A stretch of DNA of 64,000 bases, from NCBI GenBank assembly GCA_038745065.1, contig JBCDLT010000024.1, positions 19,346 through 83,345 on the forward strand, given 5' to 3'. The notes below the pieces were generated by a model that saw nothing but the letters and a program-made list of their open reading frames with translations, did not search any database and was not told where the DNA came from. Below are positions 1-64,000 of the stretch, in pieces; the stretch's first letter is position 1; each line of letters begins with the position of its first letter. This DNA comes from Pseudomonadota bacterium (GTDB lineage Bacteria; Pseudomonadota; Alphaproteobacteria; Rhizobiales; JANQQB01). Both the position numbers and the translations under genes were made by a program.

Positions 1-1
1 C

Positions 2-973
2 GGCGCCATGCTGTTCGTCGGATCGCGCATCACCGACGGCAGCGTCAATCCCGGTGAATTCGTCGCTTTTCTGACCGCCTTCTTCCTGGCCTACGAACCC
101 GCCAAAAAACTGGCTCGCCTGCATGTCTCGCTCGGTGGCGTGCTTGTACAGGCGCGGCTTCTTTTCGATTACCTCGACGAACCCAATCAGTTGGAAGACC
201 ATCCGGGCGCCCGCGACCTTGTCGTCGCCGGCGGACGGATCGCGTGCGAGGATCTGCATTTCTCCTATGGCGAGGGACCGGTCCTGAACGGCCTGACCCT
301 CACGGCGATGCCCGGCGAGGTGACTGCCCTTGTCGGGCCGTCCGGCGCCGGCAAGAGCACGGTCTTTTCCCTGATCGAGCGGTTCGTCGCGCCGAATTCG
401 GGACGCATCACCATCGACGGCACGGATATCTGGGACGTGAAAGCGCATTCGCTGCGCCAGCACGTGGCTTTCGTCACGCAGGAGACCTACCTGTTCGAGG
501 GCACGATCGCGCAGAACATCGCTCTGGGTTCGGAGAACGCCTCACCCCAGGCGATCGAGGAGGCCGCGCGCAACGCGCATGCCCATGAATTCATCCTGGA
601 ACAGGAAGACGGCTACGAAACCCAGGTCGGCGAAGGCGGCATGAAATTGTCCGGCGGACAGCGTCAGCGGGTTGCGATCGCGCGGGCCATGCTGCGCGAC
701 GCGCCGATCCTGCTGCTTGACGAGGCGACCGCGTCGCTTGACGCCGAATCGGAAGCCAAGGTGCAGGAAGCGCTGGATCGCCTGATGGCCGACCGCACGA
801 CAATCGTCATTGCGCACCGCCTGTCGACAGTCCGCAACGCGGCGTGCATTCACGTCATGGATCGGGGGCGCGTCATACAATCGGGCACGCATGACGAGCT
901 GATCGGGAAGGGCGGCCTCTACGCGACGCTCTACAATCTGCAATTTGTGGACGGCGACCGCGGCGCCGCCTGA
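2..973 (+). CDS. ABC exporter, fused permease/ATPase, MsbA-like (5'-truncated by window edge)
   Basis: End of TM domain followed by Walker A GPSGAGKS, signature LSGGQRQR, Walker B LLLDEATASLD, H-loop IAHRLST. Confidence 0.9.
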   Translation, partial: GAMLFVGSRITDGSVNPGEFVAFLTAFFLAYEPAKKLARLHVSLGGVLVQARLLFDYLDEPNQLEDHPGARDLVVAGGRIACEDLHFSYGEGPVLNGLTLTAMPGEVTALVGPSGAGKSTVFSLIERFVAPNSGRITIDGTDIWDVKAHSLRQHVAFVTQETYLFEGTIAQNIALGSENASPQAIEEAARNAHAHEFILEQEDGYETQVGEGGMKLSGGQRQRVAIARAMLRDAPILLLDEATASLDAESEAKVQEALDRLMADRTTIVIAHRLSTVRNAACIHVMDRGRVIQSGTHDELIGKGGLYATLYNLQFVDGDRGAA

Positions 974-1008
974 CCGCTGTCGTCAGCCGACGCCACCCGT
1001 GGAACCTG

Positions 1009-1881
1009 TCAGCGGCGGGCAGCGTGTTTTTCGCCGCCACCGGTGAATTGCAGGTTCTTGTTCTTGATCAGCAGCACGCCGGACTTGGTGCCGATCGAAA
1101 TGCGATACGGAATCAGAAACTTGTTTCCCGGTGCCGGGACCAGCCAGGTCTCCAGATTCTTGTTCTCGCGCAGATAGATAACCGTCTTTTTGTTCGGCCG
1201 GTGTCCGGCGACCGGCACCCAACGGGCGCCGCAGACGGCTGCTGGGCCGGTATAGCCGGCCGTGCGGACGTTTTCGAAACGCCGGAAATACAGTTTGACG
1301 TCGTAGCGTGTCCAGCCGTCGAAAATCGGGATGCGCTGCTTGCAGGCGTCCTTGCCCAACCGGTCACCCTTGCTTCGATAGGGCACGATCGCGGCGCTGA
1401 GCGGGTCGAGCACGTTAGCCTTGTGCCTGGAGGTCACCGCCACCCGGTCCGGCAGCTTGCGAAGCGCCGGACGCGCCGACAGGTCCCGAATGGAACCGCC
1501 CGATAGGCGCATGCGCACGTTCGTCGTCAGTTTTCGGGTTTTGGAATCCATCGAGTATCGGGTCGGACGGACCGTATTCCGGCCAAAGCGTCCGCTGGCC
1601 TTTGCGTGGCTCTTGCTCTCCACCACAAGCTTGGCGATGCCCCAGGTTTCGATCTTCACCTGGGCCGCATAATCCCGGCCCTTGATCGCCATGGACATTT
1701 TTGCCTTGGCGAACGGCAGGCCGGCAATGGAGAGGTTGTAATCGCCGAGCAGCGAGAGGTCGCTCTTGGCGTGTACCCGGTCCGGTGTGCCGAGGACGAG
1801 GCCGGCTGTCAGGGCGGAAACCGCCAGGGCTCCGGCGGCATGACGTCTGAAGTGACTTGGTTCAATCAAGATCATCGACAA
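1009..1881 (-). CDS. DUF3108 domain exported protein
   Basis: Signal-peptide-like N-terminus; VLDPLSA and IPIFDGWTRYD motifs; divergent from rpmB as commonly seen in Rhizobiales. Confidence 0.8.
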   Translation of the reverse strand: MSMILIEPSHFRRHAAGALAVSALTAGLVLGTPDRVHAKSDLSLLGDYNLSIAGLPFAKAKMSMAIKGRDYAAQVKIETWGIAKLVVESKSHAKASGRFGRNTVRPTRYSMDSKTRKLTTNVRMRLSGGSIRDLSARPALRKLPDRVAVTSRHKANVLDPLSAAIVPYRSKGDRLGKDACKQRIPIFDGWTRYDVKLYFRRFENVRTAGYTGPAAVCGARWVPVAGHRPNKKTVIYLRENKNLETWLVPAPGNKFLIPYRISIGTKSGVLLIKNKNLQFTGGGEKHAARR

Positions 1882-2130
1882 ATGTACACTCTGTTTGCGA
1901 TCCGTCGAGCGGAGGCTGCGAGATCGATTCGATACTATATAACCGGACTACGCTGATAATTTGTCGTTATAGTGTACGAGTGGTTAAAGAAAGTTCCAGC
2001 GGCAAAATGTCTTCGGTTTTTCTTGACGAAGCCCGTTCGGAACACTAAGAAAGCCGCACTTTCCAAGGCAGTCAAGACGAGAGACGTTGCCCCGCCCGGC
2101 CGGCGGGGCTTGGTTATGAAAGGCAAGAAC

Positions 2131-2421
2131 ATGGCGCGTCGCTGCGAACTTACTGGTAAATCCGTGCAGAGCGGCAACAATGTCAGCCATGCGAACAACA
2201 AGACGCGGCGCCGGTTTCTCCCGAACCTGTGCAACGTGTCACTTTTGAGTGATGCCCTCGGTCAACAGGTTCGCATGCGTATTTCCGCCCATGCCCTGCG
2301 CAGCGTGGAACATCGCGGCGGTCTGGATGCTTTCCTTTTGAAAGCCCGTGACACTGAGCTAAGCCCGCGTGCAAAGCTGATCAAACGGCAGGTCAAACGC
2401 AAGCTCGCAGAAGCGGCATAA
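2131..2421 (+). CDS. rpmB: 50S ribosomal protein L28
   Basis: [10 protein letters not shown]...[19 protein letters not shown]; ATG at 2131. Confidence 0.98.
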
Positions 2422-2458
2422 CTGTCGACTACCGAAATCCGTTAAAAGGGCGCCGCCC

Positions 2459-3106
2459 ATGAACAGGACGTGGCTGAGCCCGCGCGTCGCCATTGCGGTC
2501 GCGGCAATGATCGGTGTCGTATCGGCATCGAATTACCTGGTGCAGTTCCCGGTCATGGCGCAAGTCGGTGCGGTCAATCTCGCCGACCTCCTGACCTGGG
2601 GCGCCTTCACCTACCCGGCTGCGTTCCTGGTGACGGATCTGACCAACCGGCATTTCGGGCCAAGCGTGGCCCGCCGGGTCGTGTTCGCCGGATTTCTCAT
2701 GGCAGTGATCCTTTCCGCGGTGCTGTTCAACCCGCGCATCGCGATGGCTTCCGGAACGGCATTCCTTGCGGCGCAATTGCTCGACGTGGCCGTTTTCGAT
2801 CGGTTGCGCAATGGTATCTGGTGGTCGGCGCCGCTCGTATCGTCGGTGCTCGGCTCCCTTCTCGACACCGCGCTGTTCTTCTCACTCGCATTCTCCGCAT
2901 CGTTCGGTGTGCTTGGCGCGACCGACGGGTTTGCCGTGGAAATGGCGCCACTGCTCGGCGTGATGTCGGCCGAAGCGCCGCGCTGGGTGTCCTGGGCGCT
3001 CGGCGATCTCGGGGTCAAGCTGATGGTCGCGCTGATCCTGCTCGCGCCCTACCGGGTGGTGCTTGCCTTCATTCCGCAGAAGCCTGCGGGCGGGGCAGCG
3101 GCGTAA
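2459..3106 (+). CDS. VUT family (YhhQ/DUF165) queuosine-precursor transporter
   Basis: LTWGAFTYPAAFLVTDL, RIAMASGTAFLAAQLLD motifs; multiple TM segments. Confidence 0.88.
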   Translation: MNRTWLSPRVAIAVAAMIGVVSASNYLVQFPVMAQVGAVNLADLLTWGAFTYPAAFLVTDLTNRHFGPSVARRVVFAGFLMAVILSAVLFNPRIAMASGTAFLAAQLLDVAVFDRLRNGIWWSAPLVSSVLGSLLDTALFFSLAFSASFGVLGATDGFAVEMAPLLGVMSAEAPRWVSWALGDLGVKLMVALILLAPYRVVLAFIPQKPAGGAAA

Positions 3107-4169
3107 TCCCGGCCTCGGGTTCCCGCAACCGGAACCGCAAGAGCAGCGTGCGCTGCAAGACGGACCGGTTGTCGTCGGACAGAATCGTGAAAACAGTCGA
3201 ACCGTCTGCCTCACGGTGTGTCCCAAGCGCTTCCATGTTGTCGATCTGATCGGTGAAATCCGCCGTCATCATGATCGGACCGTCGACCGTACGCCCTGTC
3301 CTGAGTGTCGAGAACGGGAGGCGCCGCAGGCGCATGAAGATGCCTGTGCTGTAGTCAAACCGGCGTTCCAAAATCACAACATCGCCATTAGCCAGGAACA
3401 CGGCGTCGGTAACATCGAACCGGTCGCGCTGACGGACCCGAAAGGCGCGCGCGGTACCGTCAGGCTGCACAAGCCAGGCAGGGATATCCGAACATGCCGG
3501 CCGCCCGCGTTCGGCAAACATGATCGTCAGACCGGCGGCCGGGGTGTCCGGCAGACCCGCTGCAATTGCTTCGATGCCCTTGTTTGCGCCCAGCCGGCGG
3601 ATCCCGGCCGGTGCATTGAAACGGATCGGTCTGGCGCCCTCCGACACCGGGTCTTTGCCGGTCGCGCGGGGATAGACCTCGATGCGGTGATTGCGTTCGA
3701 ACGCCACCAGGAAGACCGGACGGCCGTTGACCGTCGCCTGGGTGATGGCCTCGGCGTCGGCAGAGGATTTCAGATTAAGGACAGCGCCGGTGCGGTCGCG
3801 CAGCGGTGCCATGGTCACGTCCGACAGGGCCACCGGCGCGCCCTGCCCGTCGCTTTCGATGCGCCCGGACACCCAGAAGCCGTTGTCGGTAACGGCTACG
3901 AAATCGCGCCCGTCGTCGCTGAGCGTCACGCCGGAAAGCGCGCCGAAATGCCGGCTCGAGCCGGTCAGTTCCAGACCGCCCAGCCATTCCAGATCGCCGA
4001 ATATGATCCGGTCGGCATTGCCGATTTCGAAAGACGACAAAGGAGCGGCGCGCACGGTGACCGGTTTGGCGCCGGCGAACCGCATCGGTTCCGCTCCGCT
4101 GTCCGCGGCGAGACCGCCGAGCAGCAGAAAGGCAAGCGCTGTGCGATGCCATCGTACCCGTCCTGGCAT
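3069..4169 (-). CDS. Esterase-like activity of phytase family protein (secreted)
   Basis: FGALSG, AVTDNG, DAEAI, IDNMEAL, ILSDDN motifs; signal peptide; downstream of cobT. Confidence 0.8.
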   Translation of the reverse strand: MPGRVRWHRTALAFLLLGGLAADSGAEPMRFAGAKPVTVRAAPLSSFEIGNADRIIFGDLEWLGGLELTGSSRHFGALSGVTLSDDGRDFVAVTDNGFWVSGRIESDGQGAPVALSDVTMAPLRDRTGAVLNLKSSADAEAITQATVNGRPVFLVAFERNHRIEVYPRATGKDPVSEGARPIRFNAPAGIRRLGANKGIEAIAAGLPDTPAAGLTIMFAERGRPACSDIPAWLVQPDGTARAFRVRQRDRFDVTDAVFLANGDVVILERRFDYSTGIFMRLRRLPFSTLRTGRTVDGPIMMTADFTDQIDNMEALGTHREADGSTVFTILSDDNRSVLQRTLLLRFRLREPEAGITPLPRPQASAE

Positions 4170-4177
4170 GGCGGCGG

Positions 4178-6061
4178 TCAGGCGGCTCTGCGGTTACGAC
4201 CGCTGCGTCCGCCGGACGGGCCGGGTTGTTCATCGAACAGGTCGGCAAGCTGGTCGGTAATTGCGCCAGCCAGCTCCTCGGCATCGACGATGGTAACGGC
4301 GCGCCGGTAATACCGTGTGACATCGTGGCCGATGCCGATGGCGATGAGCTCCACCGGCGAACGGGTTTCGATTTCCTCGATCACGTAGCGCAGGTGCCGT
4401 TCGAGATAATTGCCCGGATTGACGGACAGCGTCGAATCGTCGACGGGCGCGCCGTCGGAAATCATCATGAGGATCTTGCGCTGCTCGCCGCGCACGGCCA
4501 GCCGGTCGTGAGCCCAGGCCAGCGCTTCCCCGTCGATGTTTTCCTTCAGCAGGCCTTCGCGCATCATCAGGCCGAGATTCTTGCGCGCGCGGCGCCAGGG
4601 TGCATCGGCGGACTTGTAGACGATGTGCCGGAGATCGTTGAGCCGGCCCGGTCCGGCCGGCTTGCCGGCCTGCAGCCAGGCTTCGCGGGATTGCCCGCCC
4701 TTCCATGCCCGGGTGGTGAATCCGAGGATCTCCACCTTGACGCCGCAGCGTTCCAGCGTGCGCGCCAGGACATCCGCGCATGTTGCCGCGACCGTAATGG
4801 GGCGGCCGCGCATGGACCCGGAATTGTCGAGCAGCAAGGTGACGACCGTGTCCTTGAACTGGGTGTCCTGTTCGCGCTTGAAGGCCAGGGGCTGCATCGG
4901 ATCGATGATGATGCGGGGCAGGCGAGCGGTATCCAGCCAGCCCTCTTCCTGGTCGAATTCCCAGGACCGGTTCTGTTGCGCCATCAGCTTGCGCTGGAGG
5001 CGGTTGGCCAAGCGCGCGACGGCGCCATGCAGATTGGACAATTGCTTGTCGAGAAATCCGCGCAAGCGCTCAAGTTCGGCAGTATCGCACAGATCTTCGG
5101 CCTGCACGATCTCGTCGAACTTGGACACAAAGACCCGGTAATCGATTTCCGGAGGCATGTTCGACAACGGATAGTCCGGACGCCAGGCCTCGCCCGTATT
5201 GTCCGCGTCCGCCTCGCTGTCTTCGTCCTGGAAATCCTCCATCAGGTCATCCGACGTCTCGGTTTCGCCGGCTTCCTGGTCGTCGCCGCTGGCCTCGACT
5301 TCCTGCGGGGCGGTTTCGTCGTCGGATTCGGCTTCTTCGCCCTGCCGCTGTTCCTCGCTGGTGTCCTGCGCGGCATCCCCGTCGTCATCGTCCTCGTTCG
5401 ATTCGTCCTGCTCGGAACCGAGTTCATCGGACATGTCGAGGGCGGCGATCACGTCGCGGATGGCGTTGGCGAAATCGCGCTGGTTTTCCAGGTTCTCCGC
5501 CAGCCGGTCGAGGGCGGAGCAGGCCTTCTCCTCGATCCAGGGTTCCCAGAACTCGAGAATCCTGCCGGCGCTTTCCGGCGGCTGCATGCCGGCCACCCGC
5601 TGGCGCACCATCAGGGAAACCGCCTCTTCAAGGGGGGCATCCGCCTTGTCGGTGATCTCCTGGAAATTGCCGCGGTGATATTTGTCTTCCAGCATGGCTG
5701 AGAGATTGTCGGCAACGCCGCTCATTTCCCGGCAGCCGATTGATTCGCAGCGCGCCTGCTCGACGGCTTCGAATATGGCCCGCGCATTCGCGCCCTCAGG
5801 CATCAGCGACCGATGGATGCCGGCGTCGTGAAATCCAAGCCGCAATGCCATGGAATCGGCCAGACCCCGAACCACGGACACGTCCGCCTTGTTGGCGTTG
5901 CGCGGCAATTCGGGCAATCGGGCGCGTTCACCGACCAGGTTCGGACGGTCGCTCGCATAGGTCACTTCCAGATCCGGCTTGCCGGACACAGCCCGCATCG
6001 TCATGGCGATCGCCTGCTTCAGGGGCTCGGCCGGTGTGTCGGTCTTGGAGTTGGATGCCAC
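4178..6061 (-). CDS. cobT: Cobaltochelatase subunit CobT (acidic linker + VWA domain)
   Basis: [19 protein letters not shown] motif, [24 protein letters not shown]-rich linker. Confidence 0.96.
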
Positions 6062-6074
6062 GGTCGGGAAATCC

Positions 6075-7061
6075 TCAGGCGATCAGCGCATTGGCGGCAG
6101 ATTGCGGCAATTCTTCATTGAAGGCGCGCTGATAGAACTCGGCCACGGCCTTCTGCTCGATCTCGTCGCACTTGTTCAGGAAGGTCACGCGGAACGCAAA
6201 TCCGATATCGCCGAAAATCTCCGCGTTTTCCGCCCAGGTAATTACCGTGCGCGGGCTCATGACCGTCGACAGGTCGCCATTCATGAAGGCGTTACGAGTC
6301 ATGTCCGCCACCCAGACCATTTTCGAGACCTGGTCGCGGCCGGTTTCGGTGTCGTAGCTTTTTGCCTTGGACAGCACGATGCCGACTTCGTTGTCATGCG
6401 GCAGGTAATTCAGCGTCGTGACGACGGACCAGCGGTCCATCTGGCCCTGGTTGATCTGCTGGGTGCCGTGATAGAGGCCGGACGTGTCCCCGAGGCCGAC
6501 CGTGTTGGCGGTGGCGAACAGCCGGAAAGCGGGGTGCGGGCGGATCACCCGGTTCTGGTCGAGCAATGTCAGCCGGCCCTGGATCTCCAACACCCGCTGG
6601 ATAACAAACATGACGTCCGGCCGACCGGCATCGTATTCGTCGAAAACCAGCGCAACATTGTGTTTCAGGGCCCAAGGCAGGATGCCGTCCCGAAACTCGG
6701 TAATCTGGACGCCGTCCTTGACCACGATCGCGTCTTTTCCGACGAGGTCGATGCGGCTGATGTGGCTGTCCAGATTGACGCGTACGCACGGCCATTTCAG
6801 GCGGGCGGCAACCTGTTCGATGTGGGTCGATTTGCCGGTGCCGTGATAGCCGGTCACCATAACCCTTCGGTTGTGGGCGAACCCGGCAAGGATGGCGAGC
6901 GTCGTTTCCCGGTCGAAAAGGTAGTCCGCATCGAAGTCGGGCACGTACTCGTCGGCCTCGGAAAACGCGGGGACCATCAGGTCGGACTCGATCCCGAAGA
7001 CGTCCCGAACGGAAAGTGTGCAATCCGGACAGCCGTCCACGTTGTCGTTCAAGTCATTCAT
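6075..7061 (-). CDS. cobS: Cobaltochelatase subunit CobS (AAA+ ATPase)
   Basis: [38 protein letters not shown]; start taken at MNDLND. Confidence 0.96.
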
Positions 7062-7137
7062 CGTCTTCTTGTCCAGTCTGCTTGGGAGGTCGGGGGGGCA
7101 CGCAAGCCCATGCATGTATCGCGCCGCAAGCCGGATG

Positions 7138-7758
7138 TCAGCAGAAACCTGATTGTTTCAGAATTTTGTAGGCTTGGATGATTTGACGCAGTCTTTCTTC
7201 CGAGGAGCGGTCACCACCATTGGCGTCGGGGTGATGGCGCTTCACCAATTCCTTGTAGCGGGCCTTGATCTTTTCGGCATTCGACGTCTCGTCCATGTCA
7301 AGCGTGTCGAAGGCTTTCTTCTCCATCGTGCGGACGCGCCGCGTCGGTTTGTCGGCATCCGTCTTGGGTTCGCCGTCTTCGTCAAACAGGCCGAAAGGAT
7401 CGCGCGGCTTGCGCTTCCAGGCGCGCTGGGCGCGAAAACCCTGTTCGTCCTCGGTGCCCGGCTGACCGTTCACGCCCATTTTCCAGGTCGGCCGATGTCC
7501 GGTCATGGCGTCCTTTTGATAGGACGCGATCGCGTCGTCGCTCATGCCGGAGAAATAATTGTAGGACTTGTTGTATTCGCGGACGTGATCGATGCAGAAC
7601 AGCAGGAACTGCCCCTCGCGGCCGCGTCCCATCGGCGCCTTGTGGGTGCCCGGCCGCGTGCACCCCTCCCATTGGCAACGGGGCTCCTTGTTTTCGATCG
7701 TGCGGTCCTGGTCGGGCTTTACACGAATGCTGTCGAAGAGGGACGAATCTAGCTTCAT
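7138..7758 (-). CDS. J-domain (DnaJ-class) protein with C-terminal HPD motif
   Basis: MKLDSSLFD start, N-terminal Cys/His segment (CQWEGC...[10 protein letters not shown]), [13 protein letters not shown]. Confidence 0.92.
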
Positions 7759-7859
7759 TGGTGTAGAACGATCACGAAAACGGTGGTGGTACGACGGCTG
7801 TCGGACGGCCGCACCGTCCCCGTAAAACAAATCGGCATTGTATCAAAAGGCGCCTTCAC

Positions 7860-8138
7860 ATGAACAGAGCAAAACGGATCGAACAGGCCTTATCGGACGA
7901 TTTTCAGCCGCTGGAGCTGACCGTGACCGACGAAAGCCACCTGCATGCCGGTCATGCCGGTGCTTCACCGGAAGGGGAGACACATTTCCGTGTAGAAATC
8001 GTGTCGGATGCCTTCCGCGACAAGAGCCGCGTGCAGCGGCACCGGCTGGTGAACGAATCGCTGCAATCCGAACTCGCCTCCGGCTTGCACGCGCTGGCGA
8101 TCCGCGCCTATTCGCCGGAAGATCCGAAACGCCGCTGA
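7860..8138 (+). CDS. bolA: BolA family protein
   Basis: DESHLHAGHAG...ETHFRVEIVSDAF...RVQRHRLV...LHALAI. Confidence 0.95.
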   Translation: MNRAKRIEQALSDDFQPLELTVTDESHLHAGHAGASPEGETHFRVEIVSDAFRDKSRVQRHRLVNESLQSELASGLHALAIRAYSPEDPKRR

Positions 8139-8170
8139 TCGCATTGCAATCGATCGGAACCGCAGAAGCT

Positions 8171-9445
8171 CTATCGGACCGATTCGAGCGGCATGATGCG
8201 CAGGTTCATGATCCGGTTGCGCTGCTTTTTCAGAACAACGAACCGGAACCCGTGGAAAGTGAACACCTGACGCTCCTCCGGGATCATCTGGGCTTCGTGT
8301 ATCACCAGGCCGGCAATCGTGGTCGCTTCCTCGTCCGGCAGCGACCAGTCAAGCGCCCGGTTGAGATCGCGCACGGGCACGGATCCGTCGACGAGCACAG
8401 CGCCGTCCGGCTGGGGACGCACGCCCTGGACCACGAGGTCGTGCTCGTCGGCAATGTCGCCGACAATTTCTTCCAGAATGTCTTCAAGGGTCACAAGACC
8501 CATCACCTCGCCGTATTCGTCGACGACGAGCGCAAGATGGCCCTTGCGTTTCAGGAAGGCGTTCAACTGGTCCTGCAGGCTGGTCGTCTCCGGCACGAAC
8601 CAGGGAGACGTCGCCATGCTTTCGAAATCCAGGTTCTCGACCGCGCCGTCGACCGCCTTCAGGGAGCGCAAGAGATCCTTGGAATGGATGACGCCGATGA
8701 TGTTGTCGTTGTCGTCGCGCCAGAGCGGCAGCCTCGTATAAGGGCTGGCCAGAACCTGTTCGACGAGCTTTTCGGCCGAATCGTCGACATTCAGCGTCTG
8801 CATGTTGGTGCGGTGAACCATGACGTCGTAGACGCTGAGATCGCGCAGGTCGAGCAGACCGCCGAGGCGGTCGCGCTCGTCCTTGACGAGGCCGCCCTCC
8901 AGATGTTGCAGGTCGACCGTTCCGCGGATTTCTTCGTGCGCCGACAGCATCGAATCGCCGCTCACGTCGACACCGGCCATTTTCAGGACGGCCCGCACGA
9001 TCATCGTCACGCCGATGACGATCGGCCCGAACAAAAGCACAACGACCCGCACCACCGGCGCAACTTTCAGCGCGAACTTGTCGGGATTGCTGATCGCCCA
9101 GGTCTTGGGCAGCACTTCGGCAAAGACCAGCACCAGCGCCGTCATGATCAGCGTCGCGTAGACGACGCCGGCTTCGCCGAACACGCCGAGCAGAACACTG
9201 GTCGCCAGCGCCGACGCCAGGATGTTGACAAGATTGTTGCCGAGCAGAAGCGCCCCGATGAGCCTGTCACGGGTCAACAGCAGGATGTCGACCGTGCGGG
9301 CCTGCCGGTTGCCGGATTTGGCCAGTTGAAGCATACGGGCCCGCGACGCCGCGGTCAGTGCCGTCTCGGATCCGGAAAAAAACGCCGACAGGACCAGGAG
9401 CGCGATCACCGCGCCCGCGGCCAGCCAGATTTCGTCGAGAATCAT
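8171..9445 (-). CDS. HlyC/CorC (CNNM-CBS-CorC) Mg/Co transporter
   Basis: LSAFFSGSETALTA, CBS pair (VVDEYGEVMGLVTLEDILEEIVGDI), C-terminal CorC domain. Confidence 0.93.
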   Translation of the reverse strand: MILDEIWLAAGAVIALLVLSAFFSGSETALTAASRARMLQLAKSGNRQARTVDILLLTRDRLIGALLLGNNLVNILASALATSVLLGVFGEAGVVYATLIMTALVLVFAEVLPKTWAISNPDKFALKVAPVVRVVVLLFGPIVIGVTMIVRAVLKMAGVDVSGDSMLSAHEEIRGTVDLQHLEGGLVKDERDRLGGLLDLRDLSVYDVMVHRTNMQTLNVDDSAEKLVEQVLASPYTRLPLWRDDNDNIIGVIHSKDLLRSLKAVDGAVENLDFESMATSPWFVPETTSLQDQLNAFLKRKGHLALVVDEYGEVMGLVTLEDILEEIVGDIADEHDLVVQGVRPQPDGAVLVDGSVPVRDLNRALDWSLPDEEATTIAGLVIHEAQMIPEERQVFTFHGFRFVVLKKQRNRIMNLRIMPLESVR

Positions 9446-10587
9446 CGGGTTTGCTCGTCTTCAAGAAAACTACGAACGGCATGCGGGTCCACGTCCTGCG
9501 AAATGAAGGCCGCGCCGATACCGGTCGCCAGAATGAAGGTCAGCGCGCCGCGGCTCACCTTCTTGTCCTGATGTATATGGGTCAGCAGGGTATCCGCGGA
9601 AACGTCGCAATCGCTCAGGGCGGCCAGTGACGTCGGCAGGCCGACGTCCTGCAGATGTCCGCAAACCTGGCCGACCGCATTGCCGCCGCACAAGCCGAGG
9701 CGTTCGGAAAACCGGAAGGCCATTGCCATGCCGATCGCCACACCTTCGCCATGTACCAGCCGGTCGGAATAGCCGGTCGCCGCCTCCAGGGCATGGCCGA
9801 ACGTGTGTCCGAGGTTGAGCAGGGCCCGGCTGCCGGTTTCGTATTCATCTTCCGCGACAATCGCCGCCTTCGCCCGGCAGCAATGGGCGACCGCGTCGAC
9901 CCGGGCCTGGCCGCCGTCAAAGACGTCGCGCCAATGCGCGCACAGCCAGTCGAAAAACCGGGGATCGTTGATCAGTCCGTATTTGACGACTTCGGCATAC
10001 CCGGCGCGAAATTCCCGCAGCGGCAGGCTCGACAGGATCTCGGTATCGGCCAATACCAGCGATGGCTGGTGGAACGCTCCGACAAGGTTCTTGCCGTGAC
10101 TGCTGTTGATACCGGTCTTGCCACCGACGGAGGAATCGACCTGGGCGAGCAGAGACGACGGGATCTGGATGAAATTCATGCCGCGGCGGGCGATCGCGGC
10201 GGCGAAGCCGGCCAGATCGCCGACAACCCCGCCGCCGAGCGCGACCACCAGGTCGTTGCGCTCCAGCCGGGCCGCCAGGATACCGTCCAGCACGGTCTGC
10301 AACGGGCCGAACGCCTTGGTCGCCTCGCCCGGTTCGACCAGGATCCGGGAATGCCGGATGCCGGCGGTATCCAGCGCGCGTTCCAGCGTCGGAAGATGGC
10401 TGTCGGCCACGTTGCGGTCGGTCACCACGGCAACGGCCGCGTCCGGATGGCGTCCGGCGATCTCGTCGCCGGCCCTTTCCAGAAGGCCGGGACCGACCAG
10501 GATGTCGTAACTGCGGGGGCCGAGATCGACGCGGACGGTTTTTTCAGCGGCGTCGGTCGGCTGCGATCCGCCTTGCAACAGGCTCAT
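9442..10587 (-). CDS. aroB: 3-dehydroquinate synthase
   Basis: GGGVVGDLAGF, AQVDSSVGGKTGIN, LLNLGHTFGHALE. Confidence 0.97.
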   Translation of the reverse strand: MSLLQGGSQPTDAAEKTVRVDLGPRSYDILVGPGLLERAGDEIAGRHPDAAVAVVTDRNVADSHLPTLERALDTAGIRHSRILVEPGEATKAFGPLQTVLDGILAARLERNDLVVALGGGVVGDLAGFAAAIARRGMNFIQIPSSLLAQVDSSVGGKTGINSSHGKNLVGAFHQPSLVLADTEILSSLPLREFRAGYAEVVKYGLINDPRFFDWLCAHWRDVFDGGQARVDAVAHCCRAKAAIVAEDEYETGSRALLNLGHTFGHALEAATGYSDRLVHGEGVAIGMAMAFRFSERLGLCGGNAVGQVCGHLQDVGLPTSLAALSDCDVSADTLLTHIHQDKKVSRGALTFILATGIGAAFISQDVDPHAVRSFLEDEQTR

Positions 10588-11192
10588 CGGGCGGAGCCCA
10601 TGGCAGAGGCACCGATTGCCGTGTCCAGATGCTGATCGAGGGCGATCACGACCTGATCGACCACGGCGTCGTGCGGACCGTCGAAGGATTCCACGGCGAG
10701 GTCGGCTTCTGCATAGACCGGATTGCGTGTCGCGAGCAGGTCGCGCATGACCTGGTCGGGGTCCGCCGACTTCAGCAGCGGTCGATTCGATTTGCGCCGC
10801 ACACGCTCCATCAGAATCTCGAGTTCGGCATGCAGCCAGATCGAAACAGCATCCTGTTTGATGCGCTTGCGGGTCTCATCGTTCATGAACGCGCCGCCGC
10901 CGGTGGACAGGACCTGTGCCCGCTCCCCGAGCAGGCGCGCGATGACCCGGCGCTCGCCGTCGCGGAAATAGGTTTCCCCGTGGCTTTCGAAGATTTCCGG
11001 GATCGTCATGTTGGCGGCTGTCTCGATTTCCTGATCCGCGTCGGTGAACGGCAGGTGCAGGCGATCGGCGAGGCGGCGGCCGATTGCGGTCTTGCCGGCC
11101 CCCATGATGCCGACCAGTACGATCGACCGGCCGTCGAGCCGGCGGACGATGTCCCGGTACACCCTGCGATCCGGTTTCGATGCCCCTGTCAT
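10584..11192 (-). CDS. aroK: Shikimate kinase
   Basis: LVGIMGAGKTAIGRRLA, DADQEIE, STGGGAF, RPLL; start MTGASK. Confidence 0.95.
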   Translation of the reverse strand: MTGASKPDRRVYRDIVRRLDGRSIVLVGIMGAGKTAIGRRLADRLHLPFTDADQEIETAANMTIPEIFESHGETYFRDGERRVIARLLGERAQVLSTGGGAFMNDETRKRIKQDAVSIWLHAELEILMERVRRKSNRPLLKSADPDQVMRDLLATRNPVYAEADLAVESFDGPHDAVVDQVVIALDQHLDTAIGASAMGSAR

Positions 11193-11367
11193 GTGTTCTC
11201 CGCGCCGTCCGGTCGGCCGGTGTCCGGCCCGGGTTTCCTGCCGGTCTAAGATCTTCGACGGGACGGACTGACAAAGTCCATGGAAACCCTTTAAGAACCC
11301 TTGCTTTCCCGCCTCACTCCTGCAAAACAACTGGGTCAATACAGGATGTTGTCCCGGACTGTAAAGA

Positions 11368-11511
11368 ATGCCTACTTTGACGCGCCTCGTCGTCATCGTT
11401 GCGGTGACAGTCGGCGTCATTTACGGCGCGCTTTATGCTTTGGCCAATTATGTGGAACCCAACCCGCGCGAGATGATCTTTCGCATCCCGCCGGAACGGT
11501 TGAACCGATGA
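11368..11511 (+). CDS. Small single-TM membrane protein, 47 aa (below ORF track cutoff)
   Basis: Translated by hand: MPTLTRLVVIVAVTVGVIYGALYALANYVEPNPREMIFRIPPERLNR; stop overlaps xerD start (ATGA). Confidence 0.8.
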   Translation: MPTLTRLVVIVAVTVGVIYGALYALANYVEPNPREMIFRIPPERLNR

Positions 11512-12455
11512 GAACCGCGCGCAGCGTCGCCTCTCCCGTCCGCATAGAAACCTTTCTTGAAGTGCTGAGTGCGGAACGCGGTGCGGCGGACAACACGCTG
11601 GATGCCTATCGTCGCGATCTCGACGATCTTGCCTCCTGGCTGCGGACAAACGGCAGCGACCTCGACAGCGCGCAATCCGGGGACCTGGAACGCTATCTTG
11701 CCGGGCTCGCGGCGGAAGGCTTTGCGGCCGCGTCGCAAGCGCGGCGACTTTCGTCGATCCGCCAGTTCTACAAGTTTCTTTACGCAGACGGCGTGCGCAG
11801 CGACGATCCGACCTCGACACTCGACAGCCCGCGCCGCGGCCGCACGCTGCCGAAGACGCTGACAATCGCCGAGGTCGACCGGCTGATCGAATCGGCGCGC
11901 TACAATGCCGGGCTTGAGGGGCGCTCGCCGGCCAAGGCGCTGATGGCGCTCAGGCTCTATACCTGCCTGGAAGTGCTTTATGCGACCGGTCTCAGGGTGT
12001 CGGAACTGGTCGCGCTGCCGCGCCAGGCGGCCAACACGATGGACCCGTACATCACAATTGCCGGCAAGGGCGGGCGCGAACGGCTGGTGCCGCTCAACGA
12101 TCCGGCGCGGGACGCCATGCACACTTATCTGGAACGCCGGGAAGCCTATGGTAGGCATGCCGACAGCAAATGGCTGTTTCCGGCTGCCGGCAAGTCCGGA
12201 CACATGACGCGGCAGGCATTCGCACGGGACCTTAAGGCCCATGCGGTTTCGATTGGTATCGCGCCGGACAAGGTGTCTCCGCATGTGCTGCGGCATGCCT
12301 TTGCAAGCCATATACTGGAGAACGGGGCGGATCTGCGCATCATCCAGCAATTGCTCGGCCATGCCGATATCTCGACCACGCAGATCTACACCCATGTGCT
12401 GGACGAGCGCCTGCACGCGCTGGTCGCCACGCATCATCCGCTTGCCGAAGAATAG
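11508..12455 (+). CDS. xerD: Tyrosine recombinase XerD
   Basis: AERGAADNTLDAYRRDL, LYATGLRVSELV, SPHVLRHAFASH, LLGHADISTTQIYTHV; aroK-xerD-accA context. Confidence 0.93.
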   Translation: MRTARSVASPVRIETFLEVLSAERGAADNTLDAYRRDLDDLASWLRTNGSDLDSAQSGDLERYLAGLAAEGFAAASQARRLSSIRQFYKFLYADGVRSDDPTSTLDSPRRGRTLPKTLTIAEVDRLIESARYNAGLEGRSPAKALMALRLYTCLEVLYATGLRVSELVALPRQAANTMDPYITIAGKGGRERLVPLNDPARDAMHTYLERREAYGRHADSKWLFPAAGKSGHMTRQAFARDLKAHAVSIGIAPDKVSPHVLRHAFASHILENGADLRIIQQLLGHADISTTQIYTHVLDERLHALVATHHPLAEE

Positions 12456-12603
12456 AACCGGCGCAGCGTCCGTGTGGTTAACCATTTTCGCGGATCCGAT
12501 GCGGGGCGCGCAGATCCCGGCATGCGAAGGCTTGCCGTATGAGGCCGCTATCCGATAAACAGCGCACAAACTCCGGGCCCTCGGGCCGCAAACGGGAAAC
12601 GGA

Positions 12604-13557
12604 ATGCACGCCTATCTGGAATTCGAAAAACCGGTTGCCGACCTGGAAGGCAAGGTCCAGGAATTGCGGACGCTTGCCGATCAGGGCGAAGCCGTCGACG
12701 TGGCCGACGAAATCGAGCGCCTGGAAACCAAGGCGGCGCAGGCGCTGAGCGAACTCTACGCCAAGCTCACACCCTGGCACAAAACGCTGGTCGCGCGGCA
12801 TCCGGACCGGCCGCATGTGAGCGATTACCTGAACGGTCTATTCACGGATTTCACGCCGCTTGCCGGCGATCGGGCCTTCGGCGAGGATTCGGCCATCCTC
12901 GGCGGACTGGCCCGTTTCGACGGGCGGCCGGTCGCGGTATTCGGACACGAAAAGGGCACCGACACACAAACCCGCATCAAGCACAATTTCGGCATGGCGC
13001 GGCCCGAGGGCTACCGCAAGGCGATCCGCATCATGGACCTGGCGGAGCGGTTCGGCCTGCCGGTCATATCGCTGGTCGATACGGCCGGAGCCTATCCGGG
13101 CGTCGGTGCGGAAGAGCGCGGCCAGGCCGAGGCCATTGCGCGGTCGACAGAAGCCTGTCTCGGGCTTGGCGTGCCCAACATCGCCCTGATCATCGGCGAA
13201 GGCGGATCGGGCGGTGCGATTGCCATTGCAACGGCCAACAAGGTCCTGATGCTCGAACACGCGATCTACAGCGTCATCTCGCCGGAAGGTGCGGCCTCGA
13301 TCCTTTGGCGGGATTCGGCGCGCGCACAGGACGCCGCAACGAACATGAAGATCACGGCCCAGGACATGCTGCGTTTCGGTGTCGTCGATGCGATCGTGCC
13401 GGAGCCGACCGGCGGTGCGCATCGGCAACCGGACGCCGTGATCGCCAGCGCCGGCGAGGCGATCCGCGAGGCGCTGGAGGCGCTGGAGGGATTGGACGCG
13501 GATGCGATCCGCGAAGACCGGGCCAACAAGTTTCTGGCCATCGGCCGAATGGTATGA
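12604..13557 (+). CDS. accA: Acetyl-CoA carboxylase carboxyltransferase alpha subunit
   Basis: [37 protein letters not shown]. Confidence 0.98.
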
Positions 13558-13754
13558 TGGGATCGGATCTTGTGATGCTTTATGTCCGGACTGCACACGA
13601 AGCCGTGAAATGCGCGGCTCTTGCGCGTAATGCGCATCGAATTTAACGGTTGGGTAATCCTTCGCCCGCGATATGGACGGGCAGACCTTCTGGGTCGCGG
13701 CGGCGCGCGTATCGGCGCCGGACGACGGATCGGTTAGGGACGGATCGGTTGAGC

Positions 13755-14882
13755 ATGTCGAAAAAACCCCTTCGCGCGGCACTTCTGGCCGCGACTGCGC
13801 TTGTCCTGGTCGCGTGCCAGGCGGACGAATTCGTGGGTGACCGCAAACACCTGCGACCGCTTTCGTATTCCGCGCAATCCCGGCTGAGCGATCTCGGCAT
13901 GGAGAAAAACGCGCCGATCATGATGCGGATCTACAAGCAGGAAGGCGAGCTTGAGATCTGGAAACAGGCGCGCTCCGGCTCTTATGAATTGTTCAAGACC
14001 TATGAGATCTGTCGCTGGTCCGGCGAACTCGGGCCGAAATTCGCCGAAGGCGACCGGCAAGCACCCGAAGGCTTTTACGAAGTCACGCCGGCGCAGATGA
14101 ATCCGAATTCGAAGTATTACCTGTCGTTCAATCTGGGTTTTCCGAATGCCTTCGACCGGTCTCACGACCGGACCGGCAGCCATCTGATGGTGCACGGTGC
14201 CTGCTCGTCGGCCGGGTGTTACGCCATGACCGACGAACAGATGCAGGAAATCTATTCGATGGCCCGCGAGGCCTTCAGCGGCGGACAGAAATCCTTCCAG
14301 GTACAGGCGTTCCCCTTCCGCATGACGGCGGAAAACTTCGTCAAACATCGCGACAACGAACACATGCCCTTCTGGACGATGCTGAAAGAAGGACACGATC
14401 ACTTTGAAGCGGTCAAACAGCCGCCGCGGCTGGATGTCTGCGAACGCCGCTATGTGTTCAATGGAAAGCCCGATAACGATCGCGACCGTTTCCGGGCGCG
14501 CGAGGAGTGCCCGACCTATTCGGTTCCCGAATTCGTCGCCAAGGACGTCGCCGAGCGGCGCGCTGCCCATGAGACGGAAGTGGCGGCCTTGCTGCAGAAG
14601 ATCAAGGACCGGCAGGAACGCGCCGAGAAATGGGAAGAGCGCAGCAAGAAAGTCGCGGATCTGCTTGATTTCAGCGATGACGACCGGCCCGACGGGTCGG
14701 TCGCGACGGCAGCCGGCGAGGCAACGACCGGTACCGTGTCCGAAGGAACGCCGATACCGGTTCCCGCACCCGGACGGACGGCAATCGCCGACGCGACAGG
14801 TTCGGACTCCGGAGGCGTGTTCAACCGCCTGACCCGCTTCGTGCCCGGTTTCGGCGGCGAACAGGGATCGCGGGAAGACTGA
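13755..14882 (+). CDS. YkuD-fold murein L,D-transpeptidase family lipoprotein (YafK-like)
   Basis: Lipobox LVAC, EGDRQAPEGFY, catalytic HGACSSAGC. Confidence 0.9.
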   Translation: MSKKPLRAALLAATALVLVACQADEFVGDRKHLRPLSYSAQSRLSDLGMEKNAPIMMRIYKQEGELEIWKQARSGSYELFKTYEICRWSGELGPKFAEGDRQAPEGFYEVTPAQMNPNSKYYLSFNLGFPNAFDRSHDRTGSHLMVHGACSSAGCYAMTDEQMQEIYSMAREAFSGGQKSFQVQAFPFRMTAENFVKHRDNEHMPFWTMLKEGHDHFEAVKQPPRLDVCERRYVFNGKPDNDRDRFRAREECPTYSVPEFVAKDVAERRAAHETEVAALLQKIKDRQERAEKWEERSKKVADLLDFSDDDRPDGSVATAAGEATTGTVSEGTPIPVPAPGRTAIADATGSDSGGVFNRLTRFVPGFGGEQGSRED

Positions 14883-14929
14883 ACCCTCTGCTGCAGAACG
14901 CTGGCCGGCAGGCCGGCGACGTCACGGCT

Positions 14930-16705
14930 TCACAACGGCCAGAACACCAGGATCGCCGGAACAGCGACGGCGATCACGATGATCTCCAGCGGCAATCCCA
15001 TCCGCCAGTAATCACCGAACCGGTATCCGCCCGGCCCCATGATGAGCGTGTTGTTCTTGTGGCCGATCGGCGTCAGAAAGGCGCAGGACGCGGCGACCGC
15101 GACGGCCATCAGGAACGGGTCGGGGCTGACGTTCAATTGGCGGGCAATGTCGACGGCAATCGGCGCCGCGATGACGGCCGTGGCCGTGTTGTTCAAAACG
15201 TCCGAAAGGGTCATGGTCACCACCATCAGCACCAGAAGCACAGCATAGGCCGGCAGGCCGTCGGTTATCCCGACGATCCCGCCGGCAATCAATTGTGTCC
15301 CGCCGGAGGTCTCCAGCGCGGCGCCGAGCGGAATCATCGATCCGAGCAGCACGACGACAGGCCATTCGACCTGATTGTAGACCTCGCGCAGCGGCACGAC
15401 ATTGAAGATGACATAGAGCGCCGTGACCGCGGCAAGCGCGACCGGCAGATCGATCATGTTGAAACTGGCTGCCGCGATCGCCAGGCCGAACAGTCCGATG
15501 GCCGGCCAGGCCTTGTTATATTGCGTCACACCGAGCCCGCGCGAGGCGAGCGGCAGCAATTGCAGCCACGTGATGACCGCCTGGATGCGGGTTTGGGTGC
15601 CCAGCAGCAAAAGCACATCGCCCGGTTCGACGGTGAGGCGCCGGACCCGTTCGTAGAATTGCCGGCCCTGGCGGGACACGCCCAGCAACGTCACGCCGTG
15701 CTGGCGCAGCAATTGCATCGATAGTGCCGAGCGGCCGACGATCAGGCTGTCGCGCTGGGCGACGACTTCAGAGACGACGAGGTCGCTGTCCTGGGCAACG
15801 GCCGGATGGTTTTCGCCCGCATAGGCAAGCTTGAACGACCCCTTAAGGCGATCGATTTCGCTCGGCGGGGCCTCGACGATGAGCGCATCGCCCGGCCTGA
15901 TCGTGGCGTAGCGGGCGCGACCGGGCAGCCGCCGCTTGCCGCGGACAAGTCCGAGATAGGCAACGTCCTCTTCCACGGTTTCGTTGTACAGGTCCTCGAT
16001 CGTGCGCCCGACGACCGGTGAATCTTCGGAGACGATCAGTTCGGCTATGTAATGCTGCAGGTCGAAGAAAGTGTCGCCGGCGGCTTCCTCGTCGTCTGCT
16101 ACCGGCAGCAACCGCCAGCCGATCAGGGCGACAAACGCGATGCCGGCGACGGCGCAGACGGCGCCGACCGGAAAGAAGTCGAACATCTGAAAAGAGCCGC
16201 CGAGCGCTGTTTCGCGGTATTTTGCAATGATGATGTTGGGCGGTGTGCCGATCAGGGTGACGAGACCGCCGAGGATGGTGGCAAAGGCCAGGGGCATCAG
16301 AGTGACACCGGCGGCGCGGCCGGCGCGCTTGGCGGCCTGCAGGTCGACCGGCATCAAAAGAGCGAGTGCCGCGACGTTGTTCATAAACGCCGACAGCACG
16401 CCGCCGACGCCGCCCATAATCGTAATGTGGGTGCCGATGCCGCGCGCCGAATCGATCAGGTTGCGGGTGATCATGTCGACGGCCCCCGAATTGATAAGGC
16501 CCCGTGAGATGATCAGGACGAGCGCGACAATGACTGTCGCAGGATGGCCGAAACCGGAAAATGCCTGCGCCTGCGGCACGACGCCGAGGCATAGACCGAT
16601 GATCAACGCGCAAAACGCGACCAGGTCGTAACGCCAGCGGCCCCACAACAGCATCGCAAACACGCCGCCGAACAGGGAAAACAGGATGATCTGCTCTGTC
16701 GACAC
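14930..16705 (-). CDS. SLC13/DASS family permease with TrkA-C domains
   Basis: LSAFMNNVAA, TLIGTPPNII, FLTPIGHKNNTLIMGPGGYRFGDY. Confidence 0.9.
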   Translation of the reverse strand: MSTEQIILFSLFGGVFAMLLWGRWRYDLVAFCALIIGLCLGVVPQAQAFSGFGHPATVIVALVLIISRGLINSGAVDMITRNLIDSARGIGTHITIMGGVGGVLSAFMNNVAALALLMPVDLQAAKRAGRAAGVTLMPLAFATILGGLVTLIGTPPNIIIAKYRETALGGSFQMFDFFPVGAVCAVAGIAFVALIGWRLLPVADDEEAAGDTFFDLQHYIAELIVSEDSPVVGRTIEDLYNETVEEDVAYLGLVRGKRRLPGRARYATIRPGDALIVEAPPSEIDRLKGSFKLAYAGENHPAVAQDSDLVVSEVVAQRDSLIVGRSALSMQLLRQHGVTLLGVSRQGRQFYERVRRLTVEPGDVLLLLGTQTRIQAVITWLQLLPLASRGLGVTQYNKAWPAIGLFGLAIAAASFNMIDLPVALAAVTALYVIFNVVPLREVYNQVEWPVVVLLGSMIPLGAALETSGGTQLIAGGIVGITDGLPAYAVLLVLMVVTMTLSDVLNNTATAVIAAPIAVDIARQLNVSPDPFLMAVAVAASCAFLTPIGHKNNTLIMGPGGYRFGDYWRMGLPLEIIVIAVAVPAILVFWPL

Positions 16706-16880
16706 CGGACCGCGCTCCCTCGGATGGCATGCCGCGCCGCCCGAGGATCGGGGCGGCGGGACGGCCCGGCGCCGGAACTCGGCGCAAGGCGGGTTAACGC
16801 AGCGTAAAGCGCCGACGGCCCCTATTCAATGCGGGCGCGCACATGTCCTTGAATGTCCGGGGCCCCGACGAAAAGAGGTA

Positions 16881-18119
16881 TCAGATCGGCTCTCCGAGCA
16901 TCAGCTTCGGTGTCTGGCCGGTAATGCCGGCCGCTTCCCTGATGAAAGCGGATTTCAGGGACGGCATGCGGTCCACCAGTCCGAGGCCCAGGTCGCGGAT
17001 GCCGCGCAGAAGGCGATTGTCGTTGGAGAACAGGCGGTTGAGGCTGTCGGTGACGGCGCCCATCTGCCAGGTGTCGAAGCGACGCCATTGCTGATAACGC
17101 TGCAGCACGTCCGGTCCGGCGATGTCGAGCCCGAGACGCCGCGCCTCGATCACGACTTCAGTCAGGGCGGCGACGTCGCGAAAGCCCATGTTCAGGCCCT
17201 GTCCGGCGATCGGATGGATGCCGTGTGCCGCGTCGCCTGCCAGCGCAAAGCGCGGCCGCACGAATTCGCGCACCAGCATGAGGCCGAGCGGATAGGCCTG
17301 ACGCGGACCGGCAAGCGAGAACCGGCCGAGATGAAAGCCGGTTCGGCTCTCCAATTCCATCAGGAACAATTCTTCGTCCTCGGCGATCAGACGATCCGCG
17401 CGCTGCGGGTTTTCGGTCCAGACCAGCGACGACCGGTTTCCGGTGAGCGGCAGAAGGGCAAGCGGCCCGGCCGGCAGGAAATGCTCTTCGGCGCGGCCGT
17501 GATGCGGCTCGGTGTGGGCAAGGGTCGTGACGATGGCCTTTTGACGGTATTGCCAGGACACCGTCCTGATGCCGGCCTGTTCCCGGAGACCGGATCGCAC
17601 GCCGTCGGCGGCGACGAGCAGATCGGCGTTCACGCTGCCCTGGTCGTCGGAGAGCGCGACCTGCATGCCGGCACCGGTTTCTTCGAACCCGGTGATGCGG
17701 CACGGTGCCTTCAGCCTGACGCCAAGGGCTTCGGCCCGGTCCTGAAGCGTGGCGACCAGGTGCGCATTCGGCACCATGTGCGCAAACGGCTCGCCCGGTT
17801 CGATTTCGCCGTCGAAGGAGAGAAAGACCGGTCGAACGGCATCGCCCGTGCGGCTGTCAGTGACGATCATGTCCCGGATCGGCTGAGCCTGGTCGGCCAG
17901 ATCGTCGAATACGCCAAGCACGGTCAAAAGCCGGCGGGCGGACGCGGCGATTGCCGAGGCTCTTTCATCGCCCTTGCCGGGTGCTGGCTTGCCGGCCCGG
18001 GCATCGACCACCATGATCTCCAGATCCGGATCGGACTGTTTGAGCGCGACGGCGAGCGACAGGCCGACATAGCCGCCGCCGCCGATGAGAACATTCATGT
18101 CGTTGCCTTTTTCGGGCAT
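16881..18119 (-). CDS. UbiH/UbiF/VisC family FAD-dependent ubiquinone biosynthesis hydroxylase
   Basis: GGGYVG Rossmann motif, AADGVRS, GDAAHGIHPIAGQGLNMGFRD; start uncertain. Confidence 0.92.
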   Translation of the reverse strand: MPEKGNDMNVLIGGGGYVGLSLAVALKQSDPDLEIMVVDARAGKPAPGKGDERASAIAASARRLLTVLGVFDDLADQAQPIRDMIVTDSRTGDAVRPVFLSFDGEIEPGEPFAHMVPNAHLVATLQDRAEALGVRLKAPCRITGFEETGAGMQVALSDDQGSVNADLLVAADGVRSGLREQAGIRTVSWQYRQKAIVTTLAHTEPHHGRAEEHFLPAGPLALLPLTGNRSSLVWTENPQRADRLIAEDEELFLMELESRTGFHLGRFSLAGPRQAYPLGLMLVREFVRPRFALAGDAAHGIHPIAGQGLNMGFRDVAALTEVVIEARRLGLDIAGPDVLQRYQQWRRFDTWQMGAVTDSLNRLFSNDNRLLRGIRDLGLGLVDRMPSLKSAFIREAAGITGQTPKLMLGEPI

Positions 18120-18277
18120 GAGCTTTTCATCCTTGCAGGCCGATCGGAGCCGGATCACATCCGGGACCGGAAGACCCGGCTTTCAATTCCATGATTGCGC
18201 GTCGAACGGCATCCGGCCTAACTACACGCGTCTTGCTCTTGACGCTCTTTCTTCGCCGTTCTTTCCGGGAGTTCCGC

Positions 18278-19138
18278 ATGAGCGAAGCCGTCGACCGCCT
18301 CCTTACCACTCTCGACCTTGAGCCGCTCGAGCACAACCTGTTTCGTGGCCGCAGCCCTCAGGTCGGCTGGCAGCGGGTTTTTGGCGGCCAGGTCGTCGGT
18401 CAGGCGCTGGTTGCGGCAAGCCGCACGGTGACGGATCGGGCCGTACATTCGCTGCACGGCTATTTCATGCGGCCCGGAGATCCGGCCGTTCCGATTGTCT
18501 ACGAGGTGGACCGGATTCGCGACGGGCGCAGTTTCGCGACCCGGCGCGTCGTGGCGATCCAGCACGGCCAGGCGATCTTTTCCATGTCGGCATCCTACCA
18601 GGTGCCGGAAACGGCGCTCGATCATCAGATATCGGCGCCCGACGTGCCGGCGCCGGAAGACCTGCCGAGCGAAAAGGAATTGCGCGACCGCTTTATCGAT
18701 GTAGCGCCGGAAAATGTGCGTCGCTATTGGGAGCGCGAACGTCCGATCGAGATGCGGCCGCTGACGATGAAACACTATTTCACGCGCGAAAAACTCGATC
18801 CGGTGCAAAACGTCTGGATCCGAACGACCGGACCCTTGCCAGACGACGCGGACATCCATCATTGCGTGCTCGCCTACGCGTCGGACATGACGCTTCTGGA
18901 CACCGCCCTGTTCGCGCATGGCCGTTCGGTCTTCGACAAGGATCTGCAACTGGCCAGCCTCGACCACGCCATGTGGTTTCACCGGCCCTTCCGGGCCGAC
19001 GACTGGCTTTTGTACAGCCAGGACAGTCCGAACACGTCCGGCGCGCGGGGGTTCACGCGCGGCTCCATCTACGATCGCGCCGGCCGGCTCGTGGCATCCG
19101 TTGCCCAGGAAGGGTTGATTCGTCTGCGGGACGATTGA
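18278..19138 (+). CDS. tesB: Acyl-CoA thioesterase II
   Basis: RVFGGQVVGQAL, HSLHGYF, RDGRSFATRRV, ASLDHAMWFHRP. Confidence 0.96.
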   Translation: MSEAVDRLLTTLDLEPLEHNLFRGRSPQVGWQRVFGGQVVGQALVAASRTVTDRAVHSLHGYFMRPGDPAVPIVYEVDRIRDGRSFATRRVVAIQHGQAIFSMSASYQVPETALDHQISAPDVPAPEDLPSEKELRDRFIDVAPENVRRYWERERPIEMRPLTMKHYFTREKLDPVQNVWIRTTGPLPDDADIHHCVLAYASDMTLLDTALFAHGRSVFDKDLQLASLDHAMWFHRPFRADDWLLYSQDSPNTSGARGFTRGSIYDRAGRLVASVAQEGLIRLRDD

Positions 19139-19176
19139 ATCGCCGACGCGGCGATTGTGCACTGCAGCAAGTAATT

Positions 19177-19243
19177 TGATGAAAATTTAGGCAAGCGCTT
19201 CTGAATTGGGCAAATCAGGCGCCGGTCGCCCCTGATTTGAGCA
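19177..19243. promoter_or_regulatory. Three NtrC-like 17-bp sites
   Basis: TGATGAAAATTTAGGCA (19177-19193), CGCTTCTGAATTGGGCA (19196-19212), CGCCCCTGATTTGAGCA (19227-19243) resemble TGC-N11-GCA; upstream of sigma54-like promoter of amt. Confidence 0.6.
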
Positions 19244-19286
19244 GGTGACCGTTCTGGAATCCGCCAAAACCCTCGGATTTTCGGGT

Positions 19287-19303
19287 TTGGCACAGTCTTT
19301 GAT
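19287..19303 (+). promoter_or_regulatory. Sigma54-like promoter of amt (GG-N10-GA variant)
   Basis: TTGGCACAGTCTTTGAT vs consensus YTGGCACG-N4-TTGCW. Confidence 0.65.
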
Positions 19304-19444
19304 GGGACTCCTCCCGATTTTGGCCCCGTTGTCTGGCGGCCGTCGATAACCGTTCGCATCAACGCGGCTCCCAGGGGCAACAGGACGGCGACACGCCAGG
19401 CAGACGACCGGCCGATGTCGAGCCATACAATGGGGAGTAATGGA

Positions 19445-20764
19445 ATGAGATTGTTATCCTTAGGATTGGGCGCCGCCGCGCTTGTCGGCCTTGCCGCCGC
19501 AGGGCCTGCGCTCGCGCAGGACACGCCGGAATTCGCCGCAGCGGCCGATACCGCCTTCATCCTCAACACGACATTGTTTCTGGTCGCCGGATTCCTGGTC
19601 ATGTTCATGGCCGCTGGCTTCTGCATGCTGGAAGCCGGGCTGGTGCGTTCAAAAAACGTGTCGATGCAATGCCTTAAGAATATCGGCCTGTATTCCGTCG
19701 CCGGTATCATGTTCTGGCTGGTCGGCTACAATCTCATGTATGAAGGCGTGAACGGCGGCTATTTCGGAACACCGCTACCGAAGGCCATCCCGGCACCGGA
19801 CGCCGATTCGGGCGATTACGCGGCCGCCTCCGACTGGTTCTTCCAGATGGTGTTCTGTGCGGCAACGGCTTCGATCGTCTCCGGGGCGCTCGCGGAACGC
19901 ATCAGACTGTGGCCGTTCCTTATCTTCACGGCGGTGCTGACCGGCATCTTCTACCCGATCTCCGGCTCCTGGCAGTGGGGCGCCGGCTGGCTCAGCGAAA
20001 TGGGCTTCTCCGATTTTGCCGGGTCGACGATCGTGCACTCGGTGGGCGGCTGGGCCGCGCTTGCGGGCGCCATCATTCTCGGGGCACGGACCGGCAAGTA
20101 CGGCAAGGGCGGTGAAGTGCACCCGATGCCCGGCTCCTCGATCCCCCTTGCGACGCTTGGCACGTTCATCCTGTGGCTCGGCTGGTTCGGCTTTAACGGC
20201 GGATCGCAACTGGCGCTCGGCACGATCAGCGACGCCTCTTCAGTCGCCAAGATCTTCGTGAACACGAATACGGCCGCAGCCGCGGGCGTGCTGACCGCGA
20301 TGATCCTGACGCAGGTCATCTACAAGAAGGTCGACGTGACAATGGCGCTGAACGGTGCGCTGGGCGGTCTCGTTGCGATCACCGCCGAGCCGCTGGCGCC
20401 GTCGGTCTTCCTGGCGATCATCATCGGCGGTGTCGGTGGCGCGCTCGTCGTGTTCTCCGTGCCGCTGCTCGACCGCTTCAAGATCGACGACGTGGTCGGC
20501 GCCATCCCGGTGCACCTGGTCTGCGGCATCTGGGGCACACTGATCGTTCCGCTGTCGAACAGCGATGCAGAATGGGGGACCCAGATCCTTGGCATCGCCG
20601 CCTACGGCGTCTTCACGTTCGTCGCGTCGGGCATTCTCTGGTTCGCGCTCAAGAGCACGATCGGGATCCGGGTGTCGGACGAAGAGGAATCGCTCGGTCT
20701 CGACAAGGTCGAGGTCGGTGTCGAAGCCTATCCGGAGTTCGGCCAGGGCAGCGCCCGCCTGTAA
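19445..20764 (+). CDS. amtB: Ammonium transporter (Amt family)
   Basis: DFAGSTIVHSVGG, LWLGWFGFNGGS, DDVVGAIPVH (twin-His pair); GGGGAG RBS before ATG 19445. Confidence 0.96.
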   Translation: MRLLSLGLGAAALVGLAAAGPALAQDTPEFAAAADTAFILNTTLFLVAGFLVMFMAAGFCMLEAGLVRSKNVSMQCLKNIGLYSVAGIMFWLVGYNLMYEGVNGGYFGTPLPKAIPAPDADSGDYAAASDWFFQMVFCAATASIVSGALAERIRLWPFLIFTAVLTGIFYPISGSWQWGAGWLSEMGFSDFAGSTIVHSVGGWAALAGAIILGARTGKYGKGGEVHPMPGSSIPLATLGTFILWLGWFGFNGGSQLALGTISDASSVAKIFVNTNTAAAAGVLTAMILTQVIYKKVDVTMALNGALGGLVAITAEPLAPSVFLAIIIGGVGGALVVFSVPLLDRFKIDDVVGAIPVHLVCGIWGTLIVPLSNSDAEWGTQILGIAAYGVFTFVASGILWFALKSTIGIRVSDEEESLGLDKVEVGVEAYPEFGQGSARL

Positions 20765-20870
20765 ATCAACCGGTCACCGTCGCTCGCGCGACGGTGACCC
20801 TTCGCCGTCCGGGCCATTCCGGTTCGGTGTCTATGCCCAAAGCGGTCGGGCTGTGACGACCGCTTACTTG

Positions 20871-20900
20871 AAACCCGGCAGTGCGCTGCCGGGTTTTTTT
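20871..20900 (+). terminator. Rho-independent terminator after amt
   Basis: AAACCCGGCAG-TGCG-CTGCCGGGTTTTTTT. Confidence 0.85.
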
Positions 20901-21299
20901 GTCGAGCGTCGCCAACCGGTGTTGCGGAATCGCAACGATCGCATCCAATCTGACATGAGAAATGCGCCGCTTCGACGTGCCGGTGCATAAACATCAGATC
21001 CGGATCGCATAGATCCCGGACTTTCCAGTCGAGAGCAAGAGCGGCAATTACCTTATATACTTCCTGTGCTTAGGGAAAACGCTCCAATATCGTTTTGTTC
21101 GGGATGACCGTGTATTGAATAGTCGAAGGCCTGCATTCTATTTTTTAGAGCTGTGTGAGAATTATAACTGTTGCTAGAAAACCTGTTGATTACACGAGTT
21201 GGCGTATTGTTTGTGACCGACCATTTTCTTATCGATGAATCGGGTATCGATTCGATTTGTTGATGCTCGCTGTCATTCTCTATTCGACAGCGTGGCGGA

Positions 21300-21406
21300 A
21301 CCCTTCGGAAAGCGTGGGATTCCCCTCGGTTCATCGGACCTTCTGTCTTCCTCCCTGGCGCCTCGGCGCCGACTTTCAAACCCGGGCACCGCGCCCGGGT
21401 TCTTTT
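21300..21406 (+). ncRNA. Candidate alpha-r8/suhB/MmgR-like small RNA (5' end uncertain)
   Basis: TCTTCCTCCCT anti-SD motif, then GACTT and terminator AACCCGGGC-ACCGC-GCCCGGGTT-CTTTT in an intergenic region. Confidence 0.5.
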
Positions 21407-21465
21407 CGTCGGTCCCCCGGGTCCTCTTCGTCGTTTCGAATGAAGAGTTTCAGGCCGCCAAGCCG

Positions 21466-22281
21466 TCAGCCGAAGTCGAAATCGGCGATGACCGGTGCGT
21501 GGTCGGAGGGTTTTTCCCAGCCGCGGGCTGGCTTGTGGACATCGACCGAGCGCAGGGCCGGGTGCAGATCCTGCGTGATCCAGACGTGGTCGAGCCGCCG
21601 CCCCTTGTCCGACTTTTCCCAATTCGGTGAACGGTAGCTCCACCACGTGTAAAGCCGTTCTTCGGGCGGGATGTGGCTGCGCATGGCATCGACCCAGCCG
21701 CCGTCGGCCAGGACACGGTTGAGGCCGTCGGTCTCGACCGGCGTATGGCTGACGACTTTGAGCAATTGCTTGTGCGACCATACATCGGTTTCGAGCGGGG
21801 CGATGTTGAGATCGCCGACCAGGATCGTGCGGGAGCGGGAACTGCGGTCGGCAGCATAGCGGGCCTGCATCTCGTCGACGAAGGCGAGCTTGTGTGCGAA
21901 TTTCGGGTTGGCCTTGACGTCCGGGACGTCACCGCCCGCCGGAACGTAATAGTTCTCCACATTGATGTGCGCGCCGCCGATTTCCACGTCGGCAGCAATG
22001 TGCCGGGCATCGGTCTGATCGCAGAAATGGCGGCGGGTGACGTTCTCAAGCGGATGACGCGAGACCAGGGCGACGCCGTGATAGCCTTTCTGGCCGTGCA
22101 CTGCGCAATGTTCGTACCCGGTCTTGCGGATAGCAGCGAGGGGGAATTCGCCATCGCGGCACTTGATCTCCTGAAGGCACAGGATATCGGGCTCGAACTC
22201 CTTCAGGAGGCGCTCGACCAAACCGATCCGCAGCCGGACCGAGTTGATGTTCCAGGTGACAATTCGAAATGCGGAGGCCAT
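21466..22281 (-). CDS. xthA: Exodeoxyribonuclease III
   Basis: VTWNINSVRLR, LCLQEIK, GDLNIAP, YTWWSYR, RRLDHVW, SDHAPV. Confidence 0.95.
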   Translation of the reverse strand: MASAFRIVTWNINSVRLRIGLVERLLKEFEPDILCLQEIKCRDGEFPLAAIRKTGYEHCAVHGQKGYHGVALVSRHPLENVTRRHFCDQTDARHIAADVEIGGAHINVENYYVPAGGDVPDVKANPKFAHKLAFVDEMQARYAADRSSRSRTILVGDLNIAPLETDVWSHKQLLKVVSHTPVETDGLNRVLADGGWVDAMRSHIPPEERLYTWWSYRSPNWEKSDKGRRLDHVWITQDLHPALRSVDVHKPARGWEKPSDHAPVIADFDFG

Positions 22282-22488
22282 GGATATCCGATCGTGATGG
22301 GCATGGGGGTTGGCGCGGGGACCGCGCGTGGACAATGCGCGGCGCCATTCTGGCCCGAGGGCTTACCATACCCTGTCAGCAAACGACATGCGTGCCGCCG
22401 CCGGACATAGGCGCGCCGGCATCGACATGTGTGAGGCGGGGAATCCGCGTGTCAGACGTTCGTTCCGGCAGTGACTAAAGGCGGTGCG

Positions 22489-23154
22489 TCACTGGTTGCC
22501 GCCGAGCGGTCTTTCGCGCAGATATTGGATGTTGAAGCGGCGCGGATTGACCGGCTTGTCTTTTTCCACGTTGTAGATCGCGACCGAGGTGTCGAGGCCC
22601 TGGGCGTCGGTGACGGTCCATTGGCGCAATTCGTGGGTGTCGCCGTCAAAGATCATGGTCAGCGTGCCTTCGCCGAACAGCGTCGATTCCTTGACCACCA
22701 CGGTGATGATGTCGGAGGCGATGGCGATATCCATCACGTTCGACGTGGACACCAGATCGATATCCTCGCTCAGAAGGAAGCGCAGCGGCGTGCGTTTCAA
22801 CGGCCACAGGTCTTGGGTGTCGCGGCGCTTGTCGCGAATCGCAATCGACTTTCCGTCCGAGACGATGTCGACCTGGGCCGGCGGGGCGTAGACGAAATGG
22901 ATCTTGCCGGGACGCTGCAGCGCGAACGTGCCTTCGATGCGCGACCCGTCAGGACCGAACTGGATGAACTCGCCGGTCAATGTCCGGAACGAATTCAGAT
23001 AGGCATTGATGGACGAGACGGCGCTGTCGCGATCGGGCGCCGTTTCGGCGCGGACCGGCCCGGAAGGCGCCGGGATCTGCAAGAAAAGCGCGGCAGCCAA
23101 CAGGCCGAGTGAGAGGGTCAGCCGACGGGCGGCCGGGATGCGCCGGAGGTTCAT
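22489..23154 (-). CDS. lolA: Outer-membrane lipoprotein carrier LolA family
   Basis: GEFIQFGPDG, LQRPGKIHFVY, TPLRFLL, LRQWTVTDAQG; ftsK-lolA-xth order. Confidence 0.88.
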   Translation of the reverse strand: MNLRRIPAARRLTLSLGLLAAALFLQIPAPSGPVRAETAPDRDSAVSSINAYLNSFRTLTGEFIQFGPDGSRIEGTFALQRPGKIHFVYAPPAQVDIVSDGKSIAIRDKRRDTQDLWPLKRTPLRFLLSEDIDLVSTSNVMDIAIASDIITVVVKESTLFGEGTLTMIFDGDTHELRQWTVTDAQGLDTSVAIYNVEKDKPVNPRRFNIQYLRERPLGGNQ

Positions 23155-23294
23155 GGGCTTGCCTTCATCCAATGATTTCGTGACGGTCCGGCCCGGACGG
23201 GATCCAGCCTGGATAGGCTTCGATACTCGGAGAATCGCGGTCCGTCCGGGTGTCTATCCTGTTTCAATATGGCGCGAACATGACGGGTCGGCCC

Positions 23295-26003
23295 TCACAT
23301 TTCGTCGCCGGTTTCAACCAATATCTCGCGTTTGCCGGCATGATTGGCCGGACCGATCAGCCCTTCCTGTTCCATGCGCTCGATGATCGAGGCCGCGCGG
23401 TTGTAGCCGATCGAAAGCCGCCTTTGTACATAACTGGTGGACGCTTTCTTGTCGCGCAAGACGATTGCGACCGCCTGTTCGTACAGGTCGCCGCCTTCCG
23501 CTTCGCCGCCGCCGGCCTCGTCTGCGGACCCCGGATCGACTTCGTCCTCGTCGGTAATCGCCTCCAAATATTGCGGCACACCTTGGCTTTTCAGGTGATT
23601 GACGACCTTTTCGACCTCGTCGTCGGACACGAACGGGCCGTGCACCCGCTGAATGCGACCGCCTCCGGCCATGTACAGCATGTCGCCCATGCCGAGCAAT
23701 TGTTCGGCGCCCTGTTCCCCGAGAATCGTGCGGCTGTCGATCTTTGAGGTTACCTGGAACGAGATCCGCGTCGGGAAGTTGGCCTTGATGGTGCCGGTGA
23801 TGACGTCGACCGAAGGGCGCTGGGTCGCCATGATGATATGGATGCCGGCCGCCCGCGCCATCTGCGCGAGGCGCTGGATCGCGCCTTCGATGTCTTTGCC
23901 GGCGACGATCATCAGGTCGGCCATTTCGTCGACAATGACGACAATGAAGGGCATCGGCGACAGATCGAGCTCTTCCTGCTCGTAGATCGCCTCGCCGGTT
24001 TCGCGGTCGAAACCGGTCTGAATCGTGCGGGTAATGACTTCGCCCTTGGCTTCGGCCTGGCGGACCCGGTTGTTATAGCCGTCGATGTTGCGCACACCGA
24101 GCTTGGACATCTTCTTGTACCGGTCCTCCATCTCGCGCACCGTCCATTTCAGCGCGACGACGGCCTTTTTCGGATCCGTCACGACCGGGGTCTGGAGGTG
24201 CGGGATTCCGTCATAGACCGACAATTCCAGCATCTTGGGGTCGACCATGATCAGCTTGCACTCGTCCGGCTTCAGCCGGTAGAGCAGCGAGGCGATCATG
24301 GTGTTGATGGCCACCGACTTGCCCGAGCCGGTGGTGCCGGCCACAAGAAGGTGCGGCATGCGGGCAAGGTCGGCGATCACAGGCTCGCCGCCGATGGTCT
24401 TGCCGAGACAAAGGGCGAGCTTCGCCTTCGATTTCTCGAACTGTTCGGACGCCAGCGATTCGCGTAAATAAACGGTCTCCCGGCGTGGATTGGGAAGCTC
24501 GATGCCGATCGCATTCTTGCCCGGGATCACGGCGACACGGGCGGAAATCGCGCTCATCGACCGGGCGATGTCGTCGGCCAGCCCAATGACGCGTGACGAC
24601 TTGATGCCCGGTGCCGGCTCCAGTTCGTACAGCGTGACGACCGGTCCCGGCCGGACGTTGATGATATCGCCGCGGACGCCGAAATCCTCCAGGACCCCCT
24701 CCAGAATCCGGGCATTCTGTTCCAGTGCCTCGTTGCTCATGGAGGCGTCGCGGCGCAGCGCCTTCGGCTCGCTCAGGACATGCAGCGGCGGGAATTCGAA
24801 TTCCTCGGGCGCAAGCAGCGACCCCTGCGCCTCGCGGATGACACGTTTGCCGGGTTTTGCCGGCGGCGCCTTTTGCGTCACCCGCGGCGGTGCCGTCTGC
24901 AGGCCCGGCTGTTCGGCGGCCGGATTACCGACCCGCGGTTGCGCGACCGCCGGTTCGTCGACGTCGAGGCCGGCACCCGCGTTTCCGGGTGGCGGGACTT
25001 CGGCGACCAGGTCGTCGTCAAGCCCGTCATAGTCGCCATAACCGGGGTCGATCGCCCCGCCGGGATCCATGGCATTGCCGCGGCCGAACGCCGGCTCGGC
25101 GCGATCGCCGGAATAGAACTCATCCAGGCCGTCATCCGGTTCAAGCAGCGATTCGCGGACTTTCGAGACCCACGATGTCGGACGGTCCGGTTTCTGCGGC
25201 GCCGGTCTGGACCCGGTTGCCCGGCGCAATTGGGCGCGGGCCATGAGCGTCCAGTGGAAGAGCGCACCCAAACCGGTGCTGGCGCGCGACAGGAGCGATT
25301 GCCGCTGTTCGGCGTCGTCGTCGTAACCGTCGTCCTCGAAATCGTCGATATCGAAAGCCGGTTCATGCGCCTCCGCCGGCTTCTTGCGACCCATAAGGCT
25401 GCGGCGGGCGCGACCCGCCTCGCTGCGCAGGTGGCGGACCGACAGGCCGCAGGCATGCACGACACAGGACAGCATCGCGCCGCCAAGTAGGAGACCGGCA
25501 ACGACCTTGACAATGCCGTCCGCGCCGGCACCCGCGACAAGCAGCGGCACTTTCAGGATCCAGTCGCCGATGACGCCACCCAGACCGAGCGGCAGCGGCC
25601 ATGCGGCCGATACCGGGAGGCAGGCAAAAAAACCGGCGCCGATCACGACACTTGCCAACCAGGCCAGCCCGGCACGCCGCGCCGGACGGGCCGGTGAACC
25701 GTTGATCAGCCTCCAGCCCCAGAAAACGAGCGGCAGCGGCACGAGCACCGAGGCAAGGCCGATAAACTGCATGGCAAGGTCGGACAGGATTGCGCCCGGC
25801 TCACCAAGCACATTGCGCACCGGCCCGGTGGTCGCATGGCTCCAGCTCGGATCTTCGACGGACCAGGTCGCCAGCATCGCCGCAATCATCGCCGCAATCG
25901 CGATGAGCAGAAGGCCGCACGCACCTTCGAAATTGCGGGTCAGGGCATTCTTCAATCTTTGATCGGCGTCGGGCTGGTCGTCCGACGTTCGAAGCAGCGG
26001 CAT
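23295..26003 (-). CDS. ftsK: DNA translocase FtsK
   Basis: N-terminal TM domain, [27 protein letters not shown], gamma domain [17 protein letters not shown]. Confidence 0.98.
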
Positions 26004-26204
26004 GGTCACCCGGTCCGGTCTGGGGCCTACAACACATCCCAAGGACGTCCGATGCCGTCGTGACAGCGAATCCGCGGCCCCGCGACGCCCTCTTCGTAAA
26101 AGCGGTCTGCCGGCCGATCGAACGCGGAAATCCGCGCAAACGCCTTCGATCGGCACAGTCGGGGCGCGCTCGACCACGCCCTCGAGGACCCTATCAAGGG
26201 TTTG

Positions 26205-26220
26205 GTTAACCGTGTTTTAA
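26205..26220 (-). promoter_or_regulatory. CtrA box upstream of ftsK
   Basis: Minus strand TTAA-AACACGG-TTAAC, exact TTAA-N7-TTAAC, about 200 bp upstream of ftsK start. Confidence 0.7.
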
Positions 26221-26261
26221 CCGGGCGGGATGCGGCTGCCTGTAAGGTCCGTCTTTTCCGT

Positions 26262-27314
26262 TCAGGGCGCCGGGTTGCAATGCCGCTGGTGGATGGCGTT
26301 GATCGCGGTTTCCAGGTCTGAATCCAGTCGGATAGCGGCCGCCGACAGATCGTCGTCCAATTGTTCAAGTGTTGTTGCGCCGATGATCACCGAGGTGGTG
26401 AAAGATCGCGACGCCACGAACGCGAGCGCAAGCTGCGCCGGCGTCATGCCGGATGCCTGCGCCAGGTCGACATAGGCCGCATAGGCTTCCTGCGATCCCG
26501 GCTTTTCATAACGTTGCTGCCGATTGAACAGAGTGCGGCGGGCCGCCCTCGGGCGGGCCCCGTTCAGGTATTTTCCGGTCAGAAATCCCTGGGCCAGCGG
26601 CGAATAGGCGAGGAGGCCGACCTTTTCGCGGTCTGCTATTTCGGCAAGTCCGGTCTCGAACGTCCGGTTGACCAGGGAATAGGCGTTTTGGATCGACTGG
26701 ACCCGCGCGGTCCCATTGCTGTCCGACGCCTGGAGATACCGCATCGTGCCCCAGGCGCTTTCGTTCGACAGACCGATGGCGCGCACCTTGCCGGATTTTA
26801 CCAGATCGGTCAGCGCGTCCAGCGTCTCGTCGATGGGTGTTTCATCATCATGCCGGTCGACGCCCTTCCAGACCGTGGGATTGCCGCCGAAAGCGGAAAT
26901 GTCGCGATCCGGCCAATGCACCTGATAGAGGTCCACGTAATCCGTCCGCAGGCGGCGCAGGGATGCATCGATCGCTTCATTGATCTGGGCCCGCGTCAGG
27001 CGCGCCGGACTGGCATCGGCCCGAAACCAGGTATTCTTCGACCGACCGACGACCTTGGTCGCAAGCACGATATCGGCCCGGCGGCCGGATCGCTGCAGCC
27101 AGGTTCCCAGGATCTCCTCGCTGCGTCCCTGCGTGTCGGGCAACGGCGGAATGGCATAGAGTTCGGCGGTATCGATGAAATTGACGCCGGCGTCGAGGGC
27201 GCGGTCGATCTGCGCGTGGCCTTCGCGTTCGGTGTTCTGGTCGCCCCAGTTCATCGATCCCAGACACAGCACGCTGACATCGATGCCGCTGGTGCCCAAT
27301 GGTCTTTTTTGCAT
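26262..27314 (-). CDS. NADP(H)-dependent aldo/keto reductase (Tas-like)
   Basis: GVNFIDTAELY, DYVDLYQVHWPDR, IGLSNE, SIQNAYSL, LAYSPLAQGFLTGKY. Confidence 0.93.
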   Translation of the reverse strand: MQKRPLGTSGIDVSVLCLGSMNWGDQNTEREGHAQIDRALDAGVNFIDTAELYAIPPLPDTQGRSEEILGTWLQRSGRRADIVLATKVVGRSKNTWFRADASPARLTRAQINEAIDASLRRLRTDYVDLYQVHWPDRDISAFGGNPTVWKGVDRHDDETPIDETLDALTDLVKSGKVRAIGLSNESAWGTMRYLQASDSNGTARVQSIQNAYSLVNRTFETGLAEIADREKVGLLAYSPLAQGFLTGKYLNGARPRAARRTLFNRQQRYEKPGSQEAYAAYVDLAQASGMTPAQLALAFVASRSFTTSVIIGATTLEQLDDDLSAAAIRLDSDLETAINAIHQRHCNPAP

Positions 27315-27339
27315 GTGAATGAATGCCCCCTGCTGACCC

Positions 27340-28032
27340 TTACCCGGATTGCCGGTCGCGTACCCGCGCAATCAGTTCTTCGACAAGCGGTCGAATCCTT
27401 TCGACGATGATCGCAACGCCTTCGGCGGTCGGATGCATGCCGTCGGGCAGGTTGAGCGAAGGGTCCGCCGCCACACCTTCGAGAAAGAACGGGTAAAGCA
27501 GCGCGCCGTGCCGCTCCGCCAGCCGCGCAAAGATCGAATCGAAGGCGGTTGCATAATCGGCGCCCAGATTGGGCGGTGCGCGCATGCCGGCAATCAGCAC
27601 TTCGACACCGCGATCGGCGAGCTTTTGCAGAATCGTGTCGAGCGCTTTTTCGGTGGTTTCCGGCGGCAGGCCGCGCAAGGCATCGTTGGCGCCCAGTTCC
27701 AGGATGACCGCGTCGACATTGTCGTCAAGCGCCCAGTCGAGCCGGGCGAGGCCGGCTTTTGTTGTATCGCCCGAAACGCCGGCATTGATCACCGTCAGAC
27801 CGGGATAGTCGGGCGCGAGCGCTGCTTGAAGTTGTGCCGGGAAGGCAGCCCCGGCCGGCAATTGGTACCCTGCCACCAGGCTGTCGCCGAAGGCCACGAT
27901 GCGGATCGTCTCCGGGGTCGCGGCCCGTCCGGCGGTTGCCAGACTGGCCAAAAGCACCGCCAGTGCTAGGTAATTATGAACTTTCATTAAGGTGATCGTC
28001 CTCGCGAATCGTGCGTATATTCTGGCAGACAT
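27340..28032 (-). CDS. tesA: SGNH arylesterase/acyl-CoA thioesterase I (TesA-like)
   Basis: FGDSLVAGY, NAGVSGDTT, ELGANDALRG, DGMHP; divergent from ybbA; start could be 27987. Confidence 0.9.
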   Translation of the reverse strand: MSARIYARFARTITLMKVHNYLALAVLLASLATAGRAATPETIRIVAFGDSLVAGYQLPAGAAFPAQLQAALAPDYPGLTVINAGVSGDTTKAGLARLDWALDDNVDAVILELGANDALRGLPPETTEKALDTILQKLADRGVEVLIAGMRAPPNLGADYATAFDSIFARLAERHGALLYPFFLEGVAADPSLNLPDGMHPTAEGVAIIVERIRPLVEELIARVRDRQSG

Positions 28033-28135
28033 GCACTTCAGTGCCCCCATCACGGCCGAAACCGCGGCGATGCCTTCGGCATTGTCGTATCTCCGAACCG
28101 ACCGCCCGCAGCCATACCATATAGGGTAGACCGCC

Positions 28136-28831
28136 TTGTCCGAACCAGTTGTCTTTCTGAATGACGTGCATTTGAGCCTCGGGACCGGGGCGTCGCACGT
28201 CCACATCCTGCGCGGCGTCAACCTGTCGATCGACGGCGGCGAATCCGTCGGCATTGTCGGGCCCTCGGGATCGGGCAAGACCACGCTCCTCATGGTGCTG
28301 GCCGGGCTGGAACAGGCGGATAGCGGGGAGGTCAGGGTTGCCGGCGAGGATCTGCGCGCGATCGGAGAGGATGCGCTCGCCCGGTTTCGCGGTCGGTCGG
28401 TCGGCATCGTGTTTCAGTCGTTTCATCTGATCCCGAACATGACGGCGCTGGAAAACGTCGCCGTGCCGCTGGAACTGGCCGGCTTTGACGCGCCGTTCGA
28501 TCGCGCCCGCGAAGAATTGGGGCTGGTCGGCCTCGCCGACCGCACGACCCATTATCCGACCGAATTGTCCGGCGGTGAGCAGCAGCGTGTCGCGATCGCC
28601 CGGGCGCTGGCGCCCGAACCGCGGCTCATGATCGCTGACGAGCCAACCGGCAATCTGGACGAGGCAACGGGCGAACAGATCATCAAGCTGATGTTCGATG
28701 CGGTCGCGGAACGTTCCATGACGCTTGCGCTGGTCACCCACGATACGGGCCTGGCCCGGCGCTGCGACCGGATGGTGCGGGTCCGGCTCGGCGAAATCGA
28801 AACCGGCCAGCCGGCAATGGCGGAAGCGTGA
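28136..28831 (+). CDS. ABC ATP-binding protein (YbbA-like)
   Basis: GPSGSGKT, LSGGEQQRVAIARA, ADEPTGNLD. Confidence 0.92.
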   Translation: MSEPVVFLNDVHLSLGTGASHVHILRGVNLSIDGGESVGIVGPSGSGKTTLLMVLAGLEQADSGEVRVAGEDLRAIGEDALARFRGRSVGIVFQSFHLIPNMTALENVAVPLELAGFDAPFDRAREELGLVGLADRTTHYPTELSGGEQQRVAIARALAPEPRLMIADEPTGNLDEATGEQIIKLMFDAVAERSMTLALVTHDTGLARRCDRMVRVRLGEIETGQPAMAEA

Positions 28832-31413
28832 GCGCGATGCCGTCCTTTGCGCCGGTACGCAATCCGGCGGGCTGGTCGACGGCCTGGCGGTTTGCCTTGC
28901 GGGAATTGCGCGGCGGGCTCCGGGGCTTCTACGTCTTTCTCGCCTGTATCGCGCTCGGCTCGATGACGATTGCCGGGGTGAACTCGGTCTCCCGGGCGAT
29001 GATCGACGGCATTCTTGCTGAAGGGCAGACCATTCTCGGCGGCGATGTGTCGTTTTCGCTGATCCATCGGCAGGCGGAATCGGATGAACGCGCCTACCTG
29101 GAATCGCTCGGGGCGATGTCCCGAATTGCCACCCTGCGCGCCATGGCCCGCAAACCGGACACGCTCGACCAGACCCTGGTGGAGATCAAGGCGGTGGATG
29201 ACGTCTATCCGCTTTACGGCACGATGCGCCTGGCGGAGGGCGGGACGCTGGAGGAAGCGCTTGCGGCCGAGGCATCCGAATTCGGCGGCGTTGTGGACGT
29301 GGCGCTGCTCGCCCGTCTCGGCCTTGCCGTGGGCGACCGTATCACGATCGGTGAGGCCACCATTCGCATCGGTTCCGTGATCGAGACCGAACCGGACCGC
29401 GTCGGCGGCGGGATCGGCTTCGGTCCGCGTCTGATGATCTCCCACGCCGCACTTGAAGCGTCCGAGTTGGTCCAACCCGGCAGTCTCGTGCGCTGGCACT
29501 ACCGGATCCGGCTGTCGGAAGCCGGCCCGTCGTCGATGGGGCCGGTGCGGGCGCTGATTGCGGATGCGCGCGAACAATTCCCGAAGGCCGGCTGGCGCAT
29601 CCGCTCCTACGCCAATGCCGCGCCCGGCCTGCAACGCCAGATTCAGCGGTTTTCGGAGTTCCTGACGCTGGTCGGGCTGACCGCACTCATCATCGGCGGG
29701 GTCGGCGTCGCCAATGCAGTGCGCGCCTTTCTCGATTCAAAACGATCGGTCATCGCCACATTCAAGTGTCTCGGGGCACCCGGCGGTTTTGTGTTCCGGG
29801 TCTATCTCATCCAGATCATGCTGTTGGCGGCGGCCGGCATTGCCGCAGGACTGGTGCCGGGGGCCATCGCGCCCTTCATAGCGGGCAGTTTTCTCGCCGA
29901 GATCCTGCCGATCGGCGACCATATCCGGGTGTATCCGGACGCGCTGGCGCTCGCCGTGGTCTATGGGTTCCTGACCGCTCTCGCCTTTGCCCTGTGGCCC
30001 CTTGGCAGGGCCCACGACGTCCCGCCGACCGCTCTGTTCCGCGAGCGGGCCGGCGATACCGGTCGAGCCCCGCGGCTGGCCTATCTGCTTGCGATGGCGC
30101 TCGCCATCGCGTGTCTGGCGGGTCTGGCCATCGTGGTCACGACGGATCCGCGCATTTCGGTGATCTATATCGCGGCGACAGCCGGTGCCTTCGTCCTGTT
30201 GCGCCTTGTCTCTGTCGGCGTCATGGCGGCGGCGCGCCGCGCGCCGCATCCGCGGCTGACGGAAGCCCGCATGGCGCTGTCGAACATCCATCGCCCGGGT
30301 GCCCTGACGCCGTCGGTCATTCTTTCCCTGGGCCTTGGCCTCGCGCTTCTGGTCGCGCTTGCCCTGATCGACGGCAATCTGCGTCATCAATTGACTTCCG
30401 GCCTGCCGGAGCGGGCGCCCAGCTTCTTTTTTGTCGATATCCAGAATTCGGAAGTCGAGGCGTTCGAGGGCCTGCTCGAGCGGGAGGCCGCGACCGGCAC
30501 GGTGCAGCGAGTACCGATGCTGCGCGGACGCATGGTGTCGGTCAAGGGCGTGCCGGCGTCCGAAGTGGAAGCGCCGCCAAATGTTGCCTGGGCCCTGCGC
30601 GGCGATCGCGGCCTGACCTATTCCGATGCCCTACCCAAAAATTCCGAACTGGTGGCTGGATCCTGGTGGGCGGCGGATTACGAGGGCGAGCCGCTGGTCT
30701 CGTTCGAAGACGAAGTTGCGGACGGACTGAACCTGGCCGTCGGCGACCGGGTGACGGTCAACGTGCTCGGGCGGGAAATCACCGCGCGCATAGCCAATAC
30801 CCGGCGCGTGCAATGGGAATCGCTCGCCATCAACTTCGTCATGGTGTTCTCGCCCAATACCTTCGCCGGCGCACCGCACACACATCTGGCAACCGTCACC
30901 TATCCGGAACAGACGGCGCTCGAAGAAGAATTGGACCTTTTGCGGGCCGTCACTGCCGAATTCCCGACAATCACGTCGGTCCGGGTCAAGGACGCGCTCG
31001 ATTCGATCAACGAACTTGTCGGACATCTGGCGACCGCCGTGCGTGTCGCAGCGGCTGTCGCGCTGGTGGCCAGCGTGCTTGTGCTTGCCGGGGCGCTTGC
31101 CGCCGGGCACCGATACCGGATCTACGACGCCGTTATTCTGAAAACAGTGGGCGCCACACGGGGACGTATCATGACGGCCTTCGTGCTGGAATACATGACA
31201 CTCGGGCTCGTGACGGCGATTTTTGCAGTGGTCGCCGGCACGGCGGCCGCCTATGGCGTCCTGGAAGGTGTCATGTCGATCCCGTTCACCTTCATGCCCG
31301 CGACGGCAGTGGCCGCGGTTGCCATCGCCCTGGTGCTGACGGTGGGCTTCGGTCTATTGGGGACATGGCGCGTGCTCGGCCAGAAACCGGCGCCGATCCT
31401 GCGGAATCTCTGA
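28828..31413 (+). CDS. FtsX-like ABC permease (YbbP-like)
   Basis: RFALRELRGG N-terminus, two FtsX-like TM blocks, APSFFFVDIQ; GTGA overlap with ATPase gene. Confidence 0.9.
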   Translation: MSAMPSFAPVRNPAGWSTAWRFALRELRGGLRGFYVFLACIALGSMTIAGVNSVSRAMIDGILAEGQTILGGDVSFSLIHRQAESDERAYLESLGAMSRIATLRAMARKPDTLDQTLVEIKAVDDVYPLYGTMRLAEGGTLEEALAAEASEFGGVVDVALLARLGLAVGDRITIGEATIRIGSVIETEPDRVGGGIGFGPRLMISHAALEASELVQPGSLVRWHYRIRLSEAGPSSMGPVRALIADAREQFPKAGWRIRSYANAAPGLQRQIQRFSEFLTLVGLTALIIGGVGVANAVRAFLDSKRSVIATFKCLGAPGGFVFRVYLIQIMLLAAAGIAAGLVPGAIAPFIAGSFLAEILPIGDHIRVYPDALALAVVYGFLTALAFALWPLGRAHDVPPTALFRERAGDTGRAPRLAYLLAMALAIACLAGLAIVVTTDPRISVIYIAATAGAFVLLRLVSVGVMAAARRAPHPRLTEARMALSNIHRPGALTPSVILSLGLGLALLVALALIDGNLRHQLTSGLPERAPSFFFVDIQNSEVEAFEGLLEREAATGTVQRVPMLRGRMVSVKGVPASEVEAPPNVAWALRGDRGLTYSDALPKNSELVAGSWWAADYEGEPLVSFEDEVADGLNLAVGDRVTVNVLGREITARIANTRRVQWESLAINFVMVFSPNTFAGAPHTHLATVTYPEQTALEEELDLLRAVTAEFPTITSVRVKDALDSINELVGHLATAVRVAAAVALVASVLVLAGALAAGHRYRIYDAVILKTVGATRGRIMTAFVLEYMTLGLVTAIFAVVAGTAAAYGVLEGVMSIPFTFMPATAVAAVAIALVLTVGFGLLGTWRVLGQKPAPILRNL

Positions 31414-31508
31414 TGGGAACGGCGCCGTGCGTTTCCCTTCGGTCATCTCGCGTTAACCGCGATAGTTTCTGTCACCGATTTGCCGCACGCTTTCCGGTAC
31501 AGTACGGA

Positions 31509-31537
31509 CTTGTCCTTATGCAGGACTCGGCCCATAT
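31509..31537 (+). promoter_or_regulatory. RpoH/sigma70-like promoter of yccA-like gene
   Basis: CTTGTC-N16-CCCATAT. Confidence 0.45.
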
Positions 31538-31606
31538 TAAGTTCGGGAAGGCCGCTTTTGCGGCCTATTGGTCGTTCCATGTCTGGTGAACAAAGAGGGA
31601 TTACAC

Positions 31607-32389
31607 ATGGCCAACTATGAGCGCGATCGCACCGCGCAGTTCGGTACTGCCGGCCGCGTTGCGGACGGCGCGATCGATGAGGGTTTGCGCGCCTACATGC
31701 TGGGCGTCTACAATTATATGGCGATCGGCCTTGCGATCACCGGGATCGCGGCTCTGGTCATCGCCAATCTCGCAGTTACGAACGATCCGTCGCAGGCTGC
31801 CGCGCAATTCCGTGACGGCGTATATCTGACCAGCCTGGGATACGCGATCTATGCCAGCCCGCTGAAATGGGTGGTCATGCTCGCGCCGCTCGGGGCCGTG
31901 TTCTTCCTGAGCTTCCGGATCAACAGCATGAGCGTGCCCGCCGCGCAGACCACATTCTGGGTCTATGCCGCAATGGTCGGTATCTCGCTGTCGTCGATCT
32001 TCCTGATCTATACGAGCGAAAGCGTCGTTCGGGTGTTCTTCATCACGGCCGCGGCCTTTGGCGGTCTGAGCCTCTACGGCTACACCACGAAGAAAGACCT
32101 GTCGGGCTGGGGATCGTTCCTGATCATGGGCGTGATCGGCATCATCATCGCCATGGTGGTGAATATCTTCCTGCAATCGTCCGCACTGCAATTCGCGATC
32201 TCGGTGATCGGCGTGCTGGTGTTTGCCGGCCTGACGGCGTACGACACGCAGCAGATCAAGGAAATGTACGATGTGCGCGACGACGGCACGATCGCCGGCC
32301 GCAAGTCGATCATGGGGGCCTTGCGTCTCTATCTCGACTTCATCAACATGTTCATCATGCTGCTGAGCCTGTTCGGCAACCGCGAATAG
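31607..32389 (+). CDS. Bax inhibitor-1/YccA family membrane protein
   Basis: DEGLRAYMLGVYNYM, YGYTTKKDLSGWG, TAYDTQQIK, GALRLYLDFIN. Confidence 0.95.
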   Translation: MANYERDRTAQFGTAGRVADGAIDEGLRAYMLGVYNYMAIGLAITGIAALVIANLAVTNDPSQAAAQFRDGVYLTSLGYAIYASPLKWVVMLAPLGAVFFLSFRINSMSVPAAQTTFWVYAAMVGISLSSIFLIYTSESVVRVFFITAAAFGGLSLYGYTTKKDLSGWGSFLIMGVIGIIIAMVVNIFLQSSALQFAISVIGVLVFAGLTAYDTQQIKEMYDVRDDGTIAGRKSIMGALRLYLDFINMFIMLLSLFGNRE

Positions 32390-32412
32390 TCGGCATCATT
32401 CTCTTTAAAGCG

Positions 32413-32441
32413 AAAAGCGCGGCCACTTGGCCGCGCTTTTT
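32413..32441. terminator. Bidirectional intrinsic terminator
   Basis: AAAAGCGCGGCCA-CT-TGGCCGCGCTTTTT between convergent genes. Confidence 0.85.
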
Positions 32442-32480
32442 GATTCCGGTTTCCGTTTGGCTCGGTCGCCGTGTCGGCAA

Positions 32481-32870
32481 TCAGACAACCACGGAAAGAT
32501 GCCGCCGCTTGTCGAGGACCCGCAGCACCTTGGCCAGGTCATGGCCCCGCTTCAGGATCATGCCGCCGGGCGCAATAACCGAATAGGCGCCCTGCTTGCG
32601 CGCCAGCTTCGGATTCTTTTCGATGCGGTAAAGGGGAACTTCGGACGTGCGGCGAAAGATCGAGAACACCGCCTTTTCCATCATGTGGTCGATGGCGTAG
32701 TCCCGCCATTCGCCTTCGGCTACCTTGCGTCCGTAAACCCGGAGAATGGCGCCGAGCTCGTGCCGGTTGAAGGCGATCTGCTGCGGCGGGGAGGGTCTGT
32801 TCTGCGCAACGGCCATATGACTGTGCGTCGGACCGCTGCGCGACATACGGCTTTCTTCGGACTCGCTCAT
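32481..32870 (-). CDS. DUF2794 domain protein
   Basis: FNRHELGAILRVYGRKVAEGEWRDYAID, PLYRIEKNPKL; AGGAGG RBS. Confidence 0.9.
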   Translation of the reverse strand: MSESEESRMSRSGPTHSHMAVAQNRPSPPQQIAFNRHELGAILRVYGRKVAEGEWRDYAIDHMMEKAVFSIFRRTSEVPLYRIEKNPKLARKQGAYSVIAPGGMILKRGHDLAKVLRVLDKRRHLSVVV

Positions 32871-33074
32871 GGCGCCTCCTGTTGGCCTGTGGATATTCAA
32901 CTGACGGATATAATTGCCGGGTAAGAAGATCTTGGCAAGCAGAACCTCACACCGAAACCGGGCCGGATCAGGGTTAACAGAGGGTTTCGAACACCGCTGA
33001 ATCCCTTGTCAAAAGTCACAGAAAGGCCCCAATTTGGCCCTTTCAACTTCACGTTCCACCCCCATATTACGATT

Positions 33075-33204
33075 GTTGCCTCAGACGGCCCGGATCTTCG
33101 TCTTCCCGGCACCGTTAGCCCCCCAGCCCCTCGGGGAGTGCGAGATCCGGGCCACTGAAATCGGTAATTCGCCAAATTACGGGCTCTTCGGAGCCCGTTT
33201 TTTT
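33075..33204 (+). ncRNA. Candidate small RNA with C-rich loop
   Basis: Stem GGCCCGGATCT/AGATCCGGGCC enclosing CCCCCCAGCCCC; terminator ACGGGCTC-TTCG-GAGCCCGT plus T run; no upstream + strand gene to terminate. Confidence 0.7.
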
Positions 33205-33223
33205 GTGCGCCGGTGCATCCCCC

Positions 33224-33252
33224 CTTGAAATCCGTCGCCGATCGGCCTTTAT
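33224..33252 (+). promoter_or_regulatory. Sigma32 (RpoH) promoter of htpG
   Basis: CTTGAA-N16-CCTTTAT, close to rhizobial RpoH consensus CTTGAA-N15/16-CCTATAT. Confidence 0.7.
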
Positions 33253-33379
33253 TCCGCGCATCCGGGAAACTACCGAGCCGCCGATTCCTCGGCGGCCTGA
33301 CCGCATAGCGGCGCCTCTTCCCGACCATTCATGCATCGAACAGCATCGCGCGCCAGCCCGGCAGATATGGGACACAGCC

Positions 33380-35311
33380 ATGAGCGTTGAAGAAAAAGAC
33401 AAGCCGGAAACCGAGCCGACCGGCGAGACCCTGTCCTTTCAGGCCGAAGTCTCCCGACTTCTGCACCTCATGGTGCATTCGGTCTATTCGAACAAGGAGA
33501 TCTTCCTGCGCGAACTGATCTCCAACGCTGCCGACGCCTGCGAGAAACTGCGCTATGCGGCGATTACCGATCCCGCGCTGAGCACGGGAGACGAGGGTTT
33601 TTCGGTCGTCATCGAACCGGACAAGGAAGCCGGCACGATCCTGATTTCCGACAACGGCATCGGCATGAACAAGGCCGACCTGATCGACAATCTCGGCACC
33701 ATCGCGCGGTCCGGGACCCGGGCCTTTCTGGACAGCCTCTCCGAGGCAAAGGACGGATCGGCGCTGATCGGGCAGTTCGGTGTGGGCTTCTATTCGGCAT
33801 TCATGGTCGCCGATCGGGTCGAAGTGCTCAGCCGCCGGGCCGGCGAAGACGATGCCTGGCGCTGGACGTCGGACGGTCTCGGTGCCTTTACGGTCGAGCC
33901 GGCCGGTTCTGACGAGGCGCCGGTGCGCGGAACCCGCATCCTCATTCATCTGAAAGAGGCCGAAAAGGGCTTTGCCGAAAAAGCCGAATTGCACCGCATC
34001 ATCAAAGCTTATTCCGCGCATATCCCGATCCCGGTCTCGGTCCGCGAACCGGGGGACGAGGCGGCGGAGGCCGTCACCGACGGCTCGGCGCTCTGGGTCA
34101 AGTCCAAGTCGGACGTCAAGGCTGAGGAATACCGCGAATTCTACGGCCACGTGTCGGGCCAGTTCGACGAGCCGGCCCTGACGCTGCACTACCGGGCAGA
34201 AGGCCGGCATGAATATTCCGTGCTCCTGTTCGTGCCTTCCATGAAACCCTTCGATCTGTTCGATCCGAGTCGCAAAGGGCGCATCAAACTCTATGTGCGC
34301 CGCGTCTTCATTACCGATGAAGCGGAAATCCTGCCGGCATGGCTGCGCTTCGTGCGGGGCGTGATCGATTCCGAAGACCTGCCGCTCAACCTGTCGCGCG
34401 AAATGCTGCAATCCAATCCGGTGCTGGAGGCCATCACCAAGGGCGTCACCAACCGGGTGTTGTCGGAATTGGAAAAAACCGCCGAGAAAGATCCCGAAAC
34501 CTTTGCCAAGGTCTGGGACGCCTTCGGCCCGGTTCTAAAGGAAGGCCTTTACGAAGACCCGGCGCGCAGGGATGCGCTCCTGAAGATCGCCCGGTTCAAA
34601 TCGACCCGGTCCGGCGACGGGCTGCGGGCGCTGTCGGACTATGTCGCCGACATGAAGGACAACCAGACAAAGATCTTCTTTGCGCTCGGAGAGAGCCCGG
34701 AAGCAGTGCTGGCAAGCCCGCATCTTGAAGGGTTCCGTGCCCGCGACGTGGAAGTCCTTCTGCTTTCGGATTCCGTCGATGCGTTCTGGGTCCAGACAGC
34801 GCTTGGTTTCGACGGCAAGCCGTTCCAGTCGATCACCCAGGGCAGTGCCGATCTGGACGCCATTCCGCTGAGCGGCGACGATGCCGCTGACGGCGAAGAT
34901 GATGCGGAGGCCGGCACACGCGCGGCGGACGTTGCGGTCCTGAAAGCCTTCTTCAAGGAAACGCTCGGCGACAAGGTCCAGGACGTGGTCGAATCGCAGC
35001 GGCTCGCCGAGAGCGCGGTCTGTCTGGTTGCACCGGAATTCGGCCCGGACCGGCAGATGGAAAAGATCATGGAGCGCGCCGGGCAGGGCATGGGCGGCAT
35101 GGCGCCTGTGTTGGAAATCAATCCGAAACACGCCCTGATCGCGGACCTCGCCCGCTCCTATGCCGGAGCGAGCGACAAGAGCCGGTTTGCCGATGCGGCC
35201 TGGCTGTTGCTCGGCCAGGCGCGGATCCTTGACGGCGAATTGCCGGATGATCCTGCCGATTATGCCCGCCGGTTCAGCGCGCTGATGCAGTCGGGCTTCG
35301 GGGCCGCCTGA
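33380..35311 (+). CDS. htpG: Chaperone HtpG (Hsp90)
   Basis: FQAEVSRLLHLMVHSVYSNKEIFLRELISNAADA, IGQFGVGFYSAF, DLPLNLSRE. Confidence 0.98.
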   Translation: MSVEEKDKPETEPTGETLSFQAEVSRLLHLMVHSVYSNKEIFLRELISNAADACEKLRYAAITDPALSTGDEGFSVVIEPDKEAGTILISDNGIGMNKADLIDNLGTIARSGTRAFLDSLSEAKDGSALIGQFGVGFYSAFMVADRVEVLSRRAGEDDAWRWTSDGLGAFTVEPAGSDEAPVRGTRILIHLKEAEKGFAEKAELHRIIKAYSAHIPIPVSVREPGDEAAEAVTDGSALWVKSKSDVKAEEYREFYGHVSGQFDEPALTLHYRAEGRHEYSVLLFVPSMKPFDLFDPSRKGRIKLYVRRVFITDEAEILPAWLRFVRGVIDSEDLPLNLSREMLQSNPVLEAITKGVTNRVLSELEKTAEKDPETFAKVWDAFGPVLKEGLYEDPARRDALLKIARFKSTRSGDGLRALSDYVADMKDNQTKIFFALGESPEAVLASPHLEGFRARDVEVLLLSDSVDAFWVQTALGFDGKPFQSITQGSADLDAIPLSGDDAADGEDDAEAGTRAADVAVLKAFFKETLGDKVQDVVESQRLAESAVCLVAPEFGPDRQMEKIMERAGQGMGGMAPVLEINPKHALIADLARSYAGASDKSRFADAAWLLLGQARILDGELPDDPADYARRFSALMQSGFGAA

Positions 35312-35337
35312 CCGGATTTTTCGCACCTGCGTCGGAT

Positions 35338-35360
35338 GAAGGACGCGCCTCGCGTCCTTC
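35338..35360. terminator. Hairpin between convergent htpG and LysM gene
   Basis: GAAGGACGCG-CCT-CGCGTCCTTC; no T tract. Confidence 0.45.
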
Positions 35361-35374
35361 CATGTCGGGTGACG

Positions 35375-35866
35375 TCAGTCGTTGCGCGGGATGCGCAGAA
35401 CCTGTCCGGGGAAAATCAGGTTCGGGTTGGAGATGATGTGCTGGTTTGCCTGGCGGATCGGCTCCCATGCCGACGTGTCGCCATAATAGCGGCCTGCAAG
35501 CGCTGACAAGGTGTCACCGGACACGACCACATGATTGAAGTACCCGGTATAACCTTCCAGGATCATCGGCCCGTAAAGCACCGGGACCGTGACGGAGGGG
35601 ATCGGCGCGCCGTCGCCGCCGCCGCTGTCATCGGCGACGGTCACGAACAGCCGGTTAAGCTGAAACGCCGGATTCGGCGGGATTGTGACACTGCCCTGAA
35701 ACTGGCGGATCGACGTTGATCCCGCCGTCAGACTGCCGATGACTTCATCGTGGCCCTCGCTGACCCGAACCGTCAGATGGGCCTCGAACCCAACGGCATT
35801 GCCTGCAATAAGGATAGGGTTGCCGACCAGATCGAACGGTTGCGGTTGCTGAATTTCAATGTTCAT
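35375..35866 (-). CDS. Gmad2-like Ig domain + C-terminal LysM protein
   Basis: LysM: HVVVSGDTLSALAGRYYG...IRQANQHIISNPNLIFPGQVLRIP; N-terminal IQQPQPFDLVGNPILIAGNAVGFEA resembles Gmad2. Confidence 0.8.
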   Translation of the reverse strand: MNIEIQQPQPFDLVGNPILIAGNAVGFEAHLTVRVSEGHDEVIGSLTAGSTSIRQFQGSVTIPPNPAFQLNRLFVTVADDSGGGDGAPIPSVTVPVLYGPMILEGYTGYFNHVVVSGDTLSALAGRYYGDTSAWEPIRQANQHIISNPNLIFPGQVLRIPRND

Positions 35867-36141
35867 GAGCGCTTTCCTTAAACTATCCTTGAAGCTGCCG
35901 TAGCGTCAGGATCTGTTATCTTGTCGTCGATCGTTTTTCTTTCGAATCGACAACCCGTTGACTCAATAAAGGTACTTCGTGGCAATTTGCAGATGAATAT
36001 CTGAGGGCACGAAATTCAGAACAACTGGGATTGATACTTGTTGTTTGAGCGCCGTCCATAACCAGTCACCCAGCGCATATCAGTTATGCTCGAACGCTAA
36101 AGTCTTTGCGCCGGGATCGGCAATGGTCATTATGGCCGCCG

Positions 36142-37008
36142 ATGACCGCCTTTTTCCCGCCGATCTTCGTGTTCTTATGGGCTACCGGTTTCCTCGGAGC
36201 CAAACTGAGCGCGCCGTATTCAGAGCCGCTGTCGTTCCTGACCGTGCGTTTCGCCCTTGTCGCGCTCATTCTGGCGGCGACGGTCGCGGTCCTTCGCCTC
36301 CCCTGGCCGACCGCCCGCCAGGCGCGCAACGCCATGATTGCCGGGGCGCTGATTCAGGGCCTTTATCTGGGCGGTGTCTTCTGGTCGATTGAAAACGGCA
36401 TGCCGGCAGGCGTGTCGGCGCTGATCGTCGGCCTGCAGCCCATCCTGACGGCGCTTCTGGCCCGACCCGTGCTCGGCGAGCCGATCGTCGCCCGCCATTG
36501 GCTCGGACTGATCCTGGGGCTTGTAGGGGTCGGTCTGGTGCTGGCACCGAAGCTTGAATTCTCCGGGCAGGGCATCACGCCGGCCACGATTGCGGCCTGC
36601 GTCATCGGCGTCCTGGCCATCACGGCCGGATCGGTCTGGCAGAAAAAGACGGCCGGCGGTCTCGATACGCGGGTGGATGGCGTCTTCCAGTTCGCTGCCG
36701 GCACTGCCGTCGTCGGACTTGGGGCGCTTGCGACCGAACGGTTCGAATTCGAGTGGACCGGCGAATTGGTGTTCGCCTTTGTCTGGCTCGTCTTCGTCCT
36801 GTCGATCGGCGCGATTACGCTCTACCTGATCATGCTGCGCCAGGGGGCGGTTTCAAAAGTTGCCGCGCTGTTCTACCTCGTGCCGGCTGTCGCGGCCTTC
36901 TTCGGCTGGATCCTGTTCGGCGAGACCCTGACGATTATCCAGATCGCCGGCATGGGAGTGGCGGTACTGGCGGTGGCGCTGGTGTCGCGCGCCAAGGCAA
37001 CCGGATAG
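36142..37008 (+). CDS. DMT/EamA family transporter
   Basis: IFVFLWATGF, EPLSFLTVRF, SALIVGLQP, VAALFYLVP; about 10 TM segments. Confidence 0.92.
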   Translation: MTAFFPPIFVFLWATGFLGAKLSAPYSEPLSFLTVRFALVALILAATVAVLRLPWPTARQARNAMIAGALIQGLYLGGVFWSIENGMPAGVSALIVGLQPILTALLARPVLGEPIVARHWLGLILGLVGVGLVLAPKLEFSGQGITPATIAACVIGVLAITAGSVWQKKTAGGLDTRVDGVFQFAAGTAVVGLGALATERFEFEWTGELVFAFVWLVFVLSIGAITLYLIMLRQGAVSKVAALFYLVPAVAAFFGWILFGETLTIIQIAGMGVAVLAVALVSRAKATG

Positions 37009-37021
37009 GGGCCCTTCCGCT

Positions 37022-37840
37022 TCATTTTGTTTCCTCGGCGATGGCGGCATTGAGTTCGGCGCCGAGGATGAAGGCAATGGCGGCGAGATAGAGGAAAATG
37101 ATCGCGATCATGATGCTTGCCAGGCCGGCATATGTCGTCGAGTAGGAGGCGAAGTTCTGAAGATAGGCGGAAAAACCGAAGCCGCCCGCCAGCCAAAGGG
37201 CAAGCGTCAACCCGATGCCCGGCAGCACGGTGACCAGGCGCCGACGGCCGGCCGGCAACCAGAAATGCATGATCATCAGCGCCAGGAACAGGACGCTGAT
37301 ACCGATGGCGATCCGCAGAATCGTGAAATGTCGCTGGAATTCCTCGAGAAAGGGCAGGAAACCGACCGCTGCCTGCCAAAGCAGCGGACCGAGAACAATG
37401 ATGAAGGCCAGCGCCAGAAGGCCGATCACGCCAAGCACGACAAATCCGAGGCTTTGCAGTTTGACGAGGAAGAAGTTGCGGGTCTCGTTCATGCGATAGG
37501 CGCGATTGAGTGCAATGCGCAGGGCATCGACCCCGTTCGAAGCCAGGTACAGCGCAAAGAGCGCGCCGAAGGTCAGGATGTCGCCCCGTGGCACGAGAAG
37601 CACTGCGTTGATCTCGCGCGCTATCGGGGCGGCGACCGCTTCCGGCCAGACGTCGAACAGCATGTCAGTGACCTGGCCGGTCAGTTCCTCAGTGCCGAAA
37701 AATCCGGCAACGGCGGTCAGAAAAATCATGAACGGAAACAGCGCCATCAGAATGGACAGGGCGACATGGCTGGCAATCGCCATGCCGTCTTCCTCGATGA
37801 AATGTTCGAATGCGTCCCACATGATCAACAAAAGCTTCAC
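37022..37840 (-). CDS. YihY/BrkB family membrane protein
   Basis: ASHVALSILMALFPF, ALRIALNRAY, YSTTYAGLAS, FILGAELNA; GTG start inferred. Confidence 0.88.
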   Translation of the reverse strand: MKLLLIMWDAFEHFIEEDGMAIASHVALSILMALFPFMIFLTAVAGFFGTEELTGQVTDMLFDVWPEAVAAPIAREINAVLLVPRGDILTFGALFALYLASNGVDALRIALNRAYRMNETRNFFLVKLQSLGFVVLGVIGLLALAFIIVLGPLLWQAAVGFLPFLEEFQRHFTILRIAIGISVLFLALMIMHFWLPAGRRRLVTVLPGIGLTLALWLAGGFGFSAYLQNFASYSTTYAGLASIMIAIIFLYLAAIAFILGAELNAAIAEETK

Positions 37841-38052
37841 GGCGGCACCTGTTTCATGGCTGATTGACACAGTCTGATTCGTTTGCTTTCGATCCGAGCA
37901 ACAATCGCACGCCTTCATTGCGATCCCGTTGCCGGCCCGATCCCGCAACATGATCGGGTCGGCGTGCCGGTCGGCCCCGTCGTTTTCCGGGGGCGTGCCA
38001 GGCCCGACCAGGCCGCTGCGGCGGCGAAAGGCTCAACAAGAAACACAGCCTC

Positions 38053-40587
38053 ATGAAAAGACAACCTCGACCCGGAACCGCAATTTGTCTTGTCGCCGTC
38101 TGGCTTGCGTTTGCGAGCCTCGCTCCGGTTTCCGCATTCGCCCAGAACGGCGGGCCGCGGGATCTGCAGGAAGGCGCCGTCGCCGTCGTCAAGACCGATG
38201 AAGCGCAGGAGGCGATCGACAAATTACGGGAGCGGCTCGCCGCCGCCGCAAAGGCGTTCGACGAAAAGAGCGAAACGCAGGACTCTCTGGACGGACTTGC
38301 AGCCGAAGCGCTGGCCATCAGCGAGGATGCAGAATCGCTGATGCAGGAGTTTCAGCCGCGGGTGCTGACCATCGAGGCCCGTCTGGCACAATTGAAGCCG
38401 GCTGAAGGTCAGGAACTGTCGCAAAGCGCCCGGATCGAAACCGAGAGCCAGCAGCGCGTGCTGGATGGGCTGAGCGCCATCCTGCAACAGGCCAATGTCA
38501 TTGCCGTCCAGGCCGTCGACCTGTCGATTTCCGTCACCCAGCAACAGCGCGCCCGTTTCTCCCGCGAGATCTTCAAACGGGAACGCAGCGTGCTCGATCC
38601 AGTCTTCTGGCGCACCGTACGCTTTGGTATCCGAACGATCCCGGGCTGGATCGACCAACGCCTAACGGAATGGAAAGAACGGGCGGAAGTCGGGATCGAT
38701 ACCACGACGGTCACGATCCTGATTCTTCTGACCCTGGGCGGCGTCTACATCGTTCTTGTGAGCCGGCGTCACATCCTGAAGCGCCTGGTTCGGGATCCGA
38801 CTGTCGAGCCGAACCAGACCAAGCGGGTCGTTGCCGCGCTGTTCGTCACCCTTGTCGGTTTCGGATTGGTCGCAATCCTGTCGATGGTTGTGCTTTTTCT
38901 TCTCGAAACGATCGGCCTCATTCCGCCGCCTTTCGAAAATGTGGCAATCGGGTTTGCCGTCGCGATTTCGATTTATGCGCTGATATCGAGCCTGGCCGTC
39001 GCCCTGCTTGCGCCCGGTCGGCCGGCCTGGCGCCTGTTGCCGCTGTCGGCACCGGCGTGCCGGCGACTTGCCCTCGTCACGCGGTGCAACGCCGTTGTGG
39101 TCGGCCTGACGATCGCCTTCGAAGCGGTCGTGCAATTCCTGGATCCGTCGACGCCGGTGACCATCGCCGCACGCGCCTTGCAGACCATGGCGATCGCGAT
39201 CCTGACCCTGTTCGCCCTGCGGGCCTTCGCGTTGAAGGACCCCGACGAAGACGACCAGCGATCGTATGGATTTCAAGGGGCGTTGTGGCGGCTGGCTTTG
39301 CCGGTGGGGTGGGTCGTCTCGATTGCCGCTTTGGCCGCTCCGCTTTTCGGGTTCCTGGCGCTCGGCTGGTTTCTGGTCTACCAGTTGGTCGTCATCGCCC
39401 TGGTGCTCGCCCTGCTTTACCTTGTCCTGGCGATCATCGAGGAAGCCACGACCACGGGATTTCAACCCGGTTACCCTGCCGGACTGTTCCTGACACGCAC
39501 GCTGGGCTTTACCCGCGACGGCGCCGAACAGATCGGCGTTTTGACCGGCGGCATCCTGAATCTTCTGGCGATCGCCTTCGCCGGCCTTGCGATCCTGCTG
39601 ACCTGGGGCCTGACCGCGGCGGATCTGACCCGCCTGGAAAACATGGTGACCCGGTTCGAGGTCGGCGGCGTCACGATTTCCATCACGACCGTTGCGACCG
39701 CGATTGCCATTTTCGCTGCCGGCTTCGCCGCAACCCGGGCGATCCAGCGCTGGCTGGAAAACCGCTATCTGCCAAAGACAAAACTCGATGTCGGGCTCAA
39801 AACCTCGATCCGCACAGGCTTCGGCTATGTGGGCGTCATCGTTGCGGCCATGGTGGCGATCGGGCATCTGGGCGTGGATGGCCAGAACTTCGCCCTGATA
39901 GCCGGCGCGCTTTCGGTCGGTATCGGCTTCGGCATGCAAAGCGTGGTGTCGAACTTCGTCTCCGGCCTGATCCTGCTTGCCGAGCGGCCTATCCGAACCG
40001 GAGACTGGGTCGTCGTGGACGGCCAGCACGGCACGGTCCGCAAGATCAATGTGCGCTCCACCGAAATCGAAACCTTCGACCGGGCGACGATGATCGTGCC
40101 GAACTCCGATCTGATCTCCAAGACCGTTACGAACTGGGTGCTGAACGACAGTTCCGGGCGCATCATCATTCCGGTCGGCGTCAGCTATGACAGCGACCCG
40201 GACCAGGTGCGCGACATCCTGCTCGAATGCGCGCGCAGCAATCCGCTGGTGCTGGCCTATCCGGAACCGGTCGTGTTCTTTCAGAATTTCGGCGATTCGG
40301 CGCTCGATTTCGAATTGCGGTGCTATCTGTCCGACATCGGCATGGGGCTCACCGTGCGCAGCGACCTCCGGTTCGAAATCATGCGCCGCTTTCGCGAGGC
40401 CGATATCGAGATTCCGTTCCCGCAGCGGGTCTTGCACACTGTCAATTCCACGGCGTTGCCGCCGCCGATGCCGGTTGCTGTCGCCACGCCGGCCGACGAA
40501 CCGGCTGTGCCGCAGCGCGACCGCAGGTCGGCTACGGCGCGGGAAGACCGTTTCGAAGAGGCGGGTGCCGATCCCGACGACCTTTGA
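38053..40587 (+). CDS. MscS-family mechanosensitive channel with large N-terminal (DUF3772-like) region
   Basis: AGALSVGIGFGMQSVVSNFVSGLILLAERPIRTGDW, IVPNSDLI, IEIPFPQR. Confidence 0.92.
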   Translation: MKRQPRPGTAICLVAVWLAFASLAPVSAFAQNGGPRDLQEGAVAVVKTDEAQEAIDKLRERLAAAAKAFDEKSETQDSLDGLAAEALAISEDAESLMQEFQPRVLTIEARLAQLKPAEGQELSQSARIETESQQRVLDGLSAILQQANVIAVQAVDLSISVTQQQRARFSREIFKRERSVLDPVFWRTVRFGIRTIPGWIDQRLTEWKERAEVGIDTTTVTILILLTLGGVYIVLVSRRHILKRLVRDPTVEPNQTKRVVAALFVTLVGFGLVAILSMVVLFLLETIGLIPPPFENVAIGFAVAISIYALISSLAVALLAPGRPAWRLLPLSAPACRRLALVTRCNAVVVGLTIAFEAVVQFLDPSTPVTIAARALQTMAIAILTLFALRAFALKDPDEDDQRSYGFQGALWRLALPVGWVVSIAALAAPLFGFLALGWFLVYQLVVIALVLALLYLVLAIIEEATTTGFQPGYPAGLFLTRTLGFTRDGAEQIGVLTGGILNLLAIAFAGLAILLTWGLTAADLTRLENMVTRFEVGGVTISITTVATAIAIFAAGFAATRAIQRWLENRYLPKTKLDVGLKTSIRTGFGYVGVIVAAMVAIGHLGVDGQNFALIAGALSVGIGFGMQSVVSNFVSGLILLAERPIRTGDWVVVDGQHGTVRKINVRSTEIETFDRATMIVPNSDLISKTVTNWVLNDSSGRIIIPVGVSYDSDPDQVRDILLECARSNPLVLAYPEPVVFFQNFGDSALDFELRCYLSDIGMGLTVRSDLRFEIMRRFREADIEIPFPQRVLHTVNSTALPPPMPVAVATPADEPAVPQRDRRSATAREDRFEEAGADPDDL

Positions 40588-40601
40588 AAGGATGCGGTCG
40601 G

Positions 40602-42251
40602 ATGCAGGCCGAAACCTATGACGATCTGTATGCCGGGTTTACCTGGTCTTTGCCGGCCGCGTATTCAATCGCCTGGGATTGCTGCGATCAATGGGCGCAG
40701 CGCGAGCCGGGCCGTCTTGCGATCGTGCATGAGGAAGCGGACGGAACCATCGTCCCTGTCACGTACCGGTCTCTTCAATCGGAGGCGAACCGGCTGGCCA
40801 ATGCCTTCCTTGCCAAGGGTCTGAAACGCGGCGACCGTGTCGCTATCCTGTTGCCGCAACGCCCCGAGACGGCAATCGCTCATATCGCCTGTTACAAGAT
40901 CGGTGCCGTTGCCGTACCGCTTGCCTCGTTGTTCGGTGTCGAGGCGCTGGCCTATCGCCTGAAGAATTCCGGCGCGCGTGCCGTCGTGACCGATGCGCGG
41001 GGTGCAGCCAAGGTCCTGTCGCTGGATTCCGATCCCGACGGCCTGGCGCTGCTTGTTACGGTCGATGTGCCGGTGCCCGGGACGGCGTCCTACCGGGATC
41101 TGCTTTCCGCGGCGTCGGACCAGTTCGACACGCCGCTGTTTCCTCCCGACGAACCGGCCATGATGATCTACACGTCCGGTACGACCGGGCCGCCCAAGGG
41201 CGCGCTGCACGGCCATCGGGTGCTGCTCGGCCACCTGCCCGGCGTGCAGATGCCGCATGAATTCTTTCCCCTGGAAGGCGACGTGATGTGGACGCCGGCC
41301 GACTGGGCCTGGGCCGGCGGCCTCCTGAACGCCCTTTTGCCGGCGCTGCGCTTCGGGGTGCCGGTGGTGTCGCATGCTTTCGAAAAGTTCGATCCGGAAA
41401 AAGCCTTCGACATCATGGCGCGGCACCGGGTCCGGAACACGTTCCTGCCGCCGACCGCACTGAAAATGCTGCGTCCGGTGCCGCACCCGGCCGAGACCTA
41501 CGATCTCAGCCTGCGCACGGTCGGATCGGGGGGCGAGGCGCTCGGCAGTGAAACCTATGAATGGGCGCGCTCCGCGCTCGACCTGACAATCAACGAATTC
41601 TACGGCCAGACCGAGTGCAATCTTGTGCTCGCCTCCTGCAACGCCCTCGGCGTCACCAAACCCGGTGCGATCGGCAAGCCGGTTCCCGGGCATACAGTCG
41701 CCATTATCGACGATGCCGGGCAGCCACAGCCCGCCGATACGCTTGGCCAGATCGCGGTCCGACGCCCGGATCCGGTGATGTTCCTGGAATATTGGCGGCA
41801 GCCGGCCGCGACGCGCGACAAGTTTGTCGGCGCCTGGATGAAGACCGGCGATCGAGGCGTGCTCGACGCGGAAGGCTATGTGCATTTTGTCGGCCGCGAT
41901 GACGATGTGATCACTTCGGCCGGCTATCGGATCGGACCGGCCGAGATCGAGGATTGCCTCGTCAGCCATCCGGCCGTGCTGCTCGCCGCCGTGGTCGGCA
42001 AGCCGGACCCGCTGCGCACGGAGATCGTCAAGGCTTTCGTGGTTCTGAACCGAGGCTATGAGCCCGGCGACGCGCTGGCTTCGGAAATCCAGACCTATGT
42101 CCGGACCCGTCTCGCCGCCCATGAATATCCGCGCGAAGTAGCCTTCGTGGCATCGATCCCCTTGACGACGACGGGCAAGGTCATCCGCCGGCATTTTCGC
42201 GATCAGGTGCGCCGCGAGGCCGGCTTCTTCGACGATCCGGATTCCGCTTGA
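40602..42251 (+). CDS. Acyl-CoA synthetase / AMP-binding protein
   Basis: YTSGTTGPPKG, NEFYGQTE, GRDDDVITSAGYRIGP, PLTTTGK. Confidence 0.93.
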   Translation: MQAETYDDLYAGFTWSLPAAYSIAWDCCDQWAQREPGRLAIVHEEADGTIVPVTYRSLQSEANRLANAFLAKGLKRGDRVAILLPQRPETAIAHIACYKIGAVAVPLASLFGVEALAYRLKNSGARAVVTDARGAAKVLSLDSDPDGLALLVTVDVPVPGTASYRDLLSAASDQFDTPLFPPDEPAMMIYTSGTTGPPKGALHGHRVLLGHLPGVQMPHEFFPLEGDVMWTPADWAWAGGLLNALLPALRFGVPVVSHAFEKFDPEKAFDIMARHRVRNTFLPPTALKMLRPVPHPAETYDLSLRTVGSGGEALGSETYEWARSALDLTINEFYGQTECNLVLASCNALGVTKPGAIGKPVPGHTVAIIDDAGQPQPADTLGQIAVRRPDPVMFLEYWRQPAATRDKFVGAWMKTGDRGVLDAEGYVHFVGRDDDVITSAGYRIGPAEIEDCLVSHPAVLLAAVVGKPDPLRTEIVKAFVVLNRGYEPGDALASEIQTYVRTRLAAHEYPREVAFVASIPLTTTGKVIRRHFRDQVRREAGFFDDPDSA

Positions 42252-42306
42252 GCTCTGGGATGTGGCACTTTTGGATGATGGAGCTTGGGATTGGGGAATT
42301 GGCCGA

Positions 42307-42636
42307 TCCGGCATGCGCAGAACCTTAAAGAGAGAGCGTCACTTGCCCCTCAATCCGTCATCTGACGCCTTGCCTGGCCGATCCAGACTAGACTGACGGG
42401 CACCACCATTGAGCCGCTGGATCGCCCGCTCAAGCCGTGCGATGACGGAAGCGGGAGTAGCCAAGCGGGCAATCCGGCACGCGCAGATCCTTGGAAAGTG
42501 AGAGCGTCACCCTCCCCCCAATCCGTCATCCGACGGCTTGACCGGCCGGTCCAGACTGCCTGGCACCACCGTTGAGAAATTGAATCGCCCGAACAAACGG
42601 TGTGGGGTGCTCAGCGAAGAGATCAATCCGGTACGC
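42307..42636. repeat. Tandem ~160-bp repeat containing decayed REP-like palindromes
   Basis: Units start TCCGGCAYGCGCAGA at 42307 and 42473 (partial third at 42627); share GAGAGCGTCAC, CAATCCGTCATC, TCCAGACT, GGCACCACC, ATCGCCCG. Confidence 0.8.
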
Positions 42637-42711
42637 CGCGCTCCGAAAAATCCGCTTGGCCTGGCCCAGGCGACACGATAAGAACACCGACGCCGTCTCG
42701 ACGAGCGACCT

Positions 42712-42798
42712 GCGGGTGTGGCGGAACTGGTAGACGCGCTGGATTCAAAATCCAGTTCTGGTGACAGAGTGTCGGTTCGAGTCCGACCACCCGTACCA
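42712..42798 (+). tRNA. tRNA-Leu (anticodon CAA)
   Basis: Acceptor GCGGGTG/CACCCGT, D-loop TGGTAGA, anticodon arm CTGGA-TTCAAAA-TCCAG, long variable arm, GTTCGAG T-loop, 3' CCA. Confidence 0.97.
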
Positions 42799-42872
42799 TC
42801 TTTTATCTCACGGCTGTTCCTCGCTTTGCTCGGGCCTCCGATGGGGCGCGCTGGCCGCGCGGCGCCCTTTGG

Positions 42873-42944
42873 GCTTGCGGACGCATTCGCGTCCGAGGGC
42901 GCGTGTGTGCTTGCCGGCGCTTTTGCGTCGGAGGAAGCGCGAGT
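42873..42944. repeat. Two imperfect 36-bp tandem repeats
   Basis: GCTTGCGGACGCATTCGCGTCCGAGGGCGCGTGTGT / GCTTGCCGGCGCTTTTGCGTCGGAGGAAGCGCGAGT. Confidence 0.6.
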
Positions 42945-42991
42945 GCTGGTCTTCCAGCCGCTCTTCTTTGTTACCTCCGGATTCGTTGGAT

Positions 42992-43726
42992 TCAGCTGTC
43001 TATGGAGAGCTGGACGCGGGCGGCGGCCATGCGCGAGCGGGAGACGTTGAAGGTCCGGCCTTCGAGATCCTCGTTGACGGATTCGATCACCAGGATCGGA
43101 TCACCGGCGGCGAGGTTTAGGAGGGCGCAGTCTTGTGGGCCGGCGATGTCGGCGGAGACCAGCGTCTGGATGCGGTGATAATCGTCCAGACCGTTTTCCC
43201 GTAAGGCCGCAGTGATCGATCCGGACCGGGTAAAAGCGTCGGCAAGCAACGGAAACCGCGCCGCCGGATACCAGTTGACGCCCGCGCCGATCGGGATGCC
43301 GTCCGCCAACCGCACGGTTTCCAGCCGGATCAGGTCGGTGCCCGGTGCCACGTCCAGTCGCGCCGCCAATGCGTCGTCGGCCGCTTCGATCGTGTGTGCG
43401 ATCAGCTGACCGCCCGGTTCGCGATCCTGGGACGAGACGATTTCGGAAAACCGCGTGCGCGCCGCAATCGGATAGCGGATGGGCTTCTGGGCCACGAAGG
43501 TGCCGCGCCCCTGATTCGCTTTCAGGATCCCGTCCTCGGCCAGCGCGGCCACCGCGCGCCGAACCGTATGGCGGTTGACGCCGAACCGGACGGCGAGGTC
43601 GGCCTCGCTGGGGAGACGTTCGTCCGTCTTCCAGATATCGAGCGATATCTCGGTCCGCAGGCGTTCCGCGATCTGGCGCCAGACCGCCACGCCACCGCCG
43701 CGTTCCAGGGTTTCCGACCGTGTCAT
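42992..43726 (-). CDS. phnF: GntR/HutC-family phosphonate regulator PhnF
   Basis: LPSEADLAVRFGVNRHTVRRA, QGRGTFV, UTRA domain; divergent from phnG. Confidence 0.95.
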   Translation of the reverse strand: MTRSETLERGGGVAVWRQIAERLRTEISLDIWKTDERLPSEADLAVRFGVNRHTVRRAVAALAEDGILKANQGRGTFVAQKPIRYPIAARTRFSEIVSSQDREPGGQLIAHTIEAADDALAARLDVAPGTDLIRLETVRLADGIPIGAGVNWYPAARFPLLADAFTRSGSITAALRENGLDDYHRIQTLVSADIAGPQDCALLNLAAGDPILVIESVNEDLEGRTFNVSRSRMAAARVQLSIDS

Positions 43727-43737
43727 GCGCCCGTCAT
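43720..43737 (+). promoter_or_regulatory. Pho box (PhoB site) for phnG operon
   Basis: GTGTCAT-GCGC-CCGTCAT, 11-bp period direct repeat resembling CTGTCAT-N4-CTGTCAT. Confidence 0.65.
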
Positions 43738-43768
43738 AGAACTTGGGCAGGTTCAAAGTCAATTATAT

Positions 43769-43792
43769 ATTTGTCTAAACAACTAGACAAAT
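43769..43792. promoter_or_regulatory. Palindromic operator, likely PhnF site
   Basis: ATTTGTCTA-AACAAC-TAGACAAAT, perfect 9-bp arms, between phnF and phnG. Confidence 0.75.
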
Positions 43793-43893
43793 TTACGATC
43801 CTTTGATAGACCTCGCCGGCACCGAGACAGCCAGCCGTCATGCGGTCGCCTTCAGCGACCAGTCGACAGGGCCAGAGCAGAGGATTTCAGGTG

Positions 43894-44370
43894 ATGACGC
43901 GCGACCCGGAGCCCAGCGCCGCCGACAAACTGATCACGGCCCGACGCCAGGCCATGTCCGCGTTCGCGCAGGCACAGCAGGACGAACTCTTGACCGGGAT
44001 TTCTGACACGCCCGGCTCCGGGAACTGGTCTTATGTGCGAAAGCCGGAAATCGGATTGATCATGACGCAAGGGCGCATCGGTGGATCCGGGGCTCCCTTC
44101 AATATCGGCGAAGTCACCGTGACGCGATGCGCCGTGGTGATCGCCAGCGGCGAGACCGGTCACGCGACGATCATGGGACGGGACCGCGAAAAGGCACGGT
44201 TGGCGGCCCTGGCCGATGCGCTTTGGCAAAATCCGGAAAGCCGGCCGGTGGTCGAGGCCCGTATCGTCAGCCCGATCGTCGCGCGGCTCGCTGCGGACGA
44301 TGCCCTTCTGCGGGCCGAGGCCGACGCCACGAAGGTCGACTTTTACACCATGGCACGCGGAGAGGATTGA
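43894..44370 (+). CDS. phnG: C-P lyase subunit PhnG
   Basis: RKPEIGLIMTQGRIGGSGAPFNIGEVTVTRC, ATKVDFYTMARGED. Confidence 0.96.
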   Translation: MTRDPEPSAADKLITARRQAMSAFAQAQQDELLTGISDTPGSGNWSYVRKPEIGLIMTQGRIGGSGAPFNIGEVTVTRCAVVIASGETGHATIMGRDREKARLAALADALWQNPESRPVVEARIVSPIVARLAADDALLRAEADATKVDFYTMARGED

Positions 44371-44372
44371 GC

Positions 44373-44978
44373 ATGCTGGATCGGGTGCCGCTTTCGCCCG
44401 GATTTCAGGATCCGGTTTTCGATTCCCAGGCGACGTTTCGCTCCGTCATGTCCGCCATGGCGCGGCCCGGACACATCGAGCCTGTCGCGCCGCTGCTGCG
44501 TCCGCCAGGACCGCTCAATCCGGCGGCAGCGGCGCTGCTTCTGACGCTTGCCGATTTTGAAACGCCTGTCTGGGTCGATGAGGGCATAAGATGCAGCGAA
44601 ACGGCCCTGCAGTGGATCCGGTTCCATACCGGAGCCCGGGTGACCAAGGAAATGGCGGAATCCCGGTTTGCCATTCTCTCCGACAGCAGCAAACCGGTGC
44701 CGCTGCAGCAATTCTTTGCCGGTCGGCAGGACTACCCGGACGAATCGACGACTGTGATCCTGCAGGTTGCCGCGATCGAGACCGATACCGGGCCGGTTCT
44801 GACCGGGCCCGGGATCGAAACATCGTTGCGCCTGAACCCGAAGCCGCTTTCAGCGACGTTCTGGGTAATGGCGGTGGAAAATGCCGGCCTCTTTCCGCGC
44901 GGTCTCGATTTTTTGTTTGCCGCAAAAAATGCGGTCGCTGCCCTACCGCGCTCCACCCAGATCGAACTTGAAGGTTAG
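44373..44978 (+). CDS. phnH: C-P lyase subunit PhnH
   Basis: GFQDPVFDSQATFRSVMSAMARPG, LTLADFETP, FPRGLD, ALPRST. Confidence 0.95.
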   Translation: MLDRVPLSPGFQDPVFDSQATFRSVMSAMARPGHIEPVAPLLRPPGPLNPAAAALLLTLADFETPVWVDEGIRCSETALQWIRFHTGARVTKEMAESRFAILSDSSKPVPLQQFFAGRQDYPDESTTVILQVAAIETDTGPVLTGPGIETSLRLNPKPLSATFWVMAVENAGLFPRGLDFLFAAKNAVAALPRSTQIELEG

Positions 44979-44980
44979 CC

Positions 44981-46090
44981 ATGTACGTTGCCGTGAAAGG
45001 CGGAGAAAAGGCGATCCGCAATGCGCATCGATTGCTTGCCGACCGGCGCCGCGGCGACCGGTCTGTCCCGGCGCTCGAGCTTACGCAGATCGTCGAACAA
45101 TTGACGCTGTCCGTCGACAGGGTGATGAGCGAAGGGTCGCTGTACGATCGGGATCTTGCAGCGCTTGCCATCAAGCAGGCGCGGGGCGACCTGATTGAGG
45201 CGATCTTCCTGGTGCGTGCCTTTCGCACCACCTTGCCGCGTTTCGGCGTCAGCGAACCGGTCGATACCGCTAGCATGCAGGTCGAACGTCGGATCTCGGC
45301 GACCTACAAGGACCTGCCAGGCGGCCAATTGCTCGGCCCCACATTCGATTATACCCATCGCCTGCTGGATTTCACGCTGGCCGCGGCCGGTGAGGTCTCG
45401 CCGCCGGAAACCCGCGAGGCGACGAATGCACCGATGCCGCGCGTCACGGATCTTCTGGACGACGAGGGCCTGCTGGAACCCGACACGCCCACTGATGAGA
45501 CCAGGCCGGTCCCCGACCTGACACGTGAACCGTTGGACTTTCCCGCCGACCGGGCGCTGCGGCTTCAGAATCTGGCGCGCGGCGACGAAGGGTTCTTGCT
45601 CGCACTCGGCTATTCCACCCAGCGCGGATATGGGCGAACCCACCCCTTTGTCGGCGAGATCCGTCTCGGAACCGTCGACGTCGAATTCGTTGCCGAGGAT
45701 CTCGGGTTCCCGGTCACGATCGGACGCATGACCGTCACCGAATGCCAGATGATCACGCAGTTCAAGGGGTCGGCGAAAGAACCACCGCAATTCAGCCGCG
45801 GCTACGGCATCGCCTTCGGCCACCAGGAACGCAAGGCCATGGCGATGGCTCTGGTCGATAGGGCGCTACGCTGCGAGGAATTCGGCGAAGAACGGAACGC
45901 GCCTGCCCAGGACGAAGAATTCGTGCTGTCGCATTCCGACAATGTGCAGGCGACAGGCTTCGTGGAGCACCTCAAACTGCCCCATTACGTGGACTTCCAG
46001 GCTGAACTGGATCTCGTGCGTACCATGCGGCGCGAAATTGCCGAACGCGAAAAAGCAACGACTGCCCCATCCGCCGAGGCAGCCGAGTAG
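44981..46090 (+). CDS. phnI: C-P lyase subunit PhnI
   Basis: MYVAVKGGEKAI, GGQLLGPTFDYTHRLLD, HLKLPHYVDFQ. Confidence 0.97.
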   Translation: MYVAVKGGEKAIRNAHRLLADRRRGDRSVPALELTQIVEQLTLSVDRVMSEGSLYDRDLAALAIKQARGDLIEAIFLVRAFRTTLPRFGVSEPVDTASMQVERRISATYKDLPGGQLLGPTFDYTHRLLDFTLAAAGEVSPPETREATNAPMPRVTDLLDDEGLLEPDTPTDETRPVPDLTREPLDFPADRALRLQNLARGDEGFLLALGYSTQRGYGRTHPFVGEIRLGTVDVEFVAEDLGFPVTIGRMTVTECQMITQFKGSAKEPPQFSRGYGIAFGHQERKAMAMALVDRALRCEEFGEERNAPAQDEEFVLSHSDNVQATGFVEHLKLPHYVDFQAELDLVRTMRREIAEREKATTAPSAEAAE

Positions 46091-46099
46091 GAGCCCGCC

Positions 46100-47050
46100 A
46101 TGCAGGTCGAAACCGATTCCACGCCGCGCGAAGCCGTCCCGGACGGCCAGGGCGACGCGATGCCGGACTGGGAATACAATTTCGCCTATCTGGACGAACA
46201 GACAAAACGCATGATCCGTCGTGCGATCCTGAAGGCGATCGCCGTGCCCGGCTACCAGGTACCGTTTGCCAGCCGGGAAATGCCGATGCCCTATGGGTGG
46301 GGAACCGGCGGGGTTCAGGTCACCGCCGCCGTCATCGGCCCGGAGGATGTTCTGAAGGTCATCGACCAGGGATCGGATGACACCACGAATGCCGTTGCCA
46401 TTCGCGGTTTCTTCGCGCGCACGGCGAAAGTCGCAACCACGTCTGAGACGGGTGCGGCAACGATCATCCAGACCCGTCACCGGATCCCGGAACAGGATCT
46501 GACCGACGATCAGATCATCGTCTTCCAGGTGCCGATCCCCGAACCGCTGCGCTTTCTGGAACCGCGCGAGACCGAGACCCGAAAGATGCATGCGCTGGAG
46601 GAATACGGTCTCATGCACGTGAAACTGTACGAAGACATTTCGCGGCACGGCCACATCTCTACCGCCTATGCTTATCCGGTCATGGTCGCGGACCGGTATG
46701 TCATGGACCCGTCCCCCACTCCGAAATTCGACAATCCGAAGCTCGATCAGTGCCGCGCCCTGCAATTGTACGGCGCCGGTCGCGAAAAGCGGATCTACGC
46801 CATTCCGCCGCACACCAAGGTCAAGAGCCTCGATTTCGAGGACCACCCCTTTCAGCCCCAGACCTTCGATACACCCTGCGCGTTGTGCGGGGCGGAAGGC
46901 GTGTATCTCGACGAAGTGGTGCTCGACGATCAGGGCGGACGCATGTTTGTGTGTTCCGACAGCCATTTCTGCCAGAAACGGCGGGAAGCCGGCCATGTCG
47001 GCGCCATGCTGGCGACCAGTCCTGATGCGATCAGCGGAGCCGACACATGA
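46100..47050 (+). CDS. phnJ: Radical-SAM C-P lyase PhnJ
   Basis: YNFAYLDEQTKRMIRR, MPYGWGTGG, CALC...FVCSDSHFC cysteine cluster. Confidence 0.98.
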   Translation: MQVETDSTPREAVPDGQGDAMPDWEYNFAYLDEQTKRMIRRAILKAIAVPGYQVPFASREMPMPYGWGTGGVQVTAAVIGPEDVLKVIDQGSDDTTNAVAIRGFFARTAKVATTSETGAATIIQTRHRIPEQDLTDDQIIVFQVPIPEPLRFLEPRETETRKMHALEEYGLMHVKLYEDISRHGHISTAYAYPVMVADRYVMDPSPTPKFDNPKLDQCRALQLYGAGREKRIYAIPPHTKVKSLDFEDHPFQPQTFDTPCALCGAEGVYLDEVVLDDQGGRMFVCSDSHFCQKRREAGHVGAMLATSPDAISGADT

Positions 47051-47838
47051 CACGGACCGACGCGCATCCGCAGCCGATCCTCAGGGCCAGCGGCGTCACG
47101 AAATTCTACGGCAATCAAATCGGCTGCCGGGACGTGTCCTTCGAACTCTGGCCGGGCGAAGTGCTGGCCATTGTCGGCGAATCCGGCTCCGGCAAGACAA
47201 CATTGCTCAATTGCCTTTCGACCGAACTCATCCCGACATCCGGCGTCGTCGAATACAGGATGCGGGATGGCCATATGCGGGATCTGTTCCGCCTGGCGGA
47301 AGCCGAACGGCGGTTCCTGTTGCGAACCGATTGGGGCTTCGTGCACCAGAACCCGGCCGACGGACTGCGCATGGCGGTCTCTGCAGGGGCTAATGTCGGG
47401 GAACGCCTGATGGCGGTCGGCGCCCGGAACTATGGCGTGATCCGACGCGATGCCACGGACTGGCTTGGCCGCGTCGAAATCGCCGAAGAACGGATCGACG
47501 ATTCGCCCCGAACCTTTTCCGGAGGCATGCGTCAGCGCCTGCAGATCGCCCGCAACCTCGTCACCCATCCGCGCCTCGTCTTCATGGACGAACCGACCGG
47601 CGGTCTGGACGTTTCCGTTCAGGCCCGTCTGCTCGACCTGCTTCGCAGCCTGGTCGCTGACATGGACCTTTCGGTCGTCCTGGTCACGCACGACCTCGCG
47701 GTCGCGCGGCTTCTGTCACACCGGATGATCGTCATGAAAGACGGTGAGGTGGTGGAAACCGGTCTGACGGACCAGGTGCTTGATGATCCGCAAGCGCCCT
47801 ATACGCAATTGCTGGTTTCGGCGATTTTGCAGGTGTAG
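47047..47838 (+). CDS. phnK: C-P lyase ABC-type ATPase PhnK
   Basis: GESGSGKT, RTDWGFVHQNP, FSGGMRQRLQIA. Confidence 0.96.
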   Translation: MTRTDAHPQPILRASGVTKFYGNQIGCRDVSFELWPGEVLAIVGESGSGKTTLLNCLSTELIPTSGVVEYRMRDGHMRDLFRLAEAERRFLLRTDWGFVHQNPADGLRMAVSAGANVGERLMAVGARNYGVIRRDATDWLGRVEIAEERIDDSPRTFSGGMRQRLQIARNLVTHPRLVFMDEPTGGLDVSVQARLLDLLRSLVADMDLSVVLVTHDLAVARLLSHRMIVMKDGEVVETGLTDQVLDDPQAPYTQLLVSAILQV

Positions 47839-47844
47839 AAGATC

Positions 47845-48552
47845 ATGGACACAAGACTGCTGCTCTCCGACGTCGCAAAATCGTTCACCATGCATCTGCA
47901 GGACGGGCTGGTCCTGCCGGTCGTGCGCAAAGTGGATTTTTCCGTGAGCGCCGGCGAGTGCGCCGTGCTCGGCGGACCCTCCGGTATCGGTAAAAGCTCG
48001 ATCCTGAAAATGGTGTTCGGCAATTATCGGTGCAGCGCCGGACGAATTCTGGTGACCGACGGCGAATCGCTGATCGACCTGGCGGAAGCGGAGCCGCGCG
48101 TCGTGCTCGACATGCGCAGACGGGTCATCGGTTATGTGAGCCAGTTCCTGCGGGTCATTCCGCGTGTGCCGGCGATCGACATCGTGGCCGAACCGCTGCT
48201 CGAGCGCGGCGTCGATCAGGAGAAAGCATTGGAAACCGCGCGCGATCTGCTCGCCCGGTTGAACGTCCCCGAACGCCTCTGGGACCTGCCGCCCGCCACC
48301 TTTTCCGGCGGCGAACAACAACGGGTCAATATTGCCCGCGGCTTCATTGCCGATTATCCGATCCTGCTCCTCGACGAGCCGACGGCCTCTCTCGATGCCG
48401 CCAACCGGTCGGTCGTGATCGAGCTCATTCGACAGAAAAAGGCGGCGGGCACCGCCATGCTTGGCATTTTCCACGACCCCGACGTGCGCGATGCGGTGGC
48501 CGATCGCATCATCGATGTTTCCGGGTTCTCGGCGCTGGATGCGGTCGCATGA
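47845..48552 (+). CDS. phnL: C-P lyase ABC-type ATPase PhnL
   Basis: KSFTMHLQ, GYVSQFLRVIPRV, PATFSGGEQQRVNIARGF. Confidence 0.96.
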   Translation: MDTRLLLSDVAKSFTMHLQDGLVLPVVRKVDFSVSAGECAVLGGPSGIGKSSILKMVFGNYRCSAGRILVTDGESLIDLAEAEPRVVLDMRRRVIGYVSQFLRVIPRVPAIDIVAEPLLERGVDQEKALETARDLLARLNVPERLWDLPPATFSGGEQQRVNIARGFIADYPILLLDEPTASLDAANRSVVIELIRQKKAAGTAMLGIFHDPDVRDAVADRIIDVSGFSALDAVA

Positions 48553-48656
48553 TCGCAACGTTGACGTCACACAGGTGTCAGGGGCAGCGGTTTACTACCG
48601 GGCCCGTTCGCGTATTGCTTCGCCGCGCAGATACCGTTTCGGACTGAAGGCTGACC

Positions 48657-49394
48657 ATGCGTTATGCGCTCTACTACACACCGGGTCCTGATGACGCGCT
48701 GAGCCGGGCGGCCGCGCAATGGCTCGGCCGGGATCCGCATAAAGGTGTCTCCCTCGATCAGCCGCATCTGAGCTGGCTTGCGGAAGAAGCGTTGCTTACG
48801 CTGACGGAGGATCCGCGACGTTACGGCTTTCATGCCACATTAAAAGCGCCGTTTTCGCTGCGCGAAGACCGACATCTCGATGAGCTGGTCCAGCACCTCG
48901 CCCGATTCGCCGAACAACGGGCGCCGGTGATATTGCCTTCCGGTCTGAAGGTATCGCAGCTCGGGCCGTTTTTTGCGCTTGTTCCGCAGGGAAATGCCGA
49001 CGGCCTCGACGATTTTGCGTCGGCCTGTGTCCGCACCTTCGAACCCTATCGCGCGCCGCTCTCGGCGGCCGATTTGCAGCGGCGCCGAAAGTCGCAACTG
49101 ACCGAGGCCCAGAGCGCCTATCTCGAGGCGTGGGGATATCCTTACGTGTTCGACGCTTTTCGCTATCATATGACGCTGACGGGACCGGTGCCGGACGGCC
49201 TGCAGGATCCGATGCGGCAAGAACTGACGGCACGGTTTTCGGAAGAAGCCGCTGCGCATCGCGTGATCGAGTCGATTGCGCTTTTCGAACAGCCGGCCCG
49301 TGACCGGCCGTTTTGTGTCAAACACATCTTTATGCTGAAGGGTCAGGCAAAGCCTGCCCCCGCTTCTGCCGCTTCTGAAGGGATCGCATCATGA
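48657..49394 (+). CDS. DUF1045 2H-phosphoesterase-like protein
   Basis: MRYALYYTP, PRRYGFHATLKAPF, WGYPYV, FRYHMTLTG (two HxT motifs). Confidence 0.9.
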   Translation: MRYALYYTPGPDDALSRAAAQWLGRDPHKGVSLDQPHLSWLAEEALLTLTEDPRRYGFHATLKAPFSLREDRHLDELVQHLARFAEQRAPVILPSGLKVSQLGPFFALVPQGNADGLDDFASACVRTFEPYRAPLSAADLQRRRKSQLTEAQSAYLEAWGYPYVFDAFRYHMTLTGPVPDGLQDPMRQELTARFSEEAAAHRVIESIALFEQPARDRPFCVKHIFMLKGQAKPAPASAASEGIAS

Positions 49395-50533
49395 CGACAG
49401 AAAAGTTTCAGGACGTCCGCATGGTGCTGGAAGACCGCGTCGTGACCGGTACGCTGTCGATCGAGGACGACACGATCGTTGCGGTCGATATTGTCGACGA
49501 CATTACTGACGCGGCCCTGGAAGGCGATTACCTGCTGCCGGGTCTGGTGGAATTGCACACCGATCATCTGGAGGGCCATTATGCGCCGCGACCGGGGGTG
49601 CGGTGGAACGCGGTTGCATCGATCCAGGCCCATGATGCGCAGGTGGCCGGATCGGGCATCACGACTGTCTTCGACGCCCTTCGGGTCGGCATGGACGAGG
49701 ACGCCCGCATCACAGCGACGGACATGCGGGTTCTTGCCGATGCGATCGTCGAAGCCCGTGAGGCCGATCGGCTACGGGCCGATCATTTCATCCACTTGCG
49801 GTGTGAAGTGTCGTCGGAGGACGTCGTCAACGGGTTCGCGCTGTTTCGCGACGAACCGCTGCTGCGCATCGCCTCGCTGATGGACCATACGCCCGGGCAA
49901 CGGCAATTCGTCTCGCTCGACAAGTACAAGGAATATTATCAGGGCAAGACCGGCATGAGCGATGCCGAATTCAACACCTTTGTCGCGCACCGGACCGGGC
50001 TTGCGGACAAGTATTCACCGCAGAACCGGCAAAAGATCGCCGAGGAATGTCGCCGCAAGGGTGTGATCCTGGCCAGCCACGACGATGCAACGACAGACCA
50101 CGTGGACGAAGCACTGGAGCACGACGTCCAGATCGCCGAGTTTCCGACGACTCTGGAAGCTGCCCGGGCTTCTCACGACGCCGGCCTGAAGGTTCTGATG
50201 GGCGCTCCCAATCTGGTGCGCGGGGGATCGCATTCCGGCAATGTGTCGGCTCAGGCCCTGGCGGAAAACGGCGTGCTCGATGTGCTGTCGTCCGATTACA
50301 TCCCGTTCAGCCTGCTGCACGCAGCCTTTTTGCTGACCGAACGCGTGGATACGATAAGGCTGCCGGACGCTGTCAACATGGTCAGCAAGACACCCGCCGA
50401 AGCCGCGGGTCTCGATGATCGCGGCATCCTTGAGGCCGGCAAGCGGGCCGATTTCCTTCAGGCCACCTATGATCCGGTCTCCGGCGTGCCGGTGGTGCGG
50501 GGTGTCTGGCGCGAGGGCCGGCGCGTTGCCTGA
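49391..50533 (+). CDS. phnM: Ribose 1-methylphosphonate 5-triphosphate diphosphatase PhnM
   Basis: PGLVELHTDHLE, HLRCE, MDHTPGQRQF, ASHDD, MGAPNLVRGGSHSGN, LSSDY. Confidence 0.97.
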   Translation: MTTEKFQDVRMVLEDRVVTGTLSIEDDTIVAVDIVDDITDAALEGDYLLPGLVELHTDHLEGHYAPRPGVRWNAVASIQAHDAQVAGSGITTVFDALRVGMDEDARITATDMRVLADAIVEAREADRLRADHFIHLRCEVSSEDVVNGFALFRDEPLLRIASLMDHTPGQRQFVSLDKYKEYYQGKTGMSDAEFNTFVAHRTGLADKYSPQNRQKIAEECRRKGVILASHDDATTDHVDEALEHDVQIAEFPTTLEAARASHDAGLKVLMGAPNLVRGGSHSGNVSAQALAENGVLDVLSSDYIPFSLLHAAFLLTERVDTIRLPDAVNMVSKTPAEAAGLDDRGILEAGKRADFLQATYDPVSGVPVVRGVWREGRRVA

Positions 50534-51161
50534 TACGGTCCTCAATCGAACGGACCCCGTGAGCGGGAAGGATCGGCTCGGTCCCGGCGTCTTTGTCGCG
50601 GTGGTGGGTCCGTCCGGTGCCGGCAAGGACACACTATTGAAGCTGGCGAGGGACAGACTGGCAGCCCGGGCCGATATTCATTTTCCGCGTCGGATCATCA
50701 CCCGCGAGGCGGACCGGACGCTCGAAGATCATGACACGATCAGCATGGTGGAGTTCGAACGCCTGCGCGCCGACCACGCATGCGCCCTGGCGTGGCATGC
50801 TCACGGGCTCGGTTACGGTGTGCCCGGCTCGGCGGACGACGCCATCCGGGCGGGCGCGGTCGTTCTGTGCAACGTATCGCGCGGCGTGATTGCCGCTGCG
50901 CTTGAGAAATATGAAACGACCTGTGTCGTGCATGTGACCGCGCCGGTCGCCGTGCTGGCCGAACGCCTGGCAAAGAGGGGGCGGGAAACGCGGGAAGATG
51001 TTCGGCGGCGCCTGGAGCGCGCCGCCTACGAGCTGCCGGACGGCGTCGAATCGGTGGTGATCGAAAATGTCGGCGCACCGGAGACCGGGGCAAAGCGCCT
51101 GGCCGACCTTGCCCTCAAACATGCGGCGAAAGGCTCTGCCGCACGATCTGACAGGTCTTAG
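50526..51161 (+). CDS. phnN: Ribose 1,5-bisphosphokinase PhnN
   Basis: VVGPSGAGKDTL, RRIITR, WHAHGLGYG, NVSR; start uncertain (TTG 50526 or GTG 50559). Confidence 0.93.
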   Translation: MPDTVLNRTDPVSGKDRLGPGVFVAVVGPSGAGKDTLLKLARDRLAARADIHFPRRIITREADRTLEDHDTISMVEFERLRADHACALAWHAHGLGYGVPGSADDAIRAGAVVLCNVSRGVIAAALEKYETTCVVHVTAPVAVLAERLAKRGRETREDVRRRLERAAYELPDGVESVVIENVGAPETGAKRLADLALKHAAKGSAARSDRS

Positions 51162-51227
51162 TTTCGCTGCCTGTTTCAGATAGACTTCACAACCGATTCG
51201 CCTGTCGATCGACCTGTGGAGCCGGAA

Positions 51228-54200
51228 ATGAAACGCCTGTTCATCGGGGTCCTGGTGATTGTGGTCGGTGTCGTCGTGGCGCTTGCCGGCGTTGCCATGT
51301 TCGTGCCGGCCGACGACGTCAAGACGGAAATCGCCCGCCAGATCCGGAACAATTCCGGCTGGAACCTGCGCATTGATGGGGATATTGACGTCGGTGTCTT
51401 TCCGGGCCTGAGGCTGGAAGCCGGCGATGTCGGGCTGTCGGGACGTGCCTGGGCCGATGGCCTGGAGTTTGTCTCCGCCGATTCGGTTTCCTTCGGCCTG
51501 TCGCTGTTTCCGCTGCTGACCGGCAGTGTCGAAGTGTCGACCATCCGCCTGGAAAATCCGGTCTTCGAACTGGAAATCGACCGCAACGGCCAGACATCAT
51601 GGGATCCGCTCGATCTCGGCCCGGAGGGAACGCCGCAATCGATCGAGGACGTCATCGGCGGCACACAACAGACCGAGACGGCTGAAAGCACGCCTGCACC
51701 GGCCGAAACCGATGGTCAAGCCGGGTCTTCGGGCAGCACCTTGCCGATCGAGAACCTGCGGGTCGGATCGCTGGAGGTGGTCAACGGCACATTGTCCTAT
51801 CTCGATCGACGGACCGGACAGGGCGAAACGATCGAACAGATCGACCTGTCTGCGAGCGTGCCCTCGCTCGACAGCCGGTCGGAAATCGAAGGCAGCCTGG
51901 TCTGGCGCGGCGAGACGGTGACGCTTGCCGGCCGGATCGAGGCGCTACGCGCCTTGCTGGAGACCGGGTCCTCGGAATTGGCCGCCGATGTCGAAACGCC
52001 GAAAGGCGCCGTTTCCCTTGAAGGGGTCGTCGCCGCGGGCGCCGAAACCCTGTTCGACGGCAAGGCGGCCCTGTCGGTGCCCTCGATGCCGGATCTTGTC
52101 GCATGGGTGACCGGTTCGGCGGCTGGGGTGGCTGAATTAGGCCCTGTCAGCATTGCTGCACCGATCGTCGTGTCGCCGGCGAGCGTGAGGTCCGAAAACA
52201 TCTCCCTGGCTGTCGGCGATGCCAAGGGGTCGGGCTCTGTAGACCTGACTTTGCAGGGCGAGCGTCCCAAATTGGTCAGCCGGTTTGCGATCGACCGTCT
52301 TGATATCGATGCGTTTACGAAGGCGGATGCCGGCGCCGTTTTGCCGAAGTCGGATTTACCGCCGTTGATCAGAGCGTCGCTCGAACGGTCTTTCATTCTG
52401 GCGCAGGCCGTCCTGCCCCGCCCCAATCCGCGCCGGCGCGCAAGTCCGTCGGCGGATGCCGAAACGCCGGCGCCGCCGGCAGCGTCCTCACCGAATGCGG
52501 CATCGGCCCCACCAGCTGCCGCCGCCGCGCCGCCGCCGTCCGTACCGGCGACCGATGCCATCGATTTCAGCGGCCTGCAGGCCGCCGACGCCGAGCTTGA
52601 TATTTCGGTCGGCGAGATCATTGCGTCCGGCGTTTCGGCGCGCGATGTCGGGCTGACCGCGCGTCTCGAGGCGGGTGTGCTGACCGTGGACCTGCGCGAA
52701 GCCAACGTGTTCGGCGGCAAGACCGGCGGAAACTTCGTCCTCGATTCGGTCGCTTCGGTGCCGAAGATCGAGGGGGATATCAAGGCGGCCAACCTGAACC
52801 TCGCTTCGCTTGCCATGCTCGGCGGATATGCCGAGCCGATTGACGGTGCGCTTTCTGCCGACACGTTTTTCCGCACGTCGGGACGTTCCGTTGCGGAGTT
52901 TGTCGGCGCGCTCGATGCCGATGGAACGGTGTCCCTGCGCAACGGAACACTGGATAATTTACCGCTTGCTGAACCGCTGAAAGACCCGTCGGCCGGACGC
53001 ATCGACTATTTTGCGCTCGACCTGCGTTTTGCCGGCCGGAACCGACCGATTGTCGCTGAAGGCCAGGTGGACTGGCGTGGCGAGACGTTCCGGCTCAATG
53101 CGTCGCTCACCGCTGCACCGCTGGCGCTCGGGCAGGCGGCCCCCCTGAAGGCGGATCTCGTGTCGAGCCGTTTGTCGGCCGGGTATGATGGGCGCATCTC
53201 GGCTGCCGGGAAGGCCGACGGGGCGGTATCGCTCTCAACGCCGTCCCTGCGTTCCCTGCTTGCGTGGCTCAATCAGCCGGTGCCCGAGCTCGGTGGCCTG
53301 GGTCCGTTTGCATTCAAGGGACGCCTTGCAGCCTCGCCGGACCAGGTGTCGTTCGACGACGCCCGCGTCACGCTCGATCAGACATCCGGCACCGGTTCGG
53401 GACGGATTGCCACCGGCGGCGCCGTTCCCACGGTCGAGGCCCGGTTGTCTTTCGACACGCTCGATCTCACGCCGTATCTGGCGGGCGGCAATGCCGGTTC
53501 GGCACCATCCGGACAGCCGGGCGCGCCGGCGGCTGCGCCAGCCAACGCAGCGCCGACAAATGCGCCACCGCAAGGCGGCACGGCCTGGAGCACGGCTCCA
53601 ATCGATGTGTCCGGGCTGCGATCGGTCAATGCGACACTGGCGATGCGCGTGGAGAAACTGATCGCCGACACGATCAATGTCGGACCGGCGGCTGTCGACG
53701 TCACACTGGCCGGCGGCGTGCTGACGACCAATCTCACGGAGCTCGGGCTTTATGGCGGGGGCGGGGAGGCACAGCTGGTGGTCGATGCCGCGAAGGCGCC
53801 GCCGGTATTCAGTGCAAGAGGCCGGGTGAGCGGTATCAACGCCTATCCGTTCCTGCGGGATGTCGCCGGTTTCGAGCGGATCGAAGGTATCGGCGACGTC
53901 AGTTTCGATCTTGCGGCCTCGGGCGGCAACGAGGCGGCCCTTGCGGCATCCCTCGACGGGGTCGCCGCCTTCCAGTTCCGGGACGGGGCGCTGCGCGGTA
54001 TAAACATCCCGCGTATGGTGCGCGGCCTGTCGACGGATATTCTCAACGGATGGCAGCAATCTGCCGCAGAGAAAACCGATTTCAGTTCGCTCAGCGCCTC
54101 CTTCACGATTACCGACGGCGTTGCCGTCAACAACGACCTGTCGATGATCGGGCCGCTGGTCAAGGTTGCCGGCGCGGGAACCACATCCATGCCACCGCGC

Positions 54201-54587
54201 ACGCTGGCCTGGCGGGTGGAACCTGAAGTGGTCGGGACATTGCTTGGCCAGGGACGCAGCGGCGACTTTGCCGGGTTCGGCGTGCCCATCGTGATCGAAG
54301 GATCCTGGGACAGTCCGCGCATTTATCCCGACATTGCAGGCATCCTTCAGAATCCGGGAGCGGCCTACGATCAGTTGCGCCAGCTCGGAGGCGGCGTGTT
54401 CGGCGGTATTGATCCGTTGAACGGCGGCTCGGCCGAAGCCGCGCAGGAACGGCTCAAACAACGGATCGAAAAGCAGACAGGTATCAATGTCGATTCGGTT
54501 GTCCAGGACGGCAAGATCGACAAGGACAAGGCGGTCGATGAAGCCGTAAAGGGCATCATCTCGATCTTCGGCGACCGCGATCGCTGA
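51228..54587 (+). CDS. Long AsmA-family protein with internal duplication
   Basis: N-terminal TM anchor, LSLFPLLTGSVEVSTIRLENP AsmA motif, C-terminal DGALRGINIP...TDFSSLSASF...VPIVIEGSWDSP. Confidence 0.87.
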   Translation: MKRLFIGVLVIVVGVVVALAGVAMFVPADDVKTEIARQIRNNSGWNLRIDGDIDVGVFPGLRLEAGDVGLSGRAWADGLEFVSADSVSFGLSLFPLLTGSVEVSTIRLENPVFELEIDRNGQTSWDPLDLGPEGTPQSIEDVIGGTQQTETAESTPAPAETDGQAGSSGSTLPIENLRVGSLEVVNGTLSYLDRRTGQGETIEQIDLSASVPSLDSRSEIEGSLVWRGETVTLAGRIEALRALLETGSSELAADVETPKGAVSLEGVVAAGAETLFDGKAALSVPSMPDLVAWVTGSAAGVAELGPVSIAAPIVVSPASVRSENISLAVGDAKGSGSVDLTLQGERPKLVSRFAIDRLDIDAFTKADAGAVLPKSDLPPLIRASLERSFILAQAVLPRPNPRRRASPSADAETPAPPAASSPNAASAPPAAAAAPPPSVPATDAIDFSGLQAADAELDISVGEIIASGVSARDVGLTARLEAGVLTVDLREANVFGGKTGGNFVLDSVASVPKIEGDIKAANLNLASLAMLGGYAEPIDGALSADTFFRTSGRSVAEFVGALDADGTVSLRNGTLDNLPLAEPLKDPSAGRIDYFALDLRFAGRNRPIVAEGQVDWRGETFRLNASLTAAPLALGQAAPLKADLVSSRLSAGYDGRISAAGKADGAVSLSTPSLRSLLAWLNQPVPELGGLGPFAFKGRLAASPDQVSFDDARVTLDQTSGTGSGRIATGGAVPTVEARLSFDTLDLTPYLAGGNAGSAPSGQPGAPAAAPANAAPTNAPPQGGTAWSTAPIDVSGLRSVNATLAMRVEKLIADTINVGPAAVDVTLAGGVLTTNLTELGLYGGGGEAQLVVDAAKAPPVFSARGRVSGINAYPFLRDVAGFERIEGIGDVSFDLAASGGNEAALAASLDGVAAFQFRDGALRGINIPRMVRGLSTDILNGWQQSAAEKTDFSSLSASFTITDGVAVNNDLSMIGPLVKVAGAGTTSMPPRTLAWRVEPEVVGTLLGQGRSGDFAGFGVPIVIEGSWDSPRIYPDIAGILQNPGAAYDQLRQLGGGVFGGIDPLNGGSAEAAQERLKQRIEKQTGINVDSVVQDGKIDKDKAVDEAVKGIISIFGDRDR

Positions 54588-54651
54588 GACGGTTACCCTC
54601 TTGGAGCGTCGCCCCTTTTCTATCGATCCCGAATGGCGTAGAGTGAACTGA

Positions 54652-54672
54652 TTTTGCTCAAAATGAGTATAA
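54652..54672. promoter_or_regulatory. NadQ-type operator upstream of nadE
   Basis: TTTTGCTCA-AAA-TGAGTATAA resembles palindrome TTATRCTCA-N3-TGAGYATAA; 9 bp before nadE ATG. Confidence 0.7.
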
Positions 54673-54681
54673 GTAACGCTC

Positions 54682-56706
54682 ATGTCCTTCTTCTCGCCGT
54701 TCACGCACGGATTTCTTCGGGTGGCGACCGCCACCCCGCGCTGCCATATTGCCGACCCGGTCCGAAACGCAGACGAGACGCTGGCGCTGGCCCATGACGC
54801 CGATACCGGCCATGTCGATCTGGTCGTTTTTCCGGAACTGGGCCTAACCGGCTATACCAATGACGACTTGTTCCTGCAGGAGGCCATGCACACGGCTGCC
54901 GAGGAGGCGCTCCGGCAGATCGTCGACGCGAGTGTCGACCTGCATCCCGTTCTGGTCGTCGGCATGCCGAAAGTCATTCAGGGACAATTGTTCAACCTGG
55001 CGATCGTCGTGCATCGCGGGCGCATTCTCGGCGCGGTTCCGAAACTCTTCCTGCCGACCTATCGGGAATTCTACGAGAAGCGGCAATTCTCCGGCGCGGA
55101 TTCGCTGACGGCGACGGAAACGCATCTGGCGGGGCAGACCGTGCCGGTGGGCCTTGACCTGCTTTTCGAGGCCGACGACGTAGCCGGTTTCGTCTTGTCC
55201 CTGGAAATCTGCGAGGACGTCTGGGCGCCGATCCCGCCAAGCGCCGTAACTGCGCTTGGCGGCGCCACCGTGATCGCAAACCTGTCGGCCAGTAACGTCG
55301 TGATCGGCAAATCCGATTATCGGCACGCGCTGTGCCGGGTGCATTCGGCACGCACGATGGCGGCCTATCTGTATTCCGCGGCCGGGCGAGGCGAATCGTC
55401 GACCGACCTGTCGTGGGACGGCCATGCGATGATCTACGAAAACGGTCACCTGCTTGCCGAATCGGAGCGGTTTTCGACCGATCCGCAGCTTGCCGTCGCC
55501 GATGTCGATCTCGATCTTCTCAATCTGGAGCGGGCACGCCACAACACCTTTGCCGACAACGCGGCGCGCTACAGCACCGAGATCGCCGCGCTGCGTCGGA
55601 TCGGATTTACGCTGGGCCGGGTGGCGGCGCCGATAACCCCGTTGCGCCGTCCGATTTCCCGTTACCCTTTCATTCCCGACGATCAGGACAAACGCGACGA
55701 ATTGTGTTTCGAAGCCTACAACATACAGGTCTACGGCTTGCGGACACGGCTTGAGGCGACGGGGATCAAAAAAATCGTCATCGGGGTCTCGGGCGGTCTC
55801 GATTCAACCCAAGCCTTGATCGTGGCGGCCCGGGCCTTCGATCAACTGGGTCTGCCGCGCGAAAACATTCTCGCCTATACGCTCCCGGCCTTTGCCACCA
55901 GCGATCACACAAAATCCAATGCCTGGGCCCTGATGCGGGCGCTTAAGGTGTCGGCGGGCGAAATCGACATGGAACCGTCGGCAATGCAGACCCTCAAGGA
56001 CATCGGACACCCGTTTGCCGATGGCAAACCGCATTACGATGTCACGTTCGAAAACGTCCAGGCCGGTGCCCGCACCGCACTGCTCTTCCGATTGGCGAAC
56101 AAGGAAGGCGGTCTTGTGCTCGGGACCGGGGATCTTTCGGAACTGGCGCTCGGCTGGTCGACCTATGGCGTCGGCGATCACATGTCCCACTACAACGTCA
56201 ACGGATCGGTCGCCAAGACCCTGATCCAGCACCTCATCCGATGGGTTGTCGCCCGTAACGAGTTCGGCGATGACGCGTCGGCCGTCCTGCAATCGATCGT
56301 CGACACGGAGATCTCACCTGAACTGGTCCCGGGCGCCGAGAGCGGCGGGTCCGGTCCGGCGCAACGCACCGAAGATTTTGTCGGACCCTACGCGCTGCAG
56401 GATTTCAATCTGTTCTATACGACGCGGTACGGCCTCAGGCCGTCGAAGGTGGCCTATCTGTGCCATCACGCCTGGGGTCCGGAATCCGGAGAGGGCGCCT
56501 ATTCGCTGGCGGAGATCAGACGATGGGCGCAGGTTTTCCTGAAACGCTTTTTCCAGACCAGCCAATTCAAGCGGTCGGCCGTGCCGAACGGGCCGAAAGT
56601 CGCCTCCGGCGGCTCGCTCTCGCCACGCGGCGATTGGCGGGCGCCGAGCGATTCCCGGGCGGATATGTGGCTCGCCGAACTGGATGGGAATGTGCCGGAA
56701 ACCTGA
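54682..56706 (+). CDS. nadE: Glutamine-dependent NAD+ synthetase
   Basis: Nitrilase domain ([19 protein letters not shown]) fused to synthetase ([22 protein letters not shown]). Confidence 0.97.
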
Positions 56707-56784
56707 CGCTCGGCTCTTTGCCTTCGGCGAACGACGACCTCAGATCCTTACCAATTGGTTTCGCGGACCGCGAAATTCCGTCTC

Positions 56785-57174
56785 GAATCGGGACAAGGTC
56801 CTGACCCGGTGTCGGGCCCGTCAGCGGGCGGGCATCCCTCCCGACACCGAGACGGTCGCTCTTCGGGCCTGTTTTCGGGGATTTCGCGCGGATCAAAGCA
56901 AAAACATCCGCGGGTCCGCGATTCGTTTGGTATTCGTTCCCGTTTGAATCTATTCGTGAACGGGGTCGACGCCGGGATGCCAGCCTGGAAAATATTTTGT
57001 TAACCTCTTGACTCTTTTCGATTCGGCGAATCGGACCGAAGACTCGGAAATCGGGCAACTTTAGGCTAAAGATTCAATATATCGTGCTTCGAACACAGAA
57101 AATCACACATCTTGTATGGAACAAATCCTGAATCACGCTGAGTCAGCGATTCGGTCAGTCTTTGTTCTAGACTC
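56785..57174. promoter_or_regulatory. Dense cluster of 12 GANTC sites
   Basis: Sites at 56785, 56920, 56946, 57010, 57020, 57028, 57041, 57071, 57130, 57140, 57148, 57170 (counted by eye). Confidence 0.85.
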
Positions 57175-57178
57175 GTTC
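57164..57178. promoter_or_regulatory. Alphaproteobacterial LexA (SOS) box
   Basis: GTTC-TAGACTC-GTTC exact GTTC-N7-GTTC; near match GAAC-N7-GAAT at 57119-57133. Confidence 0.65.
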
Positions 57179-57360
57179 CGAAGCTGACCGGGCGAAAGGC
57201 GTGCAACAAAAAATCCTTCCTGACCGGCAAAAGCCGTGGCTGACCCGTCGCTCTGTGCTATGTGAGCCCAAACGCCATAGCAAAGGCAGCCGGAACACGT
57301 ATCGGCAGCCTCGGCATGAGTGACGACTGGCCATCGTAGACGCACCTGGATCAATCCCGA

Positions 57361-60300
57361 ATGTCTGGTTTTTCCCAACCGGTTTCCGGTTCTTCGCGGT
57401 CGAATCGCAATCGTTTGGTGACCGCCGTACTTGGCCCGACCAATACCGGCAAGACGCACCTGGCGATTGAGCGCATGCTCGGCCATGAGACGGGCATGAT
57501 CGGATTGCCGCTCCGATTGCTGGCCCGCGAGGTCTATACAAAGATCGCCGGCCGGATCGGAGAGAACGCCGTCGCGCTCGTCACCGGGGAGGAGAAGATC
57601 CTGCCGGCGGAGCCCCGATACTGGGTCTGCACCGTCGAGGCAATGCCGCTCGATACCGACGTTGCGTTTGTCGCCATCGACGAAGTGCAACTGGCCGGTG
57701 ATCTGGAGCGCGGCCATGTCTTTACCGATCGGATCCTGAACCTGCGCGGCCAGCAGGAGACCCTTTTGCTCGGAGCCGCGACGATGCGCGGTATCCTGGA
57801 GCGCATCGTTCCCGGCATCAATGTCATCACCCGACCGCGCATGTCGGTGCTTGCCTATAGCGGGCAGAAAAAGATTACACGGCTCCCGCCACGCTCGGCG
57901 ATCGTCGCGTTCTCGTCAGACGAAGTTTATGCGATCGCAGAACTGGTGCGCCGACAACGCGGCGGCGCCGCGGTGGTCATGGGCGCGCTCAGCCCGCGTA
58001 CCCGCAATGCCCAGGTGGCGCTCTACCAATCCGGAGACGTCGATTTTCTGATTGCGACCGACGCGATCGGGATGGGGCTCAACCTGGACGTCGATCATGT
58101 GGCCTTTGCGTCGGACAGGAAGTTCGACGGATACCAGTACCGGTCGCTGACCCCGGCCGAACTCGGCCAGATTTCCGGTCGCGCCGGTCGGCATATGAAA
58201 GACGGCACGTTCGGCGTGACCGGGCGCGTCGATCCGTTTCCGGACGACGTGGTCGATGCACTCGAAAGCCATGCGTTCCAACCGGTCTCGATCCTGCAAT
58301 GGCGCGAGCGCAAACTCGATACGTCAAGCGTTGCGGCCTTGCGGGCTTCGCTCGATACCGTTCCAGGCATTCAGGGCCTCACCCGGGCCCCGGCGGCATC
58401 CGATATCGTGGCGCTCGATCACGCCATGAAAGACGACGAGGTCATCGACCTCGCTACCGGGTCCGAACGGGTGGCCTTGCTCTGGACAGCATGCCAGCTT
58501 CCGGACTACCGGAAAATCGCACCCGCCAACCACTACGAACTCATCCACGCGATCTTCACGCAGATCGCCCGATCCGGTCATGTCGATCCGGACTGGTTCG
58601 ACACCCAGGTCAAACAATGCGCCAATACCAATGGCGATATCGATGCGCTGGCCAACCGGATTGCCCATATCCGGACCTGGACCTATTTGGCCAACCGACC
58701 CGACTGGCTGGCGGATGCCGAAACCTGGCGGGAAAACACACGGGCGATCGAGGATACGCTTTCCGACGCGCTGCACGATCGCCTGATCCAGCGCTTTGTC
58801 GACCGGCGGACCAGCGTCCTGATGAAACGGCTACGGGAAAATGCAATGCTTGAAGCCGACATAAACGATGCCGGCGATATCGTGGTGGAAGGCGAGCATA
58901 TCGGCCACCTCGAAGGCTTCCGGTTTACCCCGGCGTCGCGTGGCGACAGCGCGGAGGCAAAGGCCGTTCGCGCGGCCGCGATGAAGGCATTGGCGGAGGA
59001 AATCGGCCGGCGGGCGGATCGCATGGCTGCGGCCGACAACGCAGCCTTCGTCCTGGCGGCCGGCAAGACCATCCGCTGGCAGGGGGCTGCGGTGGCCAAG
59101 CTGGCGGCGTCGGACGATCCGCTGAAACCGCGCGTGATCCCGCTTGCGGACGAACATCTGACCGGTCCGGCGCTGGAAAAGGTGCAAAAGCGTCTGGACA
59201 CATGGCTCGCGGCCCATATCGAAGGAGCCTTGAAACCGTTGCTCGACCTGCGGGACGCTGCGGATCTGACAGGTATTGCCCGCGGTGTGGCCTTCCGGCT
59301 CGTTGAGAATTTCGGCAACATCGCCCGCACCGAAATCGGCGAGGACATCCGCAAGCTTGACCAGGAGACCCGTGCCGTGATGCGCCGTTACGGCATCCGT
59401 TTCGGTGCGTACACGATCTATGTACCGGTTCTTCTGAAGCCGGCACCGAGCCAATTGCTCGCCGAATTGTGGGCGCTCGCCCAACCCGAGGACGACGTGC
59501 CCGGATTGCAGGAGATTCCGCAATTGTCCGCTTCGGGCCGAACCTCGGTGCCTGTCGATGCGTCGTTCGCGTCGGAAATGTACCGGATTGTCGGGTATCG
59601 GGTCTGCGGCGCGCGCGCCGTCCGGATCGACATTCTCGAACGGCTGGCCGACCTGATCCGTCCGCTGATCGCATGGCGCGCCAGCGAGACGCAGCCGACA
59701 CCGCCGGACGGGGCGATCGAGCGCGGCGGCGGCTTTACCGTGACCGTGGCGATGACCTCGCTGCTCGGTTGTTCGGGGGAGGACTTCGCAGGAATATTGA
59801 AGACCATCGGATACCGCGTGCAACGGGTTCCGAGGCCAGTGCCGCCAGTGCCTCATGCCGACACGTCCCTCACAAATGGGTCGGCCGAGGGAGGCGCCAC
59901 AGCGCTTCAAAATGGTGAGGCGGCGACCGCCGCCGAAAACGGCCTTGCAGACAGTCCTGAAGCAACCGACGCCCTGCCGGCTGTCGATGGCGTGGACGCC
60001 TTGGCGAATGCCGCTGTTGCCGAAACCGGCAGCGCGCCGGCTGAGGCGTCTCCGGCAGCGCAGGAAACCGACGCGGTTCAGGTTGGCGAACAGGACGGGA
60101 CGGATAGGCCGCTCGATGCGGTTGCCTTAGTGGCTGAAGGTCCGGCAACCGATAATGGCGGAGCACCGGAAACCGACGGCGACGGTTCTGCGATCGACGG
60201 CGACGCAGCGGAAACGCGCCAGGCCGTATCAAATGCCGAAGATGTCCCGGATTTCATCGAAATCTGGCGACCGGGCGGGGATCGGCAGCGCAACGCGCGT

Positions 60301-60552
60301 TCCCGGAACAAACCAAAGGCCGGCAAGACCTCGGATGCAGGGCGGGGCTCGCGCCGGCCCGCAGGCAAATCCGGCGGCCGCGGCGATCGCGATCAGGAGC
60401 GCAGGGCTTCCGGAGACAAAGGCGGAAAACGGCCGCCGCGAAAGGACGGTCAGGGCGGCAGGAATGCCCGCCCCGAAAAACCGCTTGATCCGGATTCTCC
60501 CTTCGCCGCGCTTGCCGCGCTGAAAGCCAGCATGGAAAAAGATCAAAAGTGA
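57361..60552 (+). CDS. SF2 helicase, SUV3/MgpS-like
   Basis: LGPTNTGKT, PLRLLARE, IDEVQ, ATDAIGMGLN, QISGRAGR, C-terminal PDSPFAALAALK. Confidence 0.92.
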   Translation: MSGFSQPVSGSSRSNRNRLVTAVLGPTNTGKTHLAIERMLGHETGMIGLPLRLLAREVYTKIAGRIGENAVALVTGEEKILPAEPRYWVCTVEAMPLDTDVAFVAIDEVQLAGDLERGHVFTDRILNLRGQQETLLLGAATMRGILERIVPGINVITRPRMSVLAYSGQKKITRLPPRSAIVAFSSDEVYAIAELVRRQRGGAAVVMGALSPRTRNAQVALYQSGDVDFLIATDAIGMGLNLDVDHVAFASDRKFDGYQYRSLTPAELGQISGRAGRHMKDGTFGVTGRVDPFPDDVVDALESHAFQPVSILQWRERKLDTSSVAALRASLDTVPGIQGLTRAPAASDIVALDHAMKDDEVIDLATGSERVALLWTACQLPDYRKIAPANHYELIHAIFTQIARSGHVDPDWFDTQVKQCANTNGDIDALANRIAHIRTWTYLANRPDWLADAETWRENTRAIEDTLSDALHDRLIQRFVDRRTSVLMKRLRENAMLEADINDAGDIVVEGEHIGHLEGFRFTPASRGDSAEAKAVRAAAMKALAEEIGRRADRMAAADNAAFVLAAGKTIRWQGAAVAKLAASDDPLKPRVIPLADEHLTGPALEKVQKRLDTWLAAHIEGALKPLLDLRDAADLTGIARGVAFRLVENFGNIARTEIGEDIRKLDQETRAVMRRYGIRFGAYTIYVPVLLKPAPSQLLAELWALAQPEDDVPGLQEIPQLSASGRTSVPVDASFASEMYRIVGYRVCGARAVRIDILERLADLIRPLIAWRASETQPTPPDGAIERGGGFTVTVAMTSLLGCSGEDFAGILKTIGYRVQRVPRPVPPVPHADTSLTNGSAEGGATALQNGEAATAAENGLADSPEATDALPAVDGVDALANAAVAETGSAPAEASPAAQETDAVQVGEQDGTDRPLDAVALVAEGPATDNGGAPETDGDGSAIDGDAAETRQAVSNAEDVPDFIEIWRPGGDRQRNARSRNKPKAGKTSDAGRGSRRPAGKSGGRGDRDQERRASGDKGGKRPPRKDGQGGRNARPEKPLDPDSPFAALAALKASMEKDQK

Positions 60553-60962
60553 CCGACAGCGCCGCGATCGAACGCCAGCGGATTGACAAGTGGTTGTGGC
60601 ACGCCCGGATCGTCAAGACGCGCACGCTGGCGCAAAGAATTGTCGGTGGCGGAAAAGTCCGTGTGAATCGGGACAAGGTTGTCGCGTCAAGCGCCTCGGT
60701 GCGGGTCGGTGACGTACTCACAATCACGCTGTTGAAGCGTGTCTTGGTCCTCGAGGTCGTCGGGTTCTGTGACCGAAGGGGTCCGGCGAGCCTGGCGCAA
60801 ACGCTCTACGAAGACCTATCCGCCCCGGCGCCGGTCAGAGGCACGGAGGACCCCTCTGCAGCGGCCGACGCGGCGGTCCATCCCGGTGGTCTGGCGGGCG
60901 GGAGACCGAACAAACGGGACCGCAGACGTCTCGCCAACCTGAAAAAAACCGAATCCGGATAA
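60549..60962 (+). CDS. hslR: S4-domain ribosome-associated heat shock protein Hsp15-like
   Basis: [27 protein letters not shown]; GTGA overlap with helicase. Confidence 0.88.
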
Positions 60963-61275
60963 GTCTCCTGCCGCGTTGTCAGGCTCGGTTGTGCAAGCAA
61001 TTTGCCGGTCCACGATGATCGGGACCGGCTGTTCGCCGCTGCGTTTCACGTCGGCCGACGACGCATCCGGTAAAACGTCGCCTTGCCTTTTTTGGCAAAA
61101 TTGCTACGTCCTGCGGGAACCCACAGGATCGCCGCTGGCGAAAGCCGCGAAGGCGGGCCAAACCGGCGGGCTACCGTCAGCCGACTGGCAAATGGTACGG
61201 GGTGCCGCGATCAGTCAGGCCGACCGGTTGTTTCCGGAACGCGCCTCGCAGGGCAACACGATAAGGGAGAGGTCG

Positions 61276-61614
61276 ATGACCTACGTCGTCACGGACAATT
61301 GCGTACGGTGCAAGTACATGGATTGCGTGGAGGTCTGTCCGGTCGACTGCTTTTACGAGGGCGAAAACATGCTCGTCATCCACCCCGATGAATGCATCGA
61401 TTGCGGCGTGTGCGAGCCGGAATGCCCGGCAGAGGCCATCAAACCCGACACAGAACCCGGTCTCGAAAAGTGGCTGGAAGTGAATGCGGAATATTCCGAA
61501 AAGTGGCCAAACATCACAATGAAGCGGGACGCGCCCCCGGACGCTGAAAAATTTGACGGTCAAGCGGGCAAATTCGAACAATATTTTTCGGCAAATCCCG
61601 GTCAAGGCGATTGA
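61276..61614 (+). CDS. fdxA: Ferredoxin FdxA
   Basis: [29 protein letters not shown]...[13 protein letters not shown]; AGGGAGAGG RBS. Confidence 0.96.
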
Positions 61615-61985
61615 TATTGCTCGGCTTGGCCGGTCAGCCTGCCCACAGGAATGGGGTGGTTCCAAAGACAAGGGCCAACAGGCCCCTGGTTAACCCGTTT
61701 GCACGCAAAGCGTTTTGAATTACGAGCGAATTGTGATACATTTGCGACGCTTTCGGGTTTTGAATGACTGGGTTTCTTGCACCGCAAAAATTTGGAGGCG
61801 TCAGCGAACGCAAAAAGGCGGGCTAGAAGGACCAGGTCGTTAACTTCCCAATCAGTCGCAAAAATCGTCTTACGCTTGAAATGCCGGGGCTCAAGGAAAG
61901 TTCAAGCGTGGGCCGTTCACGCATTCCATGTGCGGCAAGCGACAGCGCATTATGAATTCTAGTAAAAATCGGAGACCAAGGCCGT

Positions 61986-62576
61986 ATGACAACCACCACA
62001 AAGAAATCTGCGCAACGCCAAGGCTTCAAGACCGGCGAATTCGTTGTGTACCCGGCGCATGGCGTTGGACAGATCGTCGCCATCGAAGAGCAAGAAGTCG
62101 CTGGCCTGTCGCTGGAATTGTTTGTCATCAGTTTCGAGCAGGAAAAAATGACGCTGCGGGTCCCGGTGAGCAAGGCCGCATCCGTCGGCATGCGCAAACT
62201 GGCCGATACCAAGATCGTCGATAAGGCCCTGGAGACGATCAAGGGACGTGCGCGGGTCAAGCGAACGATGTGGAGCCGGCGTGCCCAGGAATACGAAGCC
62301 AAAATCAATTCCGGCGATCTGATCGCGATCGCAGAAGTGGTCCGCGACCTGCACCGGGCGGAAAGCCAGCCGGAGCAGTCTTATTCGGAACGTCAATTGT
62401 ATGAGGCCGCGCTCGACCGCATGGCCCGCGAAATCTCCTCGGTCAATAAGGTCTCCTCGACCGAGGCGGTTCAGGAAATCGAGAAGATCCTGGTGACCAG
62501 CCCGAAACGGGCGCAAAAGGCCCGCGCATCGGAAGACGGTGCCGACGACGAGGACAGCCACGAAAAAGCGGCCTGA
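61986..62576 (+). CDS. carD: CarD/CdnL transcription factor
   Basis: VVYPAHGVG, RTMWSRRAQEYEAKINSG, QSYSERQLYE. Confidence 0.96.
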   Translation: MTTTTKKSAQRQGFKTGEFVVYPAHGVGQIVAIEEQEVAGLSLELFVISFEQEKMTLRVPVSKAASVGMRKLADTKIVDKALETIKGRARVKRTMWSRRAQEYEAKINSGDLIAIAEVVRDLHRAESQPEQSYSERQLYEAALDRMAREISSVNKVSSTEAVQEIEKILVTSPKRAQKARASEDGADDEDSHEKAA

Positions 62577-62602
62577 AAGTCGTCTGCTCCGTGAGTATTG
62601 AG

Positions 62603-62628
62603 AACCCGGCCCCGGCGGCCGGGTTTTT
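62603..62628 (+). terminator. Intrinsic terminator after carD
   Basis: AACCCGGCC-CCGGC-GGCCGGGTTTTT. Confidence 0.8.
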
Positions 62629-62755
62629 CACATCCGCGTGAACTGTTGTCACATTGTTGATAATTTCGAAGGTTTTTCGCCAAAACACCATAGAAACCTG
62701 ATCTAGTGGCCATGGAGCTACGTATTTATCCTAGGATGAGGGAGAGGATCGTGCC

Positions 62756-63616
62756 ATGCCAAGAGATGCAAGTTCGCGCCGGCAGTTCGTAAAAGCTGCT
62801 ATGAATGCTCCCTACCTTGAACGTGAGGAGGAGCATAATCTCGCTGTCGCCTGGCGGAATGACGACGACCAGGAAGCACTACATCGCCTCGTCTCGTCAC
62901 ATATGCGGCTCGTCATCGCAATCGCTGCGCGCTTCAGACATTTCGGTCTGCCGATGAGCGATTTGATCCAGGAAGGCCATGTCGGCCTGCTGGAAGCCGC
63001 GGCCCGCTTCGAGCCGGAGCGGCTCGTCCGCTTCTCGACATATGCAACATGGTGGATCCGCGCATCGATCCAGGACCATATTCTGCGCAATTGGTCGATC
63101 GTCCGGGGTGGTACGTCGTCAACCCAAAAGGCGCTGTTTTTTAACCTCCGCAGGTTGCGTGCGAAACTGGCGAGTGGCACGGATCCGATGCCGGAAGGCA
63201 AGATGTACAAAGAAATCGCATCGGCCGTTGGCGTATCGGTGGCTGATGTCGCGCTTATGGATTCCCGGCTTTCCGGTCCGGATACATCACTGAATGCGCC
63301 CGTGGCAGAAACCGACGGCGCCAGCTCCGACCGTCAGGACTTCCTGGTTTGCGACAAGCCGCTTCAGGATGAAACGGTCGGGACGATGATCGACACGCAG
63401 CGCCGCAAGAAGTGGCTTTCCGACGCCTTGACGGTGCTGTCTGAGCGCGAATTGCGCATCGTGCGCGAACGGCGGCTTTCCGACGAAGGCGCGACCCTTG
63501 AATCTCTCGGGTCGAAACTCGGTATTTCGAAGGAACGTGTCCGTCAGATCGAAAGCCGTGCGTTGGAAAAACTTCGCTCCGCACTGATGAGCAGCCATCC
63601 GGAAGCGATCGCCTGA
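62756..63616 (+). CDS. rpoH2: RNA polymerase sigma-32 factor, RpoH2 type
   Basis: DLIQEGHVGL, RFSTYATWWIRA, RpoH box QKALFFNLRR, SKERVRQIE; carD-adjacent. Confidence 0.9.
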   Translation: MPRDASSRRQFVKAAMNAPYLEREEEHNLAVAWRNDDDQEALHRLVSSHMRLVIAIAARFRHFGLPMSDLIQEGHVGLLEAAARFEPERLVRFSTYATWWIRASIQDHILRNWSIVRGGTSSTQKALFFNLRRLRAKLASGTDPMPEGKMYKEIASAVGVSVADVALMDSRLSGPDTSLNAPVAETDGASSDRQDFLVCDKPLQDETVGTMIDTQRRKKWLSDALTVLSERELRIVRERRLSDEGATLESLGSKLGISKERVRQIESRALEKLRSALMSSHPEAIA

Positions 63617-63761
63617 CACGATTACCGCCTCAGGACCGTTGCAAAGACTTGCATCGGTTCTGGGCTCGCTTTGCAAGTCAATGGAATGGAGCGGTCCAAC
63701 GAAGCGGAACCGCTTTTATACGGGCTCGACCTTTTACAAACTGGTCCTATAATCGGCGCTC

Positions 63762-64000
63762 ATGAACCTGGTCGCCTCTTCAGACGATTTTGTCCGGCCG
63801 CGAAAACCGATATTGATCATCCTGCATCAGGAGCATTCTAGCGCCGGGCGGGTCGGGCGGCTCTTGCAGGATCGTGGTCACGACCTCGACATCCGCAAGC
63901 CGCGGTTCGGCGACACTCTGCCCTCGACGATGGAAGACTATGCGGGCGCCGTGATTTTTGGCGGTCCGATGAGTGCCAATGACACGGACGATTTTGTCAA
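63762..64000 (+). CDS. Class I glutamine amidotransferase-like protein (3'-truncated by window edge)
   Basis: Translated by hand: MNLVASSDDFVRPRKPILIILHQEHSSAGRVG...GAVIFGGPMSAND. Confidence 0.85.
   Translation, partial: MNLVASSDDFVRPRKPILIILHQEHSSAGRVGRLLQDRGHDLDIRKPRFGDTLPSTMEDYAGAVIFGGPMSANDTDDFV

Follow-up and report, generated by a model that had tools for sequence, protein, structure and literature searches.

A conserved GANTC-dense module upstream of a Suv3-like helicase-hslR operon in Hyphomicrobiales: a possible methylation-sensitive promoter element

The window that we analyzed, a 64,000-nucleotide stretch of an alphaproteobacterial genome, contains an intergenic region in which sites for GANTC, the methylation target of CcrM in Alphaproteobacteria, are crowded upstream of a gene for a Suv3-like helicase (Table 1). 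The left border of this region is nadE (NCBIfam NF002730, 992 bits against a cut-off of 473). The family match of the helicase is confined to its N-terminal ~280 aa and no NCBIfam model matched it; the gene is found in 41/41 relatives and in 53 of the 81 genomes sampled from the class. At the helicase stop, hslR and the helicase gene overlap by 4 bases, an arrangement suggestive of a single operon. The best NCBIfam match of the hslR product is Hsp15 (NF007673, E 9.8e-16), below the cut-off. The ferredoxin gene (fdxA) that follows may belong to the same transcription unit. In all five closed genomes of relatives, the helicase lies 51 to 458 kb from hemE, which corresponds to 1 to 12% of genome length.

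Table 1. Coordinates of genes and sequence features at the helicase locus, numbered from the first letter of the window
Feature	Position	Strand	Basis or remark
nadE, glutamine-dependent NAD+ synthase	54682..56706	+	Pfam CN_hydrolase and NAD_synthase
Intergenic region	56707..57360		654 bp; all 12 GANTC inside
Upstream second module copy, partly decayed	56890..56950	+	Direct repeat D1; sequence read
Genus-specific GANTC quartet (57010, 57020, 57028, 57041)	57010..57045		Common only to congener G001
Distal box of module, GATTC then AATATATCGTG	57071..57086	+	Anchored alignments
Conserved box CACACATCT..GGAACAAA, consensus CCAnATnTnGCnGTGAACgAA	57104..57125	+	Alignment A2
Conserved module core	57130..57179	+	Sequence reading and alignments of relatives
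Suv3-like DExQ-box SF2 helicase, 1063 aa	57361..60552	+	Pfam PF22527 (89 bits), PF00271
hslR, Hsp15-like S4-domain protein	60549..60962	+	Pfam S4
Ferredoxin, 4Fe-4S and DUF3470	60976..61614	+	Pfam; 14 bp 3' of hslR

The GANTC sites begin at 56785, 56920, 56946, 57010, 57020, 57028, 57041, 57071, 57130, 57140, 57148, and 57170. A preliminary description of this DNA had counted 12 sites in 56785-57174, 11 of them within the 255 bp of 56920-57174, and had called the pentamer generally under-represented; both statements are borne out, the latter by 143 sites in the window against 352 ± 18.5 in 100 dinucleotide shuffles. The whole genome (6.59 Mb) holds 10,836 sites, or 1.64 per kb. A genome-wide sliding-window ranking, proposed in the same description, places the cluster first at widths of 150, 255, and 390 bp, with 8, 11, and 12 sites against 6, 7, and 9 for the runners-up. 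Eleven sites in 255 bp arose in 0 of 20,000 first-order Markov simulations, and at least 12 sites in total arose with a P of 0.0019 in the same simulations, under a model that is conservative in being trained on the intergenic region itself. The cluster is not due to chance. The GC content of the intergenic region is 0.55, with values of 0.41 to 0.51 in 56900-57150; that of the genome is 0.62.

The internal arrangement of the cluster is only partly what it had seemed. Two triplets with 10/8-bp spacing, 57010/57020/57028 and 57130/57140/57148, do lie 120 bp apart, as previously noted. The second is the only one kept outside the genus and the first is common only to the congener, so the 120-bp offset looks incidental; in pairwise alignment the spacings match and a clear duplication is not seen. 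The core does have a genuine duplicate, which is partly decayed: 56914-56939 and 57142-57167 share 77% identity at a spacing of 228. The parts of this second copy are GGATCAAA (56890-56897), GGGTC (56912-56916), CGATTCG (56919-56925), TATTCGTTCC (56931-56940), and GAATC (56946-56950). Elsewhere, full core copies number two to three per genome (two in L039, three in L076, a Hoeflea). Within the genus-specific quartet lies a palindrome, CGATTCGGCGAATCG, at 57019-57033, and 3/4 quartet sites fit YGAKTCK, a motif taken up below. Pairwise distances between GANTC sites show a helical-periodicity peak at 10 to 10.25 bp, which mirrors the shared module and is therefore no independent evidence.

The core itself consists of GAATC at 57130, GAGTC at 57140, a core site CGATTCG at 57147-57153, TTTGTTC at 57161-57167, GACTC at 57170, and GTTCC at 57175-57179. 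A direct repeat, GTTC-N7-GTTC, spans 57164-57178 and encloses the GACTC within its spacer. The AATATATCGTG of the distal box has cGATTCagcATcTGGTG as its counterpart in relatives. The GAAC of the box between distal box and core is invariant or nearly so across the 68 sequences of alignment A2, and this box could represent a -10 element of alphaproteobacterial type together with the start region of a promoter. Alignments also reveal, upstream of the core, a conserved CTTGTG-like box followed at about 19 nt by a CCAnAT-like box, a pair that can be read as resembling S. meliloti promoter entries (PMC3616915 supplements). The intergenic region yielded 0 matches to a canonical sigma-70 promoter. 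Sigma-32 and EcfG promoters were considered for the CTTG..CCAnAT and GGAAC boxes and rejected on spacing judged by eye, which is about 19 to 20 nt, with no CGTT at 16 to 17 nt; NrdR sites, parS, and DnaA boxes were likewise considered for the distal boxes and dropped because they fit poorly. The conserved GAAC and GTTC-N7-GTTC elements had escaped the preliminary description and open a reading in which LexA or another repressor acts here.

Alignment of the regions upstream of orthologous helicases, also suggested at the outset, reveals conservation across the order: the cluster is a conserved DNA module 5' of the Suv3-like helicase-hslR operon. The pattern GATTCG-N8-12-GTTC-N7-GTTY occurs in 70 of 106 upstream regions from Hyphomicrobiales, and the module is absent from 36. 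The aligned consensus is GAAC..GAATC-N5-GAGTCAGC-GATTCGG-N5-GATTCGTTCC-A-GACTCGTTCC; the expression used to select sequences for this alignment demanded the GTTC repeat, so the invariance of the repeat there is by construction. The core GATTC is preceded by Y and followed by G in 68/68 aligned modules, and YGATTCG is present in 81 of the 106 upstream regions. Site 2 is GAGTC in 48/68 modules, and sites 1 and 4 are GANTC in 33/68 and 37/68. Where GANTC is kept, the middle base varies at site 1 (GAATC 25, GATTC 5, GACTC 3) and at site 4 (GACTC 33, GAGTC 4). At sites 2 (GAGTC) and 3 (GATTC) it hardly varies, and the conservation could therefore be due to a sequence-specific protein that has nothing to do with methylation.

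The enrichment in GANTC reaches beyond the module. In a set made up of one congener and 29 relatives that belong to other families of the order, 12 genomes have between 5 and 14 sites in 255 bp upstream of the orthologue, and at least five lie upstream at 42 of 77 named Hyphomicrobiales loci. Across these named loci, GANTC occurs at 7.6 per kb in the 700 bp upstream and at 1.18 per kb inside the coding sequence of the helicase. Masking the module leaves 6.1 sites per kb in the upstream flank of 350 bp, and both flanks combined carry 4.9 per kb versus 1.4 to 3.1 for seven control palindromic pentamers. Comparison with the congener gives 23 mismatches in 300 bp, and all 44 specified bases of the GANTC sites are spared (P 0.022). 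SMc02152, tried as the S. meliloti counterpart in the tables of PMC3616915, was set aside, as it is a helicase in a different context that adjoins a virulence-associated protein.

A missing ccrM would have told against any role for methylation at this locus; the genome encodes a CcrM homologue, and a GcrA too. The former is a 378-aa ORF that matches positions 2-348 of the 350 in NF050803 at 622 bits, where the strict equivalog cut-off is 830, and it is the single N6_N4_Mtase match in the genome. GcrA, on contig C73, matches PF07750 at 184.8 bits, above the cut-off. The available part of Haakonsen 2015 (PMC4647560) gives the GcrA consensus as TGATTCG, with a broader form YGAKTCK, and the YGATTCG of the module core is, letter for letter, the published best GcrA-binding sequence. 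Seven of the 12 cluster sites fit YGAKTCK versus 20.5% of sites genome-wide (binomial P 0.0045), and by density of this motif the cluster again ranks first in the genome, with 7 in 390 bp and the next best locus at 5. The published GcrA promoters in the portions of the literature consulted have a site no more than 40 bp from the start, none has 5 to 14 sites, and only 11 of 96 published cell-cycle start sites have more than one upstream GANTC. Targets of CcrM and GcrA are reportedly poorly conserved between species, according to the part of PMC7987155 available.

The syntenic gene in Caulobacter, CCNA_00694, is annotated as a DNA helicase and is taken as the orthologue on synteny and domains. 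In the Zhou 2015 supplements, as far as these were covered (20 files searched, with the gene in three: S1, S4, and S11), transcription from its primary start site, 754342(-), is regulated through the cell cycle and peaks at 40 to 60 min, its promoter has a GANTC at -23 inside a sigma-70-type motif, and it falls in the "red" class, defined by GANTC between -35 and -10; the GANTC sites of ctrA P1 and podJ P2 are placed there as well. CCNA_00694 is absent from the GcrA-ChIP dataset S12 of that study. In the supplements of PMC7987155, the helicase ortholog group had already been scored as rich in extended GANTC sites, and its flags for delta-gcrA, GcrA ChIP (Brevundimonas), CcrM, and GcrA ChIP (Caulobacter) are all 0. 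A literature search for this cluster found no description of it; tables of Haakonsen 2015, of Gonzalez 2014, and of a bioRxiv Brucella study, or the figshare data of PMC8725594, may already list the promoter. The word "helicase" occurs in none of the passages seen from PMC8725594, a bioRxiv nanopore preprint, PMC3973325, PMC4647560, PMC5172544, and PMC7987155, and the searched text of Gonzalez 2014 gave no match.

From the sequence evidence, it is quite possible that the cluster is a cis-regulatory module of the helicase-hslR(-fdxA) promoter region in which CcrM targets stand in a GcrA-preferred context. Our tentative reading, to which we give slightly less than an even chance, is that this module acts as a promoter element sensitive to methylation state and probably read by GcrA; most likely, it would tie expression of the helicase operon to the DNA replication cycle. 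Because the locus is near the replication origin, the fork would pass it early in S phase and would convert its sites from full methylation to a hemimethylated state, which would last until late in the cycle, when CcrM is made. A reader of methylation state, most likely the sigma-70 cofactor GcrA, would then bind the YGATTCG core and the neighboring GANTC sites; the spacings between these are 8, 10, and 11 bp, and the 11-bp steps would present the sites that they separate on one helix face. The direction of effect that we infer is increased transcription during S phase, and the extra GANTC sites of the decayed second copy and the genus-specific quartet would offer further sites to the reader. 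The earlier proposal of a cell-cycle or epigenetic control element thus stands in part: the rank of the cluster as top outlier, order-wide conservation, the CcrM and GcrA genes, the GcrA-type sites, and the Caulobacter start site favor it, and the published GcrA and CcrM flags of 0 do not. The accompanying label of "undescribed system" was too strong: what the locus would offer is CcrM/GcrA promoter control of a known kind in an unusually dense, fixed arrangement. Conservation of GAAC and of GTTC-N7-GTTC, which GcrA leaves unexplained, counts against the GcrA reading, as do the lack of canonical sigma-70 matches and the upstream regions that have no module.

Those same elements are what a different binding protein would explain. 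It is unlikely, with a chance large enough to take seriously, that a sequence-specific protein such as a response regulator or a dedicated operon repressor binds the 11-bp direct repeats (GAnTCGTTCC units) and the inverted GAAC box, the GANTC sites being part of its operator and methylation being irrelevant or only modulating. The unit (A/C)TCGTTCC does occur twice at 11-bp spacing, with CGTTCC in 34/68 first halves and 47/68 second halves, and GAAC is nearly invariant about 41 bp upstream; the near-fixed middle bases of sites 2 and 3 and the published flags of 0 fit as well, and the 6.59-Mb genome has a single occurrence of the composite motif, which suits a single-operon operator. No candidate protein and no known motif matched, however, and the best-conserved element is the exact GcrA consensus. 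The GANTC enrichment also extends into the upstream flank, which is non-alignable, and sites 1 and 4 keep GANTC despite their middle-base variation. LexA is a named protein that could act through the repeat: bound to GTTC-N7-GTTC, it would repress the helicase operon until DNA damage, and GANTC would be kept through overlap or abutment with the box. We hold this to be distinctly unlikely. GTTC-N7-GTTC is the alphaproteobacterial SOS box (Table 1 of a review) and occurs on the gene strand in 67 of the 106 upstream regions; lexA is present, boxes of this type also precede recA and lexA in this genome, a helicase induced by damage is plausible, and the consulted part of PMC7987155 invokes LexA boxes overlapping GANTC for conserved sites without a GcrA effect. 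Against this, the module is unlike verified SOS boxes from these genomes (T before each GTTC, AT-rich spacer) in its flank and spacer. C precedes the second GTTC in 57/68 modules versus T in 16/20 recA boxes (20 boxes from 30 relatives, 18 of which have one); GANTC is found in 0/20 recA boxes, 15/20 of which lie on the opposite strand relative to the gene; and the boxes before this genome's recA and lexA read TGTTC-N6-TGTTC. A distance of 16 bp separates the YGATTCG core from the box, GTTC-N7-GTTC is absent from the 25-nt promoter motif of Caulobacter, and the invariance of the repeat in our alignment, as noted, follows from how sequences were selected.

That the region is a replication-linked site, whether an origin or a datA/DARS-type locus that titrates or reactivates DnaA, with GANTC acting as in Cori, is very improbable. 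Cori has five GANTC sites (review), the locus is origin-proximal in 5/5 closed relatives, and two relatives (L010 and L011) have perfect DnaA boxes ahead of the helicase gene. A Caulobacter-type origin locus lies elsewhere, however, on contig C30, with hemE divergent from a gene for DUF299, which is what stands beside Cori (review); this Cori-like locus has 5 GANTC sites, 6 DnaA-like boxes (at most 2 mismatches), and a cumulative GC-skew minimum at about 70 to 72 kb. At the same tolerance, the count of DnaA-like boxes in the helicase intergenic region is 0; TTAA-N7-TTAA is absent there, contig C24 shows no skew switch, and the flanking genes, nadE and the helicase, point in the same direction. 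An origin is largely refuted by these flanks, DnaA boxes, and skew. Barely credible, too, is a structured transcript, either a leader or a small RNA, with pairing of GAAC to GTTC and of GAAUC to GAUUC. It draws on inverted repeat I1 (57114-57131 with 57155-57172, 78% complementary) and on a two-stem model with 81% of cells paired, and is largely refuted by RNAalifold, which found 0 consensus pairs in 68 sequences, by shuffles, 93/500 and 53/500 of which reached the observed pairing and covariation of the two-stem model, and by Rfam, where no match reached threshold (best E 0.32 and 0.41, both unrelated families).

Among known systems, the module is most readily set beside the CcrM-methylated, GcrA-activated class of Caulobacter crescentus promoters with GANTC between -35 and -10 (ctrA P1, podJ P2, and mipZ), with which it shares GANTC sites, here putatively promoter-proximal, in YGAKTCK context and a genome that has ccrM and gcrA; the syntenic helicase gene is itself listed in that class. 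In 27/68 modules, a TTAA lies 15 bp past the first base of the GACTC position, whether GANTC is there or not, and the portion of Zhou 2015 available gives the same 15-bp offset between the GANTC (-29) and the CtrA half-site TTAA (-14) of ctrA P1; the module copy in this window has no TTAA there. Unlike that class, in which a single site is the rule, each module has 5 fixed sites, with up to 14 per promoter, at a fixed 10/8/11/11-bp spacing and together with GAAC and GTTC-N7-GTTC elements. The alphaproteobacterial LexA box is similar in its GTTC-N7-GTTC of fixed spacing 5' of a helicase gene, and it differs in that the module has C rather than T in the flank, a GC-rich spacer with GACTC, a strand opposite to that of most recA boxes, and its best-conserved element outside the box. 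Like Cori, the module is a GANTC cluster in AT-richer, origin-proximal intergenic DNA; unlike Cori, with its five GANTC sites, DnaA and CtrA boxes, and hemE/DUF299 flanks, it has no DnaA-like boxes, CtrA full sites, or skew switch.

By analogy, the cluster also resembles the Dam GATC clusters, in that sites of an orphan adenine methyltransferase are piled up near the origin, some of them in helical phase, and would become hemimethylated once the fork has passed. Dam clusters are read by SeqA at E. coli oriC and the dnaA promoter, and form phase switches at pap with Lrp and at agn43 with OxyR. Alphaproteobacteria are not known to have a SeqA-type reader, or any such reader for GANTC. There is a small chance that the module is a docking array for a new SeqA-like reader of hemimethylated GANTC sites in helical phase, or that methylation of the GACTC gates the binding of LexA or a LexA-like protein at GTTC-N7-GTTC. 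If so, each round of replication would license this origin-proximal helicase and ribosome-rescue operon a single time, and DNA damage would change that licensing; the CcrM clock would then be directly connected to a stress regulon, a connection so far undescribed.

If the ordinary reading is true, the helicase promoter would be one more methylated promoter, if an unusually elaborate one. A fixed arrangement in many families of Hyphomicrobiales, together with the densest GANTC locus of a genome, provides a clean and conserved test bed for asking how multiple sites are read, whether GcrA is the reader, and whether methylation interacts with a repressor at the GTTC repeat. It also points to the uncharacterized Suv3-like helicase and its Hsp15 partner as having a function linked to S phase or replication.

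The nadE-helicase intergenic region holds 12 GANTC sites (56785, 56920, 56946, 57010, 57020, 57028, 57041, 57071, 57130, 57140, 57148 and 57170), in exact agreement with the preliminary description. The word is under-represented both in the window (143 observed versus 352 ± 18.5 in shuffles) and in the genome (1.64/kb versus 3.46/kb expected from base composition). When GANTC density was ranked in sliding windows of three sizes across all 145 contigs (6.59 Mb), the locus upstream of the helicase came first at every size, with 11 sites in 255 bp versus 7 at the next locus. Because of this rank, and because 11 sites per 255 bp were reached in 0 of 20,000 Markov simulations by a model trained on the intergenic region itself, the excess is real. 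For the extended motif YGAKTCK, too, this locus leads the genome: 7 of the 12 sites fit it, versus 20.5% of GANTC genome-wide (P 0.0045).

Several of the next-densest clusters lie on contig C43 within a long, highly repetitive coding-like stretch, where GAGTC and GAATC sit inside repeated GTTGTC..GAATTGTC units. The stretch looks like a repeat protein on the opposite strand with many acidic, Asn and Ser residues, and composition, rather than regulation, accounts for its clusters. At the start of contig C46, two arms, each with three GATTC/GAATC words at 9-bp steps, bracket about 260 bp; judged by eye they look like reverse complements, and they could reflect either an assembly artefact of hairpin type or a genuine inverted repeat.

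Anchored alignments resolve a single module. The 68 aligned modules were picked by a regular expression demanding GA.TC, [GT]TTC-N7-GTT[CT] and fixed spacing, so that invariance in the demanded columns is in part by construction; the Y before GATTC, the G after it, GAGTCAGC and GAAC were not demanded. The central site is GATTC preceded by C or T and followed by G in all 68, and the GAGTC site is present in 48. At the first site GANTC stands in 33 (middle base A in 25, T in 5, C in 3) and at the last in 37 (C in 33, G in 4). TTAA stands exactly 6 bases 3' of the module end in 27. Among 106 upstream regions, counted with one congener and three short loci left out, YGATTCG occurs in 81, GTTC-N7-GTTC in 67 and the composite motif in 70; the composite has a single occurrence in the genome, upstream of the helicase. 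The extra sites in the window come from a decayed second module copy (the repeat is 77% identical) and from a quartet common only to the congener; in some other genomes the core is complete in two or three copies. With the module masked, GANTC stands at 6.1/kb in upstream flanks and 2.3/kb in the downstream leader, or 4.9/kb in both combined versus 1.4 to 3.1/kb for seven control pentamers. A hairpin lies downstream of nadE. Between the two module copies sits a terminator-like stem with a T-run behind it, which could terminate a short transcript coming from the upstream one.

Features of the intergenic region, its borders and other contigs of the same genome (window positions unless a contig is named)
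Feature	Position	Remark
nadE	54682-56706	left border of intergenic region
Hairpin	56805-56850	10-bp perfect stem, 56807-56816 pairing 56840-56849
Decayed module copy	56890-56950	
Terminator-like stem	56972-56997	
GANTC quartet	57010-57045	
Module	57071-57179	
Module, 5' part		distal cGATTCagcATcTGGTG box, about 20 variable bases, CCAnATnTnGCnGTGAACgAA
Module, middle part		GAATC, five bases, GAGTCAGC, GATTCGG, five bases
Module, 3' part		(GA)TTCGTTCC, one base, GACTC, GTTCC
Helicase gene	57361-60552	1063 aa; right border of intergenic region
Helicase C-terminal region	57640-60552	
C9 cluster	C9:74944-75200	LexA-type box at 75054
hemE/DUF299 spacer	C30:69654-70106	
Repetitive stretch	C43:29200-31700	
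Paired arms	C46:1-70 and 300-365	

The helicase N-terminus is present in 41 of 41 relatives. At 30 upstream loci (29 from other families and one congener), 12 have 5 to 14 GANTC within 255 bp upstream of the helicase and 9 have at most one. A scan of named genomes supplied 80 further loci, including Mesorhizobium, Rhizobium, Agrobacterium, Hoeflea, Phyllobacterium, Bosea, Afipia, Xanthobacteraceae and Hyphomicrobiaceae; 77 had enough upstream DNA for counting, and 42 of these hold at least five sites in 255 bp, with a density of 7.6/kb in the upstream 700 bp versus 1.18/kb in coding sequence. In this comparison of orthologous upstream regions, cluster and module are conserved across Hyphomicrobiales. 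A class-wide sample contains the helicase in 53 of 81 genomes, with the module at 6 of the 29 loci read and 0 or 1 GANTC at most of the rest; the module thus belongs mainly to Hyphomicrobiales and a few lineages close by. This genome and its congener differ by 23 substitutions in 300 bp, none of which hits the 44 bases specified by GANTC (P 0.022).

The first ~280 residues of the helicase comprise a DExQ Suv3-type helicase domain and Helicase_C. The C-terminal ~780 residues have no match in Pfam or NCBIfam, and in relatives the open frame varies in length between about 830 and about 1330 aa. An S4-domain gene, best matching Hsp15/HslR, overlaps the helicase gene by four bases and is followed by a ferredoxin gene. 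The genome encodes GcrA, LexA and RecA. Absence of ccrM would have undermined the preliminary description, and a homologue is indeed present: the one N6_N4 methyltransferase aligns full-length to the CcrM model, and its score of 622 bits falls short of the strict cut-off of 830.

A replication origin was suspected because the Caulobacter origin, Cori, has five GANTC sites. According to a review, the gene adjoining Cori is DUF299, not a helicase, and this, a Cori-like locus on contig C30 and the missing boxes and skew switch rule out an origin here. Neither a DnaA-like box (≤2 mismatches) nor a full CtrA box occurs in the helicase intergenic region, and its contig lacks a skew switch; any origin-related role is highly improbable. 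The C30 locus, a divergent hemE/DUF299 spacer of 51% GC with 5 GANTC and six DnaA-like boxes (≤2 mismatches), coincides with the minimum and turn of that contig's cumulative GC skew and is probably the chromosomal origin, arranged like Cori. Two relatives (L010, G018; L011, G028) have perfect 9-base DnaA boxes close to the module, and another (L012, G021) has a TTAA-N7-TTAAC CtrA-type box upstream of the helicase; none of these is seen in the window. In five closed relatives, akin and hence not independent, the helicase lies 51 to 458 kb from hemE (1 to 12% of genome length), so that its sites would be in the hemimethylated state from early in S phase on. An RNA element is scarcely credible: Rfam has no family matching the intergenic region, RNAalifold predicted zero consensus pairs over 68 sequences, and a hand-built two-stem model of inverted GAAC/GTTC and GAATC/GATTC words paired 81% of cells versus 80.9% in shuffles, with covariation not above shuffles. 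The complementarity therefore stems from conserved palindromic words, and the module acts as DNA.

Among proteins that could bind such DNA, LexA deserves scrutiny, since its GTTC-N7-GTTC can overlap GANTC and mimic conservation, a caution raised by Adhikari et al. 2021 (PMC7987155). The genome's own recA and lexA boxes read TGTTC-N6-TGTTC, and 18 of 30 recA upstream regions in relatives hold 20 SOS boxes in total. The base before the second GTTC is T in 16 of these 20 but C in 57 of 68 helicase modules; GANTC occurs in none of the 20, of which 15 are on the opposite strand from the gene, whereas the module box lies on the gene strand. The module box is therefore an atypical LexA box at best, and a LexA operator is unlikely. 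Methylation sites and an SOS box meet a second time on contig C9, where 6 GANTC surround a good LexA-type box (TGTTC-N6-TGTTC) upstream of a minus-strand 696-aa gene. A repeat-binding protein of unnamed identity is a less remote candidate, if still a doubtful one.

The module core is exactly the word TGATTCG, more broadly YGAKTCK, that GcrA prefers when methylated according to Haakonsen et al. 2015 (PMC4647560), who also place the site ≤40 bp from the start in most regulated promoters. The helicase intergenic region has no canonical sigma-70 match. One candidate promoter pairs a CTTGTG-like box with a CCAnAT-like box about 19 nt away and would set the core sites between about +12 and +60; another candidate puts GACTC in the spacer with TTAA near -10, the 15-bp GANTC-TTAA offset described for ctrA P1, but its TTAA is absent from the window copy. 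Synteny and domains lead us to infer that the Caulobacter orthologue of the window helicase is CCNA_00694, and Caulobacter matches the Suv3 domain family in a control search. In the supplements of Zhou et al., the primary start site of this gene, 754342(-), is cell-cycle regulated (normalised values 0.29, 0.38, 1.0, 0.80 and 0.29 over successive time points), with a GANTC at -23 within a sigma-70-type motif, and belongs to the 'red' group, which has GANTC between -35 and -10 and fires at 40 to 60 min; by the positions given in that paper, the GANTC of ctrA P1 (-29) and podJ P2 (-24) fall in the same interval. The supplements of PMC7987155 list extended-GANTC sites for the helicase ortholog group in 20 of 23 Caulobacterales species, with 74 sites altogether and at most 8 per promoter, as well as 10 of 13 order representatives, so that enrichment at this gene family is already tabulated. 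Against GcrA, the delta-gcrA, GcrA ChIP and CcrM columns there are 0 in both model species, and CCNA_00694 is missing from the GcrA-ChIP list of Zhou et al.; the main text of PMC7987155 does not mention the helicase.

We tentatively read the cluster as a methylation-state-sensitive promoter with GcrA as its probable reader, a reading with a real chance of being right and a slightly greater one of being wrong. The preliminary description, which envisaged a switch on the helicase-hslR unit, has the kind of element right, one that belongs to the CcrM world and acts on that unit, with the GcrA word YGATTCG at its core, but it is not a new system. Literature searches, which left several relevant supplementary tables uncovered, found no published description of the cluster. 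What is distinctive here is a multi-site, order-wide module of the CcrM kind with a fixed architecture, for which GcrA is a candidate reader only.

Follow-up and report, generated by a model that had tools for sequence, protein, structure and literature searches.

The question raised by this locus is why GANTC, the methylation target of CcrM, should be crowded into the spacer in front of a helicase gene, and whether this crowding has a regulatory meaning. The window, by which we mean the whole 64 000-nucleotide stretch of alphaproteobacterial DNA that was analysed, contains 143 GANTC sites against 352 ± 18.5 expected from dinucleotide shuffles; the motif is therefore under-represented, as had been claimed. 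The features that frame the question are the following.

Positions 56707–57360, + strand: intergenic spacer of 654 bp from the NAD synthetase gene to the helicase gene, the entire control region (ORF list and Pfam).
Positions 56785–57174, no strand: GANTC hyper-cluster with 12 CcrM targets, 11 of them inside 56920–57174.
Positions 57361–60552, + strand: gene for a Suv3-like DEXQ-box helicase of 1063 amino acids (Pfam PF22527 and PF00271).
Positions 60549–60962, + strand: hslR, encoding an S4-domain Hsp15-like protein (Pfam S4).

The original prediction had counted 12 GANTC sites between 56785 and 57174, and every one of them was borne out (56785, 56920, 56946, 57010, 57020, 57028, 57041, 57071, 57130, 57140, 57148 and 57170). 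The genome as a whole holds 10836 sites in 6.59 Mb, or 1.64 per kb. The host is a marine bacterium. The genome-wide ranking of GANTC density that had been proposed was performed with windows of 150, 255, 390 and 500 bp, and the cluster took rank 1 at each size; at 255 bp it contains 11 sites and the runner-up 7, and nowhere else in the genome is as dense. The Poisson probability of at least 11 sites in 255 bp at the genome rate is 1.2e-12. First-order Markov simulations from the dinucleotides of the spacer itself, a null that is inflated by the GANTC sites, reached 11 sites in 255 bp in one of 20000 runs. A chance origin of the cluster was rejected.

The helicase is the ortholog of Sinorhizobium meliloti SMc03877 (named mgpS) and of Agrobacterium tumefaciens Atu2753; an NCBIfam search returned no model for it. 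Orthologs were found in 40 of the 40 sampled families of the order, although the match in G031, a 67%-complete genome, is a weak one (E 5.8e-4). Of 90 other alphaproteobacterial genomes that were sampled, 59 have an ortholog. The hslR product matched NCBIfam Hsp15 with an E value of 9.8e-16, under the curated cut-off. Its gene overlaps the helicase stop codon, so the two are probably co-transcribed, and the same pairing is seen in A. tumefaciens (Atu2753 with Atu2752).

The upstream regions of orthologous helicase genes were aligned, and the cluster proved to be conserved across the order. The most conserved part, an alpha-type LexA box together with an invariant 14-mer, had been missed by the original prediction. 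The elements referred to below are as follows.

Positions 57103–57188, + strand: proximal conserved module of about 90 bp, consisting of CAnATnT, GAACAAA, GAATC, GAGTCAGCGATTCG and TTTGTTC-N7-GTTCC.
Positions 57140–57153, + strand: core 14-mer GAGTCAGCGATTCG with two GANTC sites, 8 bp apart.
Positions 57162–57178, + strand: predicted alpha-type LexA (SOS) box TTGTTC-TAGACTC-GTTC, whose spacer contains a GACTC site.
Positions 57119–57134, − strand: inverted LexA-like half-site GAACAAA followed by GAATC (GAAC-N7-GAAT), in which GAAC is conserved.
Positions 56881–56942, + strand: distal degenerate tandem copy of the module (GATTCG .. GTTT-N7-GTTCC), the second nhmmer match.
Positions 57007–57045, + strand: central element, read from the sequence, with CTTGAC overlapped by GACTC, then GATTC-N3-GAATC and GACTC.

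A profile of the module was built from 64 orthologous sequences and searched against the whole genome. The proximal match (C24:76448-76533 in contig coordinates) had an E value of 2.8e-18, and no full match was found elsewhere in the genome; the distal copy was recovered by nhmmer at C24:76226-76287 (E 1.3e-4), and such copies are visible in other genera too. Of the 39 families sampled from the order, 13 had the strict module upstream of the helicase ortholog and 22 a looser form (GATTCG plus GTTC-N7-GTTC). Among 80 named Hyphomicrobiales loci (Mesorhizobium, Rhizobium, Ensifer, Agrobacterium, Bradyrhizobium) the strict module occurred at 53, any GTTC-N7-GTTC at 69 (chance about 1.5% per kb) and at least five GANTC sites in 255 bp at 63. 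Neither the module nor its LexA-type box was found at any of 39 loci from other alphaproteobacterial orders. The module goes with the helicase rather than with the gene before it, which is nadE here, a phbB-sized ORF in Ensifer and something else again at other loci.

The core 14-mer occurs once in the genome. In the 64 sequences it was invariant (64/64) at the letters that were not forced by the selection pattern, namely G at +2, C or T at +7 and G at +13. Among the selected orthologs the distance from the core to the start of the predicted LexA box is constant at 24 bp, and the GAAC of the inverted half-site is kept at −21 to −18 in 54–59 of the 64 sequences. At 45 genus-level loci, selected by a pattern requiring sites at 0 and +8, sites that the pattern did not require recurred at +30 in 29, at −10 in 24 and at +19 in 18. 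Over the 388 bp that precede the module, GANTC density at these loci amounts to 10.1 per kb, with the sites mostly at non-homologous positions; downstream of the module it is 2.6 per kb.

The central element is preceded by an A+T-rich stretch and its CTTGAC resembles a −35 box; CTTGACTC followed by a second GANTC was seen again in several families. A consensus scan for sigma-70 promoters gave 0 promoter-like sites. An RpoH-type heat-shock promoter (CTTG .. CCACATAT) was considered because hslR is a heat-shock gene. The consensus spacing of RpoH promoters is 17–18 nt, and the candidate was dropped because the spacing counted on the alignment, about 22 nt, exceeds it.

The explanation that we favour, held with about equal measures of belief and doubt, is that the cluster would be an SOS-repressed, methylation-sensing region which controls the operon of the mgpS-like helicase and hslR and has been inherited throughout Hyphomicrobiales. 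What is observed directly is how the region is built, that it is unique in the genome and conserved, and that lexA, ccrM and gcrA are all encoded. In a first layer, the alpha-type LexA operator TTTGTTC-N7-GTTCC, with the inverted GAACAAA half-site 45 bp upstream, would place the operon in the SOS regulon. The direct repeat GTTC-N7-GTTC lies at 57164–57178, upstream of the helicase gene (motif taken from PMC9578287, Table 1, and PMC3323433). Its TTGTTC-N7-GTTC form has 15 matches in the genome and also precedes the recA and the parE-like, comM-like and mmcB-like genes; six matches besides this locus looked intergenic, with A+T-rich spacers, and four of the six are those preceding these genes. 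The half-site GAACAAAA of the inverted element is also found near recA. LexA itself is encoded (PF01726, E 3.4e-16, C55:5873-6058), with its own boxes upstream. PMC3323433 names parE and comM as SOS genes, and PMC9578287 cites two mitomycin-C resistance genes under SOS control; a Suv3-like helicase plus hslR operon is not named among alphaproteobacterial SOS genes in the accessible text of either source. With the alphaproteobacterial LexA operators, GTTC-N7-GTTC (recA, lexA, uvrA, imuA, comM, parE), this locus shares the direct repeat, which has here the extended form TTTGTTC-N7-GTTC seen at recA of this genome. Spacer and flanks are here, unlike at the other SOS boxes of this genome, filled with CcrM sites.

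This difference bears on whether methylation need enter the explanation at all. The region could be purely an SOS operator array in which GANTC is a by-product of LexA-type half-sites and methylation is irrelevant, an alternative that we consider unlikely. It would rest on the resemblance of GTTC to the ATTC in GATTC and on GAnTCGTTC units that recur every 11 bp; the units GATTCGTCGCC, GATTCGTTCCA and GACTCGTTCC follow this 11-bp period, which is that of the LexA repeat, and 11 bp is the commonest spacing between adjacent sites (14 cases). PMC7987155 says of GTTC-N7-GTTC, a degenerate motif, that it ‘can easily overlap GANTC sites’ and notes such overlap at SOS genes, which would explain the conservation of GANTC without any regulatory effect. 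As this overlap is already in print (PMC7987155), the claim of an undescribed system was given up; the cluster is an extreme, conserved case of known systems. The LexA box is moreover conserved more widely (22 of 39 families) than the hyper-cluster (12 of 39), and the A. tumefaciens ortholog responds little when CcrM is depleted. However, the recA, lexA, parE-like, comM-like and mmcB-like boxes of this genome have no GANTC in or beside the repeat, and GTTC-N2-GANTCGTTC is found once in the genome, at this locus. GAGTC and GACTC are unlike GTTC, and the middle letter of the conserved sites varies while GA.TC is kept (GACTC or GAGTC at +30, GAATC or GACTC at −10). Most of the upstream sites lie outside xTTC-N7-xTTC and are not positionally conserved, yet they are maintained at about 10 per kb.

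In the second layer of the favoured explanation, an array of CcrM targets around and inside the operator, many in YGAKTCK context and including the invariant GAGTCAGCGATTCG, would make the SOS-controlled region sensitive to methylation; here we infer which proteins bind and in which direction any effect would run. A full-length CcrM ortholog is encoded, by the genome’s single PF01555 gene (a 378-amino-acid ORF matching Caulobacter CcrM, PDB entry 6PBD, with E 3.2e-165 over residues 24–374). GcrA is likewise encoded at full length (PF07750, E 4.9e-54, C73:17578-18069). YGAKTCK fits 7 of the 12 cluster sites against 20.5% of sites genome-wide (binomial p 0.0045), YGATTCG fits 5 of 12 against 10.2%, and in the orthologs YGAKTCK fits 71 of 177 upstream sites. 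The enrichment and the presence of gcrA fit the original prediction, which had cited GANTC as a site that GcrA can read. In PMC7987155, YGAKTCK is the extended motif favoured by GcrA and CGATTCG its preferred context, the extended motif not being confirmed in Brevundimonas; GcrA ChIP-seq targets in Brucella abortus include lexA and uvrA (PMC6813329).

In five of five closed chromosomes the locus lies 51–864 kb from hemE, that is within 1–13% of chromosome length. From this origin-proximal position we infer that the sites would become hemimethylated early in S phase and remain so until CcrM acts late in the cycle. GcrA, together with sigma-70 RNA polymerase, would recognize this hemimethylated state, or else the state would shift the occupancy of LexA at its GANTC-bearing operator, and the output of the operon would thereby be tuned to replication and DNA-damage status. 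The position of the locus fits the replication-timed control that had been proposed. On depletion of CcrM in unsynchronized A. tumefaciens cells Atu2753 changed 1.30-fold (adjusted P 0.032) and 1.15-fold (not significant) and Atu2752 1.04- and 1.08-fold, whereas recA rose 3.7- and 3.3-fold and lexA only 1.28- and 1.09-fold in the same samples (PMC11514494, Table S4). The small change of Atu2753, similar in size to that of lexA, while recA rises points to neither strong methylation dependence nor strong SOS induction in that organism.

The same position, together with the GANTC clusters, the A+T-rich stretch, TTAAC half-sites and a partly DnaA-box-like ATCCACA in some orthologs, could also be taken to indicate a replication element, either a chromosomal origin or an origin-like sequestration or timing site. 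This is extremely improbable. Alphaproteobacterial origins adjoin hemE, and hemE lies on another contig (C30), where a different GANTC cluster adjoins it (C30:~66.4-66.9 kb). The GC skew is positive along the whole 86-kb contig C24 with no switch at the locus, and the flanking genes are both on the same strand. An origin was rejected on the GC skew and the location of hemE. Many orthologs have CCAGAT, CCATAT or CTAGAT where others have ATCCACA, and the assignment of ATCCACA as a DnaA box was dropped for this lack of conservation.

The control region, as favoured here, can be set beside known methylation-controlled systems. The CcrM/GcrA promoters (Caulobacter ctrA P1, ftsZ and mipZ; A. tumefaciens repABC-Ch2 and ddl-ftsQAZ) share with it conserved GANTC in the promoter region and YGAKTCK. 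They carry 1–5 sites (5 in the A. tumefaciens Pddl region), however, against 11 in 255 bp here and up to 14 in a relative; in the present case the cluster is joined to a predicted LexA box, and the A. tumefaciens ortholog responds at most 1.3-fold to CcrM depletion. With the Dam GATC switches of Enterobacteria (pap, agn43) and SeqA-bound clusters it has in common a local excess of targets in regulatory DNA that overlaps a repressor site, here a predicted one, and competition between binder and methylase is conceivable here as well. CcrM is restricted in the cell cycle, so timing would be expected and not heritable phase variation. Nothing of the kind of a Dam-like bistable switch, to which the cluster had been likened, is apparent in the sequence, and to our knowledge there is no SeqA-type reader in Alphaproteobacteria.

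A reader other than LexA or GcrA has also to be weighed. An order-specific DNA-binding protein might recognize GAGTCAGCGATTCG and the inverted repeat ATnTnG/CnAnAT, with methylation modulating or competing with its binding in the manner of MucR shielding; we regard this as doubtful, if the least so of the alternatives. The 14-mer is far more constrained at its unforced letters than CcrM requires, the module is restricted to one order, and the cluster lies where the spacer is richest in A+T (45% G+C, compared with 62% for the genome). Shielding of GANTC sites from CcrM by MucR is documented for Brucella and Caulobacter in a preprint (10.1101/2024.03.01.583015). The hypomethylated GANTC sites shielded by MucR in Caulobacter, Brucella and Sinorhizobium lie, by analogy, in A+T-richer intergenic DNA as well, and a protein of the nucleoid type could protect such sites from CcrM, but MucR targets are A+T-rich whereas the module here is G+C-rich and sequence-specific. 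Against a dedicated regulator, the locus has no linked gene that might encode one, its neighbours on the upstream side differ, and there is one module locus per genome, which would be unusual, though conceivable, for such a protein; CGATTCG is itself the published context preferred by GcrA (PMC7987155).

Distinctly unlikely, in our estimate, is a replication-coupled damage sensor specific to Hyphomicrobiales, in which LexA (or a competing GcrA) would bind fully methylated and hemimethylated DNA differently. The operon would then escape SOS repression only for a defined interval following passage of the fork through this origin-proximal locus, and the additional GANTC sites would form a cooperative loading platform for GcrA or CcrM that sets a sharp threshold. 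If true, this would be the first case of methylation-gated LexA control and would give a Suv3-type helicase and Hsp15 a role in replication or transcription conflicts.

Transcription starts mapped in S. meliloti bear on where the operator would act. Same-strand starts in the orthologous spacer lie at −420, −307/−304, −149 and −80/−74 (PMC3616915, supplement file 2). Those at −307/−304 (128 and 297 reads) and at −420 (58 reads) are annotated there as putative sRNAs (SMc_sRNA_357/358). Distance mapping onto Ensifer places the strongest upstream start about 65 nt before the core, so that the LexA box may sit in a long leader and not on the promoter; a search of the S. meliloti promoter tables for the module sequence found nothing. 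The −307/−304 and −420 starts with their sRNA labels, the −304 start mapping upstream of the module, would suit a module that acts as RNA, as a structured leader or an sRNA controlling the helicase mRNA, with the GANTC letters incidental. Such a role is very unlikely: RNAalifold, run on 41 diverse sequences, returned −2.92 kcal/mol and 0 pairs that covary, an A–C mismatch interrupts the GAACAAA/TTTGTTC arms of 39 out of 63 sequences, and CATGTGG/CCACATG pairs in 60.9% of cells against 59.6% after shuffling, 132 of 500 shuffles being as high. No Rfam family was found in the spacer at E ≤ 1, the two matches outside it being at chance level. From the table, the sRNA labels may merely reflect starts more than about 300 nt upstream. 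A structured RNA element was accordingly rejected on the missing Rfam family, the mismatched arms, the lack of covariation and a CATGTGG/CCACATG repeat that does not outdo its shuffles.

Of the DNA-linked regulatory systems of Alphaproteobacteria, control by CcrM and GcrA and the SOS response have been studied best, and the two seem to overlap most densely at this locus. The favoured explanation would add a widely conserved, unstudied Suv3-like helicase and Hsp15 to the network of DNA damage and the cell cycle, and since model rhizobia, Agrobacterium and Bradyrhizobium share the conserved module, tractable strains are at hand for testing the idea. Searches of the literature library found no paper combining mgpS and GANTC, nothing on this locus under GANTC with helicases, clusters or conserved sites, and clinical papers only under mgpS alone; Atu2753 goes unmentioned in the main text of the A. 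tumefaciens GcrA study. Published screens used a 200-bp upstream window, which takes in only 2 of the A. tumefaciens sites and may explain why the cluster has gone unnoticed.

Two triplets with identical 10/8-bp spacing, 120 bp apart, had been described; they are present, but the exact offset did not hold up as a meaningful feature. Apart from the forced GA.TC letters the two triplets are identical at only 2 of 11 positions. The offset is present again in a relative of the same genus and absent in Ensifer, where the counterpart sites lie at −162, −154 and −148 from the core, and on this sequence comparison it is read as coincidence. Helical phasing of the sites is weak (resultant 0.26 at 10.5–11 bp over 150 pairs) and was given little weight, since it is mostly due to one 11-bp pair common to related loci. 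Tight GANTC triplets are few in the relatives, and this locus is among them in four of the five relatives examined.

The original prediction described twelve GANTC sites (GANTC being the CcrM methylation target) at 56785-57174, upstream of a helicase operon. All twelve were confirmed on the sequence, and the cluster proved to be real, conserved and accompanied by a LexA-type operator that the prediction had missed. Judged by sequence comparison, it is best described as a conserved control region of the helicase-hslR operon, in which a predicted alpha-type LexA operator lies inside the densest CcrM array of the genome. The setting is as follows.

Genes around the cluster
54682-56706, + strand, glutamine-dependent NAD synthetase gene, upstream of the spacer
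56707-57360, intergenic spacer of 654 bp holding the cluster
57361-60552, + strand, helicase gene (1063 aa, Suv3-type DEXQ domain), downstream of the spacer
60549-60962, + strand, hslR (S4-domain, Hsp15-like), its start overlapped by the helicase stop
60976-61614, + strand, ferredoxin gene, after hslR

A single CcrM ortholog is encoded in the genome (E 3.2e-165 against the Caulobacter enzyme of solved structure), together with GcrA, LexA and RecA; among public genomes the closest relative is a metagenome-assembled member of the Rhodobiaceae, and the DNA is found in marine metagenomes. The presumed leader contains a seven-codon upstream ORF (ATG..TAG, 57316-57339), situated 22 nt ahead of the start codon of the helicase gene. 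For the ferredoxin ORF 212 aa are listed, but the Fer4 and DUF3470 domains begin only near residue 96; translation may start downstream of the TTG given.

GANTC is avoided in the window (143 sites versus 352 +/- 18.5 expected from dinucleotide shuffles) and occurs genome-wide at 1.64 per kb (10836 sites in 6.59 Mb). No other locus in the genome matched the cluster at any of the four window sizes (150, 255, 390 and 500 bp): it had 8, 11, 12 and 12 sites, respectively, against 6, 7, 9 and 9 at the runner-up locus. The Poisson probability of at least 11 sites in 255 bp at the genome rate was 1.2e-12; first-order Markov simulations using the spacer's own dinucleotides, a null deliberately generous to chance, reached 11 in 255 bp once in 20000. 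A chance origin is ruled out by the genome rank together with the conservation. Several runner-up windows on contig C43 are accounted for by a long repetitive ORF (C43:28799-32572, - strand, 1257 codons) made of GAGTC/GAATC-bearing repeats, and are thus coding repeats rather than regulatory clusters. The two triplets of 10/8-bp spacing reported 120 bp apart are present, but the offset is lost outside the genus and almost nothing is shared beyond the forced GA.TC, so that it is treated as a coincidence.

Anchoring the ortholog sequences on their GANTC sites revealed a conserved module of ~90 bp.

Parts of the module, in order
1, inverted repeat ATnTnG .. CnAnATnT
2, GTGAACAAA
3, CCTGAATC
4, the 14-mer GAGTCAGCGATTCG
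5, TTTGTTC-N7-GTTCC, starting a fixed 24 bp from the 14-mer start
6, GTTAA, in many loci

The module profile matched one place only in the genome (window 57103-57188, E 2.8e-18). A fainter copy, in tandem, was picked up 222 bp further upstream (56881-56942, E 1.3e-4); after that the best match had E 0.46. In Ensifer, a truncated distal module head, CTATATCTTGTGG.GAACAAAA, was seen ~280 bp upstream of the proximal module (loci L121:1940-1985 and L101:1950-1990). Just upstream of the module, the ATnTnG .. CnAnAT repeat (window 57092-57117) surrounds a ~22-bp spacer in many genera, for example as CATGTGG .. CCACATA in Mesorhizobium (alignment A1, columns 27-33 and 62-68); RNA-type covariation was absent from it among the orthologs, and a dimeric protein may bind there. 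At 57007-57045 a GACTC overlaps CTTGAC, which we take to match the rhizobial -35 consensus, with more GANTC 10-20 bp further on; CTTGACTC followed ~17-19 bp later by a second GANTC is seen again in several other families. The segment is a possible promoter, in which both hexamer positions would carry methylation sites.

The fifth part of the module has the form of the alphaproteobacterial LexA operator, GTTC-N7-GTTC (PMC9578287 Table 1 and PMC3323433). In the genome, recA is preceded by TTTTGTTC-N7-GTTC and lexA has its own boxes. TTGTTC-N7-GTTC had 15 matches genome-wide, six of which, beyond the helicase locus, looked intergenic with A+T-rich spacers; since four of these six precede recA, parE-like, comM-like and mmcB-like genes, the pattern predicts LexA boxes well in this genome (PMC3323433 names parE and comM among SOS genes). 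The predicted helicase box shares the form of those four boxes and has an inverted GAACAAA half-site 45 bp upstream. A second coincidence of SOS box and GANTC cluster was seen in the spacer before a parE/gyrB-like gene (C9:74927-75300), with TTGTTC-N7-GTTC at C9:75052 and six GANTC in 255 bp, which places it roughly in the genome's top ten for GANTC density.

Sampling of 40 families of the order found the helicase in every one, although the match in G031, a genome 67% complete, was weak (E 5.8e-4); of 90 further alphaproteobacterial genomes examined, 59 had it. Upstream DNA was compared for 39 order-level orthologs, 80 named loci and 40 class-level orthologs; the named set comprises the 80 closest relatives and is Mesorhizobium-heavy, so that its counts are not independent. 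At least five GANTC in 255 bp occurred in 12/39 order-level families (maximum 14 sites in one family), 63/80 named loci (Mesorhizobium, Rhizobium, Ensifer, Agrobacterium, Bradyrhizobium, Stappia, Roseibium and Brucella thiophenivorans among them) and 2/40 class-level loci. The strict module was present in 13/39 order families and 53/80 named loci, and a looser form (GATTCG then GTTC-N7-GTTC) in 22/39 order families, some of these genomes having just 1-3 GANTC. Outside the order the looser form was found at none of 39 loci, the lone class-level match coming from a member of the order itself. Of all the parts, the LexA-type box together with one adjacent GATTCG is the most widely kept, and GANTC amplification is recurrent yet lineage-variable. 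Because the gene upstream of the spacer changes between lineages, the control region belongs to the helicase. The 14-mer, which holds two GANTC sites, was invariant at letters unforced by the selection pattern (64 distinct sequences), as would suit an order-specific binder that recognises it; we consider such a binder possible though unlikely.

A pure LexA array in which GANTC is incidental is a reading that we consider improbable. In the orthologs GA.TC is kept while the middle letter varies; the combination GTTC-N2-GANTCGTTC was unique to the helicase locus in a genome search, and GANTC in or beside the repeat was absent from every other SOS box of the genome. Across 45 genus-level loci, GANTC density was 10.1 per kb in the 388 bp preceding the module, where the sites mostly occupy positions without homology between loci, and 2.6 per kb in the downstream region; the module had 3.7 sites. 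YGAKTCK, the context proposed for GcrA activation (PMC7987155), fits 7/12 cluster sites versus 20.5% of genomic sites (p about 0.005) and 71/177 upstream sites in orthologs; YGATTCG fits 5/12 versus 10.2% (p about 0.005). These observations speak for selection of the sites as methylation targets and against a mere side effect. Dual control by the SOS system and CcrM/GcrA is a reading to which we give an even chance. Both systems are known and their overlap is already in print: the possibility that LexA boxes overlap GANTC has been noted at SOS genes, ruvC and imuA among them (PMC7987155). In B. abortus, lexA and uvrA are among the GcrA targets identified by ChIP-seq (PMC6813329). The helicase locus, the module and the extreme GANTC density appear undescribed in the literature searched.

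In A. tumefaciens the orthologous pair is Atu2753 (helicase, 1032 aa) and Atu2752 (S4-domain protein). On CcrM depletion, in two comparisons each, Atu2753 changed 1.30-fold (adjusted P 0.032) and 1.15-fold (not significant), Atu2752 (hslR) 1.04- and 1.08-fold, recA 3.7- and 3.3-fold and lexA 1.28- and 1.09-fold (PMC11514494 Table S4); Atu2753 is credited with two GANTC there because the table counts only those within 200 bp of the ORF. In our analysis these fold changes are the main evidence against a strong methylation switch. Such small changes are compatible with opposing effects, for example a loss of activation balanced by SOS derepression, or with a shift in timing alone.

In S. meliloti the ortholog was identified as SMc03877 from the 674-bp spacer after SMc03878, the latter gene matching an upstream ORF of 241 aa in Ensifer. 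SMc03877 carries the annotation ATP-dependent RNA helicase; PMC4941405 calls it mgpS and reports it to be acid-induced. Same-strand transcription starts are recorded at -420 (58 reads; putative sRNA), -307 and -304 (128 and 297 reads; putative sRNAs), -149 (65 reads) and -80 and -74 (311 and 186 reads) (PMC3616915 supplement file 2). These were mapped indirectly onto Ensifer sesbaniae by distance from the upstream stop codon; in our reading first-three-letter signatures fit most of them, and by this indirect mapping the -304 start falls just past a conserved GATTC, ~65 nt before the 14-mer. The annotation of the orthologous spacer includes two putative sRNAs, SMc_sRNA_357 and 358. An RNA role, to which such transcripts might point, is held to be very unlikely; a structured RNA was rejected, with no Rfam family, no covariation and mismatched arms.

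Alphaproteobacterial replication origins adjoin hemE. The distance from the helicase gene to hemE is 51, 127, 171, 305 and 864 kb on five closed chromosomes (1-13% of chromosome length), and the S. meliloti and A. tumefaciens orthologs (3.54 and 2.75 Mb) presumably lie near the ends of the chromosome numbering, a reading that hinges on the assumed chromosome sizes and origin position. As the genomes are related, this proximity, which bears on replication timing, is a tendency and not a statistical test. That the cluster is a replication element is barely credible: an origin here was rejected, the contig having no GC-skew switch and hemE lying elsewhere, beside another GANTC cluster. The latter (C30:~66400-66900; 6 in 255 bp, 8 in 500 bp), ~2 kb from hemE (C30:68640-69653), is likely to mark the chromosomal origin region.
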